Part shown: positions 1 through 64,000 of the stretch, piece after piece | Numbering within the stretch: position 1 is the stretch's first letter | How the letters are laid out: each line of letters starts with the position of its first letter | Virus record (IMG/VR): IMGVR_UViG_3300012663_000706 | DNA from: a virus | Lineage: Duplodnaviria; Heunggongvirae; Uroviricota; Caudoviricetes | Strand: one strand, 5' to 3' | DNA: 64,000 nt | The notes under the pieces: model-generated | What the model saw: the letters and a program-made list of their open reading frames with translations, nothing else | Databases searched by the model: none | What the model was told of the DNA's origin: nothing | Translations under genes and position numbers: made by a program

Positions 1-52
1 AAAATCCGAATGAAAGTATTTTCAATCGGATTCAAAAAAGTTATTAACAATT

Positions 53-412
53 CTATTTTATAGGATCTAGATCGATCCAGTTAGGGCCTGCAAGTATCAC
101 AAGAATCTCTTCATATGAGTAAGGTCCCTCTTTAGTTGTAAGAGCCTTAATGCTTTCTGGAATATAGAGTTCCGGTGTCAATTCTACGGGTGGTAGAGAT
201 TCTATTTGTGATATTTGTCCATTTTCATCTAGAGCTGGTATCATTAATGACGGATCAATAGAATTGGTAATCATCTTACCTTCCCATTTCACGAATGACT
301 TGGTTCCATCGTTAGATTTTCTAAGCGTTTCAGCTGAAGTTTGTAACACTTCATCGAAGTTAATTGAGTCAACTTCAGTAAGGCTAAAAATCATGTATTG
401 TCTATTTTCCAT
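53..412 (-). CDS. hypothetical protein (119 aa)
   Basis: ORF from the six-frame track, co-oriented with its neighbours. No recognisable motif. Confidence 0.4.
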   Translation of the reverse strand: MENRQYMIFSLTEVDSINFDEVLQTSAETLRKSNDGTKSFVKWEGKMITNSIDPSLMIPALDENGQISQIESLPPVELTPELYIPESIKALTTKEGPYSYEEILVILAGPNWIDLDPIK

Positions 413-423
413 ATTGTATTATT

Positions 424-2265
424 TTATAAGTTTGAGAAGTATTCTTGTTGAGTGTTATAATTTTGTTGGATTTGCGCATCAGTTAAGGCTGTCGAATAAA
501 CTTGAGCATTCCATATATGTCCGCCGAAAAGTTCATTTCCTGCTGTATATGCTCCAATGTACATGTCATCGAGTGTAAGAGAAGCCGGTGAATAAGGACT
601 AGAATTTTGAGCTACTAAATTACCATCGATATAAGCTCTTAGGCCAGTACTTGAAAATACTCCAGTAACCATATACCAAACATTATCATATATGGCACCT
701 CCACTTGCTGCATTTCCATTAGAATATATCCAAAGTGGAGAACCTTCTCCTCCATTTCTTCTCATACGGTAACCATTATTTTGTGCTTTAGACATATAAT
801 TACCTACACCGCTTCCAGTTCCATTGTGACGGATCCAAGCATTTATAGTAACGTTACCTGTAATATTAAGAGCTGCACTAGCAATACGAGCATAGTCATC
901 AACTCCATCAAAAAGAATAGAGTTAAAATAGTCAGGATTGCTAAAAACCGGTCCGTTTGTTAACGTCGCATGTGCAGCACTAACTGATGAATCATACCAC
1001 GTGGTATTTTGCGACCTTGATCCTGGGACAAATGGAGTTATTGCAGATTTTTGTTCGATTTGAATATTTGCAACATCTATTTTCATATCTCCGGTGCTTG
1101 GAAAGAAATATGAAATAAGGACATTGTGTGTTGGTGTAAAAGTAAAACTTCGTCTTACCCATTCTCCTTGTGCACCGGTGGTGGCATTAAAGTAAAATCC
1201 ATTAGCTCCAGCAGGACCCTGATAATTATAATGCTGAAATGCGATATATTGTCCAACTGCGCTAGGAGAGGCTGCTCTTACCCAAAATGAAGTTGTAACT
1301 GGAACTCCAATAGTTACAGCAGCATCTACACCATATGCCATACCGTCGGTTACTCCATCAGTTCTAAAAAAATGTAAACGCATACAGTCAGTTACTGGAT
1401 GTCCGTAAACATTAAACCCTCCTGATATAACCTCTTTAACTAAACCTGAATTAGGCTGGTGAGGATTCCCAAACCATTTTGTAGGAAAAGAAGAAGCATT
1501 TACTGCAACTCGCTGATCTAAATAGAATGTGTCATGCACTTTAAATCTTCCTGTTGTAGGATTTAAATATCCTTGCGATCCGTCTTGAGAACCATTATAA
1601 TCATGTAAACTAAATTGAGTATCTGATATTTTTTTAGCAAAATATTGTTGACCTGCGTTTACTCCGCCTCCTGTTGTTAAGGGATTAATCACATCAAAAG
1701 ACCTAATTTGATGAGCACTTACAGTTGTCACTATATTATTAGATACAGAAGCGATTGCAGGAATATCCCAATGTACGGCGCATCCATTATTTCCACAATA
1801 CTGATTTGTATTGTATGTTCCCCATCCGTTTCCAGTTGTAGGATATGAATTAACAGTTGGGCTAGGAATTAAATTTGTAGTTGGTTCACTATTAACAAAA
1901 CTAGAAACATTAGTAGCATCAAGGTTTAAAACTAAACCAGCTGTTACTATATTATCAATTGGTTCATTTAGAACGGTGTGCGCTGCTTGCCCTGCTGCCC
2001 AAGTTAATGCGGCGCTAGCACTGCCAACGTTAGCTCCTAAACTATTAAGTTTACCAAGTAATTGAGTATCGTCGGTTGCACGAAAAACACCAACAGGACT
2101 GTATATTGTATAGCCTCCAGCTGGTATTTCAGCTCCGTTATAGAAACTTGTCACTGAACTTGGCCCATCTCCGATATTATTCGGAGTTGTGTCAATTGCC
2201 CAATTACCTTTAAAGATAGAATTGGCTTCAGATCCTGTTTTGTTATATTTGAATTTATTCGGCAT
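424..2265 (-). CDS. tail fiber / receptor-binding protein paralog 1 (613 aa), predicted ConA-like/LamG lectin C-terminal region
   Basis: The N-terminal ~100 aa (MPNKFKYNKTGSEA.SIFKGNWAI...) is shared with the ORFs at 2287..4377 and 4521..5966. It contains a PFV.G.RSQNTTW motif and an LFDGVDDYA LamG-like motif. It sits at the edge of the tail region. Confidence 0.55.
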   Translation of the reverse strand: MPNKFKYNKTGSEANSIFKGNWAIDTTPNNIGDGPSSVTSFYNGAEIPAGGYTIYSPVGVFRATDDTQLLGKLNSLGANVGSASAALTWAAGQAAHTVLNEPIDNIVTAGLVLNLDATNVSSFVNSEPTTNLIPSPTVNSYPTTGNGWGTYNTNQYCGNNGCAVHWDIPAIASVSNNIVTTVSAHQIRSFDVINPLTTGGGVNAGQQYFAKKISDTQFSLHDYNGSQDGSQGYLNPTTGRFKVHDTFYLDQRVAVNASSFPTKWFGNPHQPNSGLVKEVISGGFNVYGHPVTDCMRLHFFRTDGVTDGMAYGVDAAVTIGVPVTTSFWVRAASPSAVGQYIAFQHYNYQGPAGANGFYFNATTGAQGEWVRRSFTFTPTHNVLISYFFPSTGDMKIDVANIQIEQKSAITPFVPGSRSQNTTWYDSSVSAAHATLTNGPVFSNPDYFNSILFDGVDDYARIASAALNITGNVTINAWIRHNGTGSGVGNYMSKAQNNGYRMRRNGGEGSPLWIYSNGNAASGGAIYDNVWYMVTGVFSSTGLRAYIDGNLVAQNSSPYSPASLTLDDMYIGAYTAGNELFGGHIWNAQVYSTALTDAQIQQNYNTQQEYFSNL

Positions 2266-2286
2266 TATAATATTTATTCATTATTT

Positions 2287-4377
2287 TTATATTCCAAATC
2301 TATTTCGTAGAGCCCTGAAATTTTGTACTACTTCATCTTGACTCATTGTGATAAAATTAACTTGAACGTTTGCAATACTACCGTTAAATGATGCTCCTGT
2401 CCAAGAACGACCAATTACATCTATTGCATTTGACGAACTTAATTGAGCATCTACAGTAGAATCAAATACTCCATCCACATATAAATTCATATTACCATTT
2501 CCAATATTTGCCCAAGTCAATAGATGCCATTTACCATCGTTTACTGTTTTGAGTCCTTGTGATGTCTGCCATGAACCGTTATAATGAGTATATCCAATAT
2601 GACCATTATAAACTTGAAGGTTTGAATAAACTGGTCCACTGTTTGAATTAGAAAGAATTCCACCTTCATTAAGACCTGTTGCTGATGTAGTTGTTTTAAT
2701 CCAGGCGTTAACAGTCCAGTTAACATTCTGGTTTAAGCTAAATGAATTAGTTGATCCTTCGATAAAAATAGCATCATCAGAACCATCAAATGTCCAATGA
2801 CCACTATTTCCAGTACTATACCCAACTCCATTTGTAAGAGTTGCATATTTAGAACCAGCTAAATTATATGCAGTAACCGATCCAGGTTCATAAGAAACTA
2901 AATTACCAGCGTCCCACATGTAAGTTAAACCACTTGTAACAATGGGACCACCATAGTAATTCTGATAAATTTCTGCAGCAGTTAGTGCCTTATTATAAAT
3001 TCTTGCTGTTTCAATATTACCATCAAAGTTATGAGTTCCATCAACTACCGTACCGCCATAAGTTCCAACGTAATAAGTTGCATCGGGTATGGTTCCATTT
3101 TGAGCCCATGAGTCGATCTGAACACCATTAACATATGCTCTAGCAGTTGTACCATCGTAAGTACCGACCAAATGGGACCATCTATTATCTGGAACACTTC
3201 CATTCCAATTGTAAAGTCTAGATGCGTTTGTTTGATTAGCCCAGTGCATTGCATGTGTAGTGCCATCAACTGAATTAATAATACCAAGATACATTGAGTT
3301 GCTAGCTGAAATCGCTCCACCTCTAATTGTACCGGCAACCGTACCTTTTATTGGTTTAATTAAAGATTCGCATGTAATTGCGGTTGTTGGTTTATTACTA
3401 AAAGTATTTAATACTGCATAGTCATCAACTCCATCAAAAGAAAGACCTCTGTTTGAATCTACAGTAACTCCATTTATTAAAGTTGCAGGATTATTATTAT
3501 TTGATAAATCTCGCCATGTTGTGTTTTGCGATCTTGTGCCATTTACAAAAGGAGTTAGAGTACTGCCTGCCTCGATTTGGGGCATTGTTACTTCCCAACT
3601 ATGGTTATCTCCATTCCATGTACCACCCCAAGAGATTAAGTAAAAATATACATTACCAGGTGCAGTAACATTTACTGTTACAGAAACTCTTTGCCAAACT
3701 CCTACTAAACTTTTATTTACGGCTGATGCAGTGTCTCCTGCGCCATAATTACTTATATAAACTGCGCCTCCAGTAACTGGTGCTGCATCTCCTATGTATT
3801 TTATCCATGCTGAGAATGTGTATATTCCGGCAGCACCTAAGTCAAAGTTTTGATATACACCGTTCCAAGAACCTCTATTACTCATTCTGTATCCTGTCGT
3901 ACCAAATTCGGTAATAAATGTTCCATCATTTCCATTACTATACCAAGCCCAACCTCCATTAAAAGTAGCTGCATTAGTAACTTTATTAATGATTGGTTGG
4001 TTATTGTTAAAACTAGAAACATGCGAAGCGTCGAGATTTAAAACTAGGCCGCTTGGCACTATATTATCAATTGGTCTATTTAGGACCATGTGTGTTGATT
4101 GCGCTGCTGCCCAAGTTAATGCTCCACTAGCCCCAGTTACGTTAGCACCTAAGCTATTAACTTTACCAACTAACTCAGTATCGTTATTTGCAATAAAAAC
4201 CCCATTAGGACTATATACTGCATAACCTCCGGCTGGAATATTAGCTCCATGGTAAAAACTTGTTGCTGAACTTGGTCCACCGCCTGTATTTGCTGGAGTA
4301 TTGTTAATTGCCCAGTTTCCTTTAAAGATAGAGTCTGCTTCGGATCCAGTCTTATTATATTTGAATTTATTTGGCAT
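2287..4377 (-). CDS. tail fiber / receptor-binding protein paralog 2 (696 aa)
   Basis: The N-terminal module is conserved with paralogs 1 and 3 at both protein and nucleotide level. It carries the SFDGVDDYA LamG-like motif and a divergent C-terminus. Confidence 0.55.
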   Translation of the reverse strand: MPNKFKYNKTGSEADSIFKGNWAINNTPANTGGGPSSATSFYHGANIPAGGYAVYSPNGVFIANNDTELVGKVNSLGANVTGASGALTWAAAQSTHMVLNRPIDNIVPSGLVLNLDASHVSSFNNNQPIINKVTNAATFNGGWAWYSNGNDGTFITEFGTTGYRMSNRGSWNGVYQNFDLGAAGIYTFSAWIKYIGDAAPVTGGAVYISNYGAGDTASAVNKSLVGVWQRVSVTVNVTAPGNVYFYLISWGGTWNGDNHSWEVTMPQIEAGSTLTPFVNGTRSQNTTWRDLSNNNNPATLINGVTVDSNRGLSFDGVDDYAVLNTFSNKPTTAITCESLIKPIKGTVAGTIRGGAISASNSMYLGIINSVDGTTHAMHWANQTNASRLYNWNGSVPDNRWSHLVGTYDGTTARAYVNGVQIDSWAQNGTIPDATYYVGTYGGTVVDGTHNFDGNIETARIYNKALTAAEIYQNYYGGPIVTSGLTYMWDAGNLVSYEPGSVTAYNLAGSKYATLTNGVGYSTGNSGHWTFDGSDDAIFIEGSTNSFSLNQNVNWTVNAWIKTTTSATGLNEGGILSNSNSGPVYSNLQVYNGHIGYTHYNGSWQTSQGLKTVNDGKWHLLTWANIGNGNMNLYVDGVFDSTVDAQLSSSNAIDVIGRSWTGASFNGSIANVQVNFITMSQDEVVQNFRALRNRFGI

Positions 4378-4519
4378 TATATTTCTTAACTATTATTAAA
4401 TAATAAAAAGATGTAGCATCTTCTTCGGTATCAAAATACTCTTTAATATCACTTCCATCTTCGTTGTACTCGACCCACCATTGTGAACCATTAAAATCCA
4501 TATTTATAAATGTTTTCAT
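4367..4519 (-). CDS. small acidic protein (~50 aa; the track ORF 4367..4549 starts earlier)
   Basis: The MKTF... start lies 1 nt after the fiber paralog 3 stop, and the ORF ends 6 nt before the paralog 2 start. It is tightly packed between the fiber genes and could be a fiber chaperone. Confidence 0.35.
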   Translation of the reverse strand: MKTFINMDFNGSQWWVEYNEDGSDIKEYFDTEEDATSFYYLIIVKKYNAK

Positions 4520-4520
4520 A

Positions 4521-5966
4521 TTATAATCCGTATGTTGATTTAGTTGCATTAAAGTTTTGTAGTATTTCTGCGTCTGATAACATTTTATTATAACACATAA
4601 CCATTCCTATTGCTCCTTGTTGTACAGCACCCGCATATCCAGTACCGATTATAATCGCATCAGCAGGAACAATAGGATTGTTACTTCTACAAGAATAATT
4701 ATTAGTCCATGTGCCTCCATTTTTACTATAAAATCCAGTTCTGCAAGGTGATCCTTTACCAGTAGACATTTTTATACCCATCATAGTCCAACCAATATCA
4801 ACAGCTGGTGTAGAAGCATAATCATAATCACCCTGTCTACTATACCAACTAAGTTCTGTTCCTGCTTCCCAAGTAACCGCAATTTCTTGTTCATATGATT
4901 GAGCTACTGTTCCGTTTTTCTGAAATATGGTTCTTCTACTAAAATGGGGTGCAACATTATTATAAATCCACATTATTATTGTACAATCACCTGCTAAATC
5001 AACTAAATTAAAATTACTAGTACAAGCCCAATAACCACTATCATTAAATTGAAATGCTGAAGCGCCGCCAAGCGTGGTAAAAGGCGTTTGAGAACCATAC
5101 GAATTAAATGTTAATCCATTTTTTGATGTATCGGACCATACTGTACTTTGTGTTCTTGTGCCATTCACGAATGCCGTAACAGAAGATCCTATCTCTACTT
5201 GAGGATTAAATAAAGTTACTTCTCCTCTTGTTGAAAGATTAATATCTAAGAAATAATAGGGACCATCATAAGTTGCACGCGATGCATAACCTCCTAATCT
5301 TCCTGATGGACTTGTTGAAGAACTAGCACCTGTTATTCCAACATCACACCAGTCAATTGATAAACTTCCATATAAATTTTCAAAATAAACACTACTTGCA
5401 TAAGTTGTTCCGGCTATAAGATCAGCTTGGTTGGTATATACCCTAATAGTACTACCTCCATTGCCATTATTTACAAATCTAAATTTACCTCCTCCTAAGT
5501 CTGTTTTAGTACAGTTTCCATAAATATCTCCGGCACCGCTTATTAAATTATAAGCTCCGGCACTATATAGTAAATTTACGATTGGTTGACTATCAACAAA
5601 ACTAGAAATATTCGAAGGATCAAGATGTAAAGATAAGCTGTCTGTGACTATATTTGGAAAATCCTTATTTAAGACAACACAGTTAGGTTGACTTTTTAAC
5701 CACTGTAATGCAGCATTAACGCTACCAGTATCTCCACCTAGTTGGGCAACTTTACCAAGTAATTGAGTATCGTTTGCTGCCGTAAAAACTGTACCGTTGT
5801 TGTATATTGCATATCCTCCGGCTGGTACGTTGGCACCATGATAAAAACTTGTTACTGAACTTGGGCCGCCACCTGAATTTACCGGAGTATTGTTAATTGC
5901 CCAATTACCTTTAAAGATAGAGTCTGCTTCGGATCCTAGTTTATTGTATTTAAATTTGTTTGCCAC
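4521..5966 (-). CDS. tail fiber / receptor-binding protein paralog 3 (481 aa), apparent GTG start
   Basis: Shares the conserved N-terminal module (MANKFKYNKLGSEADSIFKGNWAINNTP...) with paralogs 1 and 2. It carries the FVNGTRTQSTVW motif. The start codon reads GTG. Confidence 0.55.
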   Translation of the reverse strand: MANKFKYNKLGSEADSIFKGNWAINNTPVNSGGGPSSVTSFYHGANVPAGGYAIYNNGTVFTAANDTQLLGKVAQLGGDTGSVNAALQWLKSQPNCVVLNKDFPNIVTDSLSLHLDPSNISSFVDSQPIVNLLYSAGAYNLISGAGDIYGNCTKTDLGGGKFRFVNNGNGGSTIRVYTNQADLIAGTTYASSVYFENLYGSLSIDWCDVGITGASSSTSPSGRLGGYASRATYDGPYYFLDINLSTRGEVTLFNPQVEIGSSVTAFVNGTRTQSTVWSDTSKNGLTFNSYGSQTPFTTLGGASAFQFNDSGYWACTSNFNLVDLAGDCTIIMWIYNNVAPHFSRRTIFQKNGTVAQSYEQEIAVTWEAGTELSWYSRQGDYDYASTPAVDIGWTMMGIKMSTGKGSPCRTGFYSKNGGTWTNNYSCRSNNPIVPADAIIIGTGYAGAVQQGAIGMVMCYNKMLSDAEILQNFNATKSTYGL

Positions 5967-5985
5967 TACAGTCCAAATCTATTTT

Positions 5986-5997
5986 TTTTATATATTC
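5986..5997 (-). promoter_or_regulatory. late-promoter-like ATATATAA element upstream of tail fiber paralog 3
   Basis: In gene sense the sequence is GAATATATAAAA, about 29 nt upstream of the start. The same core recurs upstream of many structural genes. Confidence 0.4.
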
Positions 5998-6006
5998 ATT
6001 TTACAG

Positions 6007-6037
6007 AAAAAATCCCTGTGTATTGCTACACAGGGAT
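6007..6037 (-). terminator. rho-independent terminator after the SPFH gene
   Basis: Perfect 11-bp stem ATCCCTGTGTA / TACACAGGGAT with a 4-nt loop, followed on the minus strand by TTTTTTCTG. Confidence 0.7.
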
Positions 6038-6063
6038 CTTAAATTGTTGGTTATTTATGGCTT

Positions 6064-6987
6064 TTATTTAATACCGATCATGGAATTTGTTTTATCGCCT
6101 AACATTGTTTCAGGTAACTTACCATTCCATTTGTTAATCCATTCTAATTGTAACAACATAGGTGTAATAGTTTTCTGCTTTAAACTGTTCGCTTCAGCTT
6201 CTGCTTTTGCTGCAGTTAACATTGCTTCAGCATTACCATTTGCGGTGGCTACTTTGATTTTGGCCTGAGCTTCTGCAGTTTTAACTTGATTTTCGGCTTG
6301 TAATGCTGCTTGTACTGCATTGTTTTTAGCTTCAATAGATTTCTTAAATGTTTCTGGATAAATTAGATTCGATGTGAATTGATTAATAATAAATCCTTCT
6401 TGTAGTAATTGTCCTTCTAATAGTCTACGTACTTCTACTTCAAAAACTGCTCGGTTTGAGATTAGTTCGTCGGCTGTATATTTATTAGTTGCCAAACGGA
6501 ATGCATCATAAACTGCGGTCTTTAAGAAACCTTCTTCGATTTCTGGTAAGGATCTACGATACTTTGCAAAGATTGCAGGTACCTTTTCACGTTGAACTGA
6601 ATAGTTCATGATTGGTGAAACTTGGAACTCTGAACCATCTTTAGAGTTTACAATAAATGAATTGTCAACATCTTCAGTTTTCTTGTACTCTTTGTGTTGG
6701 ATATAAGTAGGGAATTCATAGATCTTTGTAGTGATAGGATTATAGAATACCATACCAGTACATTCTGTCACATCGTCAACTCCTTTTCCACTTCCATACA
6801 AATTAACTTTTACTCCGACATGTCCAGCGTCAATACGCTCACATGATTGAAACACTACTACTAAAGCGATAAACGCTACGACTCCGATTAGGATTTTCTT
6901 TACCATTTGTTTTATTTTTAATTGTTTATTTATTTTTTCTTGTTCTCTTTGTTCTTGCTGGATTTCCCAGTAGCTTTTTTCTGACAT
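6064..6987 (-). CDS. SPFH/band-7 (prohibitin/HflKC-like) membrane protein; true start probably the internal Met near 6906
   Basis: N-terminal TM segment (ILIGVVAFIALVVVF), then an SPFH-like core and an Ala/Glu/Lys-rich coiled-coil tail (AKNNAVQAALQAENQVKTAEAQAKIKVATANGNAEAMLTAAKAEAEAN). This architecture is typical of the family. Confidence 0.65.
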   Translation of the reverse strand: MSEKSYWEIQQEQREQEKINKQLKIKQMVKKILIGVVAFIALVVVFQSCERIDAGHVGVKVNLYGSGKGVDDVTECTGMVFYNPITTKIYEFPTYIQHKEYKKTEDVDNSFIVNSKDGSEFQVSPIMNYSVQREKVPAIFAKYRRSLPEIEEGFLKTAVYDAFRLATNKYTADELISNRAVFEVEVRRLLEGQLLQEGFIINQFTSNLIYPETFKKSIEAKNNAVQAALQAENQVKTAEAQAKIKVATANGNAEAMLTAAKAEAEANSLKQKTITPMLLQLEWINKWNGKLPETMLGDKTNSMIGIK

Positions 6988-7202
6988 TCTTCTGATGATT
7001 TTAATTGATTATACGATTTTATACTTAAAGATACTACGATCCAACCGACTAGAAATGCGCCAGCAAAGGCAATAACCGGTCCAAAATATGCTAGATCAGA
7101 TTCTAAATTCATGACTGTTGCCACAAAGTTAAAAAATGGAATTAACAATGTTAATGTTGCAACTATTGCAAGGATATTAAAAACTATTTTTCTGTGATTC
7201 AT
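6930..7202 (-). CDS. holin-like small membrane protein (90 aa; two TM helices, Lys-rich C-terminus)
   Basis: Two hydrophobic helices followed by a highly basic tail (KKATGKSSKNKENKKK). The holin assignment rests on topology only. Confidence 0.4.
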   Translation of the reverse strand: MNHRKIVFNILAIVATLTLLIPFFNFVATVMNLESDLAYFGPVIAFAGAFLVGWIVVSLSIKSYNQLKSSEECQKKATGKSSKNKENKKK

Positions 7203-7244
7203 ATTAATTAGATTTGTAGATTATATGATAAAAATGGGAATTGT

Positions 7245-7649
7245 TTATTCCCATGCTGCGATTAGACCTTGATCTGCTGCTTCAGTTTGGCGCATCATCA
7301 TTATTTCTGCACCCAACTCAGTGTAGACTGGATATTCCCAAAACATTTTGATCTGGTCGTTCCAAGATGTGTTTCCAATGAAACTACCTTCCTCTTCATT
7401 ATAAAGAGAAACGCATTGGTCAGGATTTGCAATACGAATCGGCTCAGCAAAGGCTTGAGCTTGAGTGAAAGTGACATTCTCTAATGTCCATTCCTCCATA
7501 TGTATTTTGACTAGACCATCAAAAAACTCTGGATTGTCATAGTAATTATCAGAACCAGTCTGTTTAAGATATTCTGCTCCGATTTGAGTATACTGTTCAG
7601 ATGAAGGACTTAAATAGATTTTAACTTGTTTTTGAATTGAATTCATCAT
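7245..7649 (-). CDS. hypothetical protein (134 aa)
   Basis: ORF only. It is preceded by the early-type repeat motif at 7671..7688. Confidence 0.4.
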   Translation of the reverse strand: MMNSIQKQVKIYLSPSSEQYTQIGAEYLKQTGSDNYYDNPEFFDGLVKIHMEEWTLENVTFTQAQAFAEPIRIANPDQCVSLYNEEEGSFIGNTSWNDQIKMFWEYPVYTELGAEIMMMRQTEAADQGLIAAWE

Positions 7650-7670
7650 AATGTATCTTTGTTAATTTGT

Positions 7671-7688
7671 TATATGTAAATATAAACA
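7671..7688 (-). promoter_or_regulatory. conserved early/middle-type upstream motif (TATATGTAAATATAAACA family)
   Basis: Shares its core with the 44-bp repeats at 27724..27767 and 58487..58530 and with the copy at 11181..11217. All copies sit 25-45 nt upstream of minus-strand starts. Confidence 0.4.
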
Positions 7689-7747
7689 TAATTTTTCAAA
7701 CCCGAAACATTTTAGTGAATTATTTTCAAAAAGTTATTAACATTTTT

Positions 7748-8470
7748 CTAGTGGACTGTGTTTTCAACTCGGCGGTCCCATCCGATATGTTTGACATAAC
7801 CATCTTGGTCGTTCATTGTCATTGAAACAAATCGGTAGCCTAAATCTCTATAGTACTTATCAACCCAATGTTCTTTTCCAAATTGGCTATAACCACCAGA
7901 ACCCAGTTTAAAGTAATCTTTCATTCTCTTAAGACCTGGATTATATGAGAAACCAGCATAATTAATTACTGTTTCCTTCTCTCCATTCTCTAAAACTTGG
8001 CCAGTGTAGAAACTAGCAGGAACAACACTACGAAATGGAATACCATTCTCAGTATAAAATACTTCCGGATAGATGGCATTTAAGATTCCATCGGATTTTG
8101 GTCGAATCCATGCTTGCAAGATTTCTGGTCTAGATTCTAAAAGAGCCATTGATTTTTCAATGAATCCACCAGCATAGAATTCCCAATCATCTTCACAATG
8201 GAATACGTATGGTGTTGTAATTTGAGAATAAGCTTGGTCAATTGTTTTACTTTGACCAAGCTTAGTTTTATTAAATATAAATTCTAGCATTCCGCCATAT
8301 TTTTTATTTAACTCTTTACATTGTTTCCAGATTTTAGGATCTGCTGAATCTTCAGTTATGATATATCTCTCAATTGGACATTGATTAAATTTCAAGAAGC
8401 TATCAATAGTTCTTTCTAAAAGGTCTAGTCGACCGCAACTTGTAATTAAAAATGTTACCATATTATCCAT
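7748..8470 (-). CDS. putative GT-A-fold glycosyltransferase-like protein (240 aa)
   Basis: N-terminal FLITSCGRLDLLERTIDS resembles GT2 nucleotide-binding starts. CEDDWEF is a DxD-like acidic motif. The call is weak. Confidence 0.3.
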   Translation of the reverse strand: MDNMVTFLITSCGRLDLLERTIDSFLKFNQCPIERYIITEDSADPKIWKQCKELNKKYGGMLEFIFNKTKLGQSKTIDQAYSQITTPYVFHCEDDWEFYAGGFIEKSMALLESRPEILQAWIRPKSDGILNAIYPEVFYTENGIPFRSVVPASFYTGQVLENGEKETVINYAGFSYNPGLKRMKDYFKLGSGGYSQFGKEHWVDKYYRDLGYRFVSMTMNDQDGYVKHIGWDRRVENTVH

Positions 8471-9503
8471 TTAGAGGTTCAGATCCATGCAGTCCAAAAC
8501 CTACTTTTTTATTTTTACTCTTGATTCTTGGTTTAATTTTAAAACCATTTAATCTTTCGATAGTTTCATCGAACGTGTTATCTAAAGTCATGACTGAAAT
8601 TACCAATTCTCTCATGTGAGCAAGAGACATACCTTCGCTTTTTTCAACCCATTCCGAAAGATTAACTTTCTTAATATCGTCTTTGGTTAATTTATTACGC
8701 AAATAAGATTCTCTAACTTCGGCAGTTGGCATCTCAACTTCATATCTTCTGTCAAAACGAGATGGGCGGTTTGAGATTCTCTCCTCTAACTTCTCTGGGT
8801 AATTCGTTGTTGCAATATAAACAATATTATCGATTTGCTTAACACCATCCAGGATGTTTAGAATTAACGAGGTATTGTATCTCTCTTCACCTGCAATAGA
8901 ATCAATATCCTCTAAGATAACAATGATTGGTCTATTTGGCTCGATTAATCGAATTGAATCAATAAACTCTGTATATTTCTCAATTGCGTCAGCATTCGTG
9001 ATATTAATTACAATACCATTCATGTTTTTAATCAAGTGATTTGTACAAAGCTGAATGATTCCAGATTTACCGCAACCTGGCTCTCCATATAATAAGATTC
9101 CTCTCTTGTGTACAAAGTTATATTGTTTGTACTTTTCAGCATTTGCCCAGAATTTGCTAATATCTTCAATGATGTCTGTAATTTCCTTTGAAGGTAATTC
9201 ATACAACTCATCGCTATTTACTGGCTTATGAACCATGATTGGAGAACCGATCGAGTGGTCATATTTAATTTCATAAAAACCAGCTGGCAACTTTGCAGTT
9301 GTTGGAAAACTTGGACCATACTTGCCATTTCCTAAAATTGACCATTGAGTATAACCTTTCTCTAATTCTTTCTTCTCTTCCTTTTCTTGTTCTGATTCTC
9401 TTTCATACTTAAGCATTTCAAGAGCAACTTCAGCATCTGTTATTTCATCATCGTGGTCTTCCACATCATTGATTGATTTCATTGAATTTTCTTTTATGTT
9501 CAT
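8463..9503 (-). CDS. AAA+ ATPase (346 aa) with an acidic N-terminal extension
   Basis: Walker A GEPGCGKS, Walker B IVILEDIDS, sensor-1 ATTNYPEKL and arginine-finger region SRFDRR. Confidence 0.8.
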   Translation of the reverse strand: MNIKENSMKSINDVEDHDDEITDAEVALEMLKYERESEQEKEEKKELEKGYTQWSILGNGKYGPSFPTTAKLPAGFYEIKYDHSIGSPIMVHKPVNSDELYELPSKEITDIIEDISKFWANAEKYKQYNFVHKRGILLYGEPGCGKSGIIQLCTNHLIKNMNGIVINITNADAIEKYTEFIDSIRLIEPNRPIIVILEDIDSIAGEERYNTSLILNILDGVKQIDNIVYIATTNYPEKLEERISNRPSRFDRRYEVEMPTAEVRESYLRNKLTKDDIKKVNLSEWVEKSEGMSLAHMRELVISVMTLDNTFDETIERLNGFKIKPRIKSKNKKVGFGLHGSEPLNG

Positions 9504-9524
9504 ATTAAGTTATCTACAGTTATA

Positions 9525-10160
9525 TTAATCCCACCAGCCGTTTAATCCGGTTCCATTGTACCATTCATTCCAAAGATCGCGACTATTCTTTTCTTCTACG
9601 GAAGCATTTTTTACAATCTTTTTAAATTCGGCGTGGTTTTGACCTTTTAAAATATTCCAAAGCTCTTTCCATTCCTGTTCTTCAATTTGGCGAGATCTGT
9701 TAAATACTTTACGATTGTGTTTCTTCTCGAATGGAGTTTCATTATCTACTAATCGACTAAAACCTGGTTTATCTGGAACTTCTTCAAATTCCCAATCTCT
9801 TTGGTATAAATCTCCTAATTCAGCTTCAGCCATTTCAATATAGTTACTCTCATTATAATTCTTAATAAGTTCAACTGCTCTACGCATTGCTGCAACCTTT
9901 TTCATTCTTGGTCCATCAACTTCATTTCCTCTAACTTCTAAGTTATCCGACATGTGGGTTAGCCCAATTTCTAGAAACATTAATGTACCATGATGGTCCC
10001 ACCAATAATGATTAGCTAGAGCCTTTCTAAAACGCCAAACATTTTTTACAAAACGACTAATGTAATATCTAAAAAATGAATAGAATTTATAAATTTTTGA
10101 CTCATGCCAAATTAATTTCTTAAGACTCTTTCCAAAAGAATCAGCAAATCCTATTTCCAT
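9525..10160 (-). CDS. hypothetical protein (211 aa)
   Basis: ORF only. Confidence 0.4.
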   Translation of the reverse strand: MEIGFADSFGKSLKKLIWHESKIYKFYSFFRYYISRFVKNVWRFRKALANHYWWDHHGTLMFLEIGLTHMSDNLEVRGNEVDGPRMKKVAAMRRAVELIKNYNESNYIEMAEAELGDLYQRDWEFEEVPDKPGFSRLVDNETPFEKKHNRKVFNRSRQIEEQEWKELWNILKGQNHAEFKKIVKNASVEEKNSRDLWNEWYNGTGLNGWWD

Positions 10161-10171
10161 AATTTTAATTT

Positions 10172-10876
10172 TTAAATAAATGTAATTTCGTTGGTTTCTG
10201 GATTCCAGTCAAACGTGACTGGCTTATTAACATATTCGTATCTTTCATTTAGAATAGAAGCATTAAAAAAATGAGTTCCATTATGAAATTTATAACCGTA
10301 TCCGCCATGAATATGTCCGCATACATGTATTTTTGGAGGTTGTTCATCTAGTTTTTCTCTTAGTAGGGCACAGCCTAGATTTGGTTCATTATATGGAGGT
10401 CCACTCATATCTAAATGTCCTTGAGCTGGTCCATGTGTTATTAATATTTCAGTGTCTGTTGGAATTGCTTCCCATTTTGCCATTAAACCAGGTCCGCCTT
10501 TCGGTAAATTAAAAGCCCAATTGTAAAATTCTGGCTGCCATGGCACACCGTAGATTTTAGCTGTTTCAGTATCGTCTCCAATTTTAGCCCAATCATCTTG
10601 AAGATATGTTATATTCTTATATGAATTAACAATTTCCATTGCCTTCTCTGGTACATTTTCGAACATTCTGTCGTGATTTCCAGCAATAAAGACTTTATGG
10701 TCATATTGTTCTAAACCGTCGAACCATTTACAAAAACTTGTAATGTCATTTGAATTATATCCTGAATTCATAATGTCTCCGGCGTGGATTAACAAGTCTC
10801 CACCTGGAAGATCGGTTTTTTCCCAATCTAATTCGTTGTGTTTTGTATGCGTATCTGAAATTAATGTGATTCTCAT
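10172..10876 (-). CDS. calcineurin-like metallophosphoesterase (234 aa)
   Basis: Motifs D.H (ISDTH), GDIMNSG, GNHD, ITHGPAQGH and GHIHGG. Confidence 0.75.
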   Translation of the reverse strand: MRITLISDTHTKHNELDWEKTDLPGGDLLIHAGDIMNSGYNSNDITSFCKWFDGLEQYDHKVFIAGNHDRMFENVPEKAMEIVNSYKNITYLQDDWAKIGDDTETAKIYGVPWQPEFYNWAFNLPKGGPGLMAKWEAIPTDTEILITHGPAQGHLDMSGPPYNEPNLGCALLREKLDEQPPKIHVCGHIHGGYGYKFHNGTHFFNASILNERYEYVNKPVTFDWNPETNEITFI

Positions 10877-10925
10877 CTCTTATTCTATGTTTTTCTCTTT
10901 ATTATATTATCAAATTCCAATTTGT

Positions 10926-11162
10926 TTATACATACTGGAATTCTTCCATAAGAGGCCAAATCCTAGTCTCTACCTGTGCATCCGTAATATACTGGAGTTC
11001 ACATAACATATCGTTAATAATATCATTTGCCTCGGCAGTTGATTGATAGGTTGGTAACCCGATGATTTCAGCGATATGTCTTAACGGTTGTTCATTATCA
11101 GAAAATATTGCTAATGTTCCGAAAGTTTCTATTGCGTTTTTGATTCTATTTCTCTTTTCCAT
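10926..11162 (-). CDS. hypothetical protein (78 aa)
   Basis: ORF only. The early-type motif lies upstream of it. Confidence 0.35.
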   Translation of the reverse strand: MEKRNRIKNAIETFGTLAIFSDNEQPLRHIAEIIGLPTYQSTAEANDIINDMLCELQYITDAQVETRIWPLMEEFQYV

Positions 11163-11180
11163 TATATGTTTATTTATTAC

Positions 11181-11217
11181 TATACAAATATAAACAAAAT
11201 ATTTGACATAAAAAAAC
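11181..11217. promoter_or_regulatory. early-type motif copy (TATACAAATATAAACAAAATATTTGACATAAAAAAAC) in a divergent intergenic region
   Basis: Lies between the minus-strand 78-aa gene start at 11162 and the plus-strand micro-ORF start at 11288. It contains a TTGACA hexamer and may serve both directions. Confidence 0.35.
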
Positions 11218-11287
11218 TTTTAGTGATTTATTTTTCAATAAGTGAAAATAAATATTGAAACCAACAAAAAATAGTTAAACCAAGATT

Positions 11288-11416
11288 ATGGCAAAGGCAA
11301 AAGGTGGAGCTGGTCCTGCAAAAGTTCAGTTCGGAAAACGTAAAAGTGGAAAAGCTTCTAAAGGCAAAAACAAACATGCTAGAAAAGTAAGCAAATACCG
11401 CGGTCAAGGACGTTAA
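11288..11416 (+). CDS. small, highly basic protein, 42 aa (MAKAKGGAGPAKVQFGKRKSGKASKGKNKHARKVSKYRGQGR). Its only plus-strand neighbour is the ORF at 28803..29312.
   Basis: Clean ATG to TAA ORF in a 310-nt intergenic gap, followed at once by a strong hairpin terminator. About a third of its residues are Lys or Arg. It is too short for the ORF track. Confidence 0.5.
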   Translation: MAKAKGGAGPAKVQFGKRKSGKASKGKNKHARKVSKYRGQGR

Positions 11417-11420
11417 ATAA

Positions 11421-11452
11421 GAAAAGCTCTCTTTCGAGAGCTTTTTCTTTTA
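11421..11452. terminator. bidirectional rho-independent terminator
   Basis: AAAAGCTCTC-tttc-GAGAGCTTTT with A and T runs on both sides. It terminates the plus-strand micro-ORF and the minus-strand gene at 11474..12280. Confidence 0.7.
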
Positions 11453-11473
11453 CAAGTGGTGCCTAACTTATAA

Positions 11474-12280
11474 TTAATCTATTTTCGTTCCGCAGCTTGG
11501 ACAGAATTTCCAAGTTTGCTTCTTCATTCTAGTTCCACATCCAGAACAATAATTTCTAAGATCTGAAATTTCTGCTGGTTTATTAGATTCTGCTAGAATT
11601 TGCATGTATACAGTTTCACATGGATAATTTTCAAATTCCATAAATACTGATGAGAAATTCTGATTTGAACTAGAGCCTTTTTCAACTCTACCAGTTTCAT
11701 AATTTGCTTGAATTCCGCTAGGTCCCGAAGGTCCATTGCTTCCAATAGCACCAGTTGATGTTGAAGAATAAAATGCGGTGTTTGTGGTTGTTGAACCTCC
11801 TACAAAATTACTGCTAGACGTGATAGTTGTACCACAATAAGGCATAGGTGTAGGACTTGCAGTACCTGGAGTATTCCAGCTTCTCCAACTTGGATTTACG
11901 TTAACAACGTATCCTGAGTTTTGTACAACCTTTTCTCTGTAGTAAATTACTTTAACTGAACCGTTGTTTTTGATAGCATTTAAAACTTCTTTATCGGTAC
12001 CGTCAACTTCATAAGTTCTAAAAACAAATTTGTTGTTGGTGTCGATGTATCGTTCTAAGAATACTCTTTGTCCTGGTTTTAGGACTAATCCACTCTCTGA
12101 AATTATGGTGTCATTCATCCAGATTTTTGCAAGTACTGAGTACTCGTGTGAATTAAATAATTCGATTTGAAATTCATCACCGTCCTTTAAATATACGACT
12201 TCTGAATTTGCTGGGCTCTTGTAAGTTTTGAGCCTGCTGTTTTTTACGGCAATGTGAGCCGCCTTTGTTTTTGTTGTCAT
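11474..12280 (-). CDS. hypothetical protein with C-terminal zinc ribbon (268 aa)
   Basis: C-terminal CSGCGTRMKKQTWKFCPSCG (CxxC...CxxC). The central region is Ser/Thr/Gly-rich. Confidence 0.45.
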   Translation of the reverse strand: MTTKTKAAHIAVKNSRLKTYKSPANSEVVYLKDGDEFQIELFNSHEYSVLAKIWMNDTIISESGLVLKPGQRVFLERYIDTNNKFVFRTYEVDGTDKEVLNAIKNNGSVKVIYYREKVVQNSGYVVNVNPSWRSWNTPGTASPTPMPYCGTTITSSSNFVGGSTTTNTAFYSSTSTGAIGSNGPSGPSGIQANYETGRVEKGSSSNQNFSSVFMEFENYPCETVYMQILAESNKPAEISDLRNYCSGCGTRMKKQTWKFCPSCGTKID

Positions 12281-12374
12281 TGTTTTACCATTTATTTTAA
12301 AACCCTTTTACTACCTTTAGGATAGTTCTAAAGCCATTATTGACTCAGGGCCTCAAGTGTGTTGGGCACCACTT

Positions 12375-12463
12375 TGGCGGAAAGAGTAGGATTCGAACCC
12401 ACGGTACCTTGCAGTACGTCAGATTTCAAGTCTGATGCGATAGACCAACTCTGCCATCTTTCC
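12375..12463 (-). tRNA. tRNA-Ser (anticodon TGA)
   Basis: The reverse complement is GGAAAGA...GGTTCGAATCC...TCTTTCCGCCA. It has a 7-bp acceptor stem, a TTCGAAT T-loop, the anticodon loop cTTGAaa (UGA) and a long variable arm with a GTAC self-paired stem, as expected for a class II Ser tRNA. An ATATATAA-like motif lies about 12 nt upstream. Confidence 0.8.
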
Positions 12464-12496
12464 AATTATTAATTATATATGATTTTTAGAAACTGT

Positions 12497-15400
12497 TTAA
12501 AACGCTGGTTTCGTTCTGAAAACAGCGTTATTGATAGCATCTTCAAAAGCGTTTTGTATGTCTGCCTTTGTAAGTTGCTGACCTGGTTTTGCCGCAGGTC
12601 CAGCTGGTGCTCCAGGTTTTCCTGTGCCAGCTTTTGCGTTTGCAGCAGCCATTGCAGGTGATGGAGTAACCGAAGGTGTTTCGACCGGAGCCGCTGTACT
12701 TTTCTTAAATTCTTCGATCATCAATGTTAATTGTTTGATCGAATCGTTAAGTGCAGAACTCATTTGGTTAATTGAACCAGCGCCTTTATATCCAGAAAGA
12801 TATGCAAGACCTTGGAACATATCGCTTGTAAATTTCAAGTTAACTTTGTCAAATGAATTTAAGGTATCTTTAAGTCTACCCATATCATCGACATATTTCT
12901 TAAAGTTGTCTACGAATTTAACCCATGGATCAATATTCTCTGCGATAATCTTCATTTTATCAGCAACATTTCCTAGAACTAGAACAAATTTACCCTGTTC
13001 TTCTGAATTTTCTCCAGCACTTGCAAGAGCTCCAGTCATTCCAGAAATAATTCCTTGAATTTTAGTATTTAATGCAGCTGGATCAACGTTAGTTTCCATG
13101 AATGTTTTAGCAGCATCTGCAATTTTCTTAATTGGATCTGCAAAACTCTGAACAAGTTCAACACCATCTTCGATTTTAGAAGAACCAAACCAACCCCAAT
13201 CATTTTGAGCATCTGGATTATTTCCAATCTCTCCCATAGTTCCTGTTAACGCAATTACGAGAGATCTGATATTATCAGTAACTTTTTGCATGGAATCTTT
13301 TCCTAGAGATTCGTATCCTACGATTTTTCCATTTTGATAAATTGGTATCTTAAGATCTGCAAAAGCCTGAACTCCTTTGGCAATTTCAGAAATAGCGCTT
13401 CCCATACCTTGTACAGCTCCAATACCATCGGTAACTGGATTTCCGCCACCGCCAAAAATCATGTTTGTAAAACTCTTCTGTCCTCCAGGATATTCAAGTC
13501 CTATTTCTCCAAATACATCAGCTAAAGAACCAACAATATTTCTAATATTATCTTTTAATTTATCGAATGCACCAGAATCAAGACTATTATAACCAACAAT
13601 TTTTGTACCTTGATAAATTGGGAACTTTAAGTCAGCCATTGATTGAACTCCGCCTGCAATTGATGTTAGTACATCTCCCATTCCCATTACTGCGGCAATA
13701 CCATCAGCGACTGGTGATTGTGACCCTCCACCAAAAACACTAGCAAAGAAGCCTGATTTACCACCAGGATATTTAACCCCTAATTCACCAAAGGTCGTAC
13801 TTAATGAACCAACAATTAAATTGATATTATCATTAACCTTTTTAAATGTGTCATTAGATAATGTGTAGTAACCTGTGATTTTAGTTCCTGTATAGATTGG
13901 AAACTTTAAGTCAGCCATTGATTGAACTCCATAAGCAATTCCTGATAGAGCGTCTCCCATTCCCATTGTTGCAGAAATACCATCAGCTAGCGCAGATTGT
14001 TTTCCTCCACCAAAGATACTGGCAAATAAACTTTTACTTCCTCCTGGATATTTAACTCCTAATTCAGCAAATGGTGTTGCGATTGACGTAATTAAGTTAC
14101 CAATTTGAGTTGGTATGACTGCGTAATCTATTTTTAAATCCTGAATCTTTTTAATACCGTATGATATTGTAGCTAATGCCATCCCAGCCATAATCATAGC
14201 AGGTGCAGTAGCATACATTGATGCGATATTTACAGGGCTAAGTGTAAATGAACGTGCAATTGATAACATCAACCACTCCATATTACTCATCATTCTTCCA
14301 GCACCAAAACCTAAGAATCCTTCAGTCTCGTGTCCTGAATCGCCGAGCATTACAGACATATCGCTACCACTAAATAACTTCGCCATTGCCATTGCTCCAA
14401 GAGCAACTGCTCCTAATGCTACACCAGCAACAATCATTGCTGCGGCACCGGCAAGAATAAATACTGCAGCAGCTCCAGCAACTCCCATAACTAATCCTAC
14501 TCCAGTAACTAATGCACCAATCTGACCAATTGTAGTCCAACCTGATGCGTCTGGTTTAACCGCTGATGCAAATATATTAACTGCTAATCCTAATAATATA
14601 ATTGGGATTGCGGCAACTATCATCACAAGTGCTCCTTCAAAAATTGGCAGCGCTTGTTTACCAGCCAAATACATTACTAATGCTACACCGGTAACCATTG
14701 CACCGACCATTAATAATGTACCCATAGGATCTCCAGTTTTTTGTAGAAACTGATCTACTAAATATATTGCTAGACCTAATAAAAGTATTGCTCCAGCTGC
14801 GAACATTAACGCTATACTGGTAGTTCTTAATGATTTATCAACTCCTAATTTATCAAGTGCAAAAAACATTAAACCTATACCAAGAACTATGGCTCCAACA
14901 AACATTAAAGTCTTGATTGGATCGTCCATTGCTGCTAATATAACTTCAACTAATAAAAATGTTATTCCTAAAGTTAGAATTGCTAAACTAGCAAACATTA
15001 ATGCTTTACTAGTATCTTTCATAGATTTATCAATTCCCATCTTATCTAACAAAAAGAATACTCCTCCAATTGCTAGCAATGAAATTACAATAAATGGTAA
15101 TGCTGTTATACCAACTGGATAGAGAAATGAAGCTAATACTAAAGCAACTCCAAGTATTAATATTGCCTTTCCAACTCCGCCCATTGCAATTAATGCCTCT
15201 TGGGTTTTCTTATCTGATAGTGGCTTTGCAGCTATTTGTAAAACTTTAGCTATAATAAATAATGCTAATCCAAATAAAGGTGCTGCAATTGCTCCTATTA
15301 ATAAGAGTGGTGTTGCTAAAAATAAATATGCAGCAAATTTAAGAATTGCTGGTCCTATTTTTGAAATAGAATCGATTGTTAAAACTAGGGCTTCTGCCTT

Positions 15401-15826
15401 TGCTTTAAATTCTTTACTAGAACCTTGCATAGATTCAATTGCATCAACAATTGCTTTTAATCCTTTACCAATACCTTGTAATCCTTTACCTCCTAAAACT
15501 TTAAGTGCTACAGCATCTCCAATTCCAGAACCGCCTGCAGCTCCGCCTCCTCCTTTACCAGATTTAGTGTTTGTTGCGATTTCTTTTAATAGTTTTAACT
15601 CGTCTAGCCTTTGTTTAAATTGAAGCATGTTCGCAGCCTGACCGCCAGTGCTAATCGCTTTAGTAGTATTTACTGCGATGGTCTTTAACAACTTTACCAT
15701 CTCATCTACTTTACCAAAAAAGGCTCCACCTGGGGAAACTGCTAATGCAGTAACCTCAGATGAAGCGCTAATGTATTGTAAATTGTCGACAGATAGTCGT
15801 TCAAAAGGACTTTTGAAAATGCTCAA
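12497..15826 (-). CDS. tail tape measure protein (1109 aa), apparent TTG start
   Basis: Very large protein downstream of the tube and sheath genes. It has multiple TM helices and three tandem ~90-aa repeats (ELGVKYPGG...MGMGD...VQSMADLKFPIY.GTKI.GY). Confidence 0.6.
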   Translation of the reverse strand: MSIFKSPFERLSVDNLQYISASSEVTALAVSPGGAFFGKVDEMVKLLKTIAVNTTKAISTGGQAANMLQFKQRLDELKLLKEIATNTKSGKGGGGAAGGSGIGDAVALKVLGGKGLQGIGKGLKAIVDAIESMQGSSKEFKAKAEALVLTIDSISKIGPAILKFAAYLFLATPLLLIGAIAAPLFGLALFIIAKVLQIAAKPLSDKKTQEALIAMGGVGKAILILGVALVLASFLYPVGITALPFIVISLLAIGGVFFLLDKMGIDKSMKDTSKALMFASLAILTLGITFLLVEVILAAMDDPIKTLMFVGAIVLGIGLMFFALDKLGVDKSLRTTSIALMFAAGAILLLGLAIYLVDQFLQKTGDPMGTLLMVGAMVTGVALVMYLAGKQALPIFEGALVMIVAAIPIILLGLAVNIFASAVKPDASGWTTIGQIGALVTGVGLVMGVAGAAAVFILAGAAAMIVAGVALGAVALGAMAMAKLFSGSDMSVMLGDSGHETEGFLGFGAGRMMSNMEWLMLSIARSFTLSPVNIASMYATAPAMIMAGMALATISYGIKKIQDLKIDYAVIPTQIGNLITSIATPFAELGVKYPGGSKSLFASIFGGGKQSALADGISATMGMGDALSGIAYGVQSMADLKFPIYTGTKITGYYTLSNDTFKKVNDNINLIVGSLSTTFGELGVKYPGGKSGFFASVFGGGSQSPVADGIAAVMGMGDVLTSIAGGVQSMADLKFPIYQGTKIVGYNSLDSGAFDKLKDNIRNIVGSLADVFGEIGLEYPGGQKSFTNMIFGGGGNPVTDGIGAVQGMGSAISEIAKGVQAFADLKIPIYQNGKIVGYESLGKDSMQKVTDNIRSLVIALTGTMGEIGNNPDAQNDWGWFGSSKIEDGVELVQSFADPIKKIADAAKTFMETNVDPAALNTKIQGIISGMTGALASAGENSEEQGKFVLVLGNVADKMKIIAENIDPWVKFVDNFKKYVDDMGRLKDTLNSFDKVNLKFTSDMFQGLAYLSGYKGAGSINQMSSALNDSIKQLTLMIEEFKKSTAAPVETPSVTPSPAMAAANAKAGTGKPGAPAGPAAKPGQQLTKADIQNAFEDAINNAVFRTKPAF
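13250..14080 (-). repeat. three tandem ~270-bp intragenic repeats inside the tape measure gene
   Basis: The protein-level repeats are described under the gene at 12497..15826; the nucleotide similarity is visible by eye. Confidence 0.6.
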
Positions 15827-15859
15827 AATCTATGTACTATTTTTTACTATATATCAAGA

Positions 15860-16165
15860 TTAAAACTTAGGAGTCTTGAAAGATGGCGTTTTAAATGATG
15901 GAGTTTTCATACTTGGCATTTTTTGTTTTGCCATTTTTGAAGGATCTCCATATTGCTGTGCTGCCGCATCTTCTTGACCTTTTTGTCCATCGTTTTGTTT
16001 CTTAATATATTCTGCTAGGTCTTTTACTATGTACCAATATTCGTAATAGTCAAGCTTATCGATCTCAGACGGTTGTATATGCAGATGATACATGAGATAA
16101 AACTTCGTCTTAAAGAAGTTCTCCAGCGATATCTTGAACAACGAAAAGAGATTTGATCCCGTCAC
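15860..16165 (-). CDS. ORF overlapping the 3' end of the upstream chaperone-like gene (101 aa; C-terminal KTPSFKTPSFKTPKF repeats). It may be a frameshift extension or an independent GTG-initiated product.
   Basis: Overlaps the gene at 16110..17060 by 56 nt in a different frame. It lies between the tail tube and tape measure genes, where G/GT-type chaperone pairs are found. Confidence 0.35.
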   Translation of the reverse strand: MTGSNLFSLFKISLENFFKTKFYLMYHLHIQPSEIDKLDYYEYWYIVKDLAEYIKKQNDGQKGQEDAAAQQYGDPSKMAKQKMPSMKTPSFKTPSFKTPKF

Positions 16166-17060
16166 GAAAGCCGATAGTTACGAGAACCTCCTCGTCTCCA
16201 AACGGTACTAACATTTCTGGTTGTACTCCAATTCGCATTTTTTCAGCAAGTCTATATACTAATGAATATTTCTGTGTATTCCAACTGTGGAAATCAACTT
16301 CTCCTTTAAAGATTTTCTCATCTGTAAAACCTCTCCAATCTAATGTGATATAAGGTATGATTTGCAGGTAAGATTGATCCCATTGTTTTTTCTCAATTTG
16401 ACGAACTTTAATGTAATTCGTAATAGCTTCCATTACTCCAATAGAAGGTGGACGCATCATGATTGTACCGAAGCTTTTCGTTTTAATAGCAAATGCTCTA
16501 GCTTCATCATCATAATATTTTTCAATTTCTTCGGTTACCTTAGATAATTGGAAATATTGCGCGCTGATTTCAGCATCGAATTCTTCACCATCTTTAGTTG
16601 TTGCTTTAACAGTCAACTTAGATTCTGGTTCAGGGAATGTTAGGTCTCTGATCGACAATAGAATATAAATTCTATCCTCTTCAAGAATATCTTTGTAAGA
16701 TAACACTTTAGCACCACTGTTGAATCTCGTGCAATTTTTTACAATGTGATTTAACTTGTCTTCGATGTCTAATAAATTACCTTCATCGATAGTTGAAAAA
16801 TGTCTAACTTCAGAAACTTGTGCCGGTCTAATTGCTAATTTAGAACCACTTGGATAAAATCTACCACCTGATGGCAATGTAGAAATATCAATGTTGTGAT
16901 AACCTAAATGCATGTCTGGATCTAATGCCTTTTGAGTTGCATAACGTTCCATGTTTACTTTCCCTAGGTCAAGTCTTTCTTCATGATTTTCTTTTTCTTC
17001 TACCATTTTACGGTATTGTTCTTCCGAATTTTGTTCGTTGTCTTGATTTTTGTTGCTCAT
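16110..17060 (-). CDS. putative tail assembly chaperone-like protein (316 aa)
   Basis: Assigned by position between the tube and tape measure genes. No motif supports it. Confidence 0.35.
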   Translation of the reverse strand: MSNKNQDNEQNSEEQYRKMVEEKENHEERLDLGKVNMERYATQKALDPDMHLGYHNIDISTLPSGGRFYPSGSKLAIRPAQVSEVRHFSTIDEGNLLDIEDKLNHIVKNCTRFNSGAKVLSYKDILEEDRIYILLSIRDLTFPEPESKLTVKATTKDGEEFDAEISAQYFQLSKVTEEIEKYYDDEARAFAIKTKSFGTIMMRPPSIGVMEAITNYIKVRQIEKKQWDQSYLQIIPYITLDWRGFTDEKIFKGEVDFHSWNTQKYSLVYRLAEKMRIGVQPEMLVPFGDEEVLVTIGFRDGIKSLFVVQDIAGELL

Positions 17061-17061
17061 A

Positions 17062-17280
17062 TTACTTTGATTTTAAGTGTTTAATTTTTGTTTTGTCCCA
17101 TTCTTTTACAAGATCGGGTCTTCTTTCGATTTCACGTCTTATTAACTCTCTGATAAATGCAGAAATTGATAAAGGTCTTTGGTCATTTTCGATCGCATCA
17201 TTTAGAATAATGATATTAAGTTCTTGAACCTCCTCATCAGTTATTAAAACCTGAAGTTTTTTAGTTAGTTTGTGTGACAT
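17062..17280 (-). CDS. hypothetical protein (72 aa)
   Basis: ORF, preceded by an ATATATAA motif at 17298..17310. Confidence 0.4.
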   Translation of the reverse strand: MSHKLTKKLQVLITDEEVQELNIIILNDAIENDQRPLSISAFIRELIRREIERRPDLVKEWDKTKIKHLKSK

Positions 17281-17314
17281 AGATTATTTTAATAACATAT
17301 TATATATTTGGTTC

Positions 17315-17344
17315 AAAAAGAAAGGATGACTCGCGCCATCCCTT
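17315..17344 (-). terminator. rho-independent terminator after the tail tube gene
   Basis: The minus-strand reading is AAGGGATG-gcgcgagt-CATCCTTT (8-bp stem including one G-U pair) followed by CTTTTTG. Confidence 0.5.
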
Positions 17345-17357
17345 CAATGTGGTTAGA

Positions 17358-17912
17358 TTATGCTAATACTTCCTTGAAAGTATCACATCTGAATCCTACT
17401 TCTAATGTTGCAGGATCTCCTGATTCATAACTTAATTCGTTAGTGAATGGTAGACCTGATTTAATGAAGCAATCTTCTAAAGTAATTGTTCTGTAAATAT
17501 CTCCAGCTCTGTTGAACTGAACGATAACTAGAGTTCCAGTGTAGTCTTTCTTAAGACCCATAATACCGTTTTGAGGATCGTATGCTAAGTTATACCATTC
17601 TCTCATGGTTTTATAAAGGTATGCTTGATTAGAATCATTTAAGTTCAAAGAGAAGTTAATTGTAATGTCCAATGAAGTACTATCTGGCATACCAGCATAA
17701 GAACGTGTTGCGAACTTATATTTTTGTGTTACTTCTGCAACTTCTTTATATAGATCCAATCCACCGATACTGTTTACGTGTTGTAACAGCAACGGAGCAC
17801 CTTTTACACCAGATGGAGGAATTATGGTAACTTCGAAGAGGTTAGCCTGTACTGGTTCCCATTGTGAACCTTTTCTACTTGTCTGGTCTTGTGAATAATG
17901 TGGTAGTGCCAT
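17358..17912 (-). CDS. tail tube protein (gp19-like, 184 aa)
   Basis: Size is right and it lies immediately downstream of the sheath gene. An ATATATAA motif lies upstream. Confidence 0.5.
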   Translation of the reverse strand: MALPHYSQDQTSRKGSQWEPVQANLFEVTIIPPSGVKGAPLLLQHVNSIGGLDLYKEVAEVTQKYKFATRSYAGMPDSTSLDITINFSLNLNDSNQAYLYKTMREWYNLAYDPQNGIMGLKKDYTGTLVIVQFNRAGDIYRTITLEDCFIKSGLPFTNELSYESGDPATLEVGFRCDTFKEVLA

Positions 17913-17947
17913 CTTGTTCTTTATTGTTTTTTTATATATTCTAATTT

Positions 17948-20542
17948 TTAGCTAAAGTTTCCAGTAGAGATTTCGCCAGTGTTTAATACTGTAGTTCTGT
18001 GAACAACGATTTCTAATCCTTTTACTGGTTCAACAAAAGTATCTAGGATACCGATGTTGTTATCAATAACTTCGTTTGTATTATTTGTTTGGTCGATAAC
18101 GTTTTTAAAGTCATAAACTCCTTGATCAGCTTTAACTGATTCCATGAAGGCGTCTGCTAAAGTTTTAATTTCAAGTCTTGTTTGTGCTGTATTAAATTCG
18201 AATACGTAACCTTTAAGAATGTTCGCCATTCCTTCTTGGATGTAAATCAATACTTCTCTTACGTGAGCAGATGAAAGTGCAGATTTAACTGATTGTTGAC
18301 CAGTTTTGTTTCCAAGAACTGTTAAACCAACTCCTCTTTGGAAAACGATTGGGTTAATACCGAATGGTTCAAGAACATCTCTGTCCGTTTTATCAAATGC
18401 GTATTCAACTCCAACAACTCCAGTTCCAGAGATAACTCCTCTTCTAGATCCAGCAACGATTGACCAAGGTAAAGCAGTTGAGTATTTATCAATGTAATTG
18501 TTAGATACGTAAGCTGCTGGTGGTACAACGATGTCTTTACCATTTTCTCTGATTGTTAAACCAGGTCCGTAGTAGAATGCATAATTTGCTCCATCATTAA
18601 TAGAAGGTAATGTATAGAATGCAGTAGGATTCTTATCTAAGTTTCCTCCGTCTTTTAAGTAAATTGTATCAAATGCTCCATTCTCGTCTGTGAAAGATGG
18701 ATTAGTTGATTTTTTGAAATCAGCTACAGTTGGCGCGTTTAAGATAGCAGATACATTTTGTCTTTGGTGTGCTAAGAAAGAAAGTTCTTTCTTGTTTTGT
18801 AAACCTTCAACAGTATCATATGAACCGAATGTATCGACAACGTATCTGTAAAGAATTAAATCTTTGTCAGCTAAAGCATTGAATAAGTTAGTTCCACTTA
18901 ATGCAGTAAGAGCGTTTGTGATTGATTTATCTCCAATTGTTGCTTTACCTAAAATAAATGGTTTGTAAACGCTAGTAGCTTCTTCGAAAGAAACAACATA
19001 TTGTCCGCCCCAAGTGTTTGATAGGTTAGCATCGGTTGTAATTGTTACTACTGTGTTTGAACCAACAACCGCTTTAGATACTGATTTAATTTTAGCAAGT
19101 CTTCCAGCTATTGCAGAAGGAACATATTGTCCTTTCTTAAGAGTTACAGTAGAAATTGCTGCTGCATAAGTGATGGTGAAAATACCAGCTCCTAAGTTTG
19201 CATAAGTTCCAGATACTGTACCGTTTCCAGCAAGATTAGTTTCACTTAAATTGTAATTAACAACTCTAGAGTTTGTGATTGCATATTTTTTAAATGAAGC
19301 AACTCCGGTTAATGTAGATGAAATAGCTCCATCGCAAGTAACAACTGTTACGTCGTTAGTTGATGTTCCATTTCCAGGTGTAACTACTACTCCAGTTACT
19401 TCAACATATTCTCCAACTGTTGCAGCCTTTAAGAAAGCTCCAACTGCGATTTGTGATGAAATATTTTGAGGTGCTGTTAATGTAGAACCAGAAACTACAG
19501 TTTCGTTAGCTCCAGCTAATGTTAATGCAGGATTTAAAACTACGTTTACTCCAGCTGAAGGATTTAATGTTTGATCGATAATGTATGAAAGTACTTCATA
19601 ATTTTGATCTTTGTCAAATGTGTGTCCAACTAAATCAACGTTAGTTCCAGTTTCTTCTTGTACGTTGTTTTCATCGATTGCGCAGAATAAACCAGTTCTT
19701 CTAGCTTCTGAGTTAATCATTGTTTCAACATAAAGGTTTCTTCCTTCCAAATCTTTAAAGTTAGGAATTAATGAACCTGTGTAAGAAGCAATTAAAGATA
19801 CTTGTCTTAGGTTAGAAAACGCATCTAATTGAGTTTTAATTAAACCTTGAGCTGTAAAGTAATCTTTGTAAACTGGATCAGTTACTAAAGTAGCTGGATC
19901 GAATTCTCCTTTGAAAACAAAAACGTCTACCATAAAATCTGATAGGTAATCTTTGTCGTTTAAGAATGCAGGTACATTACCTTCACCATACCATTCTCTA
20001 GCAGTAACATCGAATGATGCAACATCTTGAGCTTTTCTTACGATAACGGTAATTGGCTCTTGTTTAATGTTAATTAAATTTAATAATCTGTTGTTGTCAG
20101 TACCAATAGTATCGATTACTGCTTCGTCTGATGGAAACCAGAATTTATCAGTGTTAAAGAATTTTGTGTACTCATCAGTTCCTGAATCAGAAACTGCAGT
20201 TACGCTAGAACCATTCGTAGATGGTGAAGCGAAGTTAATAGTGTCTCCAGCGTCAAATGATGCTAGATTTAATGCTAAGATAGGACCTCTTGTAAGAGTA
20301 GTAAGCGCTGATCTATGGAAGAACATACCCTTTTTCTCTAGATTTCTATCAATACCTCCGAAGATTGTATTAAAATCTTCAACAGTTTGAATAAAAACAG
20401 GAGTATTGTATGGACCTTTTTTAGAGTGACCAACTACCAATCTGATAGTCTCTGTAGCAAAGTTAGTAGTTTGTGATTTATCGAATTCTAAACGATAAAC
20501 ACCTGAACTCTTGAATTGCAATAATTGAGGACTTAATGCCAT
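17948..20542 (-). CDS. tail sheath protein (gp18-like, 864 aa)
   Basis: Large protein between the terminase and tube genes, matching the T4 order 17-18-19. An ATATATAC motif lies 28 nt upstream. Confidence 0.6.
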   Translation of the reverse strand: MALSPQLLQFKSSGVYRLEFDKSQTTNFATETIRLVVGHSKKGPYNTPVFIQTVEDFNTIFGGIDRNLEKKGMFFHRSALTTLTRGPILALNLASFDAGDTINFASPSTNGSSVTAVSDSGTDEYTKFFNTDKFWFPSDEAVIDTIGTDNNRLLNLINIKQEPITVIVRKAQDVASFDVTAREWYGEGNVPAFLNDKDYLSDFMVDVFVFKGEFDPATLVTDPVYKDYFTAQGLIKTQLDAFSNLRQVSLIASYTGSLIPNFKDLEGRNLYVETMINSEARRTGLFCAIDENNVQEETGTNVDLVGHTFDKDQNYEVLSYIIDQTLNPSAGVNVVLNPALTLAGANETVVSGSTLTAPQNISSQIAVGAFLKAATVGEYVEVTGVVVTPGNGTSTNDVTVVTCDGAISSTLTGVASFKKYAITNSRVVNYNLSETNLAGNGTVSGTYANLGAGIFTITYAAAISTVTLKKGQYVPSAIAGRLAKIKSVSKAVVGSNTVVTITTDANLSNTWGGQYVVSFEEATSVYKPFILGKATIGDKSITNALTALSGTNLFNALADKDLILYRYVVDTFGSYDTVEGLQNKKELSFLAHQRQNVSAILNAPTVADFKKSTNPSFTDENGAFDTIYLKDGGNLDKNPTAFYTLPSINDGANYAFYYGPGLTIRENGKDIVVPPAAYVSNNYIDKYSTALPWSIVAGSRRGVISGTGVVGVEYAFDKTDRDVLEPFGINPIVFQRGVGLTVLGNKTGQQSVKSALSSAHVREVLIYIQEGMANILKGYVFEFNTAQTRLEIKTLADAFMESVKADQGVYDFKNVIDQTNNTNEVIDNNIGILDTFVEPVKGLEIVVHRTTVLNTGEISTGNFS

Positions 20543-20597
20543 GTTATTTTAATGTTTTTTTCTTTATGTATATATCTGCTTCTATTTCTGATTTTAT

Positions 20598-22418
20598 CTA
20601 ACTAAGTAAATCATAGATGTCAAATTGAAGGTCTCCAGAAGAATCGTTGTCTTTATACAACACTTCTTCCATATAATCGTGAAGTCCCTCGTCAATAATA
20701 TCTAACATTTCCTCGACAAAGTCAGCATAGTCTGTAGTTCCAAAAAATTCAGTGGCGATAATGGATGACATAATTAAATCGTCGTGTCCCATTTGCGCCG
20801 AGTAGTTTCCACTCTTGTTAACTCCAAATAATGAGGCTTCATTCACAGTTTCTACTTCATTAATATTTATCCTATTCTCTTCAACTAATTTTTTAAAATT
20901 TTGGCAAAACACCGCTTTATTATCAGCTCGTAATCTTAATCCTGGTTTTACTCCTTTCGAATCGTGACGGTGTTTAAAACGAAGAATCATATCCTCATCG
21001 AAATCATTTCGTTGTGGAAATACAGTTTGTAAATATTTTAATAAGATCGTACCGTATGTATTATATTCTATTAACATTTTAACGTTCTCTGAATTAAAAA
21101 CATCGACTGCTAATGTATATAATACTTTGGCAAAATCCTCGATAGGGTGCTCGTTACTCTTAAATACAGCGACTTGATTCAATTTAAAGAAATCATACAT
21201 CGCTCCAGGATTTGGAGTATCTTCTACTTCTTTTCTAGATTTTGCAGTAATTTCAAAAATATTAACTACTGAATAGTCTCCTCCTGATCCTTCTGCTATA
21301 TCAACTGTAAATAACCAGTATCTGCCTTCTTCGTTTGCTGTCTCAACGTCAAATTTAGGATTAAATCCTAAGAATCCATTAACGTCGATATGTATATTTT
21401 CAAACTCTTCTAAGTCTTCGTATTTAAATTTGCTAGCATGTTTTCTTAATTTACCAAGAGATCCTGGTGAAAGTAGAAGAGAAGATGAACTAATAAATTC
21501 ATTACCATACTGTCGGTTAAACGCCTCTTCTGAACCTAAGTTTCCTAATTCTCTTTGGTACCATGCATCATCTCTTTCCGGATGTTGCCACCAGTCGATT
21601 CGCATTGGAGTGTAAGCATTCTTACCATCAACTGCGGCTGCCCAAATTTCATAGAATTTATTAAATCCGTTTGGTGTTGAGGTTATATTAATCCTAGAAA
21701 TATTCGAGGATGATAGTGTAGGATAAACGTTTTCGTAAAATACATCTACGATATTTGGATGGATATGCGCAAACTCATCTAAGTATAAATTATGAATGGT
21801 AAAACCAATACCGGCTTTTGCAGTTGTTGATTGTCCTACTAAACGACAACCATTATCACAACGAACGTTCATTACGTCGTATTTGATAATTCCCGGTTTC
21901 ATAAAGAAAGGTAAATGCTCTAATACAACTTTTGCCTTGTCGATAATTTCTTTGGTTGTTTCTCCTTTATTCGCTAAAAGTAGAGTATTCTTATCAACAT
22001 TAAAACAAATAAACCACGCGTTAAAAATTGACGCTGTTACGGTTTTACCCATTTGTCGAGAAGCCAGTACGATATTAAATCTATTGTGTTGGAAATTTCT
22101 CAACATTTCCTTTTGGTATTCGCGAAGTTTTACTCTACGAACTCCCTCATCGGTCATTACAACCGCATATTTCTCTGCAAAATAAACTATATCATTCGCA
22201 CATTTTGCAATTTCTACTATCTCGTCATCAGTGTACTCAAATACAACATTACCTTTTTTAAGATGTTGTTTTCCTTCATAAAAAGGCATGGCAACTGATG
22301 GGCGGTATCCCTTGTCTAAGGCTATGATTAAATCATTAATTGCCTTAGTTGACCATACGATCTTATTAGATATCGTTTCGTCAGCGTCTTTTGGGATCCA
22401 AATATTACTTTCACTCAT
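20598..22418 (-). CDS. terminase large subunit (gp17-like, 606 aa)
   Basis: Walker A LASRQMGKT matches T4 gp17 SRQLGKT. An ATPase domain and a C-terminal nuclease-like region are present. Confidence 0.8.
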   Translation of the reverse strand: MSESNIWIPKDADETISNKIVWSTKAINDLIIALDKGYRPSVAMPFYEGKQHLKKGNVVFEYTDDEIVEIAKCANDIVYFAEKYAVVMTDEGVRRVKLREYQKEMLRNFQHNRFNIVLASRQMGKTVTASIFNAWFICFNVDKNTLLLANKGETTKEIIDKAKVVLEHLPFFMKPGIIKYDVMNVRCDNGCRLVGQSTTAKAGIGFTIHNLYLDEFAHIHPNIVDVFYENVYPTLSSSNISRINITSTPNGFNKFYEIWAAAVDGKNAYTPMRIDWWQHPERDDAWYQRELGNLGSEEAFNRQYGNEFISSSSLLLSPGSLGKLRKHASKFKYEDLEEFENIHIDVNGFLGFNPKFDVETANEEGRYWLFTVDIAEGSGGDYSVVNIFEITAKSRKEVEDTPNPGAMYDFFKLNQVAVFKSNEHPIEDFAKVLYTLAVDVFNSENVKMLIEYNTYGTILLKYLQTVFPQRNDFDEDMILRFKHRHDSKGVKPGLRLRADNKAVFCQNFKKLVEENRININEVETVNEASLFGVNKSGNYSAQMGHDDLIMSSIIATEFFGTTDYADFVEEMLDIIDEGLHDYMEEVLYKDNDSSGDLQFDIYDLLS

Positions 22419-23085
22419 TCGGTTCTGGTTCTATTTCAACAATATCTGATTCGTCCACGTTTTGATTAAGACCCATTTGAATCATTCTCATTAAATCTTT
22501 CGAACCTCTGTGAATATTAGGATCTTTACTATCTCCTCCAGATTCTTCAATCTGTTCAGTATTTGTTTTCTTACGATATATTTCAATATCTCTGGCAATT
22601 CTCTTGTTGGACTCTTCAGTTGCCATCAAGTACATTGTCTGAGATTTAATAATATCTAACATTGATTTTTGTAGCGTGGCTAATACCTCGAACATCCTAG
22701 GAGACAATTCGCCATCTTCAATAGTTTCTAACAATAGTGTAAGTGCTCTTTCACCGGCATTAAGCTGATAAACAAGGGATGACATCGTCATCTCGTCCAT
22801 CTTCTTTTTTGCCATCACGTATTCGTCATTCTCAATAATATCTGCATCGAGATAGAATTTCATTAATGCCGTAATAGTTTTCTTGGCTTGAGCTTCGGCA
22901 CCAGTCTTTAAAGTTGCATAAGAAACTGCTGGTGTTTTTGCGACAAGAGACTTTGAAGGTAATATTGGGTCGGTTTCGACTAAATCTGTTAGAGATTCCT
23001 CATCGCCAATTAACCATTCTAATTCTTTACGAATATCTTCAGCCTGATCTCGGATCGGCCGATTTTTATCTTTTTCTTCTGACAT
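22411..23085 (-). CDS. hypothetical protein, possibly terminase small subunit by position (224 aa)
   Basis: Overlaps the terminase large-subunit start by 8 nt. No motif supports the call. Confidence 0.3.
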   Translation of the reverse strand: MSEEKDKNRPIRDQAEDIRKELEWLIGDEESLTDLVETDPILPSKSLVAKTPAVSYATLKTGAEAQAKKTITALMKFYLDADIIENDEYVMAKKKMDEMTMSSLVYQLNAGERALTLLLETIEDGELSPRMFEVLATLQKSMLDIIKSQTMYLMATEESNKRIARDIEIYRKKTNTEQIEESGGDSKDPNIHRGSKDLMRMIQMGLNQNVDESDIVEIEPEPNE

Positions 23086-23122
23086 AATATAATATTATTT
23101 ATAGACTATGTATCTAAATAAC

Positions 23123-25066
23123 TTAGGTATGGTTCCTGAACTTCTGGAATCCTAGAGATGGAAGGGCATTGTCTATAATAATTGCGAGTTGATTATCTCG
23201 AACAACATATTGGTTCAATACATTATTATGCTGTTCAGGTTCAACTGGGGTATTAAATAATCTAATATTTGTTAATTTGAGTTTTCCTCCTTTAAGTTGG
23301 TACATTGCGCTAGGTTCGTTCCAAGAAATATTAAGTACTTGATTTCTAGTTTCTGTAAATACTTGTTGTAAATCATTAGTTGCAGATTGAGGAAGTCCGA
23401 CGTTTGAAGTTGGGCTCAGTGCATATATTGATAATGATAATTGGTTGAATTCTGTATTAGCGTTTAATACCATTGCATACCATCTATCGCTTCCCATAAT
23501 AATATTATGATTAAATGTGTATGTGTTACTATTTACGTAGACTTTAACTGCCGTTCCAGAAATTGTAACTTTTAAACCTTTGTTAATAGTAGAAGTTCCA
23601 AACACCCAATACTCATTCGTTATTCCAAATCCAGCTTGTGGTGAAAACCAGCAAGTAAATGCAAAATTGTCATTTGATTTTACTGGAGCTGTATATTCAA
23701 CTGCTGGATAATTAGTAGTTACATTTGTTAAATCGTATGCGTTCTTTGAAACAACAGTCCATCTGTTTTTAATATCGACATCTTCAATTTTTAAATCGGT
23801 TGATAAAAAGTTTCTAATGCCATCTCTGTATGCAGTCGAAACTGTTTGATACTGCTCTGGTTTTAAATTCTTAATATATTCATCCTTGATTTCTGCTCCG
23901 AATATCTCATCAACATCAGTAACTAATGAATCTGTTAAACTTTCATAATTATTTTTAAGAACAGCAGTATCGTTTTGGTATTTAGTCAACATAATTTTCC
24001 AATATGTGATAGCCTCATTAAAACGATCTCCTAGGGCAACAGAATTAATAGTGTACATCTTATTAATAATAGGGATGAACATATAATCATGATTTCTAGG
24101 TCTAGTGCCTTGTCCAAATACTCTTTGGAATTCTTGTTGAGTGATATGAATTTCAAAATCTTCAAACTCCATACCAAACATATCATAGTTCACAGTTGAT
24201 TCTTGTGGGAATTCATTATCTGGAACTAAGATTTTTACGATATCTTGGTCAACTACATTATGTAGAGAATACTCCATTAAGATAACATCTTTAGTTCGAA
24301 CATCTGGTTCAGTTCTAAAATATGTTACTTCATGTCCAAAGATATTCTTAACGATATTTGCTAGTTGAATATAAGTCTGTTGCGATCTAAATTGTTTATA
24401 AGGCTGAAATAGTGAAGGAGTATCGCATACCATTTCGATTGTTGCACATCCAGTATAAGCGAATGGATCAGTGCATGTTACACAGAAATTAGGGCATGAT
24501 TCGATAATTCCGCTTACTGTTTCTACAGTGAGTGTCGTTGAAATAAAAGTTATTGTACTTCCTGGTATAATTGCAGAAACTTCTGCTCCAAAATCAAATA
24601 ATACATTAGCGCCTGAATTCCATAGAAAAGATTTAATATCTCCTGGTACAGTTCCATTATTTAATGGCGAAAATTCACTAAAGATTTTACCACCGTCTGT
24701 TGAAAGTCTAAATGTATATTCAAATTGATTATTAGAATCAGTAGGTCGATAGAAAGTAACTCCACTTCCTGAAAAATTAACAGGTGCTGTTAATACTAGA
24801 GAAGTACTATTGACAACAGAAGCTATTGTTAAAACTTTATTACCTACGATTATTTTATCCGTGTTTAAAAATAAACGATTAAAATCAGTTCCAACTCCTG
24901 TTACAACGGTTGAACCACTAACAAAACTTACTGTACCGGCTGTCGAAATATCGGTTACACCAGCAAGTACTTCCCAGCTCAAAACTTTTTTAAGATTGAG
25001 GTATGGTGTTTTTATAGATGCTATTAGAAAATCGCCAAATGCAGTGGCTGTACTACCTGTTACCAT
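23123..25066 (-). CDS. putative virion structural protein (647 aa)
   Basis: Large Ser/Thr/Val-rich beta-type protein with an ATATATAA motif 27 nt upstream. Confidence 0.35.
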   Translation of the reverse strand: MVTGSTATAFGDFLIASIKTPYLNLKKVLSWEVLAGVTDISTAGTVSFVSGSTVVTGVGTDFNRLFLNTDKIIVGNKVLTIASVVNSTSLVLTAPVNFSGSGVTFYRPTDSNNQFEYTFRLSTDGGKIFSEFSPLNNGTVPGDIKSFLWNSGANVLFDFGAEVSAIIPGSTITFISTTLTVETVSGIIESCPNFCVTCTDPFAYTGCATIEMVCDTPSLFQPYKQFRSQQTYIQLANIVKNIFGHEVTYFRTEPDVRTKDVILMEYSLHNVVDQDIVKILVPDNEFPQESTVNYDMFGMEFEDFEIHITQQEFQRVFGQGTRPRNHDYMFIPIINKMYTINSVALGDRFNEAITYWKIMLTKYQNDTAVLKNNYESLTDSLVTDVDEIFGAEIKDEYIKNLKPEQYQTVSTAYRDGIRNFLSTDLKIEDVDIKNRWTVVSKNAYDLTNVTTNYPAVEYTAPVKSNDNFAFTCWFSPQAGFGITNEYWVFGTSTINKGLKVTISGTAVKVYVNSNTYTFNHNIIMGSDRWYAMVLNANTEFNQLSLSIYALSPTSNVGLPQSATNDLQQVFTETRNQVLNISWNEPSAMYQLKGGKLKLTNIRLFNTPVEPEQHNNVLNQYVVRDNQLAIIIDNALPSLGFQKFRNHT

Positions 25067-25096
25067 TTATTGTAAGATACTTTTCTTTATATATTC

Positions 25097-25777
25097 TCAG
25101 TAATCGGTGACCAGTAGAACTTCAGGATTATCTCCTGCAATTTTAGGGTCTCCCATCATGTCGAGCATAATAGAAATTGTATCAATTACATCTAATTCGT
25201 TATCTCCTAAATCTCTAATGGTTCCTTTATCGGCTTTGGTAATCCATTCGTCTAGTCGATCTAATAGGTCATTAAGTTTTAATCTTCGGTATGGAATTCC
25301 TTCCTCTAGAATTTTCTGAGCGTGTAGAACTTTATTAAAAATAACTATCTCATCTTCATCGAAAACCTCAAAAGTCTTTACGGTCATGTGAAGAATTTTA
25401 TACCCAAATTTAATTGTCTGTAATCCGGCTGGATCTGTAACTATTCTAGAGTAACTTGAATTTTTATTTAATGATAATTTTATCCATCTCAAATGTTTCA
25501 TTTCTTTGAGCATGTTAATGATAAAAAAGATAGAATTAACTTCCTTGTGCAGAACTTCAGAACCTACTGAATTAAATAAATTAATTTCGTTTAGGAACTG
25601 GCTGTACATGTAATTCTCTAGCTGATCTTTGGTAACTATTAGTGAAGAATCATTTGGCTTTAAGTATTCTACACTATTTTTAATACCCATCCACACCTTG
25701 TTATCGTTGTAGTTATATTTGTACAATACAATATCAACGACGTCTGTCGTGTCATATAGCGAGAAGTTATCCTTCAT
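25097..25777 (-). CDS. hypothetical protein (226 aa)
   Basis: ORF only. Confidence 0.4.
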   Translation of the reverse strand: MKDNFSLYDTTDVVDIVLYKYNYNDNKVWMGIKNSVEYLKPNDSSLIVTKDQLENYMYSQFLNEINLFNSVGSEVLHKEVNSIFFIINMLKEMKHLRWIKLSLNKNSSYSRIVTDPAGLQTIKFGYKILHMTVKTFEVFDEDEIVIFNKVLHAQKILEEGIPYRRLKLNDLLDRLDEWITKADKGTIRDLGDNELDVIDTISIMLDMMGDPKIAGDNPEVLLVTDY

Positions 25778-26205
25778 TAGTAAACTTTTATATTTTCATC
25801 GAGTATTTTTAACTCAGCTAAAGTTTCTTTCTTAAAAAACTTCATAACTTCGCCAAATTCTCTTTTGCCAATTTCATTCTTTTTAAGATAAAAGTCGATT
25901 GCTTCTTGACTAGGTATGTATTCTTTTTTATCAGCTTTGTCTACTTCAGCCTTTTTGGTTTTTGTATAAAACCAAGCTGGAACTGATGTGAATCTTTGAG
26001 CAACCATACCCCAGCTTTCGACAACGGCATAACCATTGATTCCATTAATGTTAAAAGCCTGCGCATTGCCAGGAAACTTAATTGAAAAGAAGCGATTAAT
26101 CATGAAATGATGGCGCTTCTTGGTATGGTCTTTAATATCTTTAAAGTCTTTTGGCTTTGTAAACATAATTTTTACAAAGTCAAATAATTTAGTTTCGTCT
26201 AGCAT
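25777..26205 (-). CDS. hypothetical protein (142 aa)
   Basis: Its start overlaps the stop of the upstream gene (ATGA overlap). Confidence 0.4.
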   Translation of the reverse strand: MLDETKLFDFVKIMFTKPKDFKDIKDHTKKRHHFMINRFFSIKFPGNAQAFNINGINGYAVVESWGMVAQRFTSVPAWFYTKTKKAEVDKADKKEYIPSQEAIDFYLKKNEIGKREFGEVMKFFKKETLAELKILDENIKVY

Positions 26206-26331
26206 AATTTTGTTTTAATTAATCCATCCACTTGCCATGTTTGCGCAAATGCCAGAATCTATGTTTTAATACTGTAATGATGATACCAAACAATGTATCT
26301 GCTTCATATACTCCTTCTTTTACTATTAGTT

Positions 26332-26484
26332 TCATTTTACCCAATCATTATATGCGTTTGTGTATGCTTGTTCTATTGAAAGACTTGGATCTTGAGCGAT
26401 ATAGCTTTCAGCGAAAACTTTTACTTCCCACTCAAGACCCCATTCTTTTGCTTCTTGTAAGATTTCTTCTACGATTTCTGGCAT
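26332..26484 (-). CDS. small acidic protein (50 aa; MPEIVEEILQEAKEWGLEWEVKVFAESYIAQDPSLSIEQAYTNAYNDWVK)
   Basis: Its ATG overlaps the TAA of the RNase H-like gene (TAATG overlap). It fills an otherwise empty 278-nt gap and is too short for the ORF track. Confidence 0.45.
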   Translation of the reverse strand: MPEIVEEILQEAKEWGLEWEVKVFAESYIAQDPSLSIEQAYTNAYNDWVK

Positions 26485-27707
26485 TAAAATAAATTGTTTA
26501 TAATTGTAGAAGTATTGTTGCTTTTTGTTTCACTTTCATCTAATCCAGCAAAGGCATCAAAATCAACTGGCGTTGAATTGGCAATTTTTAACCAACTAGA
26601 GCCTTCAAGAATCTTTTCCATTTGAGATAGATTCATAATCATTGGCTCGAGATTTTTATCACGTTCAATTACTTTGGTAATTTCTTGTTGAATAGGTTCT
26701 GGTATTGTATTGTAGTGAAGCAGCATCAAGTCTAGATTTTGATTAAATCTATTCAATATGCTTGTTTGAGTGTCATGACCAACAATGCGGTAAATCAGGT
26801 TGACAATCTTATCAACTTGTGTTTTGTTAAACATATGATCGATAACAAATTCGCCTTCTTCTTTAATGTATTGTTCTAAGATACCTTGTGCCTGCTTATC
26901 AGTGATTGAGAATGTTCGCATTTTACCGGTTTTCATAGCCTTCTGGTAAGTAACAACTGATTTGATATTATCAGATTTATCTCCCATTAGAATCTTTTGG
27001 AAAACGAAACGATCACAATTCATTTCTTCGATTTCAATTGAATTCTTTTTAATCCATTCGACCATTTCGCCTTTAACTCTGTCGGTTTCATGAGATGGAG
27101 AATCCATATTGAATAACAAGTCTTCATCGGATATTTCGATAGAATTATCGCTATTGACAACTTCATTGAATCCTTCGAATGCAATTAGTTTTCTTTTAGT
27201 GTTATAATACCATAATGAATATCCATCAGTTGCTTTTGAATAATCAACTAATTGAATCATGTCACGATCACCAGTCCAGATAATGCAATTTTTACCTTGA
27301 GTATTTAAGTAGGTTGACCATGCAAATAGAATATCATCGGCTTCTGCGCCTTTGACTTGGTTTACGATAACACCTTTTTTAGCAAGAATATTTCTGAACT
27401 CTTCATATACTTCATAAACAGCAGTCCAATCGACTGAACTATCTTGAGTTCTGGTACCTTTGTACTGAGCTTCTGGAAATAAGTCTTTACGCCATGATTT
27501 TGAATCGACGGCAAATACAATTTGATTTACAAATGGAGCCATTTTTCTGACTTCAGATGCAAAATCTATTGAGAGTTTTCTTATAAATTGACCTTTGCTA
27601 TTGTCATCGCCAAGTAATGCACCTGATTTTGGTCTTGGAAGGACGAATAGCCTGCTGTGTATAAAATAGTTTCCATCTATTAGCAGTGTGTGATTACCTA
27701 GTTTCAT
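26484..27707 (-). CDS. 5'-3' exonuclease / flap endonuclease (T4 RNase H-like, 407 aa)
   Basis: The N-terminal LLIDGNYFIHSRLF matches the PIN/FEN 5'-nuclease start (compare LLLVDGSSLAFRA of the Pol I 5'-exonuclease), with downstream acidic clusters. Confidence 0.6.
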   Translation of the reverse strand: MKLGNHTLLIDGNYFIHSRLFVLPRPKSGALLGDDNSKGQFIRKLSIDFASEVRKMAPFVNQIVFAVDSKSWRKDLFPEAQYKGTRTQDSSVDWTAVYEVYEEFRNILAKKGVIVNQVKGAEADDILFAWSTYLNTQGKNCIIWTGDRDMIQLVDYSKATDGYSLWYYNTKRKLIAFEGFNEVVNSDNSIEISDEDLLFNMDSPSHETDRVKGEMVEWIKKNSIEIEEMNCDRFVFQKILMGDKSDNIKSVVTYQKAMKTGKMRTFSITDKQAQGILEQYIKEEGEFVIDHMFNKTQVDKIVNLIYRIVGHDTQTSILNRFNQNLDLMLLHYNTIPEPIQQEITKVIERDKNLEPMIMNLSQMEKILEGSSWLKIANSTPVDFDAFAGLDESETKSNNTSTIINNLF

Positions 27708-27723
27708 ATTTTTTATCTTTTAT

Positions 27724-27767
27724 TATATGTAAATATAAACAATTTTCTTGACATAAAAAAATATTTA
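27724..27767. repeat. 44-bp repeat TATATGTAAATATAAACAATTTTCTTGACATAAAAAAATATTTA, identical to the copy at 58487..58530
   Basis: Exact 44-bp identity between two distant intergenic regions. Related copies lie at 7671..7688 and 11181..11217. It contains TTGACA and lies upstream of minus-strand gene starts. Confidence 0.7.
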
Positions 27768-27778
27768 TACAATTATTT

Positions 27779-28729
27779 TTACGATCTAACGACCGTTTGT
27801 AGTTTGTACACGCAGCTTAGCATTGTTATGATTGGATCGATAACATGTACTCTTTGTGCTTGGTGTTCGGCAACAGCAATTGCTATTTGCGGGATATGTT
27901 TGATTGAATTTGGCTTCTCGGCTTGGATATACTCGATGAAATCATTTCCTAGAGATTGTAAAACATCGTCAACTCGGTTTGAATAATCACTGACTAATTG
28001 TTTGTAATTCTTGGCAGGATCTGTTTCATTGAAAATCAATTCGAATACATCTTTATAGACTGAGTTAAATTTCTTAACGTCATCGATTGAAATATTCTGC
28101 GTGCCTTGAGTTTTATATCCTTGCAATTTATTAAGAGTGCTTCTTAAATCTGGAAAATTACGTTTAACAAATTCAACCAAGGCTGGCTTATCAATTGTCA
28201 TGCCTTCCTTTCCGCAAATATCATAAACTCTCTTAATGTACTTCTTAGTCAATTCAGTTTCTTCTGCTTTGTCAAAGTCAAAGTTAATAACTTCGAAACG
28301 AGAAAGGATTGGATCTGGAATTTTATTAACATAATTACATGTTGCAATAAAACGAGAGTTGCTAGCAAATTGCTCCATGGTAGCACGTAAGGCTTTAAAG
28401 AACTGATCTGATACACCATCAACCTCATCTAATATAACTACTTTGAATTTTCCTTGGTCATCTAGAATTGACATCGTTGAACAGAAATCAGTAATTCTGG
28501 TTCTAATAACTTCTACCGAAGTATCAGTCGACGCATTAATGTAAATGTAGGGTAGACCGAATTGGTTAACAATTGCCTTAGCAGTTGAAGTTTTTCCAGT
28601 TCCTGGACTTCCGGCTAGTAACATGTTCTGTGTTATGCCATCCTTAAATTTAGACATTACTCTGTCTGGTAGGATTAATTCCGATAAGTTTTTCGGACGA
28701 TATTTCTCTGTAAAAAGGGAGTGAACCAT
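27779..28729 (-). CDS. clamp loader large subunit (gp44/RFC-like AAA+, 316 aa)
   Basis: Walker A LLAGSPGTGKTSTAKAI, Walker B VVILDEVD and an SRF arginine-finger-like motif. The size matches T4 gp44. Confidence 0.8.
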   Translation of the reverse strand: MVHSLFTEKYRPKNLSELILPDRVMSKFKDGITQNMLLAGSPGTGKTSTAKAIVNQFGLPYIYINASTDTSVEVIRTRITDFCSTMSILDDQGKFKVVILDEVDGVSDQFFKALRATMEQFASNSRFIATCNYVNKIPDPILSRFEVINFDFDKAEETELTKKYIKRVYDICGKEGMTIDKPALVEFVKRNFPDLRSTLNKLQGYKTQGTQNISIDDVKKFNSVYKDVFELIFNETDPAKNYKQLVSDYSNRVDDVLQSLGNDFIEYIQAEKPNSIKHIPQIAIAVAEHQAQRVHVIDPIITMLSCVYKLQTVVRS

Positions 28730-28802
28730 AGATTTATTTTTGACAATTTATTTCTATTGTTATATTCCAGAACTAAGTTTAGTTTCAAAAATAAATAGTT
28801 AT

Positions 28803-29312
28803 ATGTCATTTAGAAAAAAGTACCCTACGATTACCAGAACCGGTGGACCCTTTCCATCGAATAGGTATGGAATCATACTTAAGAATCTTTCGAGACTTCA
28901 AAGAAGATTCTTGGCCAATCATCCTATTATTAAGGACAGGGTACAAGATGACCAATTTACGGCGATTATTCTTGAGCTGACAAACTACTCGGTACAACCT
29001 TTCAAGTTCAAAGATCGTCTATATTACGACTGGTCAACGGGAAGCATCGTAGAGAAATCAGAACTTATAAACAATTACAACTCAATCCCTTGGGTTTGTT
29101 GCGTCAGCGGTAAGCCTATCACTTGCAGGACAGATGACTTCAGCTTAGAAAACTTTGTCCATCCAGAGTACCATGACATTTTAAAGGCTCCAATGGTCGA
29201 TAGCCGAATTCTTAAGTCGTCGGTTGAGTTCCGCAAATATGTAAAAAAGCTCTTGATGAATGAACAACAAGAGCTTTTAAGATTAGCTAAAAAGAATTCT
29301 AAAGTTAATTAA
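28803..29312 (+). CDS. hypothetical protein on the opposite strand (170 aa; the track ORF 28740..29312 starts earlier)
   Basis: A 190-codon open frame in an AT-rich genome with no competing minus-strand ORF. It is one of only two plausible plus-strand genes in the window. No motif was recognised. Confidence 0.45.
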   Translation: MSFRKKYPTITRTGGPFPSNRYGIILKNLSRLQRRFLANHPIIKDRVQDDQFTAIILELTNYSVQPFKFKDRLYYDWSTGSIVEKSELINNYNSIPWVCCVSGKPITCRTDDFSLENFVHPEYHDILKAPMVDSRILKSSVEFRKYVKKLLMNEQQELLRLAKKNSKVN

Positions 29313-30631
29313 CCAAGTAAGTGTCTGAATTTATCAGCAACACTAATGTTAGTATATCTAGATTCGTTTAGTTTAATTTGATTATTTAATAAATTTATTT
29401 CGGCTTCAAGCATTCTACCTAATTCGGTTCCTTGTAATTGCCAATCTAATTTATCAGAAACAGCTTGTAAATTCTTTTCTGCTTTCTTAATAGCTTCTTC
29501 ATCACCTGATTTTTTAGCATCATCAAGTGTTTTTGTTGCCGCCGCTATAAGTTTATCTTTTGTGCTGGGCTTTGTAGTTTCTGTTGGTTCTTCAGATTTT
29601 ACATCTGTTAAAGCTTGTTTAAATTCACCAACTCGAGTTTGAGCATCTGTGATTGCTTTATCATCTTTTTTCAATTTAGCAATTGCTAAATCTATTTGAG
29701 CCATACTTAAATTATTTTGAGCCTCTCCTGCTTTATCTTCTGGTGCAATTGTTTTTGATTTTAACTCTCCTTTTTTAATTGTGAGTTCTTCAATTTTTGC
29801 ATCAGCATCTTCTTTTTCTTTTTTATCAGCTTCTTTTTGTGTAGCTTCAGCAGCATCTGTTTTTTCTTTTTCTGCTTTAGCCTTTTCTTCTGGAGTAGGT
29901 TCTGCTTTATCTTTTAGATCTGCAACTGCTGCTTGCTCTTCTTCAAATCTTTTTTGCAGTTCTTTCATTGAAGTTGCTAAATCTTTTTTCTTAGAAGGAT
30001 CGTCTTCTTGACCAGATGCTCTTTTAACAAGTTCCATTTGACCTTTAATCTTTTCAGATTTTAAAACCTTTTGTACATAAGATCCTCTGTCTTTTGCTTT
30101 GTCGTCTACTGCTGTTTGTAAACTAGCAATTTGGGCATCTATGGTTTTCTTTTTAGTTTGTAGTGTTTCTTTCTTTGCAGCTTCAGGAGTACCTGCTTTG
30201 CCGCTTAAATTATCAGCAGTGATTTGAATATCTAATGCATTCATTTTCATCTTGTTGACTTTTTTCTGCATTGATCTGTATTTAGGAGCAAATAAGAAGT
30301 CTTTTACTTTAGCCATTGCTGTTTCTTCTCCTGCTTCGTTTACATCAAATACGTCATCATTTTCTAATTCTTCTCTAACTTGAGTACCTAATTGAGATAG
30401 GTGAGTCATTATAGTATCGATATCATTGATGATTTCTTCTCTAGAGAACGATGGCGATGTAGAATCTGTTTCAACTTCCGGACCTTTAGCACCTTTAGTT
30501 TCCGTGTCGATTGTTACGGCAACAGGTTCTTTGGTGTTAACTGCTTCTAGTATGTTAGAATACCAGCTTTCAAAATTTAATTTTTTCATGTTCATTTTTG
30601 TTATGTTTGAATATGAGTTATATATTTGCAT
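29309..30631 (-). CDS. Lys/Glu/Ala-rich coiled-coil protein (440 aa)
   Basis: Low-complexity charged repeats (KAEKEKTDAAEATQKEADKKEKEDADAK). It lies immediately downstream of the major capsid gene and could be a capsid decoration or scaffold-like protein. Confidence 0.4.
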   Translation of the reverse strand: MQIYNSYSNITKMNMKKLNFESWYSNILEAVNTKEPVAVTIDTETKGAKGPEVETDSTSPSFSREEIINDIDTIMTHLSQLGTQVREELENDDVFDVNEAGEETAMAKVKDFLFAPKYRSMQKKVNKMKMNALDIQITADNLSGKAGTPEAAKKETLQTKKKTIDAQIASLQTAVDDKAKDRGSYVQKVLKSEKIKGQMELVKRASGQEDDPSKKKDLATSMKELQKRFEEEQAAVADLKDKAEPTPEEKAKAEKEKTDAAEATQKEADKKEKEDADAKIEELTIKKGELKSKTIAPEDKAGEAQNNLSMAQIDLAIAKLKKDDKAITDAQTRVGEFKQALTDVKSEEPTETTKPSTKDKLIAAATKTLDDAKKSGDEEAIKKAEKNLQAVSDKLDWQLQGTELGRMLEAEINLLNNQIKLNESRYTNISVADKFRHLLG

Positions 30632-30639
30632 TTCTAGGT

Positions 30640-30672
30640 AAAAAAGAAAGGCTCTCCATTGGAGAGCCTTTC
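30640..30672 (-). terminator. rho-independent terminator after the major capsid gene
   Basis: Stem AAAGGCTCTCC / GGAGAGCCTTT (11 bp) followed on the minus strand by TTTTTT. Confidence 0.7.
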
Positions 30673-30699
30673 TTATAAAAATTGTACTGTTAAGTAAAA

Positions 30700-32175
30700 T
30701 TATGCTAATGAAACGATATTATCGAATGCAGAACCATCAAGTTTAGTAACTGTAAATGAAACGTATTGAGTTTCAGGGTGGAAACCAGCTTCAACTAGAG
30801 CGAATCTAGATTTTACTGCAATTTTAGGAGCCATAGTTCCTTCAGCAATAGTTTGAACTGATTCAGCCATTAAGTAAGGCATGAAAACTAATCCAGGACC
30901 ATTACCATCACCTTTACGTCCAACGTATACGTTGTTGTTTGACCACTTCCATTTTGGGTTAGTGTAAACTTGGATACCAGCTACAGATCCAACAGGGTAA
31001 ATAGCACCTGCTGATTGAGAGATAGTATTTGCAAACGGGTTAGGTACGAAACCAGCAACTGATTGTAATACTGTAGCAACTTGTGGTCCTACAATAGCAA
31101 AGTTACCAGCACCTCTACGTCCTCTGTTAGCAATTAAGTTAGCAGCAGAAAGAATTCCTGTTAATACTTTTCTATGTTCTGAACCTTCAGTTTGACCACC
31201 AGTAAATGCAGATGCTTCAACCAATTTCACTGTTAATGCACCAGCAGGGATTTCTCCAGCTGTTACAGATTTAGAGATGTTTGAAGCTCCTAATGTACCA
31301 ATTTTGTTGATGATTAAATCATTGATAGTTTGAGTTAATTCGTTAACCAATACAGCTTCTACTTGAGCAACTGCATCTACACCGAATTGTTTTAGATCTT
31401 GTACTTGCTCTCTAGTAACAGCAGCTGCAACTTGGTAAGTTTTAGCTTCTACTGATTTAGAGAATAAAGATAGACCCATTAATTTTTCTGGAGTTGATTC
31501 TCCTGTTGCTCTGTCGTAAGGACTTTCGTCAGCATTACCAACAAAACCAGCGATGTGATCTTCTAACGCTTTTACTAATTCTACTGTTCCAGCAGCAGCT
31601 CCACGAGCAGCATCAGCCGCTTCTTGTACGCTTTTACCACCAGTTAAAGTACCAGTAATTTTGTAGATTGATTTACCATCGATACGTGAAGTACCAATTA
31701 AATCAAATAAGATACCAAAGTCAGCTGTACCAGCTTGATCTGATTCTAAATCAGCATCTGAACATTTGATGTAAGTTGGTGCTACAGTTGAACCAGCTAA
31801 TCTACCACCTTCGTAAACGAAGTCTAAGTAAGATAATAGACCCATTGGACCAGCCATAGGTACTACTGGTACTAAATCAAGACCAATTGTTTGAGCTGCA
31901 ACTTGCATTGCAAGAGGAAGCAAGGTTGGAGCTTTGTCACCAGAACCTTTAGTTGCAGGAGATGCACCAAATCCACTAGGGAAAGATACAGCACCCATAC
32001 CACCGATATTCATACCTGGTGATAAAGACATGATGTTAGCATCTTCATAAAGTTTGTGATTATGACAATACTCAGACATCCATGCTAGTTTAGAAGCATC
32101 AGTGATACCAGTTGCTGATTCGATGATCGGCGACCATGTGTCTCTGATTTCAGCTTCATTAATTAAATTTGCCAT
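30700..32175 (-). CDS. major capsid protein (T4 gp23-like, 491 aa)
   Basis: Segments align by eye to T4 gp23. AMQVAAQTIGLDLVPVVPMAGPMG matches VMGMVRRAIPNLIAFDICGVQPMNSPTG, and the C-terminal VYVGRKGDG...PYLMA region matches too. The order portal, protease/scaffold, capsid matches T4. Confidence 0.8.
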   Translation of the reverse strand: MANLINEAEIRDTWSPIIESATGITDASKLAWMSEYCHNHKLYEDANIMSLSPGMNIGGMGAVSFPSGFGASPATKGSGDKAPTLLPLAMQVAAQTIGLDLVPVVPMAGPMGLLSYLDFVYEGGRLAGSTVAPTYIKCSDADLESDQAGTADFGILFDLIGTSRIDGKSIYKITGTLTGGKSVQEAADAARGAAAGTVELVKALEDHIAGFVGNADESPYDRATGESTPEKLMGLSLFSKSVEAKTYQVAAAVTREQVQDLKQFGVDAVAQVEAVLVNELTQTINDLIINKIGTLGASNISKSVTAGEIPAGALTVKLVEASAFTGGQTEGSEHRKVLTGILSAANLIANRGRRGAGNFAIVGPQVATVLQSVAGFVPNPFANTISQSAGAIYPVGSVAGIQVYTNPKWKWSNNNVYVGRKGDGNGPGLVFMPYLMAESVQTIAEGTMAPKIAVKSRFALVEAGFHPETQYVSFTVTKLDGSAFDNIVSLA

Positions 32176-32317
32176 TTTAAGAGTTTTTGTTTTTTTGTTT
32201 TATTTTAGCTTATAGCTCGACATAATTCTTAGATTTTTGCTTCTTATCTAATATCGTCGATAGTTTGTTTTATTATATATCCTTTTAATTTTTCGAATTT
32301 TTTAAATTTTCAAAAAA

Positions 32318-34288
32318 TTACTTTTTAAATCTTTTTGCAAAAGACTCAGCCATACCATCCATGTTGTAAGGTAATGTAGATACTTTCTCTACAACTTTTT
32401 CTGAAACCATTTCAACTTTCTCCATTACTGTAGAAGTTTCTCTAAGGTCTCTTTGTTGCCAGAAGTTTCTTACTTGGTATTCTGTTTCTAATTTGTGATA
32501 TTTAGCTTGTGCTAAGATTTGATTCTTTTTAGCTTCAGATAAACGGTTCCAAGTTTCTCTGTATTCTGTTGGCATTGCTGCTAATACATTTGGTTCGTTT
32601 TCTACTGGAGCTCCAGCGATTACGTTATTCCATAAAGCGTAGATTTGAGATTCAGTTAAGAATCCTTTTCCATCAACTTTAGCGATTACGTTTGCTTTTT
32701 CTGCATCTGTTAAAGAATTAAATTCTTCTTTTTTAGCTTCAGAAATAAATGCAAAGAAATGAGGGTTGTTAGAAACTTTAACTGTAGCTTTTTCAACTAG
32801 AGCTTGTAACTTTTCAGAAATTTCTTTCTTGTAAGCGTCCATTCTGTCTACTTCTTCAGTAACTTCTTTACCAACGTTGTCTCCTTTTGGTTCTTTCTCT
32901 AAATCTTTTTCTAATTCTTTAGTACCGTCTTCAGCAGCGTCTTCAGCTTTTGGATAAACTTTACCATCAGCATCTACATCGTCTTCTGTTACGTCTTTTG
33001 CTCTAGTCTTAATATCTTCTGCAGGTAAACCAGCAGCATCAGCAGCTTCAGTAACTTCTTTACCAACGTTATCTCCTTTTGGTTCTTCAGCTAATTCATC
33101 TTCTAATTCTTTAGTACCGTCTTCAGCAGCGTCTTCAGCTTTTGGATAAACTTTACCATCAGCATCTACATCGTCTTCTGTTACGTCTTTTGCTCTAGCT
33201 TTAACATCTTCTGCAGGTAAACCAGCATCGGTATCAGCTTCAACAATTAGGTTTTTGTTAACATTTTCAGCAATGTATTCAGCGTATTCTGTAACTTTCT
33301 CTAGGTTCTCTTTTAAATAAGTAACATACTTCAACATGTTTTCATGTGTAGCTGCTCCATCGTTAAAAGCTTCTGCTAAATAATTAGAATATTCTTTTAC
33401 TTTGTTAACTGATTCAGCGATTTTTTCGCTATATTGAATAGACTGATCTACTTTCTCAGCGATATGATCGCCATGCTCGATAGATTGGTCTAATTTTTCT
33501 GCCATATAATTATTGTATTCAATTACTGAATTCATTTTTTCGGCAAGGTAAGATGAGTATTCTTTTAAACTTTCAACTTCTTTAGCAAAAGTATCATTGT
33601 TCTTTTCAGTAAGTGACTCTTTCAAACCCTTGATTTCGGTAGCTAAGTACTTAGAATACTTATTGAAATCTTCAGTGCTTACGAATCTTGATTGTTCCAT
33701 TTTATTTTCTGTGGTTTGTGTTTGGTTATTTTCTATGTTATTTATCTCATATATAAAAATGTCTCCACCATCTTCAAAACCTAACGCTTCATTTACTCTT
33801 TTCAATTCAGCATTAGCAAATCCTGGATCTGCAACTAAATCATAAGTAAACAATTGTTTGATTTTAACTTGGCCATTAGATTCAACTGTACCAGCTGCTC
33901 TTGAAGAAATATGAAGTGGAACACCAGCATCAACTAGTGCTTTAGCTTGTTTTCCGGCATCAGTATCTAATAATCTGATTTTGCCCATTACTTGCTTAGT
34001 ATCTTTATTGTAATTAAGTTCTTCAATAATGTGCGATACGTTTCTCAATGAAACATCAAAATTTTGTGGGTGATCTAATTCTCCTAGCAATTTAGATGAT
34101 TTAATCTTTGCTTGAAGCGCCTCGATCTGAGGTAGGTATTCGCTTTCAGTATAAATACGATTATTTCTGTTAAGTTTATCGATTTCACCGAAGCAACCTT
34201 CTAGTACGTAAGCACCAGATTCCTCTTGTTTAAAAGCCAGGGTAGTACCTGATCTTTCTAAAATGAGTAATTTACTATTATTGGTCAT
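32318..34288 (-). CDS. prohead core protease (gp21-like) fused to an acidic scaffold-like domain (~656 aa; the track starts at a GTG at 34300)
   Basis: The N-terminal ~170 aa align to T4 gp21 (LGELDHP with LGELNHP; GVPLHISSRAAGTV with GWIPGVSSRGLGSL). The C-terminus is a coiled-coil, highly acidic region with an internal tandem duplication. Confidence 0.75.
   Translation of the reverse strand: MTNNSKLLILERSGTTLAFKQEESGAYVLEGCFGEIDKLNRNNRIYTESEYLPQIEALQAKIKSSKLLGELDHPQNFDVSLRNVSHIIEELNYNKDTKQVMGKIRLLDTDAGKQAKALVDAGVPLHISSRAAGTVESNGQVKIKQLFTYDLVADPGFANAELKRVNEALGFEDGGDIFIYEINNIENNQTQTTENKMEQSRFVSTEDFNKYSKYLATEIKGLKESLTEKNNDTFAKEVESLKEYSSYLAEKMNSVIEYNNYMAEKLDQSIEHGDHIAEKVDQSIQYSEKIAESVNKVKEYSNYLAEAFNDGAATHENMLKYVTYLKENLEKVTEYAEYIAENVNKNLIVEADTDAGLPAEDVKARAKDVTEDDVDADGKVYPKAEDAAEDGTKELEDELAEEPKGDNVGKEVTEAADAAGLPAEDIKTRAKDVTEDDVDADGKVYPKAEDAAEDGTKELEKDLEKEPKGDNVGKEVTEEVDRMDAYKKEISEKLQALVEKATVKVSNNPHFFAFISEAKKEEFNSLTDAEKANVIAKVDGKGFLTESQIYALWNNVIAGAPVENEPNVLAAMPTEYRETWNRLSEAKKNQILAQAKYHKLETEYQVRNFWQQRDLRETSTVMEKVEMVSEKVVEKVSTLPYNMDGMAESFAKRFKK
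32857..33244 (-). repeat. near-perfect tandem duplication (~192-bp unit, two copies) inside the protease/scaffold gene
   Basis: Two copies of ...GLPAEDVKARAKDVTEDDVDADGKVYPKAEDAAEDGTKELE..EPKGDNVGKEVTE..., with near-identical nucleotide blocks visible. Confidence 0.7.
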
Positions 34289-34351
34289 ATGTTTAGACAC
34301 TATGTTTGTTTATATATCTGATTGATTTTTTGATTTTTTAAAAAAATCGCA

Positions 34352-34699
34352 TTAAAGGCCTGCAAGGTCAGCACTTGGATCTTCCGCTCCATCATCTTCT
34401 TTCTTTCCGTCCTCTTCCTTTTCTACTTCTTCCTTGTTTTCCTCTTCTTTAGATTTATTATAGAAATCTTTCAATTTAGACATTTCAGCAATCTGGAAGC
34501 CATCTTGACCGTATGTTGCGAAGAAATAATCTTCAAATTCTTTTTCAGTAGCAGATGCAGCAATAGCTCCTAAGATTTCTGCAGCCTTGATAGTTTCACC
34601 GTTTTGCAGTAATATATCATCTACATACACTTTAGAGTCTTCAGCCTTTAGAGCTTCTGCTTCTAGTACGAATTGTTCAAATGTTTTTAAGTTTTTCAT
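34352..34699 (-). CDS. small acidic protein (115 aa), possibly a prohead core protein (gp67/68-like position)
   Basis: Lies between the portal and protease genes, as T4 genes 67 and 68 do. It has a Glu/Asp-rich C-terminus. Confidence 0.35.
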   Translation of the reverse strand: MKNLKTFEQFVLEAEALKAEDSKVYVDDILLQNGETIKAAEILGAIAASATEKEFEDYFFATYGQDGFQIAEMSKLKDFYNKSKEEENKEEVEKEEDGKKEDDGAEDPSADLAGL

Positions 34700-34717
34700 A
34701 TCTTTTATATATTTTAA

Positions 34718-36313
34718 TTACATTCCTCCCATTGCCATTGGATCAACTGGTGGTTCTTCAGCTTTTTTAGCTTCAGCTCTTGCTTTATAAGCAAGGTTAG
34801 CTTCTTTATCGTCTGGAGACATTTTCAAGTATCTGTCTACTAAGAATTCTAAGTCGAAGTAGTGATCTTCTTCCATTGTCACTGGATTAGTTATCATCAA
34901 GTTGCTATTCATATTAGAAATAAAGTCTAGACGTTTCTCCATGATTTCCATTTCTTTTAATTCAGCAAATGCATTCTCTTCATTATATCTTAATGCGATC
35001 TGAGTTTTAAATCCTGGATCGTCTGCGAATTCAGGGAATTTAAGACACATTTGAAGGTATAGAGGTTTTACTAAAATTTCTTGGAATGAACTTCTGATAC
35101 GATTTACGAATTTAGAGAATTTAATCTCATCACGAATCATACCATCTGCTGCCAAGTTAAAGTCTCCACCACCATCTTCATACATAAATCTATTGAATGG
35201 AATTTTTGAAACTTGTTTTAATTTATCAGAGAAGTATTTAAGTGCTTCTGTATCTGATAATTCTGGACCTTCTCCACCAAGTGTTTCGATTTCTGGTTGT
35301 TCTCCATCTTTTGATGGTAACCAGTATTCTTTATTAAATTGTAGCATTGGCTTACCATTAGTTTTCAGCATACCTGAATCCCAATCGAAATCTACAACTT
35401 CTTTATAGTTATTCATTAATTGAGCCAAAGATTGTTTAGCCCTTGTCTTAGATTTACCACCAACTGGTATAATAAACTTCATTCTGTATGAAGCGTTAGT
35501 TACAGCCCAAATAACTCTGGTATGTTCCATAACTCTCATTAAGTTGAATGCTCTAATTAAACGTTCAACATAAGAAACTCTGGATGCTGTTGTAATTGAT
35601 GAGTAAGAAATATAAATGATTTGTGCATCATATAATTTACGCTCTTTGATTGGATCGTCTTTAAACTGTACCCATACTTTTTTACCGTCTTCTTTATTAT
35701 AACCAGGTACTAGTGTAACTGGATCGATTTCTTTAAAACCGATAATCTCTGTTTGTTCAGGGTTATAGATAATCTCAAATGCAAGATAACCATCAATCAA
35801 CCATTTGCGGAAATAGAACCACGCCGATTGATCTGAGGCAAAGCCAAAATATTGATAAACATTTCGGTACGCTTTATTTAGGTAACTATTAACCTCTTCT
35901 GAAACTTCCATTCCAATAACGCTAGGATTTGCAATGAAGTTTTTCTCGTCATATACAATTGCTTCATCACAAAGAATATCTAAAATGTCTTCAATTTCGT
36001 CATGCATTGAGAATTGGCGTAACTCTTCTCTCTTCGACTTATAGTTCATGTCGAAGAACGGAATGTTCTTTCTCATGTTGGTATCGGCCATTGACAATGC
36101 AGCAAATGCTCCATAAATGTCATCGTTGTCCATACCCATCATGTTCATTTGGCCGTAACCAAATTGATCTTCCATCGGACCAATTGCTTGGGATTGGCGT
36201 AGTACTAAGTCATCATAGTACATACCAAAAGAAGATAACCTCTTTAATCCATCGCTTAGGTTAAAGGGTCTCTTATTACTAAAGGGTCCATTTTTATTTA
36301 CAAATCCAGCCAT
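34718..36313 (-). CDS. portal vertex protein (gp20-like, 531 aa)
   Basis: Size and position match T4 gene 20, upstream of the 67/68-like, protease and capsid genes. An ATATATAA motif lies 27 nt upstream. Confidence 0.55.
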   Translation of the reverse strand: MAGFVNKNGPFSNKRPFNLSDGLKRLSSFGMYYDDLVLRQSQAIGPMEDQFGYGQMNMMGMDNDDIYGAFAALSMADTNMRKNIPFFDMNYKSKREELRQFSMHDEIEDILDILCDEAIVYDEKNFIANPSVIGMEVSEEVNSYLNKAYRNVYQYFGFASDQSAWFYFRKWLIDGYLAFEIIYNPEQTEIIGFKEIDPVTLVPGYNKEDGKKVWVQFKDDPIKERKLYDAQIIYISYSSITTASRVSYVERLIRAFNLMRVMEHTRVIWAVTNASYRMKFIIPVGGKSKTRAKQSLAQLMNNYKEVVDFDWDSGMLKTNGKPMLQFNKEYWLPSKDGEQPEIETLGGEGPELSDTEALKYFSDKLKQVSKIPFNRFMYEDGGGDFNLAADGMIRDEIKFSKFVNRIRSSFQEILVKPLYLQMCLKFPEFADDPGFKTQIALRYNEENAFAELKEMEIMEKRLDFISNMNSNLMITNPVTMEEDHYFDLEFLVDRYLKMSPDDKEANLAYKARAEAKKAEEPPVDPMAMGGM

Positions 36314-36333
36314 ATAGGTTTAATTTTATTGTT

Positions 36334-37020
36334 TTATATATTAAGATTATTATTGTCATTCTTACCCTTATCATCCTTCTTAAGTCCGGATGCCTTAGAT
36401 TTACTTCTGTTTTCAACATTGTATTGTATAAATTCTTTTCGAATCTGTCCTATTGATGCTCCGTGGATTTTTGCAAATTCACAAATTGCTATCTTAGGCC
36501 AACTCTCATAACTTACAACTGCTTGATTCTTTTTTAAATTTGGCAAATATCTTCTAATTGCAAATCCAAGGCCGAATCTATCTAAGTATGTTTTAACTGC
36601 TGCGTATTTTAAATCTACCAAAGGTCTTTGTTTAATCGCATCAGAAGCCTTAATTCCCTTGATATTATTTTGAATCTTTGAATTTAGTCTAGTATATAAC
36701 TGATCTAATATTTCCTGTCTAAATTTTGCTGGTAGGAGGTTAAGATTAATACCATAATCAGTATGGTCTCTTTCTGGATTGTCTAGTGCTAGAACAACCG
36801 GAGCTTTATCCCACCAAGGCATAGTTTCTTGAGTTACAGGATTTTCATATTTAAAAACATAAATCTTTCCTGGTTCAAATCTATTTCTAGTATATTTTAC
36901 ATCTAATTTATCTCTAGCGTCTAGAGACTCTTTGAACCAATCAGTAGACACTCGTTTAGCTCCAGCGTAGCCGCCGTTCTCTTTAAATAATTGTCTAATT
37001 TGTTCTTTAATGTAACCCAT
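36334..37020 (-). CDS. hypothetical protein (228 aa)
   Basis: ORF. Its 3' end contains the portal late-type motif. Confidence 0.4.
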   Translation of the reverse strand: MGYIKEQIRQLFKENGGYAGAKRVSTDWFKESLDARDKLDVKYTRNRFEPGKIYVFKYENPVTQETMPWWDKAPVVLALDNPERDHTDYGINLNLLPAKFRQEILDQLYTRLNSKIQNNIKGIKASDAIKQRPLVDLKYAAVKTYLDRFGLGFAIRRYLPNLKKNQAVVSYESWPKIAICEFAKIHGASIGQIRKEFIQYNVENRSKSKASGLKKDDKGKNDNNNLNI

Positions 37021-37492
37021 TAATAGTTTTTTCGGTTAAGATTTGAAAATTCCAATTTCTGCCTTCACAATACGATTTTGCAGCAATATATTTATCGAGA
37101 TTTTTCGTGTACTGCTCGACCATATATTTGTAGCTTTTTAAAGACTTGGTTGAATTTTTCTTGGGAGGTAGTGGTTTTTTAAGATGCTCTTCTGGTTTTA
37201 TTTCAATTAATAATTCCTTAAACGTATCATCTGCTTGTGCAACTTTCACATAAAAGTCTGGGCTGTACTTGTGTTCTTTGCCATCCAATCTCCACATGTA
37301 TTTAATTTCTAATGGTTCACTTGACCATATGACAACCTTTTCATTTCTATCGCACCAAATCATAAATTTCCGCTCCCAACTAGAACGGAAAATGATTGGA
37401 GCTGCTCCAATGTACTTATCTGGATTTTCTGGTGTATAATATCCTTGAATGAATCCTGAATTCTTACTTGGTTTTACTTTCTTTATAGACAT
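37007..37492 (-). CDS. hypothetical protein (161 aa)
   Basis: ORF. It overlaps its neighbours on both sides. Confidence 0.4.
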   Translation of the reverse strand: MSIKKVKPSKNSGFIQGYYTPENPDKYIGAAPIIFRSSWERKFMIWCDRNEKVVIWSSEPLEIKYMWRLDGKEHKYSPDFYVKVAQADDTFKELLIEIKPEEHLKKPLPPKKNSTKSLKSYKYMVEQYTKNLDKYIAAKSYCEGRNWNFQILTEKTINGLH

Positions 37493-37884
37493 TAGATACT
37501 ATAGATACCACCGCCGTCTTCGGAATCCCCATTGCTGGTTCTATCCAACGATATTGTACCTTTATATTTTACTGGATGCAGTTTGTTCCATCCTTTAGCA
37601 TAACCTCTTTTTGCAATCTCTGTAAAGTATGCAAATGCGTTGGTATACTTTGGATTAAAGTTTCTCCAGTATTTTAATAAATCTAGGATAGCGAATTGCA
37701 GACAATCTGCTCTGTCATCGTCATTAACAAATCTTAGTTTATTGATCGCCTTTTCGGACAATAGGATTAGCATCTTTTCAGCGTCCTTCGTTAATTTATC
37801 CTGCTCTTTCGATTCTACTATTGCATTATAAAAATCTTTGTTATTAAGATAATTTTTATTTGCTCTTGGTTTTCTTTCAGCCAC
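37492..37884 (-). CDS. late-transcription sigma factor (T4 gp55-like, 130 aa)
   Basis: Its segments resemble T4 gp55. KPRANKNYLNNKDFYNAIVESK matches [20 protein letters not shown], and NFNPKYTNAFAYFTEIAKRGY matches [22 protein letters not shown]. It co-occurs with the TATA-type late motifs. Confidence 0.55.
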   Translation of the reverse strand: MAERKPRANKNYLNNKDFYNAIVESKEQDKLTKDAEKMLILLSEKAINKLRFVNDDDRADCLQFAILDLLKYWRNFNPKYTNAFAYFTEIAKRGYAKGWNKLHPVKYKGTISLDRTSNGDSEDGGGIYSI

Positions 37885-37936
37885 GTTGTTGTTTTATTTT
37901 AGTATTATACACTATCTATTAGATTTGTTTAAAGCC

Positions 37937-37965
37937 AAAAAAGGGGACGCAATGCGACCCCTTTT
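37937..37965 (-). terminator. rho-independent terminator (bidirectional-looking) after the gene at 37989..38753
   Basis: GGGGACGC-aat-GCGACCCC hairpin flanked by A and T runs. Confidence 0.6.
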
Positions 37966-37988
37966 AAAATTCAATTTATAAAATAATC

Positions 37989-38753
37989 TTAAGCTTTTAA
38001 TTCAGCAATTTTAGACTCCCAACCTTTAATCTCTTCATTGATTAATTTGTCAGCGGCTTTAATTTCTGGATTCTTTTTATCAGCATTTGCCAATAATTCT
38101 CTTTGTTCTTTTAAGAATACGATTGTAGACTCGTAAGACATAATAGTTTTTGCTTTCTCTGCGATTTCAACTGATTCAGTTTCTAAGAATTCTACTAAGA
38201 ATTCTGCAGCATTTTGTCCAGTTTGCTCTTTAACGTACTCTAATGCAGATGTTGCATTTTCAGCTTTAAAGAATTTAGCAATTCTGTTTTCAGAATTAAA
38301 TCTTGAAACGTAAATGTTGTTTTCAACTTTCATTAAATCAACAGTGTTGTCATTTCCTTCGAAACAAGCTACGAAATCAAGGTATGTATAAGATTCCAAC
38401 ATACTTGGTAATTTTTCGAATAATTCTGCAGTTGTCATGTGTTCGTATTTAACGATACCTGCTGCAAAAATATGTTTAGCAAAAGATTCAGCTAGAACTT
38501 CAGAAGTACCCCATGCGAATTTCTTTTCGGCAATATTGTATGAAAATCTTGTAGAACCGTAGTACCATTTTACATTTTCGTTTGTGAAGCTAAAAGTTTG
38601 AATAGCTCTGATTTTTTCAGCATATGCTGAGTCGATTTGATTCAGTTCTAATTCTTTAATTTCAGAACCAATCATCTCAAATACACGTCCGTTTAAATAG
38701 AATTGTATGCTATTTGCAGTGTGATTAATTGGAGACAGAATGTTATTAGTCAT
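37989..38753 (-). CDS. hypothetical protein (254 aa)
   Basis: ORF with an ATATATAA motif about 30 nt upstream. Confidence 0.4.
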   Translation of the reverse strand: MTNNILSPINHTANSIQFYLNGRVFEMIGSEIKELELNQIDSAYAEKIRAIQTFSFTNENVKWYYGSTRFSYNIAEKKFAWGTSEVLAESFAKHIFAAGIVKYEHMTTAELFEKLPSMLESYTYLDFVACFEGNDNTVDLMKVENNIYVSRFNSENRIAKFFKAENATSALEYVKEQTGQNAAEFLVEFLETESVEIAEKAKTIMSYESTIVFLKEQRELLANADKKNPEIKAADKLINEEIKGWESKIAELKA

Positions 38754-38790
38754 TTTTACTCTGGTTTATTTGTTTTATTATATATCTAGT

Positions 38791-39795
38791 TTAATTACTT
38801 GGTTTATTCTTATCGTATGTGATAATATCGTCGGTCAAAAGACCTCTTTTAAATTCAGCCTGATTCTGATCTGTTAAAGTAGATCTAATTTCAAACATTC
38901 GGTTACCAATATGCAATTCTGTATTGCCGGCTGATTTCGATCTAAGTCCAGTTACCGGATTTGGACTATTTGTTCCTATGATATTTCCTTGCGCATCTAC
39001 AATGTTTCCTTGTGCATCGATGATATTTCCTTCTGTATCAGTGATATTTCCTTCAGCGTCGGTCATAGTTTTAATATTACCTCTATTGATTCCTAATACA
39101 TCGCTTAAATCATATCCATCTCCTAAGTCGAATGCCGGTAAGAATGAACTAAGTTCAATAGACATTGTAATTTTGTATCTATTCTTACCGTCAAATGAAT
39201 ATTCAATTGGTCTTTCCTGTGCATAATCATCTGGCATAGCATAATAGGATGCTAACTTGTAGGTTCCCTCGTTTAAGTGGCCAACTTCGACGTTAAAATA
39301 ATTAGATTTATACATCTTTTTAACTAACATCTCTGTTATCTTCAGGGCATCTAGCTGTGATGATACTAGAATTTCAATATCGAATCCCATTGTAATTGGA
39401 ATCATTTCAAATTCTGCAGTATAACCTTGCATTGAACCATTCTCATCGAGTCTTGTATATTGTCCTCTATTTCTACGATTAACTAATTTAGCCGAATCGA
39501 TTTGAATTGAGGTAAGATTTGCAACTCCTCTTGGAATTGATTCATAATTACCATCAGCAAATGCCTTGTTTGGCACGCAATCAGGACCGACTGGAGTCGA
39601 AAATAAAAATGCATCTCTTAAAAATTCATCGTCACCTGTGATTGAGTAATAGAAAGGAACGTCGATAACGACTCTTCTATTCGCTTCTAACTGACGATAA
39701 AAATAAACTTTATTGTTTAAATCAGCCAAGAATCCGATAATAAGATGTCGGATAACGCTGTCGTCTGAATTGTATTTTTCGTTATATGATGCCAT
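38791..39795 (-). CDS. hypothetical protein with short tandem D.EGNI(I/V) repeats (334 aa), possibly structural
   Basis: TDAEGNITDTEGNIIDAQGNIVDAQGNIIG heptad-like repeats, encoded by 21-bp tandem repeats around 38975..39070. Confidence 0.4.
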   Translation of the reverse strand: MASYNEKYNSDDSVIRHLIIGFLADLNNKVYFYRQLEANRRVVIDVPFYYSITGDDEFLRDAFLFSTPVGPDCVPNKAFADGNYESIPRGVANLTSIQIDSAKLVNRRNRGQYTRLDENGSMQGYTAEFEMIPITMGFDIEILVSSQLDALKITEMLVKKMYKSNYFNVEVGHLNEGTYKLASYYAMPDDYAQERPIEYSFDGKNRYKITMSIELSSFLPAFDLGDGYDLSDVLGINRGNIKTMTDAEGNITDTEGNIIDAQGNIVDAQGNIIGTNSPNPVTGLRSKSAGNTELHIGNRMFEIRSTLTDQNQAEFKRGLLTDDIITYDKNKPSN

Positions 39796-39806
39796 TGTAC
39801 TATATA

Positions 39807-41507
39807 TTATTCGATTGTCTCAATATCAAATCTTGAGAATCCGTTTTCTTTATATATGTGTATTTTCTTATCAAACATTTCGTGTGGCAATGGAGTATGA
39901 TTAATCACAAACGTGTTTAAATTACTCTCTTTAATCACCTGACTTAATATCTTTAAAATATTATAGATACCGTCCTGGTCGACAGAACTTAATAACTCAT
40001 CTAAGAATAACAAATTCAGCTGTGGGAATCTTAATTTAAGAATTTTTATAATTGCGATAATTATAATAAAATCAGCCTTTTTTCTCTCTCCAGTCGAAAG
40101 AGTCATTGGATTAATATTCTCTCCTAGGTGATTAATAATACAATCGAACTTATCATCAAATCTAATATGGAATGGCAAGTGCATTGTCGAAGACATTGCA
40201 GCAATATTTGCATTTAGACCTGGTAGAATAGTTTTAATTGCCAAGTTTTTAACACCATCCTCTCCTAATACTGATTCAATAGCTTCTAAGAAATTATAGT
40301 CGGTATTCAGTGATGTTTTGTGATTTGCTTTCTCTAATTCTTTATCTTCAAAATCCTGTATGATTTGTTTTAAATGGTCGAATTCTTTATTATCAGTTAA
40401 ACTATTCTTAATCTTAAGTAATTCATTTTTAAAAGTTTCAATAGATACATTCATACCAGAAACTCGGTCTAGGACTTGACGTTCTTTTGTTCTTAAGCCT
40501 GCTATCTCTTCACCAATATCTCGAATCTCTCCTTCGTGAATTGCCATTGTATCAGGAATTCCAACACATTTATGAGCGATTTCATTTTTTCGGTCAACGT
40601 GGAATTCAGAAGATAGAGGAGCTTCACAAGTAGGACATGCGTTTTTCTCGTATAGTTTTAACTTTCTTTGAAGTTCTTCATACTCATATTTTAATTTAGA
40701 ATAAGAAGATTTCGAAGTATCTAAGTCAGTTGCTTTTGCCGAAATCGACGCTTTTATTTTGCCAATTGCATCTTCAAGTTTCTTTTTGTCAGCTGTCATG
40801 CTAACTAAAGATGCCTTTAACTCTTCGATTTTTTCTTTGCTTTTTTGATCAGATTCCTCTAATAACTGATTCAATTTAATTTGAACAGAAATAACATTCT
40901 CGCTGATTTGTTTTAATTCTCGTTCAAAGGAATCAAGATCGTTTTTAATATTCTTTCTCTCCTCTTTAATTGACCTTTGCATATCATTTAAGATAGAGAA
41001 TCCAAACATTTTATCAATGATTTGTTTCTTATCGCCAGGAGTCATTGTTAGGAATGATTTAAAATCATTAACTGACAAGATAATAATGTTCTTAAATACA
41101 TGGTAGGGAATTCCGTAGATTTCCTCTTCTAAGTAATCTTGAACTGATCTTTTACCAGCTTTGTCATATTCAACTCCATTTAAAGTAACATTAAATACAG
41201 TAGGAGCCAATCCTCTTTCGATAATCACTTCAATATTTTTACATTGAAGAGTTATTTTTACTAAGAGTCCTTTATTAATTCTGTTTGGCAAATCAGCTAA
41301 TTTAACACCCTCTAATTTACCATAGAGTGCATATATAATGGCATTGGCGATAGTAGTTTTACCATCGCCATTTTTACCAGTCGTTAAATATAGTTCTGCT
41401 TTTTCTCCAGTAAGTGTTAACGTCTGTGTCTTATTACCGTAGCTTGCAAAATTCTTAAATTCTATTTCTTTTATTTTCATTATGAAATATCGTAGTTGTA
41501 TGCACAT
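39807..41507 (-). CDS. SbcC/Rad50-like recombination ATPase (T4 gp46-like, 566 aa)
   Basis: Walker A GKNGDGKTT, a central coiled coil with a CPTC zinc hook, ABC signature LSTGERK and Walker B LLFLDE. Confidence 0.8.
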   Translation of the reverse strand: MCIQLRYFIMKIKEIEFKNFASYGNKTQTLTLTGEKAELYLTTGKNGDGKTTIANAIIYALYGKLEGVKLADLPNRINKGLLVKITLQCKNIEVIIERGLAPTVFNVTLNGVEYDKAGKRSVQDYLEEEIYGIPYHVFKNIIILSVNDFKSFLTMTPGDKKQIIDKMFGFSILNDMQRSIKEERKNIKNDLDSFERELKQISENVISVQIKLNQLLEESDQKSKEKIEELKASLVSMTADKKKLEDAIGKIKASISAKATDLDTSKSSYSKLKYEYEELQRKLKLYEKNACPTCEAPLSSEFHVDRKNEIAHKCVGIPDTMAIHEGEIRDIGEEIAGLRTKERQVLDRVSGMNVSIETFKNELLKIKNSLTDNKEFDHLKQIIQDFEDKELEKANHKTSLNTDYNFLEAIESVLGEDGVKNLAIKTILPGLNANIAAMSSTMHLPFHIRFDDKFDCIINHLGENINPMTLSTGERKKADFIIIIAIIKILKLRFPQLNLLFLDELLSSVDQDGIYNILKILSQVIKESNLNTFVINHTPLPHEMFDKKIHIYKENGFSRFDIETIE

Positions 41508-42592
41508 TGGTCGTGCAATTGTTTAAGTCTAGCCTTGATTTGAGTTTTCATATCGTCATCGTAGTTTAAACCTTCGACGTATAAATTACACAAATGAAGT
41601 ATATTGTAATTCTTGTATAGATCCTCAATTTCGTCTAAGTCATAGAAATCTTTGTCTAAGAAGTTTTCCTCATCATAAATATTTGGTTCTATTTTTCGAC
41701 TAATCTTTTGAATCTTATTGATTAATTTAGACAGTGAATTACTAGCAGCAATATTAGATGGTACATATAAATCAACAAAATTATTTTCAATTTCCTTTTT
41801 AAAGTCTCCTAGTGGAGTATTATAAAGATTTGCTAAATTATATTTTACAAACTTTGGTGAAGTTGAATTCTCAAAGAATGTTTCTTCCATTGTTTCTAAG
41901 TCAACCAAATCTATTCCTTTTGCATTACTTGCATCTGATCTAGTCAATTGGTATGGAGTACCTACCATTCTTAATTTACCCTTCTTTTGTCGGTAATGAA
42001 TATGTCCTGAGTATACTGCCTTGTACCCTTGGTAGGTCTCAATAGAATTACCATGTTGATTATTAACCTTTGCATTAAGTTTAATCCCAGTGACCTCAGA
42101 ATGACAGAACACTATATCTATTGATGAATACTTAGATAGAGTTTCAGCTTCGTGATCTGCGTCTCTTCTCCATGGCATTAATAGGATATTCTTGTCGTTC
42201 CATTTAAATGTTTTACATTTTTTGTAGATACCTACATTTGGAATCCATTTCAATGTATCAATTGATGTGATGTCATTTGATTTCTTAGCCCAAATATCGT
42301 GGTTACCGCAGATAATATGAACTGGCATAATCTTGCCCAGTCTTTCAAATAAATCGACAGCGTAGTGTAATACCTTTAAGTTAATACTCTGTCTATTATC
42401 AAAAACATCTCCAACCTGAACAAGAACATCGCCTTCACGAAAATTCTCTTTCAAGATTGGAATAAAAACTTTATCGTAATATTCTTGTTGTATCTCAAGC
42501 CATTCTAAAGAATTTGACCTGACTCCAAGGTGCATGTCACCTAGAATCCAGATTCTTTTTACTGGCTTTTTTAAGATTTTTTCTTCGATCAT
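41480..42592 (-). CDS. SbcD/Mre11-like nuclease (T4 gp47-like, 370 aa)
   Basis: Metallophosphoesterase motifs ILGDMHLG, GDVFD, GNHD and GHIH. Adjacent to the gp46-like gene. Confidence 0.8.
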   Translation of the reverse strand: MIEEKILKKPVKRIWILGDMHLGVRSNSLEWLEIQQEYYDKVFIPILKENFREGDVLVQVGDVFDNRQSINLKVLHYAVDLFERLGKIMPVHIICGNHDIWAKKSNDITSIDTLKWIPNVGIYKKCKTFKWNDKNILLMPWRRDADHEAETLSKYSSIDIVFCHSEVTGIKLNAKVNNQHGNSIETYQGYKAVYSGHIHYRQKKGKLRMVGTPYQLTRSDASNAKGIDLVDLETMEETFFENSTSPKFVKYNLANLYNTPLGDFKKEIENNFVDLYVPSNIAASNSLSKLINKIQKISRKIEPNIYDEENFLDKDFYDLDEIEDLYKNYNILHLCNLYVEGLNYDDDMKTQIKARLKQLHDQCAYNYDIS

Positions 42593-43032
42593 TAAAACAA
42601 ACGGTTTATTTTTTTACGCTTCAGTATATTTGTTCGGTTGTCTAATTCTTGGATTAGTTCCTCTTTGAATTTGTTACCGAGCGAGGAATAAAATTTACTA
42701 GGATGGACATTGAAATAATCGCATGTTTCGCTGAATATTTCAATTAATGAATATTTTTTAACTAGTTCTCCAGCGACATATTCATAGATCTCATTAATAT
42801 CTAACTTCTTTAATTTCTTAGTGTCGTTCATTTCGTCTAAGTCATTAAATTGTTTAAATCTTGATGCAAGAATTACTTCGTGTATATCTCTTCGAACCAT
42901 GTCTAGTTCGATTTTCTCGTCTTCTGATCTATCATCAGAATATTGTTTGGAAACTTCAAAGGAAATTGAACCGTTAAGTTCGAATTCCGAGCTCTCAAAC
43001 GTATTATTAAATATTTTATCGACTTTTTGCAT
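42592..43032 (-). CDS. hypothetical protein (146 aa)
   Basis: ORF coupled to its neighbours by start-stop overlaps. Confidence 0.4.
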   Translation of the reverse strand: MQKVDKIFNNTFESSEFELNGSISFEVSKQYSDDRSEDEKIELDMVRRDIHEVILASRFKQFNDLDEMNDTKKLKKLDINEIYEYVAGELVKKYSLIEIFSETCDYFNVHPSKFYSSLGNKFKEELIQELDNRTNILKRKKINRLF

Positions 43033-44339
43033 TATAAGGAATGTATGTTTGAATTTGTAGTTTCGTCGGTTTCTGTTAATCTCATGTACGTATAATTGAT
43101 ATTCAATTTACATTTCATTCCTTTTCCTTCTCCGTCGCGAATTTTTAATACTTTGAGCCAGTATTCGTAACTAGCTCTCATTATATCATCTTGAATAATT
43201 CCAAGCATAACATCTGCGGTATGCGAAAGACCAGCTGATTCTGATACATCTCCCATTCCAATATCAGTAGAATTATATCCACTTCTAGTGATTTGGGTTG
43301 CTGTAACTATCAACCAATGATTTCTAACGCCCATCGCTCTTAAATCTTCAGCGATTTGTTTGATTTTCAAGTACGTATTTTCAGAGTTTGGATTTCTATA
43401 ATTTGACAAGATATTAATATAGTCAATTACTACCGCTCCTAATTTAATTTTCTTTTCTTCTTCGATTTGTTTTAGATATGCTTCGATATCTGGTACAGTT
43501 GCTTGAGAAGTTGGAAATTGTTTAACAAATAATTGGCCAGGAGGTGTTAATCCATCTCCAACATTTTCTAATCTTCTGCGAATATAATCAGTGTTCTTTG
43601 ATTTATCATCATATTCAACCATTGGAATTGTTAACAAATTAGAACCAATCCTTCTCATAAATTTATAAGCTGCCATCTCTGCAGTAATTACTGCTGTGTT
43701 GGTTCCCATTTTAACAAAGTGAGCTGCATCATTTGCTAAGAAGATTGATTTACCAATGTTTTGTTCTCCAACATAGACTGTAAGGGTTCCTGATTTATCA
43801 TAACCACCATTTAGAATTCTGTCTAAGAAAACATAAGGGGTTGGGAATTTATCAGTCTCATCGTATTTGTGATCTTCTGGATTAAAGAATTCTAATCCAA
43901 TATCAGAATTAAATACTAATGAGTTTCTATCATTAATTAAAGTTTTAACTTTAGCAATAATAGAATCAGCATTTTCTGGAGTTACATTTGTAGATTTAAT
44001 ATATTCAATAGTATCAACTAATGTACAATCAAAGTTTCTCCATTTAATCCAGGCTTCTGCTGTTGATGTTAACCATTCTTCGTCGTATTGTTTTAAATCA
44101 GAAGAGTAAATCATATCAACCATATCTGGATCGATTTGTTTACTAATCTTATTAGTTAACAATTTCATTTGCTCAGCGCTTGGAGCTTCATGAAAGCGGC
44201 CATAGAACTTTGTTGCAAGATAATGCAAACTGTCAATATCTTCAGATGTGTAAAAGCCTTTCTTAATTGCTTCTAAGTATTTAGGCTTCTGAAGAGAAAG
44301 CTTAAAGAATATTTTTTCAAAGTCCTGTCCGAAATTCAT
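43032..44339 (-). CDS. DnaB-family replicative helicase (gp41-like, 435 aa)
   Basis: Walker A VGEQNIGKSIFLANDAAH, Walker B AVVIDYIN and a RecA-like C-terminal domain. Confidence 0.75.
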   Translation of the reverse strand: MNFGQDFEKIFFKLSLQKPKYLEAIKKGFYTSEDIDSLHYLATKFYGRFHEAPSAEQMKLLTNKISKQIDPDMVDMIYSSDLKQYDEEWLTSTAEAWIKWRNFDCTLVDTIEYIKSTNVTPENADSIIAKVKTLINDRNSLVFNSDIGLEFFNPEDHKYDETDKFPTPYVFLDRILNGGYDKSGTLTVYVGEQNIGKSIFLANDAAHFVKMGTNTAVITAEMAAYKFMRRIGSNLLTIPMVEYDDKSKNTDYIRRRLENVGDGLTPPGQLFVKQFPTSQATVPDIEAYLKQIEEEKKIKLGAVVIDYINILSNYRNPNSENTYLKIKQIAEDLRAMGVRNHWLIVTATQITRSGYNSTDIGMGDVSESAGLSHTADVMLGIIQDDIMRASYEYWLKVLKIRDGEGKGMKCKLNINYTYMRLTETDETTNSNIHSL

Positions 44340-44647
44340 ATGAATGGGTTTATAAGTATTGTATAAGCTTCCTTACCTTCTGTTTCACAGGTACAGTCAA
44401 TCAATCCTAGTTCGATTGCTCTTTTTAATCCGCGCTCAGATTGTTCCTCTTTTCCTTTGGCATGATAATTTATCAGTGCTGCTTTTGTAAAAGAAGCGCC
44501 GTGCCTGTCAGGACTTTTAATTGCTCTTTGAATGAAGGCGTAAACTATATCGAATGCATCCGGAAAATCTGGAAAATCTTGTTCAATTCCTAAGATATAC
44601 TTGATTGGCAACTTGTCTTCTTCAATTTTGTAGACATTTAGTTGCAT
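44336..44647 (-). CDS. hypothetical protein (103 aa; gp40-like position between uvsX and the helicase)
   Basis: Matches the T4 uvsX-40-41 synteny by position only. Confidence 0.35.
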   Translation of the reverse strand: MQLNVYKIEEDKLPIKYILGIEQDFPDFPDAFDIVYAFIQRAIKSPDRHGASFTKAALINYHAKGKEEQSERGLKRAIELGLIDCTCETEGKEAYTILINPFI

Positions 44648-44648
44648 A

Positions 44649-45764
44649 TTAATCTTCGTCTTGTTCCATTACGTCATCGATATCAAAACCGTCTTCGCTG
44701 GATGAATTGTAATTAAATATTGGTTGGATATATTTTTCGATTCTTTCTAAAACCTGTTGATTGAAAACCTTTTCAGTAAAGAATTCCTTGTTTGGAACTG
44801 CTTCGTCTAAATGCTCACAAATCCATGTTTTAGCAGTTGACTTTGGAGTTTTAATTTTAGTTTTAGGATCGATAATTCCTCTTGTAATTCCACAGATTTC
44901 CCATGTTGCGTATTGCTCTAATCCTACAAAACGATTCATACCTTTACTAAAGTCCAAATGGAATTTAATCGGTGTTGGTTTTGCAAAACGGTTTTTAGCA
45001 GGCTTAGCAGTTACAATAATACCAACTTTTTCTGCTCCATCTTTTAATTGAGCTTTGTTCAACATCATTACAATAGATGCTGCATATTCTGGTCCAGTTC
45101 CACCACCTGCAATTTGTTGAGGTATGAAAGACTGAGATTGATATGTGTGGTTAGTGAATAGGAAAGGAATCTTTAAATCAGCCATTGGAGTCATAATAAT
45201 TCTAAAGATTGATTTTAATACTTTAGAACGAGTCATATCTGCTTTGTCTGATCCGCTTGCTGCATCATCGATTTCTTTTTGAGTTGCTAAGTTACCAGCC
45301 GAATCTAAGATAATCATAATCTTTGGGATTTCTGCGCCAGCTCTTTTAGCATCCTGCATTTTTTTGGTGATTGATGTAACTGAAGTTCTAAACTCTTGTA
45401 CAGTATTCACTGGTTGGTAGTTTACTTTATTAACATCAATATCAAATTTTTGCATTAAGTCTCTATCAACTGCTGCTTCAGAGTCATAATAGATTACCAT
45501 ATAGCCTCGGTTGATTGCTTCTCTTACAGTATTCAACATTAAGAATGTTTTACCTGTACCAGAAGGTCCTGCTATCGAGCAAGATCTGTTGTTCGGCCAT
45601 CCTTTAAATAAACTACCAGAAATACAGGCATTTAGGTGCCAGTTTCCAGAGTCGATCCATTCAGTTACTTCAGAGAATCCAGAGGTAGCCATGATGGATC
45701 CTAGTGGGTTTAGTGTTGCTAATTCGGCGTTTAAGTCGTCGAATGTAAATGTTTTTTTAGCCAT
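44649..45764 (-). CDS. RecA-like recombinase (UvsX-like, 371 aa)
   Basis: Walker A SIAGPSGTGKT, a RecA fold and a Walker B region IMIILDSAG. Confidence 0.8.
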   Translation of the reverse strand: MAKKTFTFDDLNAELATLNPLGSIMATSGFSEVTEWIDSGNWHLNACISGSLFKGWPNNRSCSIAGPSGTGKTFLMLNTVREAINRGYMVIYYDSEAAVDRDLMQKFDIDVNKVNYQPVNTVQEFRTSVTSITKKMQDAKRAGAEIPKIMIILDSAGNLATQKEIDDAASGSDKADMTRSKVLKSIFRIIMTPMADLKIPFLFTNHTYQSQSFIPQQIAGGGTGPEYAASIVMMLNKAQLKDGAEKVGIIVTAKPAKNRFAKPTPIKFHLDFSKGMNRFVGLEQYATWEICGITRGIIDPKTKIKTPKSTAKTWICEHLDEAVPNKEFFTEKVFNQQVLERIEKYIQPIFNYNSSSEDGFDIDDVMEQDED

Positions 45765-45957
45765 TGTTTTCGTTTTCTATATTGTTAAAAAGCTCTTCTT
45801 CCTGAGATCTAAGTTGTTGAATTTCTTCAATAGAATCAGTGAGCTCTTGTTTTAAAATCTCCATACGTAGTTTTAAGCTTCCAACTCGGTCATATAGGGC
45901 TTTGTATTTTCCTACTAATTCGAGTTGTTCTTCCGTAAGTTGTGAAGTATCAATCAT
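45757..45957 (-). CDS. hypothetical coiled-coil protein (66 aa)
   Basis: ORF only. Confidence 0.35.
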   Translation of the reverse strand: MIDTSQLTEEQLELVGKYKALYDRVGSLKLRMEILKQELTDSIEEIQQLRSQEEELFNNIENENNG

Positions 45958-46105
45958 TATTTTTAGGTTTGTTTTGTTTTTCTGCTTCTTTCCTAGAAGC
46001 TTCTAAATTTAATATGAAAGCCCTGATAGCTTTACCAAGTTCCATATCATTTGGGTTCTTTTTGACTAACTCTTCTAAGAGTTCAATTGTCTTTTTGTTT
46101 TCCAT
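45950..46105 (-). CDS. small helical protein (50 aa; MENKKTIELLEELVKKNPNDMELGKAIRAFILNLEASRKEAEKQNKPKNND)
   Basis: Fills a 125-nt gap. Its stop overlaps the next start (ATGATTGA). It is too short for the ORF track. Confidence 0.4.
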   Translation of the reverse strand: MENKKTIELLEELVKKNPNDMELGKAIRAFILNLEASRKEAEKQNKPKNND

Positions 46106-46319
46106 TGTCTTTTAAATTTAATTTGCGCAATTCTCCTACGATATCAGACATTCCTGATAATACGATTGCTGGAATAGCAAATACCCAAAAGAATGCAGAT
46201 CCTAAGTTAAAAAATGCCAATATCCAAAGTACTAAGCTTTGCGCTTCTAAATAATTTTTACTAAGGAATTTGCAAAATGCGATAGTAAAGTCTCCTATGT
46301 TTGTTAAAATGTTTTTCAT
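46083..46319 (-). CDS. small membrane protein (78 aa)
   Basis: Two predicted TM helices. Confidence 0.4.
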   Translation of the reverse strand: MKNILTNIGDFTIAFCKFLSKNYLEAQSLVLWILAFFNLGSAFFWVFAIPAIVLSGMSDIVGELRKLNLKDNGKQKDN

Positions 46320-46322
46320 GAG

Positions 46323-47519
46323 TTAAAATAATGATGATGAATAAATTAAGTTTCTATTTAATGTTTGTAAACCAATCGACTGAAGTATTCTGTTCAATGG
46401 ATCGATCATTGTTTTTTCAAATTGTATTTCATAATCTACTGGAGGTGCTATCTCATAAGGATGGTCTCCTGGAAAGTATGCGAACATTTCGCAAGTTCCG
46501 TGTATGCAATGATACAATTTAAGTTTTTCTCCATTACCAATCAACTTGTACTTATTTTTATACTTTCCATTGTTGTTTAATAGGTAATTGTAGAATCCTG
46601 CGGCTTTTACATTCGGTGGACATTTAGATCCATACTGGAATTCGATATGATCGTCGACAATATATTTCTCAATATTGTTTGTTCTCTTATTGAATGTAAT
46701 ATCATCAATATCTGCCATTTTAAATTCTTTCTTAGTCTTTTTTAGGAATGTTACCAATTTACTAAGAGTTTCTGCATTAGGTTTTTCAGTAAAAAGTAAT
46801 TGAATTACTTCAGTTAATTTTTTACGGATAAATGTAGGAGAAGAAGATTGAATTGAATCAAAGCCGACAACTTTTACTTTTTTCAAAGGTTTGTGGCGTT
46901 CATGTCCTTTTAGTTTATCATCCCATGCAAGTTCTTGGATGTATTTCTTTTTGGCCATCCAAATACCATTATATGCAATCGATTCAAGTTCAAATTCTAA
47001 GAAAGAATCTGTGTTTGTGTTCTCTGCATACTTATCTAAGGCCTTTACAATATACGCCTTGATACGCATATTATAGATTGCTAAGATAAATGTAACAATA
47101 TCCATTTGTTCGCCATGCCATTCGATTGATTCGTACATTTCTTGAAACTGAACATAGTTCGAATCAGTATCAATGTAAATTACGGCTTCTTTGTGGATTG
47201 CTTTCTTAACGGAAATATTCAGCTTCTTGTGAACTTCAGTATCTTTAATAAAGAATTCTTGGAAATACTTATTAAGTATCTTTTCAGAATACAGAATCGC
47301 ATTTTGTCCTTGTAATGTAATAGACTCAGCGATGTTAATATTAAAGAAGTGAAACCACTTGTTACCAAAGGCTCCATAGATCGAGTTTAACGTTACTTTT
47401 ACAGCTTGCTCGTAAGCTGTGAACTTGGCCGACTCATTTTTGTAATAAGTGGCCAAGTCTTGAAGCTGTTCTTTTGTAAGTTCACTCTCAGGTTTCTTTA
47501 ATAGTTCATCAATTGTCAT
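46323..47519 (-). CDS. family-B DNA polymerase, C-terminal fragment (motifs B and C; 398 aa)
   Basis: Motif B KVTLNSIYGAFG and motif C YIDTDS. The start is translationally coupled (TAATG) to the upstream 248-aa gene. Confidence 0.8.
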   Translation of the reverse strand: MTIDELLKKPESELTKEQLQDLATYYKNESAKFTAYEQAVKVTLNSIYGAFGNKWFHFFNINIAESITLQGQNAILYSEKILNKYFQEFFIKDTEVHKKLNISVKKAIHKEAVIYIDTDSNYVQFQEMYESIEWHGEQMDIVTFILAIYNMRIKAYIVKALDKYAENTNTDSFLEFELESIAYNGIWMAKKKYIQELAWDDKLKGHERHKPLKKVKVVGFDSIQSSSPTFIRKKLTEVIQLLFTEKPNAETLSKLVTFLKKTKKEFKMADIDDITFNKRTNNIEKYIVDDHIEFQYGSKCPPNVKAAGFYNYLLNNNGKYKNKYKLIGNGEKLKLYHCIHGTCEMFAYFPGDHPYEIAPPVDYEIQFEKTMIDPLNRILQSIGLQTLNRNLIYSSSLF

Positions 47520-48265
47520 TAATCGTTGGTTTGACAGGTTGCAATTGTTAACAATGTAGCTGATTCAGTTGAACGTAATACTACGCGATTATTAAAGACA
47601 TAAGCCTTATAATCTTCTTTGTCCAATAGAGCCAAATACTTTTTGTAAACAGTTACGCTTCCTTTGTCTCCTTCGAAATCAGGACTAACTTGCTTGCTAT
47701 AAGATTTACCACTAATTTTAACACCAGAATCAGATGCTACGATACTAAATGTTTCATCCTTATCAAGATTGAATAAAGATTTGATTTTTCCAGTCTCTAA
47801 ATTACTTAATTCAAATACGAAATCTGAACCTTCAGTATTAAAAATACCTTGTAATTGTGATTCTGTTAAATCTTTGTAACCTAATGACGGTTCAGAGCAA
47901 GACAATGTAATTTCTAAATCTTCATTAAAGATTTTAAAACTAGTTGCTACGCAATCTTCGTCATTCTCGATGAATTCGATTTCACCTTGAATTGTTTGAT
48001 AGTCGAATTGTTTGAAGGCTTCAATTAATTTAGAAGCATCAAAGAAAGCAACTTTCAATTCTTTCTCTGGAGCGGTTCCAGCTACTGCGAAAATCTCTCC
48101 TAATGGAAGAGCATTGTGTTTTACAGCATCACGCTGTGGAAGGTAAGCTGATGAAACTACTTGATCGCCTTTAATCTTGAAATAGATGAAGGAGTCAATT
48201 AGTTTTAATCGGTTTACGAAACCAATAAAATTGTTTTGGTCTACTTTGTTAATTTGTAATTTCAT
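47519..48265 (-). CDS. hypothetical protein, possibly sliding clamp (gp45-like) by size and context (248 aa)
   Basis: Lies between the nrdA terminator and the polymerase C-terminal fragment. No motif supports it. Confidence 0.3.
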   Translation of the reverse strand: MKLQINKVDQNNFIGFVNRLKLIDSFIYFKIKGDQVVSSAYLPQRDAVKHNALPLGEIFAVAGTAPEKELKVAFFDASKLIEAFKQFDYQTIQGEIEFIENDEDCVATSFKIFNEDLEITLSCSEPSLGYKDLTESQLQGIFNTEGSDFVFELSNLETGKIKSLFNLDKDETFSIVASDSGVKISGKSYSKQVSPDFEGDKGSVTVYKKYLALLDKEDYKAYVFNNRVVLRSTESATLLTIATCQTND

Positions 48266-48330
48266 GTGTTTGAACTTTTTAGAAACTTATTGTTATGATA
48301 ATTATATAGGCAGAGCTGGTTTTGTTTCAT

Positions 48331-48363
48331 AAAAAAGGGCAAGGAGTAGCGAATTCCTTGCCC
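48331..48363 (-). terminator. rho-independent terminator after nrdA
   Basis: GGGCAAGGA-9 nt-TCCTTGCCC followed by TTTTTT on the minus strand. Confidence 0.7.
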
Positions 48364-48422
48364 ATACCGAAAACTAGTTCGGGTCCTAAGGGTGGTCTTC
48401 AAACCACACCTTTATTTTTTAT

Positions 48423-50048
48423 CTATCCTTCGCAACTTGAACATTCTAGAATGTTTCTAGCAAATGATTGAGCAGAACTTTGGCTAAATTGGTAGTACAA
48501 AGTTTTTACTCCTTCTTCGTGTGCATATAGATACAATGTATTAATATCTTTGGCCGAAACCGATGGGTGAATCATTAAATTTAATGACTGCGATTGGTCG
48601 ATATATTTCTGTCTCTGTGCCGCTTGTAGAATAAGTTCCTTTGGAGAGATTTCAATAAAAGATTTAAAAACTGCTTTAGTTGGAAAATCTAAATGTTGAA
48701 CTGATCCGTCCTTCTTTAAGATACTTTCCCATACTTCTGGAGTATTTAAACCATATTTCTCAAGTTCTGCCTCTAAATGTGCATTTTTGAAAATAGTTTT
48801 CGACTTGGCCAAATCTTTAATAAAGTAATTTGACTTAATCGGCTCAATACCCATACTAACTTGTCCATGGATAAATGAACTACTTTTCGTAGGAGCAATT
48901 GCAATTAATGTAGTATTTGCAAAACCTTCTCTAATTGATCGGTAACCTAACTCGTCGTGTAGATATTTTGAGGCTGTTTCACTTCTTTCTTTTAGGGTTC
49001 TAAAGATTTCTGCATTTAACATTTTTGCCTGTAGAGAATCAAATTCGATTAATTTAGATTGAAACAACGTGTGATAACCTAAAACGCCTAATCCTAATGC
49101 TCTGTGTTGTTCAGCAAATCGGTGTGCTCTTGACATACCAGGCATGTTATATGATTTCTTTACGAATTCATCCATTACCGCATTCAAGAACATTGTATAA
49201 ACTTCGATTGCATCGGTATTTTTAAGTTCTTCCCAGTGTAAAAGATTAATAGATCCTAAACAACAAACAAAAGAATTAAAACTGTCCGTAGGTAATTGAA
49301 TCTCAGAGCATAGATTACTAGCTGTGATTTCTAAACCTAATTCTTTGTATGGTGAATTGTTATTGGTATTATCTTTAAACATAATATATGGAAAACCAAA
49401 TTCATTACGTCTTTGAATAACTTTAGCCCAGATTTTGCGTTTGTCTGGATCTCCAGCTTTCATTTCTTCGATCCACTTGTCAGTTACAGTAACTCCATAT
49501 TGTAAATTTTGAATTGGATTTCCTTCAGTTCCAATATCCAAGAATTCTAAAATATCACTATGTTCTACTGGTAACCATGCAGCGCATGCTCCTCTTCTCG
49601 CTTCAGATTGTTTGCAAACATCGACTGTAGTATCATACATTCTAGCATAGTGAACTGGTCCATCTGCTGTTCCGCCTGTCGAAATCTTTGCTCCTCTTTC
49701 TCTAATATTTCCTAAATAAATGCTGGTTCCTCCACCATATTTAGACATCATTCCTATTTCTCTGCTTGCATTTAAAATACTATCTAATGTATCATCAACA
49801 TTGCTTCCGTAGCAGCTGATCGGTAAACCTTTGTCTTTTCCAAAGTTAATCCATACTGGAGTTGAAAGGCTATAAAATCCGCGAGACATATAGTCTTCAA
49901 ACTTTTTAGCAAATCCTTCAATCTTTAAATACTTTTCGGCTTTATTTGCAATATCTTTAATTCTTTGTTCCGGTGATTCTGTAATATAACCTCTTGATAA
50001 AAAGGTCCTACTATTCTCATTCAGCCAATAGTATCTATTGTATTCCAT
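48423..50048 (-). CDS. nrdA: class I ribonucleotide reductase alpha subunit (compact, 541 aa)
   Basis: Active-site NLCSEIQLP (the NxCxE thiyl-radical loop) and a C-terminal redox Cys pair, CSSCEG. Adjacent to an nrdB-like gene. Confidence 0.7.
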   Translation of the reverse strand: MEYNRYYWLNENSRTFLSRGYITESPEQRIKDIANKAEKYLKIEGFAKKFEDYMSRGFYSLSTPVWINFGKDKGLPISCYGSNVDDTLDSILNASREIGMMSKYGGGTSIYLGNIRERGAKISTGGTADGPVHYARMYDTTVDVCKQSEARRGACAAWLPVEHSDILEFLDIGTEGNPIQNLQYGVTVTDKWIEEMKAGDPDKRKIWAKVIQRRNEFGFPYIMFKDNTNNNSPYKELGLEITASNLCSEIQLPTDSFNSFVCCLGSINLLHWEELKNTDAIEVYTMFLNAVMDEFVKKSYNMPGMSRAHRFAEQHRALGLGVLGYHTLFQSKLIEFDSLQAKMLNAEIFRTLKERSETASKYLHDELGYRSIREGFANTTLIAIAPTKSSSFIHGQVSMGIEPIKSNYFIKDLAKSKTIFKNAHLEAELEKYGLNTPEVWESILKKDGSVQHLDFPTKAVFKSFIEISPKELILQAAQRQKYIDQSQSLNLMIHPSVSAKDINTLYLYAHEEGVKTLYYQFSQSSAQSFARNILECSSCEG

Positions 50049-50073
50049 TCCTTATTTAATTGTTTTTTAAGTT

Positions 50074-51054
50074 TTAAAATAAATCATCTTCTGTGATGCT
50101 TTGGCTCTTCTTATTATAATCAATTTGCTTCTTATAAAAGAAATCGCCTTCTTTTGTTGAAAGAATTTCAACGTCAAACCATAATGTCTTTTCGATTTCT
50201 GAGAAATCTACTTCAAAGACCGGTTTCATTCCAATTCTAGCTAGAGAATTGTTAAATCTGTTTTGGATAAAACTCTTAATAGTATCTTTTGTTAAGAAAC
50301 TTAGTTCTCCTTTTTCAAAGATCCAGTCTAAGATTTTACATTCAGCAATATAAGCTTTTTTACAAGCTGAATCGATTAATTGTTCGAATTCTTCGTCGAA
50401 CCATTCTGGATTTTCTTCTTTGATAATATTAATAAGTTCAGAACCGAAATTACCATGAATTTCTTCCTCTTTTGAAGTAGCTTCAACGACATTTGAAATT
50501 CCTTTGAAAAGATTTTTCTCTTTATTAAAAGACATCATAATCAAAAATTGGCTAAAAAGGCTGACATGTTCGATGAATAGAGAGAATAAAAGCACCGATT
50601 TGGTATACATTTTATTGTCTTTACTTCTTGTACCGTCTAGATATTTAGTCAAATATGCTATTCTGTCTTTAATTGCTGGAATTTCCACGACATGCATGAA
50701 TTCCTCTTCTAATCCTAAAATTCTTAAAAGTCTTGCGTATGCATCTTTGTGTCTTACTTCAGATTCTGCAAATGTCATTCCAACATCTCCAATCTCTGTG
50801 ATTGGCATTCTTTTGTAAAGATCTGCCCAAAATGTTTTTACATTTACTTCGATTTGTGCTATTGCAAGCATAGACCTTTTAATAACTTCTCTCTCATCGT
50901 CCGATATTTTAGTTTTAAAATCATCAATGTCTGTTGTGAAATTAAACTCGGTGTCGATCCAGTATGAATGACGTATTGCATCCTTGTATGCCAGAAGGGA
51001 AGGATATTCATAGGGAAGAATATTAACCCTTGGCATAAATATGTTATTGTTCAT
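50074..51054 (-). CDS. nrdB: ribonucleotide reductase beta subunit (ferritin-like diiron, 326 aa)
   Basis: ExxH pairs (ESEVRH and EEEIHGNF) and an acidic C-terminal tail for alpha binding. Confidence 0.7.
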   Translation of the reverse strand: MNNNIFMPRVNILPYEYPSLLAYKDAIRHSYWIDTEFNFTTDIDDFKTKISDDEREVIKRSMLAIAQIEVNVKTFWADLYKRMPITEIGDVGMTFAESEVRHKDAYARLLRILGLEEEFMHVVEIPAIKDRIAYLTKYLDGTRSKDNKMYTKSVLLFSLFIEHVSLFSQFLIMMSFNKEKNLFKGISNVVEATSKEEEIHGNFGSELINIIKEENPEWFDEEFEQLIDSACKKAYIAECKILDWIFEKGELSFLTKDTIKSFIQNRFNNSLARIGMKPVFEVDFSEIEKTLWFDVEILSTKEGDFFYKKQIDYNKKSQSITEDDLF

Positions 51055-51104
51055 AATATTTTAGTTTGAATTTTGTTAGAGGTATTATATATTTCTTTAA
51101 CAGT

Positions 51105-52514
51105 CTAGACGCTCTTAGATTCTGCAAGTTTTTTATAATATTCTGACTTTTCGAATAGCTGGTAAGAAGTTGACTTATACTGCTTTCGTTTGTTATATAA
51201 GTCTGTAAGAATTTGTTTTAACATCGAGTCTTCTTTGTTATAAACAACTCCATTCTCGCAAACAATTACATTTTTATCTTTTCTGCGTTCTTCAATTTTT
51301 GCAGCTGGTACCTTTTCGATATATGAATCCGGTGAGATATTAAACTGACGCATGATTGAAGGATATAGGGATGCAAAGTCAAATGCACTTACTCCAGCAT
51401 AGAAACCAACTTTAGGTTCTTTAACAAATGCTCCTGCAAATTGTGTATCTTTTACACCATCATCTCTTTGCTCTGTTCCGATTCTTAATCCATCTTCTGC
51501 CATTTTTCTGGCAATTAAGGCTTCAGTTACAGCAACCGGAGATGCTGCTTTATAAATTGGCATTCTAGTAATGTTTGCCAATGTTAAAAGAACTTCCATT
51601 GATTTTAATTTCTGGTCAATAAAATAAACCAGCACTGAATCGACTACGTTATAATAAACATACTTTTTAAAATCATCACGATACAGGTCTTGTAAACCAC
51701 CGTTGTATTTGATTTTTCCAATACCAAGAACTTGGCCAGAAACATAATCAAGCGAATTAGATTCTTTTACTTTTACAGATTTATCATATTTGTCATACAA
51801 TTGCATGTAATCTAGAATACCCATGTGAAGTGGTCTAGAATCTGTTGGGTCGAGTGCTTTCGTGATTGCCGATTCAGCGATATCGATTTGTAAATGTTTA
51901 CAACGATTAACGATATATTGCCAGTCATAGTTAATAAAGTTCCAACCTGACATCATTGGGAATTTAGGCATAAATTTATACAAGAACGTATAAACCATGT
52001 CATATTCTGTTTTAAACTTTATGTATTGAAAAGTCCAGTTAACTCCAAATTGTTTAAAATAATCATTAGTATCTTTTTCAATTTGGGAAATTTGATCAGC
52101 ATCAAGGTCTTCTAAACCTAATACGATTGTCTTTCCGTTTGGCGTAATAATAGAGAATGTTAGAATACGAGATTTTGCTTCTTCTGCTCTTGGAAAACCA
52201 TCAACAATTTCTGTTTCAATATCGACAAAATAAGTCTTTGGCATATTGTATGCATAAATCTCTTCTTTGTCCTTTTCAGGGAGACTATCCATAAAATATA
52301 CCAAAGAGAATTTATTGAACTGACGAGAGTTTTGTAATTTAACCGATCTTCCATCCCAATTTTTAACTTTGGTACTTGAATCTCTTTCTTTGGCATCACA
52401 AACTGCCCAATTTTGGTATTGTGGAATTGGGTATCTTTTAAATGCTACTTCTCCTGCTGGATTGTAGTATGAAACCATTATTTCCTTATCTCGTTGTTCT
52501 ATATCTAATAGCAT
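51105..52514 (-). CDS. family-B DNA polymerase, N-terminal fragment (3'-5' exonuclease plus motif A; 469 aa)
   Basis: Exo I FVDIETE, Exo II NYDWQY, Exo III YYNVVD and motif A DFASLYPSIMRQFNISPDSY, which nearly matches T4 gp43 DLTSLYPSIIRQVNISPETI. Confidence 0.8.
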   Translation of the reverse strand: MLLDIEQRDKEIMVSYYNPAGEVAFKRYPIPQYQNWAVCDAKERDSSTKVKNWDGRSVKLQNSRQFNKFSLVYFMDSLPEKDKEEIYAYNMPKTYFVDIETEIVDGFPRAEEAKSRILTFSIITPNGKTIVLGLEDLDADQISQIEKDTNDYFKQFGVNWTFQYIKFKTEYDMVYTFLYKFMPKFPMMSGWNFINYDWQYIVNRCKHLQIDIAESAITKALDPTDSRPLHMGILDYMQLYDKYDKSVKVKESNSLDYVSGQVLGIGKIKYNGGLQDLYRDDFKKYVYYNVVDSVLVYFIDQKLKSMEVLLTLANITRMPIYKAASPVAVTEALIARKMAEDGLRIGTEQRDDGVKDTQFAGAFVKEPKVGFYAGVSAFDFASLYPSIMRQFNISPDSYIEKVPAAKIEERRKDKNVIVCENGVVYNKEDSMLKQILTDLYNKRKQYKSTSYQLFEKSEYYKKLAESKSV

Positions 52515-52534
52515 TTAGTTTGTATTTATAGGTA

Positions 52535-53002
52535 TTAATATCCTCTAGCTTGTCTTTGTTTATTTTCTTCTGCTTTTGCAAAATAATAATTGTAAGCTGT
52601 TTTTGCATCTAATCCAATTGATGATGCATAGTTAATAAAGAAGTGTAGAATGTCTACCCATTCCATATACAATTCTTTCTTATCATTTTCAGATAGGTCA
52701 GAGATTTTCATGTTCTCATATTTCTTATGAGCAGTTTTCCAGTATTTCCATACTGCATTTCCATCTCCATCTTTAATACCACCAAGAGCATCAGTCATTT
52801 CGTGAATTTCATCAACTACGGCATGAGTGTTAACATGCCAAAAGTTCATAATATCACGGATAGACATATTATCAAAATTAAACCCGTAAGTTTGCTCTTG
52901 CATAATTTTTTGATTCTCCATAATGTCAGCTAAATGTGTAGTTGACTTGTCATAGAAGTTAACAACTTCTAAATCTTTGCATTCGTTGTCTATGTTTGCC
53001 AT
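52535..53002 (-). CDS. MazG-like NTP pyrophosphohydrolase family protein (155 aa; tentative)
   Basis: All-alpha protein with paired acidic motifs (VVDEIHEMTD and MEWVDILHF), as in the MazG/dimeric dUTPase fold. Adjacent to the polymerase. Confidence 0.35.
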   Translation of the reverse strand: MANIDNECKDLEVVNFYDKSTTHLADIMENQKIMQEQTYGFNFDNMSIRDIMNFWHVNTHAVVDEIHEMTDALGGIKDGDGNAVWKYWKTAHKKYENMKISDLSENDKKELYMEWVDILHFFINYASSIGLDAKTAYNYYFAKAEENKQRQARGY

Positions 53003-53003
53003 A

Positions 53004-53429
53004 TTATTTATTGTTTTTTACAAATTTCTTATAATCTTCGATATAATTTCTGATACGATCAGAACCGACTGGATTCATTGAGTGTACATAAAAATTAGGT
53101 ACCTCGATATTGTTATCTTGACAGAATTCTACTAAGAATTTAGCACAATCTAAACCTGTTTTTTCTTCAAATTCAGTTGGATAATCATCAGCATCTCCGC
53201 AAGTTGGGCTGTAATGTTCATCTGCTAAATCATGGTCAAATGATACTGTTGCAGGAATTCCGTTTGTTTTAATCCATTCAACAAACTCATCATAGTTTAC
53301 TACTATGTCCCAGTCTAGTTGAGTGTAGATTGCGGCACTAGTTCCAATTCGGTGAGGCATGTAACCCATGCAGTCGTGTGGAATTCTAAAATCGTCTAAG
53401 AATAAATTTTTATTGTTTGTTCTTTTCAT
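53004..53429 (-). CDS. hypothetical protein (141 aa)
   Basis: ORF with an LFLDDFR...FDHDL pattern. Unassigned. Confidence 0.4.
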   Translation of the reverse strand: MKRTNNKNLFLDDFRIPHDCMGYMPHRIGTSAAIYTQLDWDIVVNYDEFVEWIKTNGIPATVSFDHDLADEHYSPTCGDADDYPTEFEEKTGLDCAKFLVEFCQDNNIEVPNFYVHSMNPVGSDRIRNYIEDYKKFVKNNK

Positions 53430-53452
53430 AATATCTGTATTAGATTATTATA

Positions 53453-54493
53453 TTAGAAAAGAGCATTTTGTTCAAAATTATTATTAAAGAAATATTCCAT
53501 TAGAGAATTATCAGCTCTTGCAACTTTTCTTCGATTAATTAGATGTGGGTTACTTCTTAGTCGGTAATAAACTCCGTACTGACAAAGTCCTACTTCGCAG
53601 CCGTATGTTTTTAAATCGTCTTGCTCGTCTTGAAAAATCTTCTTGCCATTTACTTCAACATTATGCGTTGATTCATGTAGAGGAATATCTCCAATTAGGT
53701 CTTTGTAGTTCTCTCTAAACCAAATTACTCGATCACCGTATGGAATTGTGCAATCTTCACCAAACATTAAGTCTAATGTAAATCTAGCTCCTGGTCCTGG
53801 TACACAGAATCTTTCGTCATGATTAACATTAATTCTTGGATTTACCGAATTGGACGTTGAGCAGTGATACCCGTAGTACTGTCCTACACCTTCTAGCGAG
53901 GACATAATTTCATACATCTCGCTTAAAGAATTAACCTGGGCCATCCTTCCAGTGATTCCTCTAGGTATAAATGACGCTACCCATAATAAAATATTAATTT
54001 TATGAGCATCTCGTTCCTGGTTTCTGGTTTGGGCAACATAAGTATTGGCTGCGCCGAATAAACTTGTACGTAATTCTGTACTTCCGTAGATCGGCAAACC
54101 TAAAGAAACTGCGTCTTCTAAATTCTTACGAATTTTATTTTCATATTCTCTATCAACTAAAAGTCTTTCGAAATCAACTAAAGCTGTTTTAGGATTTGGA
54201 TCTCTTGTTAGGATTTGGTGAATTCCACGAGCTCCGTAAAAGTGAGAAATAATCGTATTGCAGATAATATTGTCCATTGAGATTGGAGCATATACAATAT
54301 TCTCCATGATATATCTCATACGGTCATCTAGAGTAATTTGTGGGTGGAAGTATTCTACTGTTTCTCCTAACGCATCGTCTCCGTCGCTACTATAAGTATC
54401 TAGAACACCCATATTGTAGAGAGCTCTTTCATTAACTTTGTTAAAGAATCTACCGATATCTTTAACCACTTCCATATTTACTCTATCTCTCAT
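53453..54493 (-). CDS. hypothetical protein (346 aa)
   Basis: ORF only. Confidence 0.4.
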   Translation of the reverse strand: MRDRVNMEVVKDIGRFFNKVNERALYNMGVLDTYSSDGDDALGETVEYFHPQITLDDRMRYIMENIVYAPISMDNIICNTIISHFYGARGIHQILTRDPNPKTALVDFERLLVDREYENKIRKNLEDAVSLGLPIYGSTELRTSLFGAANTYVAQTRNQERDAHKINILLWVASFIPRGITGRMAQVNSLSEMYEIMSSLEGVGQYYGYHCSTSNSVNPRINVNHDERFCVPGPGARFTLDLMFGEDCTIPYGDRVIWFRENYKDLIGDIPLHESTHNVEVNGKKIFQDEQDDLKTYGCEVGLCQYGVYYRLRSNPHLINRRKVARADNSLMEYFFNNNFEQNALF

Positions 54494-54502
54494 TTTTAAT
54501 TT

Positions 54503-55171
54503 TTATTTTGTGAACCAACAATCGTAACCTGCTACGCTTTGAAATACTATTAATTCTTTAATGTGCTGCTTTGGGTATAACGCTGTTAATCTTTCTAATG
54601 TAGGTTGCGCATATTGTTTAACTTTACCCATGTGCAATTCTACGAATAGAGCTTCTGGTTGGTATGCTTCTACAAATTCTATAATTTGATATTCAGCACC
54701 TTCAATATCGATTTTAATAATATCTGGTTGATATTTCTTTAAAAGCTCGCTAATATGAATGTTAATAACTTCATCGTAGTCGGTAAATTTGCTACGTTTC
54801 ATAATAGAAACTGAACAATGCGCTTGTTGGCTATTACCCTTATAGATTCTAATAGAAGGTGCTGTACTATCCGATACTGCAGCATGAATTATGTTTGCTT
54901 TAGGTTCGTCTGCAAAACTTTCTGCCATTTTTTCATAATTGCGAATATCGCATTCTACAGTATAAACTGCTTTAGCTCCTCCGTCAATTGCTACTTTAGT
55001 AAAACCTCCAACATTTCCACCTAGATCTAAACAAACTTTATCAGTAAAGTCTATTTCTGGAGTCATGTAATTAGTAATACAATCAACAATCATGTTTTTG
55101 TCAACTGATTCTGTCGCATTTAAATACTTAATGTATTTTCTTTTTAATTCTCTTTGTACTGGTGTCAGCAT
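54503..55171 (-). CDS. SAM-dependent methyltransferase (FkbM-like, 222 aa)
   Basis: Rossmann motif I VCLDLGGNVGGFT, followed by acidic motif II. Confidence 0.6.
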   Translation of the reverse strand: MLTPVQRELKRKYIKYLNATESVDKNMIVDCITNYMTPEIDFTDKVCLDLGGNVGGFTKVAIDGGAKAVYTVECDIRNYEKMAESFADEPKANIIHAAVSDSTAPSIRIYKGNSQQAHCSVSIMKRSKFTDYDEVINIHISELLKKYQPDIIKIDIEGAEYQIIEFVEAYQPEALFVELHMGKVKQYAQPTLERLTALYPKQHIKELIVFQSVAGYDCWFTK

Positions 55172-55177
55172 AATCTG

Positions 55178-55588
55178 TTATTTTTCTACTAAGTTTGATA
55201 CTATATGAACTATATCTAGTTCTGGATGTGCTTGTTTGATTACTGCCATTTGAACCTCATCATCTTCAAAAAATCTAACAACTTCAACTCCATCTTTTTT
55301 CAGATCAGAAATTGTTTTGGCTTTATGTTTTCCGGAAAAGATTCTAGCTTCTACGGTATGGTCTCCTCTTTCTGCTAATGTCATTTGATTAAAATAAACA
55401 TTAGTGGCAATATTAAGTTCTGCTAGTTTTTCAAAAACATAAGGTGCCTCTTCTTGGCATCTTCCTGTTATGATAACATCATCACTGAATCTTGGTCTAA
55501 TACCAAGGGAAACTACTCCATCAAAATCGTATGCGTATATTTTATGTGTCATTGGTTTAAATTTTAACCATTTCCTGAATATTGACAT
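55178..55588 (-). CDS. HAD-superfamily phosphatase (minimal, 136 aa)
   Basis: Motifs in order: I YAYDFDGVV (DxDG), II VIITGR, III Lys (GKHKAK), IV FFEDDE. Confidence 0.55.
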   Translation of the reverse strand: MSIFRKWLKFKPMTHKIYAYDFDGVVSLGIRPRFSDDVIITGRCQEEAPYVFEKLAELNIATNVYFNQMTLAERGDHTVEARIFSGKHKAKTISDLKKDGVEVVRFFEDDEVQMAVIKQAHPELDIVHIVSNLVEK

Positions 55589-55597
55589 GGCTGTAAA

Positions 55598-55635
55598 TTA
55601 AAAAGATGGAGAATCGCTTCTCCATCTTAGTTTTT
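55598..55635 (-). terminator. rho-independent terminator after the MIPS gene
   Basis: AGATGGAGAA-tcgc-TTCTCCATCT (10-bp stem) flanked by A and T runs. Confidence 0.7.
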
Positions 55636-55638
55636 GAA

Positions 55639-56820
55639 TTAAGCTCCTTTAACCTGTTTAGCAGTAACCGTTGTTAGTTTGCGGTGAGCTAATGCTTCGC
55701 ATTCTTGAACAGCGTCTGTAAACATCATTTGTTGAGGAGGTGTTTTTTGTGTGAAAGCAGAAGGACCTCTTAAGGCTCCAACTATTCCCATTTCTCTTGC
55801 AACTCTTAAGTAACGAAGGGCATCGATTACAACTCCTGCGGAGTTTGGAGAATCTTGTACTGAAAGTTGAGCATCAAAGATTACTGGTGCTCCACCAAAT
55901 CCTTCAAGTTCTAAACGGAAGTTAGCAACTTTATTATCTCCATAATATGAGATATACTCAGAAGGACCAGCATGAAGGAATGAACCTTCGGTTGCAATTC
56001 CACGTATTTCGTTTTGAGCACGAATTACGTTTTCTTTAGAAATCTTTTTAGATTTCAAACGAGTTTTGTCTTCCATATTCAAGAAGTCAGTGTTACCACC
56101 AACATTACGTTGAATGTGTGCTTTTACAACATGTCCTCTTTCGAATGCAAGTTCTTGTAACATTTGAGACAAGATAGATGCACCAAATTGAGAACGCATA
56201 TCGTCACCAATTAATGGAATACCTGCGTCGATAAAACGTTTCTCCCATGCTGGATCAGATGCGATAAATACTGGAATACAGTTTACTAAAGAGATTCCAG
56301 TTTCTAGACAGATTTCAGCCCAAAATTCTGTAGCGTTTTGAGAACCTACTGGTAAGTAGTTAATCAATACTTCTACTTCATGTTCTTTTAATTGAGCAAT
56401 AACTCTGTCTTTCCAAAGACGAGACTTTTTATCAGTCCAGTCTGTGCGATTCATTTCTGATGAATTTCTCAATTCTTCAGAAACTAAGAAACGATTTGCT
56501 TCTGGATATGCATCCATTAACAATGCGTAACCATCAATTACTGGAGCTTCATAAACTGGAGCTTCTGATGTAATTGTTTCAACAATGTTCCATGCTGAAT
56601 TTGGTTTTTGCTTCAAAGCAACTCCTAGAGGTTGATTAACTTTACGTTCATCGATATCAAATGCGCAGACAAATTCAATGTCTTTTGCAGTGTAACCACC
56701 GATGTCGCTTCTCATCATACCGTCGATGTTTGCTTGGTTTTCAGTGTAGAATTGTACTCCTTCTACTAGAGACTTGGCGCAGTTTCCTGTTCCAATGATT
56801 GCAACTTTGATTTTACTCAT
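55639..56820 (-). CDS. myo-inositol-3-phosphate synthase (MIPS) family protein (393 aa)
   Basis: The N-terminal VAIIGTGNCAKSLVEGVQFY matches the NAD-binding start of bacterial Ino1 (VAIVGVGNCASSLVQGVEYY). The length is typical. Confidence 0.6.
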   Translation of the reverse strand: MSKIKVAIIGTGNCAKSLVEGVQFYTENQANIDGMMRSDIGGYTAKDIEFVCAFDIDERKVNQPLGVALKQKPNSAWNIVETITSEAPVYEAPVIDGYALLMDAYPEANRFLVSEELRNSSEMNRTDWTDKKSRLWKDRVIAQLKEHEVEVLINYLPVGSQNATEFWAEICLETGISLVNCIPVFIASDPAWEKRFIDAGIPLIGDDMRSQFGASILSQMLQELAFERGHVVKAHIQRNVGGNTDFLNMEDKTRLKSKKISKENVIRAQNEIRGIATEGSFLHAGPSEYISYYGDNKVANFRLELEGFGGAPVIFDAQLSVQDSPNSAGVVIDALRYLRVAREMGIVGALRGPSAFTQKTPPQQMMFTDAVQECEALAHRKLTTVTAKQVKGA

Positions 56821-56866
56821 GGTTTTCGTAATTTGTTTAAGTTATACGTGATTTTTATTAAATGTT

Positions 56867-57922
56867 TCAAAATAGGCTTACTACTTTTGGTTTAGGTGTT
56901 GGTTTTTTCTTCTTCTCTCCAGTTTCAAAATCATATTGATAATATTCTCTAGAAAGGTGAACTGAACCAGGCTTTTCCATATAAGTGTCGGCATAGTCTT
57001 TAGGACTTATATTGTACCATTCAATAGGCCATTCGATTAATTCGAACCCGGCCTCACTTAGATATATACTCAGCTTTTTGTTGAAAATTCGACAGATTTC
57101 CAATCTTTTTTCTAATGAACCATAAAATGGAGTTTTCTTATAGAATCCAGTTTGTGGAATTCTTCTCTCTTCATGCTCGATTGGAAGTAATTGCATAACA
57201 CTAATCTTTTCGATGTTTAATGTTTTTAACTGGTCAACATAGTTTTTAACTAGTTCTTCAGTTGCTTTTACTGGATCGGCTTGGCGGCATAAATGATGTC
57301 TAATATCGATATTGCCAAAATAAGTTACTAAATGTTTGGTGCCTTGTGGTACATATGTACCGATACCCTCTTTAAGGATTCCAAATAATGTTTTACCATC
57401 ATTTCTGGAAATATCGGCTCCGGGAATATAAGCAGATACTGAATGGCTATCACCTAGTACAAAGGTACCGTTGTTAAGGGTTAAATCAATAGTTTCTACT
57501 GACTTTGCTCTTGATGACAGGAGTTCAACGTCTAAAGCTTTCCAGTTGTCTGTACATGATGACATTCTACTTTGTGCAAAAACACCAACGTCTGGCATTT
57601 GTCTATTAAGACAATATACTTCTCCTTTAAAATCAATAAATCTTTGAATTCTTGCGGCTGGTTCATCTCCTGCACCGCCAAAAAGATTGTAACTACCTTG
57701 GAATTCCATCGGTAAGGCTACCATCCAAACGTCAAAATCATGAATGTTTCCGTCTTTTGTTAAGACAGTAACATCTAATCCTAGGCTTTTTAGTTGGGAC
57801 ATTAATAAATATGTCCATGCTGATTTGTGAGATTCTGGTCTAGAGCTGTAAGTTGTTACAACATCATCAATTGCAATTTTCTTGCCGACCAAACTATCCT
57901 TTACATCATAGATACTAATCAT
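56867..57922 (-). CDS. hypothetical two-domain protein, C-terminal SGNH/GDSL-hydrolase-like (351 aa)
   Basis: FVLGDSHS (GDS block I), a Gly block and GNID..HH. The call is weak. Confidence 0.3.
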   Translation of the reverse strand: MISIYDVKDSLVGKKIAIDDVVTTYSSRPESHKSAWTYLLMSQLKSLGLDVTVLTKDGNIHDFDVWMVALPMEFQGSYNLFGGAGDEPAARIQRFIDFKGEVYCLNRQMPDVGVFAQSRMSSCTDNWKALDVELLSSRAKSVETIDLTLNNGTFVLGDSHSVSAYIPGADISRNDGKTLFGILKEGIGTYVPQGTKHLVTYFGNIDIRHHLCRQADPVKATEELVKNYVDQLKTLNIEKISVMQLLPIEHEERRIPQTGFYKKTPFYGSLEKRLEICRIFNKKLSIYLSEAGFELIEWPIEWYNISPKDYADTYMEKPGSVHLSREYYQYDFETGEKKKKPTPKPKVVSLF

Positions 57923-58193
57923 TTGCTTTTGTTTTATCGTTGATGTAGTTCTCTAATCCTTGGATATAGGCAACTGCATCTAACAAATTATCTTGCTTGT
58001 GATTGTAACTTTCTCTAGAGAATTTTAAAGCAACTAAGGCTTTAAACATGTGTTCTCCAGTTACTGGGAATCCGGTCATGCCTTGAAAAATTAAGGCTGC
58101 ACGATCCATACCTTCTGAAAAAGGACCATAGTTGCGGTCTGCTTCTTCTGATCTGTGATTGACGATTTTGTCTGCTTCTTCTAAAATACTCAT
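57915..58193 (-). CDS. hypothetical protein (92 aa)
   Basis: First gene of the MIPS operon. A late-type TATATAA motif lies about 27 nt upstream. Confidence 0.4.
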   Translation of the reverse strand: MSILEEADKIVNHRSEEADRNYGPFSEGMDRAALIFQGMTGFPVTGEHMFKALVALKFSRESYNHKQDNLLDAVAYIQGLENYINDKTKAND

Positions 58194-58243
58194 TTCTCGA
58201 TATGTTTAGTAATTATATACGTTAGTTCAAAAAAGTTTCGAAA

Positions 58244-58474
58244 TTATCGATATAAAATTACATATTCGCCGAAATGTTTATCGAAGATGTTGATTAGGTT
58301 TTCGTAGTCTGAGAATGTCAGCTCTACTCTAAGTTTTGCTCTTTGCTCTTGCGACCAACCGAGCTGTTTAGCAAGGTTACTGGCCATTCCCATTAAATAG
58401 AATGCGTTGCCTTCTGGTCCGTTAAGATCGATTTCGATTGGACCTTTTTTCTTTTCGTTGATTGATTTTATCAT
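58244..58474 (-). CDS. hypothetical protein (76 aa)
   Basis: ORF. The 44-bp early-type repeat lies immediately upstream. Confidence 0.4.
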   Translation of the reverse strand: MIKSINEKKKGPIEIDLNGPEGNAFYLMGMASNLAKQLGWSQEQRAKLRVELTFSDYENLINIFDKHFGEYVILYR

Positions 58475-58486
58475 GTGCTAATTATT

Positions 58487-58530
58487 TATATGTAAATATA
58501 AACAATTTTCTTGACATAAAAAAATATTTA
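58487..58530. repeat. 44-bp repeat, second exact copy of the one at 27724..27767
   Basis: Identical 44-mer. Confidence 0.7.
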
Positions 58531-58818
58531 GTGAAGTAATTCAAAAAAACTTTTATCAATCTCTCCTACCATTTCGGTAATCAATTGAGTTTCTTTGGTT
58601 TTTATAAGGAAATGTAGTAGGGAGGCTATTAATACCAGATCTTTGTCGTCTGATTCTTTTCCTGAAAGAATAGATGCAAACATAAAATTATTTACTAAGG
58701 ATCGGCAAGTCATTAATTGACCAAGGCATTCACATGAATCAATTGATTTAATAATCTTTGATACTGCCGTGCTTGACCAGCTTTTATCTTTTCCTGCGTT
58801 TAGTAGTAAGAATTCCAT
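58528..58818 (-). CDS. hypothetical protein (96 aa)
   Basis: ORF only. Confidence 0.35.
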   Translation of the reverse strand: MEFLLLNAGKDKSWSSTAVSKIIKSIDSCECLGQLMTCRSLVNNFMFASILSGKESDDKDLVLIASLLHFLIKTKETQLITEMVGEIDKSFFELLH

Positions 58819-58845
58819 TTGATAGTGTTACTGTACTTATACAGA

Positions 58846-59310
58846 TTAATTGTCTAATGTTTTTAATTTCTCAAACATGAATTGCTCGAACGTTTTAACC
58901 GGCTTTTCAGCATTTTTAGCTTCTTTCTCGCGTTGTTTACGTCTTTTCTTTTGCTCTTCATATTCGTCTTCTGCCCAACCAGCTCCGGCTGGAACATCTC
59001 CAGAACCAACAGCTCCTTTTGCAAATGATGGGGGAAGTTTAATGTGTCCCATACCAGCTCCCGGCATCATTGTGCTTTGAGGACCTCCAGTATTTACAGC
59101 AAATCCCATTGATGCTTCTTTAACCTCTTCAGGTAAGCCTTCATGAGAAGTCTCTGCAAAATCTTTAAGTTGTTGTACTGTCATAGAGTTTATTAAGTCT
59201 TCCACCTTGTCGCGATATTCTTCTCCAACGTCAGAAAGTTGCATATACCCTTTTTTAACGGCGTATGCAACTCCCATAAGTCTTTGTTGTGTTTTGCTTG
59301 TAGCTGGCAT
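58846..59310 (-). CDS. hypothetical protein (154 aa)
   Basis: ORF. It has a Gly/Ala-rich middle region and a basic C-terminus. Confidence 0.4.
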   Translation of the reverse strand: MPATSKTQQRLMGVAYAVKKGYMQLSDVGEEYRDKVEDLINSMTVQQLKDFAETSHEGLPEEVKEASMGFAVNTGGPQSTMMPGAGMGHIKLPPSFAKGAVGSGDVPAGAGWAEDEYEEQKKRRKQREKEAKNAEKPVKTFEQFMFEKLKTLDN

Positions 59311-59318
59311 CTTATTAA

Positions 59319-59867
59319 TTATTTTGCGTCGATTGTTAAGAATACAGAACTTCTAATTTCAATATTGTTTCTACCAACTAGTTTATCGTAAGATCCTACA
59401 ACTTCGGTTTCTCTTCCAGTCATAAGAGCATCATTCATCATTCCATCTAGTTTTCTAGAGAATTTAGAACCATCAGCATCATCTGCAAAACCGATATTAA
59501 TTACGAAATCGCTAGGAATTCTAACTAATAATTCTGATTTTCCAGGTGCGTTGATACCTTCAACATCATCAACTACCCATAAAGTTTTACTTAGAGTAGC
59601 AGTGATATAAACAACTGCTTCTTTGTCCTTAACTTGCTTCATTACCTCTTGTTCGATAATTTTAGCTCCGTCTTTATCGGCCCATTTTGTCCAAACGTCA
59701 TTAAGTTCTTCTAGTGTTGCGTCAGAATCTCCTTCGTATTTAACTCGTTCTACCTCTTTCTTAAAGGCAAATGCTACTTTTCCTATAATACCTTTGGCTC
59801 CGTAGATTCCAGTTAACTGGTACGCCTTTTCATTTATAAATTGTTCGAATAATTGTACGTGTTTCAT
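59319..59867 (-). CDS. hypothetical protein (182 aa from the MKHV start; the track's GTG extension to 59921 is rejected)
   Basis: The ATG lies 7 nt downstream of the stop of the cysteine-rich micro-ORF. Confidence 0.4.
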   Translation of the reverse strand: MKHVQLFEQFINEKAYQLTGIYGAKGIIGKVAFAFKKEVERVKYEGDSDATLEELNDVWTKWADKDGAKIIEQEVMKQVKDKEAVVYITATLSKTLWVVDDVEGINAPGKSELLVRIPSDFVINIGFADDADGSKFSRKLDGMMNDALMTGRETEVVGSYDKLVGRNNIEIRSSVFLTIDAK

Positions 59868-59874
59868 GATTATT

Positions 59875-59949
59875 TTATTTTTTATTACAATCGCAGCACG
59901 CGCAATCACAAGATTGTCCACAATTACATATAGTGCAGTTACATTTCAT
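59875..59949 (-). CDS. cysteine-rich micro-protein, 24 aa (MKCNCTICNCGQSCDCACCDCNKK), metallothionein-like with CxC motifs
   Basis: ATG to TAA with 9 Cys among 24 codons, in CNC, CNC, CDC and CCDC arrangements. It sits 19 nt after the upstream gene stop and 7 nt before the next ATG. Confidence 0.5.
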   Translation of the reverse strand: MKCNCTICNCGQSCDCACCDCNKK

Positions 59950-59968
59950 ATTGGTTTGGTTTTATTTA

Positions 59969-61288
59969 CTACCAAGCGTAGTTTAAGTTGTCAACTTTCT
60001 TCAAGTAATCTTGAATATTTTTAGCGCGCTGTCTCATGCTACCTTCGTAGTAAGAACCACCGTAACCTGCTGCAACTTCTTTTTCTTGATTAACTGCATC
60101 TCCAACGTATCTAGAGTATTCGTCTAAGATATTTCTCATTAGGTTTGCAGCATCGTTCATTTTAACTTCTCTTCCTTTTGGATCTAGACCAACAATAAGT
60201 TCATCATATCTTCCTTTTAAGCCTTTAGCGATACCATCTTTGATTTGATCAGCGATAGTTTCGATTGCTTTTGATACAAGAGAATCTAATGGTAATTCAG
60301 CTGCTTTAGTAGCTAGAATATCATTATATCTTCTAATGTTTTCTGCTTTAAAATCTTTATCGCTTTGGAATGCAGTTGCTCCTCTTTTAGCATCAGATCT
60401 TTGTGACTGTAACTCGCTTGTAGAATATCTTGCTCTAAGAATATCTAAGTCTAAGCAATAAGCTCTATCAGCAAGTTCAACAACTTGTTTTAGACTTGAG
60501 ATTTTAGAACCATAACTTGAGTTTGCAGAAGATTTTGCAACTCCTGCTGAATCATCTCTTTTAGTTACTTTTAAAGTTCTAGCTCCGCGTCTTTGCCATT
60601 CAGCATTCATCCATTCGTTTTGACCATTAGTAATTGCTAATAGTGTATTTGCTAGGATTGTTCTAGTCGACCAATCGCTTGCAGAATATGGATTCTCTTT
60701 TTCATTTGTCGTGAAATAGAAATATACAGCATTAGCTCTTTTTTCTTTTTTAGCAGTTTCTGGATCCATTTCGATAATATCGACATCTTGGATTTTATCT
60801 AGTGCTAATTTTGACATTTGGTAAAATGCTTTTGGAAGATCCTTTGGCATTTTTTCAGCACCAACTAAAAGACCTGCAAGTTTTGAAGATGCAAATGCTT
60901 CATTTAATTTATTATTCTCGATAAATTCTGAGAATGATTCTACTAATCTATTCATTTCAAATGATTTTTTATTTTGAGTTTTATTTTCTTTCTTTAATTG
61001 AGAATAAATTTTTAATCCAGCTTTAGATAGAGTAATTCCATCTTCAGATAGGTTAAAATAATGGTTGTTTCTTTTTAACCATCTTTTCTGGTCTTCAGAA
61101 ACCTTTGTAAGAATCAAATTAAATTCTTCTTTGGTTAATTTACCATCTTTGATAGCTTCGATAACTTTATTCCTGGTAGTAGCATGAGTTGATGCTAATT
61201 TAGCAGGATGAAGTTCTGTATATTTTCTCTTTAGAGTAATTGCAGCTTCATTAAGATTCGATTCGTTAATAAATTCGTTAAAATCCAT
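59969..61288 (-). CDS. hypothetical protein (439 aa)
   Basis: ORF. A late-type CGATATATAGA motif lies about 25 nt upstream. Confidence 0.4.
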   Translation of the reverse strand: MDFNEFINESNLNEAAITLKRKYTELHPAKLASTHATTRNKVIEAIKDGKLTKEEFNLILTKVSEDQKRWLKRNNHYFNLSEDGITLSKAGLKIYSQLKKENKTQNKKSFEMNRLVESFSEFIENNKLNEAFASSKLAGLLVGAEKMPKDLPKAFYQMSKLALDKIQDVDIIEMDPETAKKEKRANAVYFYFTTNEKENPYSASDWSTRTILANTLLAITNGQNEWMNAEWQRRGARTLKVTKRDDSAGVAKSSANSSYGSKISSLKQVVELADRAYCLDLDILRARYSTSELQSQRSDAKRGATAFQSDKDFKAENIRRYNDILATKAAELPLDSLVSKAIETIADQIKDGIAKGLKGRYDELIVGLDPKGREVKMNDAANLMRNILDEYSRYVGDAVNQEKEVAAGYGGSYYEGSMRQRAKNIQDYLKKVDNLNYAW

Positions 61289-61321
61289 TGTTATATTCTT
61301 GTTTTTATAGTCTATATATCG

Positions 61322-62776
61322 TTATTTCATTTTAAAACCTAACTTACCATTACCTGGATTGGTAGATGATACATTCGGTGCTTCAAATGATAGTTTTGCA
61401 TTAGCGTCGCTAAATCCTTTTAAATAGAAATGGATAATATCCTTTTTAAGGTCTACGTCCATATATAATTGTTTAACGTCTAATTTACCAACGATTGTTC
61501 TTAGAGTACTGATATACATATCTCCAGCTCCAAGTTTACCGTTTAATGCGTCAATAAGTTCCAAACTTAATGAATAACTAAATAGACCAATATATTTTTT
61601 ACCTTTGTCTAACTTATCCCACTGCACCTTATCAAATTTAGCAACTCCTCTTCCAGAAGATTGAACTAATGGTACAACGTACGTGCTAAAGAACTCTTCT
61701 TTTCCAAGTTCATTCATTTTAGTTTGTATAAAACTTTCCAAAGATTTTTCATCTAGTGAAATGTTTCCAACTAAACCTTTTAATATAGCAACTGTTGGAG
61801 TATTAATAAATTCAGCTCCTTTAAGATAACCGTCAACTACTGAATTTGCTTCGACTATTTTAAATAAGTCGTATAATTGAACTTCTGCCGTTTCAGTAAA
61901 ATTTTCAGCTTTTAGATTCTTGATAATATTAGTAAGAGTTGGTGCAGCACCTGATTTATATTTTGAAGATATACCATATCCATCTATATAAAAGTCGACT
62001 AATGGATTATTTCCAGAAGGAAATGAAATTCCCTTTTCGGTTTTTACCATGTTTAATAATAATGCTGCTCCTAAAACTTCACCAAAGTCTTTACCAATCG
62101 TATTTAAATCTGCTGATCCAAGAGCATCGATTGCCTCTCTAACATTTTCATCATAACCGATAGTTTCTGCAAAAGCAGAAAGAGCTAAAGGATCGGTAAA
62201 GAAATTAGTCGGTTTGTGCATTGAAACCAAATCGTAAAGTTCAGTTAAGAAACTTTGCATGAAAAGATTAGAACTGTATTTACTAGTGATTGCGGCTTTA
62301 ACACTACTTGCTAATGATGAACTATTCATATCAACATCTTGTGGTAATTTAAGAGAAGTAGGTGTTAGTTCTTTAGATTTGATTGAACCCTTTGGAGGAT
62401 TATTATCAACGAATTTAATAACATCTCCTTTCGAAGCTTTTATTGAATCTACATCTTCTCCGAAAGTTACAATAAAAGTTGTGAATTTTCCGGAATTCGA
62501 ACCGTTTGAATATTCTCCAGGAGCGGCTGTTGTAATGTCGAAATTAGTTGCTCCTACTTTATTTAAAGCGTCTGATATTAATTTTAAAGCATTTTTAGAA
62601 TCTCCACCTAAATCAAATCTAAGATCTTTTCCTCCATTCTTTGTATTAATTCTACCGCTTCCTAATATTTTTTCCATAGCAGGAAGTACAGTACCTTCAA
62701 TTGTTCTTGCAGATTCATTTAATAAATCCATTGCTAATTGAAATCTTGCTCTAATATCTCCGTAAGTTTGTGCCAT
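61322..62776 (-). CDS. hypothetical protein (484 aa)
   Basis: ORF. Its start overlaps the stop of the NMNAT-like gene (TAATG). Confidence 0.4.
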   Translation of the reverse strand: MAQTYGDIRARFQLAMDLLNESARTIEGTVLPAMEKILGSGRINTKNGGKDLRFDLGGDSKNALKLISDALNKVGATNFDITTAAPGEYSNGSNSGKFTTFIVTFGEDVDSIKASKGDVIKFVDNNPPKGSIKSKELTPTSLKLPQDVDMNSSSLASSVKAAITSKYSSNLFMQSFLTELYDLVSMHKPTNFFTDPLALSAFAETIGYDENVREAIDALGSADLNTIGKDFGEVLGAALLLNMVKTEKGISFPSGNNPLVDFYIDGYGISSKYKSGAAPTLTNIIKNLKAENFTETAEVQLYDLFKIVEANSVVDGYLKGAEFINTPTVAILKGLVGNISLDEKSLESFIQTKMNELGKEEFFSTYVVPLVQSSGRGVAKFDKVQWDKLDKGKKYIGLFSYSLSLELIDALNGKLGAGDMYISTLRTIVGKLDVKQLYMDVDLKKDIIHFYLKGFSDANAKLSFEAPNVSSTNPGNGKLGFKMK

Positions 62777-63894
62777 TATATCTTATTTATAAATTGTTCG
62801 AAGGTTAGTATCTCTAAATCTTGATTTGTTTCATTAGATTCATTTGCTATAGAATAATCTAATTTATCCTTTAGTGTAAGAAACATTGAGTGCATTGAAT
62901 GTGGCGTCATTTTATTAAACTCCTTAGAGTTACCATCGATCAACGCCTGTCTTACCTTGGTTGCTGATATATCATCATCACCTCTTTGGATTTCGTACAA
63001 CCCGAATTCAGGGAGTACACCCAGATCTTCACGATATTTGTCATTGTTAACCATATATCCGTATGCCTTCATTCTATCAGTTCCGGTTCCCCAAAGTACT
63101 GGTTCGAAATTTGGTCTTAGCTCATTAAACATTACGTCAATGGCTGCAGATGGTACAACAATTACTTGCTTTAGGAATTTGTATTCAGATTGAACGTTGT
63201 TAAACATTTCAATTTGCGTTTCAACGTCGTAAGGACGTTTAACAGCATCTTCCTTTTTAGAAGTTTTTGATTTAACTAGGAATACAATAACTGGATAACC
63301 ATTTTGTTTGTTAAGAGTTTCTAAAACTTTAACATGTCCTAAGGTAAATGGTTGGAACCTTCCAACAAAAATATTAACCTTCTCTTTACCTTGCTCTGGA
63401 TAATCTATCTTAAGAGCTTCAGTAATTTTTTGGCTATTTGCTACTTTGTCGTGGACAATATAGTTTTTAAAATCATGAACATGATTTTCATCTGTAGATT
63501 CTACAAATATCTTTTGTTCGATTTTATCGATAATTTCATTAATTTGAGTAAACACAAGTCCTGTTATGATTGATGTTTCTTTAGTTCTTTTCTTTCTTAG
63601 GCTACCTAAGATGATTTTGTAAAGTTCTGCCAAAACTGGGTTTTCTAAATATTTAAGAGTTGTTTCATTCTTAATATAATTAGTGTTTAATTGGAATGAT
63701 TCAACCGTTGAAAAGTTAGCTGAATCGAATTTAGCTCCTACATATTTAAAAGCGTTTTGATTTAAATATTGGTTGTAGATTGCAGAAACTAGTTCAATGT
63801 ATCTTAATTCAGAATTTTCTTCGCTAAGTTCAATTTCATCGAAATTAAAACCATTTAAAAATTCTAATAAGTCTACAATAGTAATTTGGTACAT
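62776..63894 (-). CDS. two-domain protein with a C-terminal NMN/NaMN adenylyltransferase-like nucleotidyltransferase domain (372 aa)
   Basis: GRFQPFTLGH matches the archaeal NMNAT signature GRFQPFHKGH ((H/T)xGH class). The downstream ISATKVR resembles the NMNAT SGTEIRR motif. The N-terminal ~170 aa are unassigned. Confidence 0.55.
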   Translation of the reverse strand: MYQITIVDLLEFLNGFNFDEIELSEENSELRYIELVSAIYNQYLNQNAFKYVGAKFDSANFSTVESFQLNTNYIKNETTLKYLENPVLAELYKIILGSLRKKRTKETSIITGLVFTQINEIIDKIEQKIFVESTDENHVHDFKNYIVHDKVANSQKITEALKIDYPEQGKEKVNIFVGRFQPFTLGHVKVLETLNKQNGYPVIVFLVKSKTSKKEDAVKRPYDVETQIEMFNNVQSEYKFLKQVIVVPSAAIDVMFNELRPNFEPVLWGTGTDRMKAYGYMVNNDKYREDLGVLPEFGLYEIQRGDDDISATKVRQALIDGNSKEFNKMTPHSMHSMFLTLKDKLDYSIANESNETNQDLEILTFEQFINKI

Positions 63895-64000
63895 GTGACT
63901 TGATTCTCTTTCCTCTTTTGTTTCAACATCTCTATCAAACGCTTCTAATTTAAAGGTTTTGATTTTAGTGCTATCAACAAAAGAAACGATTAATCCGTCA

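Follow-up and report, generated by a model that had tools for sequence, protein, structure and literature searches.

Introduction

Metallothionein-like peptides as such are a known kind of molecule, and the described forms provide the points of comparison for the gene family reported here. The β-domain of vertebrate metallothionein (1M0J) comprises ~30 residues and makes up half of a two-domain protein of ~60 residues. It has nine cysteines, is rich in CxC motifs and free of aromatic residues, and is filled out with Lys, Ser, Thr, Asn and Gly. The M3S9 β-cluster and the three-metal domains of gastropods each have nine cysteine ligands, which bind three divalent metals (PMC11500472). A smaller arrangement is found in the fungus Neurospora crassa, where the copper metallothionein (1T2Y) is a free-standing single domain of 25 residues with seven cysteines. 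The Neurospora protein binds six Cu(I). In plants, wheat Ec-1 (type 4; 2KAK) contains CGCGxxCxCxxCxC-like stretches within a longer polypeptide, the 2KAK chain alone comprising 53 residues. Ec-1 is a multi-site protein that uses both His and Cys as ligands. Bacterial metallothioneins have ~50–56 residues, a zinc-finger-like fold and His ligands. Examples include SmtA/BmtA and mycobacterial MymT, and marine Synechococcus is reported to carry genes of the bacterial kind (PMC9337993).

Here we describe a phage gene family whose members encode free-standing peptides of 20–24 residues with nine cysteines. Like the vertebrate β-domain, these peptides are rich in CxC motifs, lack aromatic residues and share the same filler residues. 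However, they stand alone rather than as one half of a protein, their N-terminal cysteines are spaced CxCxxCxC rather than CxCx5CxC, and the family is viral whereas vertebrate metallothionein is eukaryotic. With the Neurospora protein they share a single-domain, free-standing architecture and a similar size, and the fungal CNCGSGCSC parallels the phage CNCGTSCDC. The phage peptides are nevertheless shorter and denser, with nine cysteines rather than seven, and end in CCxC. Stretches of the Ec-1 type are present in a much shorter peptide. The bacterial metallothioneins resemble the phage family in being small, cysteine-rich and prokaryote-associated, metal binding being putative on the phage side, but their Pfam and NCBIfam models miss the phage peptides and prokaryotic genomes are all but devoid of the family. 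We know of no metallothionein domain as short and dense as 20 residues with nine cysteines. What is new is the family itself, its restriction to viruses, a size and cysteine density beyond those of the 25-residue Neurospora protein, and its behaviour as a mobile micro-gene.

Results

A nine-cysteine micro-gene in a large phage genome

The DNA analysed is a stretch of 64,000 nucleotides, referred to throughout as the window. It is part of a large phage genome with structural genes for a tail sheath, portal, large terminase, major head protein and prohead protease. Replication and nucleotide metabolism are represented by a DnaB-type helicase, an SbcC-like nuclease, a DNA polymerase, ribonucleotide reductase and a clamp loader. 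The GC content is 32–37% and nearly all genes lie on the minus strand. No cultured phage is closely related to this one; its clamp loader reaches at most 61% identity, to one from an uncultured 462-kb phage, and DNA and protein searches with the flanking region found no match among deposited phages.

The micro-gene and its surroundings are listed in Table 1. Translation of the minus strand confirmed the ATG-to-TAA reading frame of 24 codons with nine cysteines that the first-pass annotation had described, and both distances of the operon-like spacing that it had reported were also correct. The cysteines occupy residues 3, 5, 8, 10, 14, 16, 18, 19 and 21 of the product, and the NKK tail that follows is specific to the window lineage. 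The A-rich leader, likewise singled out in the earlier reading, is present but is the norm in this genome, where leaders are 53% A and a Shine-Dalgarno-like core was found in 1 of 54 genes. The SD-less, A-rich leader of the micro-gene is therefore typical of the phage. Neither promoter-like nor terminator-like sites were found on the coding strand between the micro-gene and its neighbours. The upstream 439-aa protein has a single weak match to DUF4168, under the curated cut-off of Pfam, and none in PHROGs. Rfam returned no match for the window locus or for five carrier loci elsewhere.

Table 1. Features of the micro-gene locus and contigs carrying its orthologues in place
Feature	Position	Strand	Length	Description
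Micro-gene	59875..59949	minus	24 residues	ATG, 23 sense codons and TAA; product MKCNCTICNCGQSCDCACCDCNKK
Leader of micro-gene	59950..59968	minus	19 nt	A-rich, SD-less; from the stop of the 439-aa gene to the micro-gene ATG
Spacer	59868..59874	minus	7 nt	From the micro-gene TAA to the ATG of the 182-aa gene
Insertion segment	59868..59949	minus	~82–83 nt	Micro-gene plus spacer; missing in eight otherwise collinear relatives
Upstream 439-aa gene	59969..61288	minus	439 aa	Stop lies 19 nt before the micro-gene ATG
Downstream 182-aa gene	59319..59867	minus	182 aa	ATG at 59867; begins MKHVQLFEQF (MKHVQLFEQFINEK...)
Contig L242 (marine metagenome)			3,083 nt	91.2% identity to window; ORF in place
Contig L243			5,560 nt	93.9% identity to window; ORF in place
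Contig L254			6,565 nt	94.3% identity to window; ORF in place

Cysteine density exceeds chance

The first-pass annotation had judged such a density of cysteine codons to be very improbable by chance in an AT-rich genome. This was borne out by a null model of 300 second-order Markov simulations of the window, read in six frames. The maximum per simulation for a stop-free stretch of 24 codons was 5–8 cysteines, with 8 seen twice and 9 in none of the 300, and among simulated ATG-initiated ORFs of 15–40 aa the top count was 8, reached once. Cysteine accounts for 37.5% of the micro-ORF as against 0.65% of the long ORFs of the phage. The contrary view, that the ORF arose by chance or is a DNA-level repeat without coding function, can draw on the antisense frames of AT-rich phage genes, which reach 6–8 cysteines per 22–24 codons. 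However, when a cultured Flavobacterium phage was examined as a negative control, its cysteine-dense chance frames were antisense, rich in Phe, Tyr and Trp, and not framed by an ATG and a stop. Codon-structured variation in 81 non-redundant copies of the ORF and in its orthologues in situ, both set out below, likewise argues against a non-coding origin, whose probability we regard as negligible. The micro-ORF is a real gene, far beyond chance expectation, and it is presumably translated.

A recent insertion under purifying selection

Forty IMG/VR loci (L001–L040) were fetched through homologues of the 439-aa protein with 37–92% identity, and none of the 40 has a cysteine-rich ORF downstream of that homologue. 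Eight of these loci have the same downstream gene as the window. There the alignment shows a gap of ~83 nt exactly at the micro-ORF and spacer, and the 182-aa homologue uses the same ATG, which comes immediately behind the upstream stop. A GTG-extended version of the downstream protein (200 aa), which would overlap the micro-gene, is not conserved, and the clean gap in the relatives indicates that this longer reading is not real; the true start is the ATG given in Table 1. With eight relatives using that ATG in the absence of the micro-ORF, the possibility raised at the outset that the ORF is an alternative frame of a genuine N-terminal extension of the downstream gene fails. As the eight relatives are collinear apart from the missing segment, the micro-ORF is an insertion, and a recent one, in the window lineage. 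The insertion boundary is uncertain by ~6 nt, with ATGAAA present at both junctions.

The absence from all 40 loci suggested a lineage-specific artefact, an interpretation overturned by orthologues in situ from metagenomes and by the wider IMG/VR family. Contigs L242, L243 and L254, found by a metagenome scan, encode MKCNCTICNCGQSCDCTCCDCNKK at the same position. Their ORFs differ from that of the window at 6–7 of 75 nt, and the differences are synonymous TGT/TGC or AAT/AAC exchanges except at codon 18 (Ala to Thr), a position that is also variable across the nine-cysteine family. The leader has changed more than the ORF, at 5–6 of its ~25 nt. Near-exclusively synonymous change in these orthologues shows that the peptide is under purifying selection here. 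The conservation of frame and cysteine positions that had been proposed as a check thus holds both at this locus and for at least 94 homologues in other places.

A large family of nine-cysteine micro-genes

The micro-ORF, treated as a singleton in the first-pass annotation, is in fact a member of a large virus-restricted family. A first probe of IMG/VR used the back-translated pattern of the first nine core residues of the window peptide. The first match was an unrelated viral contig (L041) encoding MKDPCNCTICNCGETCGCDCCDC, in which the nine cysteines are kept despite several TGT/TGC switches. A second probe consisting of CNCxxCxCGxxCxC only matched at least 120 IMG/VR contigs, at least 94 of which carry stand-alone ORFs of 20–23 codons. 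All 94 listed ORFs run on with xCCxC and 93 of the 94 stop directly after the last cysteine, although this xCCxC-stop extension was not part of the search pattern. Taken together, the matches listed and the window make 95 copies, which encode 70 distinct peptides from 79 different gene sequences and are described by the pattern M(K)CNCxxCxCGxSCxCxCCxC-stop and by the 21-residue consensus MKCNCKVCNCGTSCDCTCCNC. The 70 distinct peptides have lengths of 20 (16 peptides), 21 (39), 22 (11), 23 (3) and 24 residues (1).

The cysteine array C-x-C-xx-C-x-C-xxx-C-x-C-x-CC-x-C is invariant in all 95 listed copies. Among 81 non-redundant copies the nine cysteines and one glycine (Gly11) are invariant while every cysteine codon is a mixture of TGT and TGC, and the conserved serine (Ser13) has a TCN codon in 52 copies and an AGY codon in at least 21. 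Asn4, after the first cysteine, was set by the search pattern and is only nearly invariant, since Asp is also seen in finds made independently of the pattern. The remaining positions vary among K/Q/T/E, E/I/V/T, D/E/G/N and T/S/D/N. Entropy at codon positions 1, 2 and 3 of the 81 copies is 0.46, 0.40 and 1.02, respectively. Third positions are therefore about twice as variable as first and second positions, with codon-structured change, which indicates coding selection rather than a DNA-level repeat. Purifying selection acts on the peptide sequence of the family. At 13 loci the stop of the upstream gene overlaps or abuts the ATG (−14 to +1 nt), an arrangement that fits translational coupling. 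A second, divergent phage micro-ORF family encodes MCNNEHCNCENCTCGSSCKCTAENQCGCE, which has 29 aa and nine cysteines with a different spacing at its end; a good ribosome-binding site, AGGAG, lies ahead of this ORF.

The family is essentially restricted to viruses

Four family peptides were searched against Pfam and NCBIfam (E≤10) and PHROGs (E≤0.01) without a match, and phmmer with the consensus found none in the PDB. In a collection of 15 billion proteins, none of 10 exact peptides was present (including MKCNCTICNCGQSCDCACCDCNKK and versions extended to alternative starts), nor was any protein sharing three 5-residue words with two members placed in tandem (45-mer). When 40 family genes were concatenated and run by blastn against 50,697 deposited phage genomes, no match resulted. 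The consensus also found nothing among deposited phages by tblastn, a search probably blinded by its low-complexity filter. The carrier block has its closest cultured relative in Flavobacterium phage immuto (160 kb), whose whole genome contains no member, and no cultured carrier of the family was found. Among 185,579 prokaryotic genomes (596 Gb) the full nine-cysteine pattern occurs once, on a MAG contig of 549 bp, and from this single match the family is taken to be essentially virus-restricted.

No phage or viral metallothionein and no mention of this motif were found in the literature searched, although published inventories of small phage genes may already include the family unremarked. 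Prodigal, the commonest gene caller, applies a minimum gene length of 90 nt. The family has likely gone unnoticed because its genes, at 63–75 nt, fall below that minimum.

Genomic context varies and provides no fixed partner

Carrier loci have a median GC content of 31% (range 27–44%) and lie on contigs of up to ~160 kb. In the commonest context, seen at 44 of the 95 listed loci (the window being counted among the 95), the ORF is located 110–130 nt upstream of a gene for a protein of ~430–520 aa, here called cluster 0, whose N-terminus matches FAD-binding Pyr_redox_2. Such proximity to a flavoprotein would favour a redox-active or iron-sulfur microprotein whose thiols hold an Fe-S cluster or switch between thiol and disulfide states, serving for instance as substrate or partner to a disulfide reductase of the flavoprotein type or scavenging reactive oxygen species. 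However, the gap between the two genes contains a conserved hairpin and a strong intrinsic terminator. Of 73 independently fetched cluster-0 loci only 5 carry the micro-ORF and 66 have no cysteine-rich ORF upstream at all, and the window has no cluster-0 homologue. Most of the 73 keep the hairpin, and hairpin and terminator are there with or without the ORF. The association is therefore positional rather than functional, and the FAD-type neighbour was rejected as a functional partner or maturase. Iron-sulfur ferredoxins carry the cysteine motif CxxCxxCxxxC, which the spacing in the phage peptides does not resemble, and an odd count such as nine sits poorly with disulfide pairing. We consider a redox or iron-sulfur role to be improbable.

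A run of codons for a single amino acid in a tiny ORF ahead of a gene is the classic layout of an attenuator, and in the commonest context the ORF is followed by a terminator. The ORF might on this basis encode a leader peptide that senses Cys-tRNA charging and acts through attenuation or translational coupling, the peptide itself being functionless. In the window, however, the spacer is only 7 nt long with no terminator-like site. Where a hairpin and terminator do occur, in the commonest context, their presence does not depend on the ORF, and the downstream genes differ from one context to another. Selection is moreover evident on Gly, Asn and Ser (through the switch between TCN and AGY codons), on exact length and on spacing, none of which an attenuator needs. 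A leader peptide is accordingly a very improbable explanation.

The upstream genes belong to at least 12 unrelated clusters and the downstream genes to several types, with gaps of 2–12 nt in many contexts other than the window. The largest upstream cluster, a small cupin-like protein without a significant Pfam match, is present at 13 of 82 loci and was rejected as a constant partner on that count. No metal-related gene is consistently linked to the family. Some carriers, including L049 and L064, are relatives of the window phage, with clamp loaders ~60% identical, and in the group of L049 and L064 the micro-ORF is found at another place, beside a homologue of the only plus-strand gene of the window. 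With varied sites and no fixed neighbour, the gene behaves as mobile, optional cargo.

SCIFF and ranthipeptide precursors, like the phage family, are very short ribosomal peptides with many cysteines. Such cysteine-rich RiPP precursors consist of an N-terminal leader ahead of the core and are encoded next to a radical-SAM maturase. The suggestion made from the first reading that the ORF encodes a RiPP precursor (core peptide) has in its favour that short cysteine-rich ORFs are typical of cores and that an oxidoreductase is often nearby. Both leader and adjacent maturase are, however, absent from the phage family. The core begins 0–4 residues after the Met, and in 93 of the 95 listed copies the stop follows it directly, leaving neither leader nor follower, and no neighbour is conserved on either side. 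As the first-pass annotation had also recognised, no maturase is evident nearby: radical-SAM, YcaO and lanthipeptide-type enzymes were not detected within ~5 kb of the window ORF, and no modification enzyme of this sort was detectable in the rest of the window. The sole CxxxCxxC protein in the window is 35 kb away and has neither a Pfam domain nor a radical-SAM domain. The RiPP proposal is thus disfavoured and we regard it as quite improbable.

Resemblance to metallothioneins

The 70 distinct peptides of the family total 1,404 residues, of which 45% are Cys, none is Phe, Trp or Tyr and one is His; the remainder is made up of Asn, Lys, Ser, Gly, Thr and Asp. Low mass, a high cysteine content of typically 20–30% or more, the lack of aromatic residues with scarce His, and conserved CxC, CxxC and CC motifs are characteristic of metallothioneins and are all present. 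The proposal of a metallothionein-like peptide, one of several in the initial annotation, therefore stands as regards every sequence-level characteristic examined, while metal binding is putative.

The likeness to individual metallothioneins is limited to a low-complexity cysteine motif and may be convergent. Pfam metallothionein models do not match the family peptides. Searched against 177,635 PDB sequences, the family profile retrieved only the wheat Ec-1 metallothionein, at a non-significant E-value of 5. The sequence of the Neurospora protein was confirmed from PDB entry 1T2Y, in a search that also brought up the fish chain 1M0J. In a single low-complexity comparison, the consensus CNCGTSCDCTCCNC is identical to the fish metallothionein 1M0J CNCGGSCTCTNCSC at 10 of 15 positions. 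The hhalign probability against 1M0J is 93%, again for a single low-complexity comparison with E-values that are pairwise only. Against the Neurospora protein 1T2Y the consensus is identical at 7 of 13 positions, with an E-value that is likewise pairwise only. A CNCGxSCxC core is common to the family and to the fish and Neurospora metallothioneins. As no significant database-wide homology exists, convergence is as likely as descent in relating the phage family to vertebrate metallothionein.

Many very small proteins that modulate the host are encoded in phage accessory regions, and a sporadic, moron-like distribution would suit an optional factor for interaction with the host. The micro-gene may on this account encode a zinc-stabilised knuckle microprotein that binds and modulates a specific macromolecule of host or phage, as a factor in regulation or host takeover, the metal being structural only and bulk metal buffering no part of its function. 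Asn4, Gly11 and Ser13, all invariant or nearly so, could define its recognition surface. Nine cysteines within 19 residues is, however, about twice the ligand density of a zinc ribbon or knuckle, in which two CxxC-type ligand pairs surround one Zn, and leaves no room for a ribbon hairpin. The other positions are highly variable, so that little constant surface would be presented. Carriers also differ widely in gene content and in GC (27–44%), which makes a single conserved target less likely. No zinc-ribbon or zinc-knuckle model in Pfam matches at E≤10, and the zinc-knuckle regulator of the first-pass annotation is to that extent unsupported. The wider idea of a zinc-dependent regulator or binder is unlikely, although it retains a real if minor share of the probability. 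Elsewhere in the window, a zinc-ribbon model matches a 268-aa protein (11474..12280) at 25.2 bits against a cut-off of 25 bits, a weak match that is no gauge of sensitivity for a peptide of 24 residues.

Discussion

Our results suggest that the micro-gene is an accessory gene for a minimal metallothionein-like microprotein that forms a metal–thiolate cluster, a reading to which we assign a probability of roughly 0.55. The micro-ORF would be translated and belong to the accessory genes of a large marine phage with a contractile tail. Its product is envisaged as a cytoplasmic, single-domain peptide of 24 residues that has no hydrophobic core and would fold only around metal ions, the nine invariant cysteine thiolates building one metal–thiolate cluster. 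The likeliest form of this cluster would be M(II)3Cys9 with Zn or Cd, comparable to the β-domain of animal metallothionein. Alternatively, a Cu(I) cluster may form as in the 25-residue metallothionein of Neurospora. With 20 residues for nine cysteines, the peptides being shorter and denser than the metallothionein domains known to us, steric strain may arise in an M3Cys9 cluster. The conservation of Asn, Gly and Ser could have to do with a specific binding surface and not with the geometry of the cluster.

Within the infected cell, the metallothionein-like peptide would act on soft metal ions, buffering or sequestering them. What the phage would gain is speculative and might lie in the shielding of its replication from Cu or Cd, or in the holding of Zn for its own use. 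Metal binding, its stoichiometry, the identity of the metal and the physiological role are here predictions from peptide sequence and gene context. The gene itself behaves as a free-standing moron that occupies variable slots between genes or at the ends of operons and is scattered among unrelated marine phages. That these peptides are the first virus-encoded metallothioneins and also the smallest, common in uncultured marine phages and making one cluster from nine thiolates, is a bolder proposition for which we would put the odds slightly short of even.

The nine-cysteine micro-genes represent a widespread and strongly selected protein family that current annotation has missed. If the peptides bind metal, metallothioneins would be extended to viruses and a new lower size limit would be set for a metal–thiolate cluster domain, of interest to bioinorganic chemists and possibly of use as a minimal metal-binding tag. 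The presence or absence of the micro-gene between genomes that are 91–94% identical provides a natural experiment on its effect on fitness, and manipulation of host trace-metal homeostasis by marine phages would become a testable question. Should the metallothionein reading be true, the speciation of Zn, Cd and Cu in infected cells would be under phage control, and viruses would directly influence the trace-metal physiology of the sea.

Additional features of the window

The window carries several genes and elements beyond the nine-Cys micro-ORF (Table). The match of one product to the 5-hmdU DNA kinase helical domain suggests that thymidine in the phage DNA may be hypermodified by the phage itself, and the myo-inositol-1-phosphate synthase is an unusual auxiliary metabolic gene. 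The two neighbouring large ORFs have a common start, MPNKFKYNKTGSEA, and may be tandem paralogues; the 696-aa product also matches a virion structural protein family. In related phages (L049, L064, L125 and others among the loci fetched for comparison), the gene immediately after the micro-ORF is a homologue of the window's sole plausible plus-strand gene. The 45-nt intergenic element TAAATATTTTTTTATGTCAAGAAAATTGTTTATATTTACATATAA, identical at two sites and with 10 mismatches in its third copy, is probably a phage promoter.

A common N-terminal motif, MK(H/Y)(I/V)(K/Q)L(F/Y)E(Q/E)F(V/I)NE, opens many genes that are otherwise unrelated, both in the window and in other loci. It may represent an N-terminal module common to these genes, or the gene starts may be a hot spot of recombination. 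ATGAAA also bounds the micro-ORF insertion at both ends.

Table. Features of the window and of comparison loci
Feature	Location	Strand	Remarks
5-hmdU DNA kinase helical domain protein	window 53453..54493	-	PF18723 match, E=2e-13
Phage-encoded myo-inositol-1-phosphate synthase	window 55639..56820	-	53% identity to that of Stenotrophomonas phages (IME-SM1 group)
Neighbouring large ORFs, 613 and 696 aa	window 424..2265, 2287..4377	-	
Sole plausible plus-strand gene	window 28740..29312	+	rest of window all minus-strand
Motif-bearing gene starts	window 59867, 34699		MKHVQLFEQF, MKNLKTFEQF
Motif-bearing genes, other loci	L006, L007, L014-L021, L023, L028, L030, L038		just downstream of homologue of the 439-aa window gene
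45-nt element	window 58486..58530, 27723..27767, 11178..11222	all -	intergenic
Stem-loop and terminator	L041 7393..7503	-	~100 nt upstream of cluster-0 gene
Cluster-0 FAD-binding protein (example)	L041 5986..7392	-	~430-520 aa

Small Cys-rich ORFs and the region upstream of cluster-0

A second micro-ORF family encodes a 29-aa peptide, MCNNEHCNCENCTCGSSCKCTAENQCGCE, in eight loci (L061, L071, L077, L085, L124, L127, L132 and L140), with an AGGAG ribosome-binding site ahead of the ORF. The peptide has exactly nine Cys and one His, shares the core CNCxxCxCGxSCxC with the nine-Cys family, and has no exact copy in a collection of 15 billion proteins. In L192 and L205 a different small ORF, MKKFICNLINIITFKQVCFKWCCSNCKCK, whose product is hydrophobic at the N-terminus and rich in Cys at the C-terminus, lies ~100-115 nt upstream of the gene for cluster-0, a protein with an FAD-binding N-terminus, and fills the same variable slot as the micro-ORF.

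The conserved stem-loop upstream of cluster-0 occurs both with and without the micro-ORF. It recurs in L044, L048, L076, L255 and about 80 further loci, with no instance in the window, and has no match in Rfam. Following a lead-in of (A)CATAYAG, a covarying 5-bp stem, present in at least 15 variants and fully paired in 79 of 89 distinct instances, encloses a 9-nt loop, ATTCATAGC, that is invariant. The stem-loop is followed ~25 nt further on by a strong GC-rich intrinsic terminator and then by CGTATATT.

The cluster-0 protein itself was found in at least 600 IMG/VR contigs, and its closest counterparts in deposited phages, from Campylobacter phages and human-gut contigs, share just 25-29% identity. 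It is the marker of an abundant group of marine phages, none of which is represented by a cultured member in the collection searched.
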